From IMG/VR virus record IMGVR_UViG_2636415500_000006: a stretch of 4,041 bases of DNA; one strand, 5' to 3'. This DNA is from a virus. Lineage: Duplodnaviria; Heunggongvirae; Uroviricota; Caudoviricetes; Straboviridae. Positions 1-4,041 of the stretch are shown here, piece by piece (positions within the stretch are counted from its first letter, which is position 1; every line of letters starts with the position of its first letter). The position numbers and the translations under genes are program-made. Below the pieces are notes generated by a model that searched no databases, was not told the DNA's origin, and saw only the letters and a program-made list of their open reading frames with translations.

Positions 1-518
<518 letters not shown>

Positions 519-525
519 TCAGGGA

Positions 526-541
526 CTTGTTCGCACCTTCC
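526..541. repeat. IS5 16-bp terminal inverted repeat (cttgttcgcaccttcc; complement ggaaggtgcgaacaag)
   Basis: Exact 16-mer at 526-541 matches the IS5 end sequence as I recall it. It lies immediately upstream (on the minus strand) of the transposase start, as expected for an IS end. The partner repeat is outside the window. Confidence 0.85.
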
Positions 542-731
542 CAAGGGGAAAACGCACGACGTGCTGACCGGAAGTGATGACGGTCGCCACAGCAACACGT
601 CTCTGGCGTGGGGAGCTGGCGTGCAGTTTAACCCGACCGAATCCGTGGCCATTGATATTGCTTATGAAGGCCCCGGCAGTGGCGACTGGCGCACTGACGG
701 TTTCATCGTGGGTGTCGGTTATAAGTTCTGA
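542..731 (+). pseudogene. lomR: 3' fragment of a lom-family (Ail/Lom/OmpX-type) outer-membrane beta-barrel gene, truncated by IS5; last 62 codons plus stop
   Basis: In-frame translation from 543 reads KGKTHDVLTGSDDGRHSNTSLAWGAGVQFNPTESVAIDIAYEGPGSGDWRTDGFIVGVGYKF then tga at 729-731. This matches the C-terminus of lambda Lom as I recall it, including a C-terminal aromatic residue typical of outer-membrane beta-barrels. The signal peptide and N-terminal strands are absent; IS5 sequence lies directly upstream. Confidence 0.88.
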
Positions 732-757
732 TTAGCCAGGTAACACAGTGTTATGAC

Positions 758-784
758 AGCCCGCCGGTTCAGGCGGGCTTTTTT
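758..784 (+). terminator. Rho-independent terminator between the lom fragment and stf
   Basis: Perfect 7-bp GC-rich stem gcccgcc (759-765) / ggcgggc (772-778), 6-nt loop ggttca, followed by a run of six T (779-784). It sits 27 nt after the lom stop codon. Confidence 0.7.
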
Positions 785-785
785 G

Positions 786-793
786 TGGGGTGA
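786..793 (+). promoter_or_regulatory. Putative ribosome-binding site for the tail fibre gene
   Basis: Purine-rich ggggtga ends 2 nt before the ATG at 796, which is rather close spacing. The call is weak and positional only. Confidence 0.4.
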
Positions 794-795
794 AT

Positions 796-3700
796 ATGGC
801 AGTAAAGATTTCAGGTGTACTGAAAGACGGCACAGGAAAACCGGTACAGAACTGCACAATCCAGCTGAAAGCAAAACGTAACAGCACCACGGTGGTGGTG
901 AACACGCTGGCCTCAGAAAATCCGGATGAAGCCGGGCGTTACAGCATGGACGTTGAGTACGGTCAGTACAGCGTTATTCTGTTGGTGGAAGGATTCCCGC
1001 CGTCACATGCCGGGACCATTACCGTGTATGAAGATTCTCAACCCGGTACGCTGAATGATTTTCTCGGTGCCATGACGGAGGATGATGCCCGTCCGGAGGC
1101 ACTGCGCCGTTTTGAACTGATGGTGGAAGAGGTGGCGCGTAACGCGTCCGCGGTGGCACAGAACACGGCAGCCGCGAAGAAGTCAGCCAGTGATGCCAGC
1201 ACATCAGCCCGTGAGGCGGCAACCCATGCGGCTGATGCTGCGGACTCAGCACGCGCAGCCAGCACGTCAGCCGGACAGGCCGCGTCGTCGGCTCAGTCAG
1301 CGTCTTCCAGCGCAGGAACGGCATCAACAAAGGCCACTGAAGCATCAAAAAGTGCTGCCGCTGCAGAGTCCTCAAAAAGCGCGGCGGCCACCAGTGCCGG
1401 TGCGGCGAAAACGTCAGAAACGAATGCTTCAGCGTCACTACAATCAGCAGCCACATCTGCATCCACCGCGACCACGAAGGCATCAGAAGCTGCGACCTCG
1501 GCCCGGGATGCGGCGGCCTCAAAAGAAGCGGCAAAATCATCAGAAACGAACGCATCATCAAGCGCCAGTAGTGCAGCTTCCTCGGCAACGGCGGCAGGAA
1601 ATTCCGCGAAGGCGGCAAAAACGTCCGAGACGAACGCCAGGTCTTCTGAAACGGCAGCGGGACAGAGCGCCTCGGCTGCGGCAGGCTCAAAAACAGCGGC
1701 TGCGTCGTCTGCCAGTGCAGCGTCAACAAGTGCCGGGCAGGCCTCAGCCAGTGCCACCGCCGCCGGAAAATCGGCAGAAAGCGCCGCATCGTCTGCTTCA
1801 ACAGCCACAACGAAGGCTGGCGAAGCCACTGAACAGGCCAGCGCAGCAGCGAGGTCTGCTTCCGCAGCGAAGACATCCGAAACGAACGCGAAAGCGTCGG
1901 AAACAAGCGCAGAATCCTCAAAAACGGCTGCCGCATCGTCAGCCAGTTCGGCGGCGTCATCGGCATCATCGGCGTCTGCTTCAAAAGATGAGGCGACCAG
2001 ACAAGCGTCAGCAGCGAAGAGCAGCGCCACGACGGCATCCACGAAGGCGACAGAGGCTGCTGGCAGTGCGACGGCGGCAGCTCAGAGCAAAAGTACGGCG
2101 GAATCCGCGGCAACGCGCGCCGAGACAGCAGCTAAACGGGCAGAGGATATTGCATCCGCCGTGGCGCTTGAGGATGCAAGTACGACGAAAAAGGGGATAG
2201 TACAGCTCAGCAGTGCGACCAACAGTACGTCTGAAACGCTGGCGGCAACGCCAAAGGCAGTAAAATCAGCCTATGACAATGCAGAGAAACGTCTGCAGAA
2301 AGACCAGAACGGCGCTGATATACCCGATAAGGGATGCTTCCTGAACAACATTAACGCGGTCAGTAAAACAGACTTTGCTGATAAGCGTGGTATGCGTTAT
2401 GTGCGGGTTAACGCTCCTGCAGGTGCAACATCTGGAAAATATTACCCTGTTGTTGTTATGCGTTCTGCTGGCTCAGTAAGCGAACTGGCATCAAGAGTCA
2501 TTATCACCACGGCAACGCGAACCGCAGGCGATCCGATGAATAACTGCGAGTTTAACGGATTTGTTATGCCTGGTGGCTGGACTGACAGGGGGCGTTATGC
2601 TTATGGCATGTTCTGGCAATATCAAAACAATGAACGAGCCATTCACTCAATAATGATGAGTAATAAGGGCGATGATTTGCGCTCTGTGTTCTATGTTGAT
2701 GGCGCTGCTTTCCCTGTTTTTGCGTTTATTGAAGATGGCCTGTCAATATCCGCACCTGGTGCTGATCTCGTTGTTAATGATACGACCTATAAGTTTGGGG
2801 CAACAAATCCGGCGACTGAATGTATCGCGGCGGACGTTATCCTTGATTTTAAGAGTGGGCGTGGTTTTTATGAGTCTCATTCGTTAATCGTTAACGATAA
2901 CTTGTCGTGCAAAAAACTTTTTGCCACAGACGAAATTGTAGCGCGTGGTGGTAATCAGATTCGAATGATAGGTGGGGAGTATGGTGCATTATGGCGTAAT
3001 GATGGCGCTAAAACTTACCTGCTGCTTACCAATCAAGGTGATGTTTATGGTGGCTGGAATACATTAAGACCGTTTGCTATTGATAACGCAACCGGCGAAC
3101 TGGTTATTGGAACCAAACTGTCCGCAAGTCTGAACGGTAATGCATTAACAGCAACAAAGCTGCAAACGCCAAGACGGGTTTCTGGTGTTGAGTTTGATGG
3201 TTCCAAAGATATTACTTTAACCGCCGCGCATGTGGCTGCTTTTGCCAGAAGGGCAACGGATACATATGCCGATGCGGATGGTGGCGTTCCATGGAATGCC
3301 GAATCTGGCGCTTACAATGTCACCCGCTCTGGCGACAGCTATATTCTGGTTAACTTCTATACCGGAGTCGGAAGTTGCCGGACCCTGCAGATGAAGGCGC
3401 ATTACAGAAATGGTGGTCTGTTCTACCGTTCTTCAAGAGACGGTTATGGTTTTGAGGAAGACTGGGCAGAAGTTTATACCTCGAAAAATCTTCCACCAGA
3501 AAGCTACCCAGTCGGCGCACCAATCCCGTGGCCATCAGATACCGTTCCGTCTGGTTATGCCCTGATGCAGGGGCAGGCTTTTGACAAATCTGCTTACCCG
3601 AAACTTGCAGCCGCTTATCCGTCAGGCGTGATCCCTGATATGCGTGGCTGGACGATTAAGGGCAAACCTGCCAGTGGTCGGGCCGTATTGTCTCAGGAAC

Positions 3701-4041
3701 AGGACGGCATTAAATCGCATACCCACAGCGCCAGCGCATCCAGTACAGATTTGGGGACGAAAACCACATCGTCGTTTGATTACGGCACTAAATCCACGAA
3801 TAACACCGGGGCACATACACACAGTGTGAGCGGCTCTACAAACTCGGCTGGAGCACACACACACTCACTAGCCAACGTGAACACGGCTAGTGCTAACTCC
3901 GGTGCTGGTAGTGCATCAACAAGATTGTCTGTTGTGCATAATCAAAACTATGCAACATCATCTGCTGGCGCACATACCCACTCACTGTCCGGCACTGCTG
4001 CAAGCGCAGGTGCACACGCGCATACTGTCGGTATTGGTGCT
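796..4041 (+). CDS. stfR: Side tail fibre protein (lambda Stf homolog, Rac StfR-type); first 1082 codons, 3' end beyond the window
   Basis: ATG at 796 opens a frame that runs to the window end with no stop (3246 nt = 1082 codons). No complete frame-1 ORF is in the track, consistent with this. The N-terminus [26 protein letters not shown]... and the C-terminal stretch GAPIPWPSD...[32 protein letters not shown] match lambda Stf as I recall it. An Ala/Ser-rich stalk and His-x-His repeats are typical of tail fibres. Confidence 0.93.
1141..2190 (+). repeat. 42-nt (14-codon) periodic Ala/Ser/Thr-rich repeat tract within the tail fibre gene (fibre shaft)
   Basis: The motif K-(T/S)-S-E-T-N-A begins at 1408, 1534, 1618 and 1870, with spacings of 126, 84 and 252 nt, all multiples of 42. 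T-T-K-A occurs at 1471-1482 and 1807-1818 (K codons 336 nt apart, 8 x 42). Chunking the protein in 14-residue blocks from [14 protein letters not shown] keeps these motifs in register. Confidence 0.75.

Follow-up and report, generated by a model that had tools for sequence, protein, structure and literature searches.

The stfR locus of the Rac prophage

The window, by which we mean the whole stretch of 4,041 nucleotides analysed here (IMG/VR record IMGVR_UViG_2636415500_000006), corresponds to the lomR'-stfR part of Rac, a defective prophage of E. coli K-12. An open reading frame starts at nt 796 (MAVKISGV...) and remains open through the end of the window, and its translation is 100% identical, over all 1082 codons, to StfR of the Rac prophage of E. 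coli K-12 MG1655 (WP_000279097.1). The DNA identity of the whole window to the K-12 records annotated as stfR was 98.8%; nt 525-4041 are identical to the K-12 record, and the sole difference lies in the IS5 part at nt 18-524, with none in the stfR gene. The gene has the same neighbours as in K-12, namely a lom gene split by IS5 upstream, with a lom remnant at nt 543-731 of the window, and tfaR and pinR downstream; at the K-12 locus, which is identical, the tfaR gene begins at the stop codon of stfR. Rac is a prophage with known defects, including a truncated tape-measure gene in addition to the split lom, and stfR is a gene already annotated in K-12, with tail-fibre mosaicism of an ordinary and well-known kind. 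The features used in this analysis are listed below, all on the + strand, with residue numbers of StfR.

796..4041, +, stfR open reading frame, the first 1082 of 1120 codons, running off the window end (translation; identity to K-12 StfR)
796..1197, +, N-terminal tail-attachment domain, aa 1-134 (PF08400 phage_tail_N; 91% identical to lambda)
1198..2181, +, Ala/Ser-rich fibrous shaft, aa 135-462 (global alignment)
1717-2031, +, part of the shaft without a lambda counterpart, aa 308-412 (global alignment)
2182..2265, +, conserved 28-residue joint repeat KGIVQLSS...TPKAVK, aa 463-490 (comparison with lambda and P2_2H4)
2266..2352, +, 29-residue linker of P2/Mu type, aa 491-519 (alignment to Mu S/S' and P2_2H4)
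2353..2901, +, cassette A, predicted compact beta-sandwich fibre domain, uncatalogued, aa ~520-702
2902..3135, +, cassette B, predicted triple beta-helix and beta-prism of T4 gp34 P4 / Mu S type, aa ~703-780 (Pfam, phmmer)
3136..3231, +, conserved linker motif ATKLQT...FDGS, aa 781-812, an internal recombination joint (allele comparison)
3232..3495, +, cassette C, Mu S'-type domain that stands before the tip in Mu and P2-like fibres, aa 813-900 (phmmer, Pfam)
3514..3714, +, collar region of lambda / T4 gp37 type, aa 907-973 (PF07484; 94% identical to lambda)
3715..4041, +, His-box (GAHTHS) needle repeats around the variable tip segment, cut by the window end (PF03335, alignment)

Both ends of the product carry the domains of a lambda-type side fibre. 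The Pfam scan found PF08400 over its full length (1-134/134) with an E value of 9.6e-72 and 239.7 bits against a cut-off of 26.6, and, towards the other end, PF07484 (Collar) at aa 907-954 with E 1.5e-11 and PF03335 (Phage_fiber) with E 3.8e-8. The collar and the His-box (HxH) repeats are of the T4 gp37 type and 88-94% identical to lambda, for which a T4 gp37-like collar, needle and tip, binding to OmpC and the role of Tfa have been described (PMC7291167). Since the variable tip segment at aa 1024-1058 is 34% identical to lambda, the receptor of StfR presumably need not be OmpC, the receptor of lambda.

Comparison with lambda Stf and the outer joints

Ur-lambda Stf (774 aa), which corresponds to orf-401 plus orf-314 of lambda PaPa, was rebuilt for the comparison by restoring the single C that is missing in PaPa. 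The global alignment placed StfR aa 1-490 against lambda 1-385, with an extra 105 residues of Ala/Ser-rich shaft in StfR at aa 308-412, and StfR aa 906-1082 against lambda 532-727, while the 415 residues at aa 491-905 stood opposite the 146 residues of lambda 386-531. The identity to lambda in the flanks was 87% for aa 1-307, 86% for aa 413-490 and 93% for aa 906-992. The lambda-like stretch ends with ...ATPKAVK at nt 2265, and the sequence is lambda-like again from GAPIPWP, the start of the collar, at nt 3514; these two points are the left and right recombination joints. BLASTP showed no similarity of the 415-residue block to the lambda 146-residue segment (best E 4.3) or to lambda Stf as a whole (best E 2.5). 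At the DNA level, homology to lambda stopped at nt 2264 and resumed at nt 3514 by blastn, the same two junctions were seen in multiple DNA alignments, and the window and lambda part directly after the AAA codon of K490.

The original prediction, that this is a mosaic tail fibre in which a central block of other origin lies between lambda-Stf-like ends, is borne out by global alignment, BLASTP and blastn alike, and all the peptides it quoted are present in the reading frame, although it did not name the gene as stfR of Rac. The pairwise alignment it proposed mapped the breakpoints to lambda 385/386 and 531/532; its left boundary at nt 2266 proved exact, and on the right the return to lambda-like sequence at about nt 3514 was correct, while the module end given as nt 3504 fell three codons early. 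Because lambda 386-531 is absent from StfR, the block is a replacement relative to lambda and not, as had been supposed, an insertion.

The two proteins share the N-terminal domain, the Ala/Ser-rich shaft, the joint repeat, the collar and the His-box needle at 86-93% identity, and the lambda gene order lom, stf, tfa is matched by stfR, which lies after J/lom and directly before tfa as a lambda-type stf does. Since aa 491-905 are unlike lambda 386-531, the two fibres are not collinear over their whole length, and StfR is a Stf by its ends and context and not by its middle. Besides the exchanged block, the StfR shaft is 105 residues longer, a difference absent from the original prediction and for which the TRF program detected no DNA tandem repeat at nt 1000-4041, the needle has one SFDYGTK repeat fewer, and the tip segment differs. 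The GC content falls from about 0.60 in the shaft to about 0.45 in the block; this drop was set aside as a sign of foreign origin because the high GC of the shaft follows from its Ala codons. Functional engineered lambda STF chimeras have been joined at lambda residues 393 and 528 (PMC11338833), and the natural joints at 385/386 and 531/532 are within a few residues of these engineered junctions.

Composition and distribution of the 415-residue block

The joint repeat that closes the lambda-like part is 96% identical to lambda and 86% identical to the fibre of the P2-like phage P2_2H4, which carries four copies of it. It has a Gly near a strand start and a Thr-Pro before a helix; Granell et al. 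(PMC5537660) list such features among those conserved in the alpha/beta fibrous repeats of gp34 and gp12 of T4, a resemblance at the level of features. The linker that follows aligns to residues 143-172 of Mu S and S' and is 86% identical to P2_2H4, whose DNA continues to align with that of the window on both sides of the left junction. The second linker motif, at aa 781-812, is the place where alleles change identity class, and it is duplicated in 9g gp70 and in P0115.

Cassette B was identified by PF21446 (Gp34_trimer) with an E value of 3e-27, scoring 95.8 bits in the whole protein and 99.9 bits in the block alone against a cut-off of 27. By phmmer, block residues 216-288 aligned to Mu S 268-336 with E 1.5e-16 and to T4 gp34 1036-1107 with E 7e-12 (6e-12 to 2e-11 overall for the gp34 chains); the PDB entries matched by the block were Mu S' 8ju3, Mu S 5yvq and T4 gp34 5nxf, 5nxh and 9x3r. 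Residues 1014-1047 and 1105-1128 of gp34 form triple beta-helices with the P4 domain between them (PMC5537660), and the aligned part of the gp34 C-terminal region (5nxf, 5nxh) corresponds to triple beta-helix plus P4 beta-prism. The common element is, however, limited to about 75-100 residues and StfR is not an orthologue of gp34, and its locus, unlike the T4 system, is without the hinge partner gp35.

Cassette C matched residues 322-409 of 488 in the Mu S/S' structure 8ju3 (domain E 7e-21, whole sequence 2.9e-28), at about 50% identity to Mu S'. PF12604 (gp37_C) scored 24.8 bits with the block alone, in comparison to a cut-off of 22.5, and was not listed in the whole-protein scan. In Mu S' and in P2_2H4 the homologue of cassette C is followed by a short tip (about 95 aa in P2_2H4), whereas in StfR the cassette is internal, at aa 813-900 of 1120, and is followed by the collar, the needle and a tip of another type.

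Cassette A has neither a Pfam family nor a close solved structure. The domain, of about 170 residues, was confidently modelled, and its predicted fold class is a beta-sandwich. No significant structural or sequence match to known lectin or CBM families was found. A PDB profile search with cassette A matched camelid nanobodies alone (E 0.007-0.35), which we judged to be chance. A full library scan gave an alignment of 49 sequences, and the relatives of cassette A form about 130 clusters at 50% identity, occurring in fibres of lambdoid, 9g-like, P2-, P1-, rV5- and T4-like phages of Escherichia, Aeromonas and Vibrio. In protein searches, the Aeromonas and rV5-like forms of cassette A, combined in a profile, gave one match, and the P2-like form gave 30 short E. 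coli fragments alone; the matches listed in these searches were at most about 1.7 times the query length, and long fibre proteins are absent from them for that reason. Cassette A, with its 130 or so clusters in several phage groups, may represent a tail-fibre domain family present in neither Pfam nor the PDB.

Comparison of the alleles segment by segment showed that A, B and C vary independently, with A as the most variable part of the block (56-63% identity where C has 86-100%). The central region, taken as a single module in the original prediction, consists of three cassettes, each exchanged on its own and connected to the next through a conserved linker motif. The search for the same block on other N-termini, which had been suggested as a check, was successful. 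Six isolated lambdoid phages (Chlobot, 2H10, mEp332, PhiR34_1, Kati and ev099) have the whole block at about 99% identity, the virulent 9g-like siphoviruses 9g, JenK1 and HdK1 have it at 54-65%, and parts of it were found in the P2-like phages 9W and P2_2H4 (A and C) and in one P1 variant (A and B). The fibre of 9g (gp70, Nonagvirus; also in JenK1 and HdK1) has cassettes A, B and C at 63%, 72% and 86% identity with the same collar and needle, on an N-terminal domain that is 35% identical to that of StfR; upstream of the Rac-type block it has also retained about 80 residues from the start of the lambda-type segment, both linker motifs are duplicated, and its GenBank note already reads 'similar to lambdoid Rac prophage'. 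The P2_2H4/9W fibre shares the joint repeat, the linker, cassette A (56%) and cassette C (45% to P2_2H4) with StfR, and P2_2H4 is without cassette B. The P2-like and Mu fibres differ from StfR at both ends: their myovirus N-terminus binds the baseplate, and a short tip of Mu S' type takes the place of the collar, His-box needle and tip. A group of proteins of 620-723 aa with a characteristic 12-residue start was not counted as the block in new contexts because P0076 (662 aa) is, by genomic context, a truncated stf remnant beside a Nu1 homologue in Qin-like defective prophages. Among 5426 complete E. coli genomes, the block was present over at least 80% of its length in 1307 and the lambda-type segment in 584. 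The lambda 386-531 segment is itself common to fibres of P2-like (79%), P1 (72%) and Mu-like (78%) phages.

Origin and possible role of the block

The explanation that we consider best, with a probability of roughly 0.78, is that StfR is a side fibre built of exchangeable blocks, in which a 415-residue distal-shaft block of myovirus type replaces the 146-residue cassette of lambda. StfR would be a trimeric side tail fibre, attached to the tail by its lambda-like N-terminal domain, which leads into the Ala/Ser-rich shaft, the joint repeat closing this part. The next 415 residues would form a distal-shaft block like those in the fibres of P2-, P1- and Mu-like myoviruses, in the order Mu/P2-type linker, beta-sandwich knob A, B, ATKLQT...FDGS linker and C. 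From GAPIPWP onward, the collar, needle and variable tip are of the lambda and T4 gp37 type, with folding of the tip probably aided by the chaperone encoded by tfaR downstream. The sequence patterns suggest that the mosaic arose by homologous recombination at short linker motifs common to fibres of otherwise unrelated phages. In comparison to lambda, the block would add about 270 residues per chain, and its main role is most likely to make the distal shaft longer and give it its form, with the choice of receptor left to the C-terminal variable tip. An in-line shaft geometry of the block would be expected from its homologues; an AF2 monomer model of the block, based on a 14-sequence alignment, had a pLDDT of 39 and was unusable. 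Of the two roles put forward in the original prediction, receptor or glycan recognition and spacer, a shaft or spacer role is favoured for B and C.

It has also to be considered that host recognition involves a second element, either the block as a whole or at least cassette A, as a mid-fibre beta-sandwich binding a surface glycan such as O-antigen, LPS core or capsule, so that the fibre would have two binding sites. The variability of cassette A among alleles would fit host contact as well, and we regard this reading as unlikely, though worth keeping in mind. If foreign DNA had simply been inserted into a stf gene otherwise collinear with lambda, this would agree with the high identity of both flanks and with the block being longer than the lambda segment at this place; however, the absence of the lambda segment makes the event a replacement, and 9g combines parts of both in a third arrangement. 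Fibres of P2, P1 and Mu-like phages contain relatives of the lambda segment, and more E. coli genomes carry the Rac-type block than the lambda type; lambda is therefore not the ground state, and an insertion is very improbable. The least credible reading is that the block reflects decay, the cryptic element having been left with a scrambled or non-functional fusion, as might be thought from the defects of Rac, including those of the adjoining lom and of the tape-measure gene, and from the truncated stf remnants with the same block in Qin-like prophages. The reading frame is nevertheless intact over 1120 codons with tfaR directly downstream, and the isolated phage Chlobot carries the same fibre at about 93% overall and 99.8% in the block, which is likewise 99% identical in five further isolated lambdoid phages.

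As a discovery, the exchangeable-block structure of StfR carries little weight, as the gene is annotated, its Pfam domains have been recorded, similarity to Rac is mentioned in the annotation of 9g, and exchange of fibre segments is known, having been described for lambda, P2, P1, Mu and T4 since 1989-1994 (Montag 1989; Haggard-Ljungquist 1992; Sandmeier 1992 and 1994; as cited in PMC3945230). Its value is a practical one, in that the outer joints together with the inner ATKLQT...FDGS motif define three further exchangeable cassettes usable in fibre engineering, among them cassette A as a modelled domain still without a family entry. If cassette A were a mid-fibre glycan-binding site, which we consider doubtful, StfR-type fibres would possess two recognition elements, and the frequent exchange of A alleles would adjust host range without involving the tip.

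Joints with lambda Stf and identity of the gene

Global alignment of the window's StfR protein (W) with Ur-lambda Stf (774 residues), which we rebuilt by putting the missing C back in AAAGCCC(C)ACTGG of the frameshifted lambda PaPa stf, paired W 1-490 with lambda 1-385 and W 906-1082 with lambda 532-727, leaving W 491-905 (the block, 415 residues) opposite lambda 386-531 (the lambda-type segment, 146 residues). The flank identities to lambda were 87%, 86% and 93%. The block showed no similarity to lambda Stf, the best E values being 4.3 against the lambda-type segment and 2.5 against the rest of the protein. At the DNA level, lambda homology stops at nt 2264 and restarts at nt 3514, and the DNA alignments place the left switch directly after ...CCAAAGGCAGTAAAA (ATPKAVK) and the right switch at GGCGCACCAATCCCGTGGCC (GAPIPWP). 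The original prediction of a ~410-codon module inserted at 2266-3504 between lambda-Stf-like ends was correct in its coordinates and quoted peptides, but the event is a replacement rather than an insertion, because lambda's own 146 residues are missing from the window protein.

A second length difference, missed by that prediction, lies at window 1717-2031 (aa 308-412), where the window protein has 105 more residues of Ala/Ser-rich shaft than lambda; TRF found no DNA tandem repeat in nt 1000-4041. Long alternative-frame ORFs overlie this shaft at window 1019-2200 (two on the minus strand, of 364 and 249 aa, and one of 336 aa in another plus frame), probably arising from biased GCN/TCN codon composition; in lambda the corresponding region has 'orf206b' annotated on its minus strand.

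In a megablast search of complete E. coli genomes, the 4041 bases matched K-12 strains full-length at 98.8-98.9%, over an annotation reading IS5-like transposase, Ail/Lom remnant and 'stfR: prophage tail fiber N-terminal domain-containing protein'. The ORF from nt 796 is 100% identical to K-12 StfR across its 1082 codons in the window, window nt 525-4041 is identical to the MG1655 record, and the Rac prophage order in that record is a truncated tape-measure gene, IS5-split lom, stfR (1120 codons), tfaR and pinR; the finding thus concerns a known, annotated K-12 Rac prophage gene. All 55 mismatches to the MG1655 record fall at window 18-524, within the IS5-family element splitting lom, and the best match to window 1-800 among the complete E. 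coli genomes of the collection was 94.6%, so this IS5 copy differs from that in deposited K-12 assemblies. Many of these mismatches fall at every third base.

Features in and beside stfR (Pfam, except the first)
Window 543-731: C-terminal remnant (…DIAYEGPGSGDWRTDGFIVGVGYKF) of the gene for the outer membrane protein Lom/Ail, truncated by the inserted IS5; a pseudogene in the K-12 annotation
aa 1-134: phage_tail_N, outside the block
aa 663-762: Gp34_trimer (PF21446)
aa 827-886: gp37_C (PF12604), with the block scanned alone
aa 907-954: Collar, outside the block
Outside the block: Phage_fiber His-box repeat

Cassettes of the block and their distribution

Per-segment identities of related proteins to the window protein show that the block consists of three cassettes, A (aa ~520-702), B (aa ~703-780) and C (aa 813-900), and not one. 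Its different origin was rightly predicted; its description as a single module was not upheld.

Cassette identities to the window protein (P-numbers, StfR-like database alleles)
P0086: A 58%, B 56%, C 100%
P0115: A 57%, B absent, C 100%
P0076: A 99%, B 100%, C 26%
P0030: A 99%, B 88%, C 100%
9g gp70 (virulent siphovirus): A 63%, B 72%, C 86%
P2_2H4 fibre (P2-like phage): A 56%, B absent, C 45%

Identity switches among the alleles at two sites, one linker (aa 491-519; 66-93% identical across those alleles) and the motif GNA-TATKLQT-R-I-GV-FDGS-DITLT (aa 781-812; 56-81%). Short MALEDAS... proteins in the protein database resembled the block on a new N-terminus; P0076, the member examined in its genomic context, proved to be a truncated stf remnant in Qin-like prophages.

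Among PDB sequences, block residues 216-288 aligned with T4 gp34 1036-1107 and Mu S 268-336, residues 323-410 with Mu S' (8ju3) 322-409 (domain E 7e-21), and the first 30 residues with Mu S/S' 143-172. In the gp34 crystal structure, 1014-1047 and 1105-1128 form a triple beta-helix with the P4 beta-prism between them (PMC5537660), which by analogy argues for cassette B being a shaft element. The left joint coincides exactly with the last residue of a widely conserved 28-residue joint repeat (aa 463-490); compared by feature rather than by alignment, these 28 residues carry two features reported as conserved in the gp34 and gp12 alpha/beta fibrous repeat, namely a Gly near the strand start and Thr-Pro before the helix (PMC5537660).

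In a check proposed with the original prediction, tblastn found the block or parts of it on other N-termini and backbones, in lambdoid, 9g-like, P2-like and P1 phages. The whole block occurs at 98-99.8% in lambdoid records (Chlobot, 2H10, mEp332, PhiR34_1, Kati, ev099 and the unannotated 31.5-kb 204576 record, which bears the name of its host strain), at ~70% in Turner and PhiR30_1, and, among virulent siphoviruses, at 54-65% in 9g, JenK1 and HdK1. Chlobot encodes a complete Stf, flanked by lom and tfa. In P2-like 9W and P2_2H4, A and C follow a P2 gpH N-terminus and four joint-repeat copies and precede a short Mu S'-like tip; a P1 variant has A and B beside its invertase with other domains between them, and other large phages carry B and C, or C alone. 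Cassette A is also present in T4-like fibre subunits of Aeromonas phages (~30-37%) and, at ~28-31%, in Escherichia phages with large genomes of ~137-138 kb (HMD-6, slur12 and others), taken as rV5-like from that size. In the 9g gp70 protein, the opening ~80 residues of the lambda-type segment (TVMDVANTKAPSNSPVLTGVPTAPT...NFATTMTTL) precede the Rac-type block, and its GenBank note reads 'similar to lambdoid Rac prophage'. It also duplicates both linker motifs (L004, 1447-5082; two copies each, the second motif reading GNA-TATKLQTA-KI-G-SFDG), which looks like a footprint of repeated recombination at the motifs.

Relatives of lambda 386-531 were found at ~79% in P2-like phages (P88, pro147, R18C), 78% in a Mu-like Yersinia phage, ~72% in P1 and relatives, and ~53% in Klebsiella P2-like phages. 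Of 5426 complete E. coli genomes, 1307 carry the Rac-type block, counted at >=80% of its length, and 584 carry the lambda-type segment. These are alternative cassettes occupying one fibre position, and lambda does not represent the ground state. Both coexist in one phage, since Punavirus P1 MH422554 (L006 2452-4932; record 30835-31233) carries lambda-type 386-531 in one tail fibre gene region and Rac-type A and B next to a DNA invertase.

Cassette A, origin and possible function

Block residues ~30-210, corresponding to cassette A, matched no Pfam family and, even by profile search, no PDB entry; they fall within several PHROGs 'tail fiber protein' families. When 1.84 billion representative proteins were scanned in full, cassette A turned up in 134 clusters, always internal to long proteins and at varying positions. 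The AF2 model, built on an alignment of 48 cluster sequences, was confident (pLDDT 87.6, pTM 0.80), with strand elements at ~aa 533-693, and predicts a compact, mostly beta domain folding on its own. Foldseek against the PDB gave at best E 0.03 and TM 0.31; the fold also occurs in predicted viral structures of tail fibres from JenK1, Vibrio phage phi 3, Aeromonas pAh6-C, Aeromonas phiAS4 (gp37) and Escherichia phage navn. On this evidence cassette A is a real fibre domain of the beta-sandwich class, one not yet catalogued. Glycan binding by A is conceivable given its allelic variation, beta-sandwich fold and conserved polar motifs, but structure comparison gives it no positive support.

By its ends and context StfR belongs to the lambda Stf family, failing only collinearity in the middle. 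With T4 gp34 and Mu S/S' it shares single domains and not orthology. Engineered lambda STF chimeras that are functional carry P2 H behind lambda 1-393 or a K5 fibre behind lambda 1-528 (PMC11338833), and the window joints lie within a few residues of these junctions, which supports reading them as permissive domain boundaries. Lambda-Rac recombination across stf-tfa is possible in the laboratory (PMC3945230). The replacement may have arisen when conserved linkers underwent homologous recombination. It is long established that tail fibres of lambda, P2, P1, Mu and T4 are mosaics of one another (refs 71-74 cited in PMC3945230); the present finding is already known, with the uncatalogued cassette A as its sole loose end.

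Lambda Stf and T4 gp37 recognise their receptors through a C-terminal collar-needle-tip folded with Tfa (PMC7291167). StfR keeps this part; the variable segment between its His boxes differs. This segment (window 3865-3969, aa 1024-1058), by analogy with T4 gp37 the likely receptor-contacting tip, is 31-43% identical to lambda, 9g, P0086, P0115, P0076 and P0030 (lambda, 34%), so StfR probably differs from lambda in lacking OmpC specificity. One copy of lambda's SFDYGTKTTG repeat is missing in StfR at aa ~993. The lambda-like N-terminus would attach the fibre to the tail; B and C have shaft homologues, and we infer that the block forms a longer distal shaft, with ~270 more residues per chain and A as a knob, which would alter the reach and geometry of the fibre and leave its primary specificity unchanged.

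What the first reader, a model, noticed from the sequence alone, without database searches (positions are those of the whole stretch)
3712..4041. Cluster of His-x-His repeats in the C-terminal tail-fibre region
In-frame H-T-H or H-A-H motifs occur at 3718-3726 (KSHTHSAS), 3814-3822 (GAHTHSVSG), 3856-3864 (GAHTHSLAN), 3973-3981 (GAHTHSLSG) and 4015-4023 (GAHAHTVG), mostly within a repeated G-A-H-x-H-(S/T) unit. Similar His-x-His repeats in phage fibre tips (T4 gp37 is the case I recall) are thought to coordinate metal ions along the trimer axis. The repeat series continues past the window end, so the count here is a minimum.
Basis: partly seen in the sequence, partly recalled or inferred. Interest (0 to 1): 0.4.

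Follow-up and report, generated by a model that had tools for sequence, protein, structure and literature searches.

The report
Iron-binding His-x-His repeats in StfR tail fibre
The His-x-His repeats are real, but they are the already well-described metal-binding motifs of the receptor-binding needle of a lambda/T4-type phage tail fibre, here the stfR gene of the defective Rac prophage of E. coli K-12, so the finding is correct and ordinary.

Summary
Five in-frame HxH motifs lie at exactly the stated coordinates. The complete gene, recovered from identical E. coli K-12 records, adds two more, giving seven in the last 146 residues. Shuffling the protein gives 0.37 on average and never more than 5 in 100,000 trials. 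The gene is stfR, the side tail fibre gene of the defective Rac prophage. From base 525 onward the window is 100% identical to K-12.

StfR residues 902-1120 match the crystallised receptor-binding tip of T4 gp37 (PDB 2XGF) at E=6e-89 and 68% identity. All seven StfR HxH motifs align one-to-one with the seven gp37 HxH motifs. In gp37 each motif, contributed by three chains, coordinates one iron ion on the trimer axis.

Among 87 distinct homologues the HxH histidines are 92% conserved, against 70% for other positions. The one histidine outside an HxH motif, in the variable tip, is not conserved. Pfam recognises the unit as PF03335 (Phage_fiber repeat).

The feature is already known, and its interest is low. 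Metal binding by StfR itself is inferred by homology and was not shown. A monomer AlphaFold2 model was uninformative, and no trimer modelling was available.

The parts
796..4041 (+). stfR coding sequence, the side tail fibre gene of the Rac prophage. Residues 1-1082 of 1120 are in the window. The gene would end at window-equivalent position 4158.
   Evidence: The annotated CDS in K-12 records is identical to the window from base 525 onward, and the translation matches. Pfam hits are PF08400, PF21446, PF07484 and PF03335. PHROG tail fibre families also match.
796..1197 (+). N-terminal tail-attachment domain, residues 1-134.
   Evidence: PF08400 phage_tail_N, E=1e-71. Residues 1-352 are 81% identical to lambda orf-401. 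In Ur-lambda this part forms the collar on the tail (PMC12617516).
2782..3081 (+). Shaft segment resembling the T4 gp34 C-terminal trimerisation domain, residues 663-762.
   Evidence: PF21446, E=3.4e-27.
3514..3657 (+). Collar domain, residues 907-954, immediately before the needle.
   Evidence: PF07484 Collar, E=1.6e-11. It aligns with the gp37 collar in 2XGF.
3658..4041 (+). Needle domain with its tip, from residue 955 to the window end. The descending strand continues for 38 residues beyond the window.
   Evidence: 2XGF match at E=6.4e-89. Six PF03335 Phage_fiber units, 47.4 bits against a cut-off of 20.
3718..3726 (+). HxH motif 1 (H975, H977). Aligns with gp37 H883/H885.
   Evidence: Conserved in 98-99% of homologues.
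3814..3822 (+). HxH motif 2 (H1007, H1009). Aligns with gp37 H915/H917.
   Evidence: Conserved in 99% of homologues.
3856..3864 (+). HxH motif 3 (H1021, H1023), next to the tip. Aligns with gp37 H929/H931, whose alanine substitutions are lethal in T4.
   Evidence: and PMC6957217. Conserved in about 60% of homologues. It is absent where the tip is replaced by a different module.
3865..3972 (+). Variable tip segment, residues 1024-1059. This is the presumed receptor-contacting part. It contains the lone, non-conserved H1048.
   Evidence: Column identity falls to 0-20% among homologues. This is the only indel-rich and divergent stretch against gp37 and lambda Stf. The equivalent gp37 residues were mapped as receptor-binding (PMC6957217).
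3973..3981 (+). HxH motif 4 (H1060, H1062). Aligns with gp37 H966/H968.
   Evidence: Conserved in 83-93% of homologues.
4015..4023 (+). HxH motif 5 (H1074, H1076). Aligns with gp37 H980/H982.
   Evidence: Conserved in 98% of homologues.
543..731 (+). Context: lomR', the C-terminal remnant of the Lom outer-membrane protein gene, cut by the IS element.
   Evidence: Annotated as a pseudogene in K-12 records. The translation ends ...DWRTDGFIVGVGYKF.
1..541 (-). Context: one end of an IS5 element (the start of its transposase gene plus the terminal inverted repeat) that interrupts lomR.
   Evidence: The terminal repeat GGAAGGTGCGAACAAG lies at 526-541. The segment is 99.5% identical to IS5 copies. 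Annotation.

Best explanation
The region encodes the needle domain at the far end of StfR, the side tail fibre of the Rac lambdoid prophage. This domain is a close homologue of the receptor-binding tip of T4 gp37 and of lambda Stf.

Three StfR chains are expected to intertwine. Each chain runs from the collar out to the tip and back. Each HxH motif then contributes two histidines per chain, six in all, to an octahedral metal site on the three-fold axis. The metal is iron in T4. The full protein should therefore carry seven collinear metal ions per trimer, five of them encoded in the window.

The metal sites act as internal rivets. They hold a thin, glycine/serine/threonine-rich needle, which has little hydrophobic core, in register. 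The divergent segment between motifs 3 and 4 (residues 1024-1059) forms the tip that contacts the host receptor. Folding is expected to need the downstream chaperone TfaR.

What is shown here: the motifs, their statistical excess, the homology, the one-to-one alignment with the gp37 iron ligands, and their conservation. What is inferred by homology: trimer geometry, metal identity and occupancy, and the role of the tip.
For: - Motifs and frame.
- Excess over chance: (0.37 expected, 7 observed, none of 100,000 shuffles reached 7).
- Homology: 2XGF E=6.4e-89 over StfR 902-1120. 67.8% identity to gp37 812-1026 and 71.8% to lambda orf-314.
- The seven motifs are column-for-column equivalent to those of gp37.
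- Literature: seven irons along the gp37 needle, coordinated by three copies of each His. H929 and H931 are essential (PMC6957217). HxH gives octahedral iron sites (PMC11705849).
- Conservation: HxH His 92% against 70% for other positions across 87 distinct homologues. The lone H1048 is conserved in 1%.
- PF03335 is above its cut-off.
- Chaperone gene: tfaR lies immediately downstream. It is 94% identical to lambda Tfa and 30% to T4 gp38.
- Coupled indels on the outgoing and returning strands fit a hairpin needle.
Against: - There is no direct evidence for StfR itself. No metal analysis or solved structure exists for it.
- The only model obtainable here, an AF2 monomer, was low-confidence (pLDDT 50, below 50 through the needle). 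It says nothing about axis clustering.
- The primary structure paper (Bartual et al. 2010) was not held in the library. The iron assignment rests on secondary citations and on my own recollection of that paper.
- Rac is a decayed prophage with a truncated tape-measure gene and an IS-interrupted lom. StfR may therefore never be assembled into a particle in this host.
Confidence: 0.9

Rival explanations
1. The HxH clusters are a by-product of composition or of a simple low-complexity repeat and have no specific role.
For: The surrounding sequence is rich in Gly, Ser, Thr and Ala and is visibly repetitive. The DNA repeat units are recognisable.
Against: No shuffle in 100,000 reached the observed count. 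The histidines are the best-conserved residues of the repeat, while the x position and the flanks vary. The single His outside a motif is not conserved. The equivalent His residues in T4 are essential.
Confidence: 0.01
2. The histidine-bound iron is functional bait rather than scaffolding. Under this 'Ferrojan horse' idea, fibre-bound iron is presented to host siderophore or iron receptors, or the histidines themselves contact the receptor.
For: The hypothesis exists in the literature and cites lambda and T4 HxH motifs (PMC11705849; 32 papers mention it).
Against: In gp37 the irons are described as lying within the needle core, coordinated by all three chains, so they are not exposed. The known receptors of the homologues are OmpC and LPS, not iron transporters. 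Specificity maps to the variable tip, whereas the HxH positions stay constant among fibres with different tips.
Confidence: 0.03
3. The sites bind a metal other than iron, such as Zn, Ni or Co, or stay unoccupied in StfR. In that case the histidines stabilise the needle by stacking or hydrogen bonding alone.
For: Six-histidine octahedral sites are not strictly iron-specific, and nothing measured here addresses metal identity.
Against: StfR is 68% identical to a structure in which the sites are reported as iron. Motif spacing is identical.
Confidence: 0.06

Closest known systems
T4 gp37 long tail fibre receptor-binding tip (PDB 2XGF; collar, needle and head domains with seven Fe sites)
   Same: Direct homologue over StfR 902-1120 (E=6.4e-89, 68% identity). 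It has the same seven HxH motifs in the same columns and with the same spacings of 32, 14, [tip], 14, 9 and 9 residues. The C-terminus ...VKNIAFNYIVRLA is identical. A dedicated downstream chaperone gene is present in both.
   Different: The tip segment between motifs 3 and 4 is unrelated in sequence and three residues longer in StfR. Everything N-terminal of residue about 900 differs. StfR is a siphophage side fibre with a lambda-type attachment domain, not the distal half of a myophage long fibre. Its chaperone TfaR is only 30% identical to gp38.
Lambda (Ur-lambda) side tail fibre Stf (orf-401 plus orf-314) with Tfa
   Same: Same gene order: lom, stf, tfa. The N-terminus is 81% identical and the C-terminal 217 residues 72% identical. 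TfaR is 94% identical to Tfa. The side fibres are trimers that bind OmpC and speed up adsorption (PMC12617516).
   Different: Lambda has eight HxH motifs. It carries an extra 9-residue unit (IGAHQHPVV) and a matching 10-residue insertion on the outgoing strand, and its tip is longer and different. The central shaft of StfR, with its Gp34_trimer-like and Mu S-like pieces, has no lambda counterpart. The receptor of StfR is not established.
Pfam PF03335 Phage_fiber (14-residue tail fibre repeat)
   Same: Six units are recognised, at 47.4 bits against a cut-off of 20. Nearly all the closer homologues carry it.
   Different: It is a sequence-repeat definition only and says nothing about the metal. 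The first motif (KSHTHSAS) lies outside the G-x-H-x-H unit.
HxH iron site of central tail spikes (P2 gpV, Mu gp45, Sf14 gp47)
   Same: Same chemistry: three HxH motifs form one octahedral iron site on a trimer axis that stiffens a thin beta-structure (PMC11821841).
   Different: A single site in an unrelated membrane-piercing protein. No sequence relationship to StfR was found in the Pfam or PDB searches.

Membership tests
gp37/Stf-type receptor-binding needle (2XGF fold) | Significant sequence homology spanning collar, needle and tip through to the C-terminus. | tested here: met
   phmmer against PDB gives 2xgf_A at E=6.4e-89, StfR 902-1120 against chain residues 27-242. BLASTP gives 67.8% identity over 227 columns.
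gp37/Stf-type receptor-binding needle (2XGF fold) | HxH motifs at the positions of the iron-coordinating histidines. | tested here: met
   All seven of seven motifs align with gp37 H883/885, 915/917, 929/931, 966/968, 980/982, 989/991 and 998/1000. They are conserved among homologues.
gp37/Stf-type receptor-binding needle (2XGF fold) | Homotrimer with metal ions on the three-fold axis. | not testable with these tools
   Only monomer prediction is offered, and it gave pLDDT 50. No coordinates or metal data were available. This feature is inferred from 68% identity to 2XGF.
gp37/Stf-type receptor-binding needle (2XGF fold) | Dedicated tail fibre assembly chaperone gene immediately downstream. 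| tested here: met
   tfaR overlaps the stfR stop codon in the K-12 records, outside the window. It is 94% identical to lambda Tfa and 30% to T4 gp38, E=8e-18.
Lambda-type side tail fibre (Stf) | N-terminal prophage tail fibre domain (PF08400) and a position after lom in a lambdoid late operon. | tested here: met
   PF08400 at E=1e-71. The order lomR', stfR, tfaR is seen, compared with lambda lom, orf-401/314, orf-194.
Pfam PF03335 Phage_fiber repeat | Score above Pfam's gathering threshold. | tested here: met
   28.9 bits for the full protein and 47.4 bits for the C-terminal 170 residues, against a cut-off of 20. Six stretches matched.

The most novel reading that the evidence does not exclude
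StfR stays intact in a decayed prophage because it serves as a ready-made receptor-binding module that live lambdoid phages pick up by recombination. Its distinct tip (residues 1024-1059) would then target a receptor or OmpC variant different from those of lambda Stf and T4 gp37.

A related point concerns needle length. The needle appears to change in quantised steps of one metal site, through coupled insertions of about 10 residues on the outgoing strand and one 9-residue HxH unit on the returning strand.
Probability: 0.3. Interest if true: 0.3.

Novelty: already known. Interest (0 to 1): 0.08.

Why it matters
It matters little as a discovery. The gene is a named E. coli K-12 gene, its C-terminus is a close homologue of a solved structure, and the HxH-iron arrangement was published in 2010 and is recorded in Pfam.

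The practical value is in annotation. The five motifs in the window, seven in the gene, mark the needle domain and bracket the variable tip that decides host range. That tip is the part people swap when re-targeting lambda-derived particles.

Tried and rejected
- **AlphaFold2 model.** I ran AF2 on P0001, a database fragment whose needle and tip are identical to StfR, with a 56-sequence alignment. The result was mean pLDDT 50 and pTM 0.24, with the needle below 50. That is expected for one chain of an intertwined trimer. I therefore ran no fold search and draw no structural conclusion from it.
- **Trimer modelling.** The tools do not offer it.
- **Primary 2XGF paper.** PMC2996694 is not held. 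One paper search failed because the phrase was too long.
- **Tandem Repeats Finder.** It found nothing in the window. The repeat units are too divergent and too irregularly spaced at the DNA level. The repeat finder saw only 60-85% similar units of 25-30 nt.
- **Other long ORFs.** Those on the minus strand and in the +2 frame across 1019-2200 were considered and dismissed. They are products of the Ala/Ser-rich GCN-type codon bias of the stfR shaft.
- **Chance or low-complexity origin.** Rejected.
- **Source of the 1.2% difference from K-12.** I checked whether it touched the finding. It does not. All differences lie at 18-524, inside the IS element.

Full report
**What the window is.** A megablast of the whole window against complete E. 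coli genomes finds it in K-12-type strains at 98.8-98.9% identity. A base-by-base comparison shows that all 48-55 differences lie at positions 18-524, and from 525 to 4041 the window is identical to the K-12 records. The annotation of those records places the window in the defective Rac prophage.

- Positions 1-541 are the end of an IS5 element. Its terminal repeat GGAAGGTGCGAACAAG lies at 526-541.
- Positions 543-731 are lomR', a remnant of the lom gene.
- stfR starts at 796 and runs off the window. It would end at 4158.

The window therefore holds residues 1-1082 of the 1120-residue StfR protein. The chaperone gene tfaR and the invertase gene pinR follow in the genome.

**Checking the observation.** The full gene adds GAHTHSVA (residues 1083-1085) and GSHGHTIT (residues 1092-1094). 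That makes seven motifs within the last 146 residues, and they hold 14 of the protein's 21 histidines. Shuffling the residues 100,000 times gave a mean of 0.37 HxH and a maximum of 5. For the in-window part the mean was 0.25 and the maximum 4, against 5 observed. The DNA copies of the unit are only 60-85% alike, and Tandem Repeats Finder reports nothing. The repeat is therefore old and maintained at the protein level.

**What it is.** Pfam finds four families along StfR:

- PF08400, prophage tail fibre N-terminal domain, residues 1-134.
- PF21446, a T4 gp34-like trimerisation domain, residues 663-762.
- PF07484, collar, residues 907-954.
- PF03335, the 14-residue Phage_fiber repeat, in six units. 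The C-terminal 170 residues score 47.4 bits against a cut-off of 20.

PHROG tail fibre families agree. A search of the sequences of all solved structures gives the crystallised receptor-binding tip of T4 gp37 (2XGF) at E=6.4e-89 over StfR 902-1120. BLASTP identity is 67.8% to gp37 812-1026 and 71.8% to lambda orf-314, the C-terminal part of Stf.

In a three-way alignment the seven StfR motifs fall in the same columns as gp37 H883/885, 915/917, 929/931, 966/968, 980/982, 989/991 and 998/1000. The last 13 residues, VKNIAFNYIVRLA, are identical in all three proteins. The only strongly divergent, indel-bearing stretch lies between motifs 3 and 4, at StfR 1024-1059.

**How it most likely works.** Papers read here state the following.

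- The gp37 needle carries seven iron atoms along its length.
- Each iron is coordinated by the same histidine from all three chains.
- Alanine substitution of H929 or H931 abolishes plaque formation.
- Residues of the tip between those motifs contact LPS and OmpC (PMC6957217).
- A second paper summarises the HxH motifs as octahedral iron sites and notes their conservation in lambda (PMC11705849).

From my own recollection of Bartual et al. 2010 (not held in the library), each chain runs out to the tip and back. Motifs on the outgoing and returning strands then stack along one axis. Transferring this at 68% identity, an StfR trimer should hold seven axial metal ions that rivet a thin needle with little hydrophobic core. 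Residues 1024-1059 would form the receptor-contacting tip.

TfaR is 94% identical to lambda Tfa and 30% to T4 gp38. It is the expected folding chaperone.

Ur-lambda side fibres are trimers that bind OmpC and speed up adsorption. Their distal part is described as structurally homologous to gp37 (PMC12617516).

The geometry, the metal identity and the receptor of StfR are all inferences. None was measured here.

One database search with the C-terminal 170 residues returned 681 proteins at E<=1e-5, and the best 120 were listed. Of these, 108 covered the region, giving 87 distinct aligned rows. In that alignment the 14 HxH histidines are 92% conserved on average, against 70% for all other positions. 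Motifs 1, 2, 5, 6 and 7 are at 98-100%. The lone H1048 in the tip is conserved in 1%.

Motif 3, and to a lesser extent motif 4, are missing in homologues whose tip is a different module. The count per protein ranges from 5 to 8. Among deposited phage genomes, 552 records encode a match. They include T4-like myophages, lambdoid phages and Felixounaviruses. One phage, Escherichia phage Turner, has an identical 170-residue tip.

**A structural-evolution detail.** Lambda Stf has eight motifs. It carries one extra 9-residue unit (IGAHQHPVV) on the returning strand and an extra 10 residues (SFDYGTKTTG) between motifs 1 and 2 on the outgoing strand. Among the database homologues the two insertions always go together.

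| Spacing, motif 1 to motif 2 | Length of the terminal run of 9-spaced motifs | Proteins |
|---|---|---|
| 42 residues | 4 | 11 of 11 |
| 32 residues | 3 | 56 of 59 |

 This fits a hairpin needle that must lengthen on both strands at once. The sequences are related, though, so it may reflect a single event.

**What failed.** A monomer AlphaFold2 model of a fragment with the identical tip (P0001, with a 56-sequence alignment) had pLDDT 50, and below 50 through the needle. I did no fold search with it. Trimer modelling is not available with these tools.

**Comparison and verdict.** StfR's C-terminus is a member of the gp37/Stf needle family by every sequence-level criterion tested. It is also a member of the Pfam PF03335 repeat family. 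The same HxH-iron chemistry occurs, without homology, in the central spikes of P2, Mu and Sf14 (PMC11821841).

The gene is a named K-12 gene, and the motif and its role have been known since 2010. The finding is already known and of low interest.

Noticed in passing
window 1-541: The IS element interrupting lomR is a canonical IS5 copy, 99.5% identical to IS5 elsewhere. The K-12 records with the same insertion site carry a variant annotated as ISKpn26-like. All 48-55 differences between the window and those records fall at 18-524. The source strain therefore has a different, or gene-converted, IS copy at the same site.
   Followed up: partly
window 543-731: lomR' is only the C-terminal 62 codons of a Lom/Ail outer-membrane protein gene, cut off by the IS5 end at 541. 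The tape-measure gene upstream in the genome is also truncated. Rac cannot build a tail, yet stfR and tfaR remain intact.
   Followed up: partly
window 1019-2200, both strands: Long ORFs overlap the Ala/Ser/Thr-rich shaft of stfR: 364 aa and 249 aa on the minus strand and 336 aa in the +2 frame. They look like by-products of the GCN-rich codon usage. Lambda's record annotates an equivalent antisense 'orf206b' inside orf-401. The recurring AAKTSETNA-like peptide is not a DNA tandem repeat.
   Followed up: partly
window 2352-3180 (StfR residues about 520-795): StfR is a mosaic. Residues 1-352 resemble lambda orf-401 (81%) and residues 904-1120 resemble orf-314 (72%). The middle has a T4 gp34-like trimerisation domain, and residues 852-908 match phage Mu fibre protein S (8ju3, E=2.7e-14). 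Phage Turner's fibre gene matches the window at 543-2351 (95.7%) and at 3181-4041 (97.3%), but not in between.
   Followed up: partly
window 3727-3813, and beyond the window end (StfR residues 978-1006 and 1074-1094): Needle length appears to change by coupled insertions. A 10-residue insertion between HxH 1 and 2 always co-occurs with one extra 9-residue HxH unit near the C-terminus, in 11 of 11 homologues and in lambda Stf. This has not been corrected for shared ancestry.
   Followed up: partly
window 3937-3939 (H1048): One histidine lies in the variable tip outside any HxH motif. It is conserved in only 1% of homologues, so it is not part of the metal-binding series.
   Followed up: yes
L004 (Escherichia phage Turner, PP925837) 2154-6776: An isolated 48-kb phage carries a fibre whose last 170 residues are identical to StfR. 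A tfa gene and a DNA invertase gene follow, in the same order as tfaR and pinR in Rac. This fits exchange of this module between live phages and the K-12 prophage remnant, as shown experimentally for lambda and Rac (PMC3945230).
   Followed up: partly
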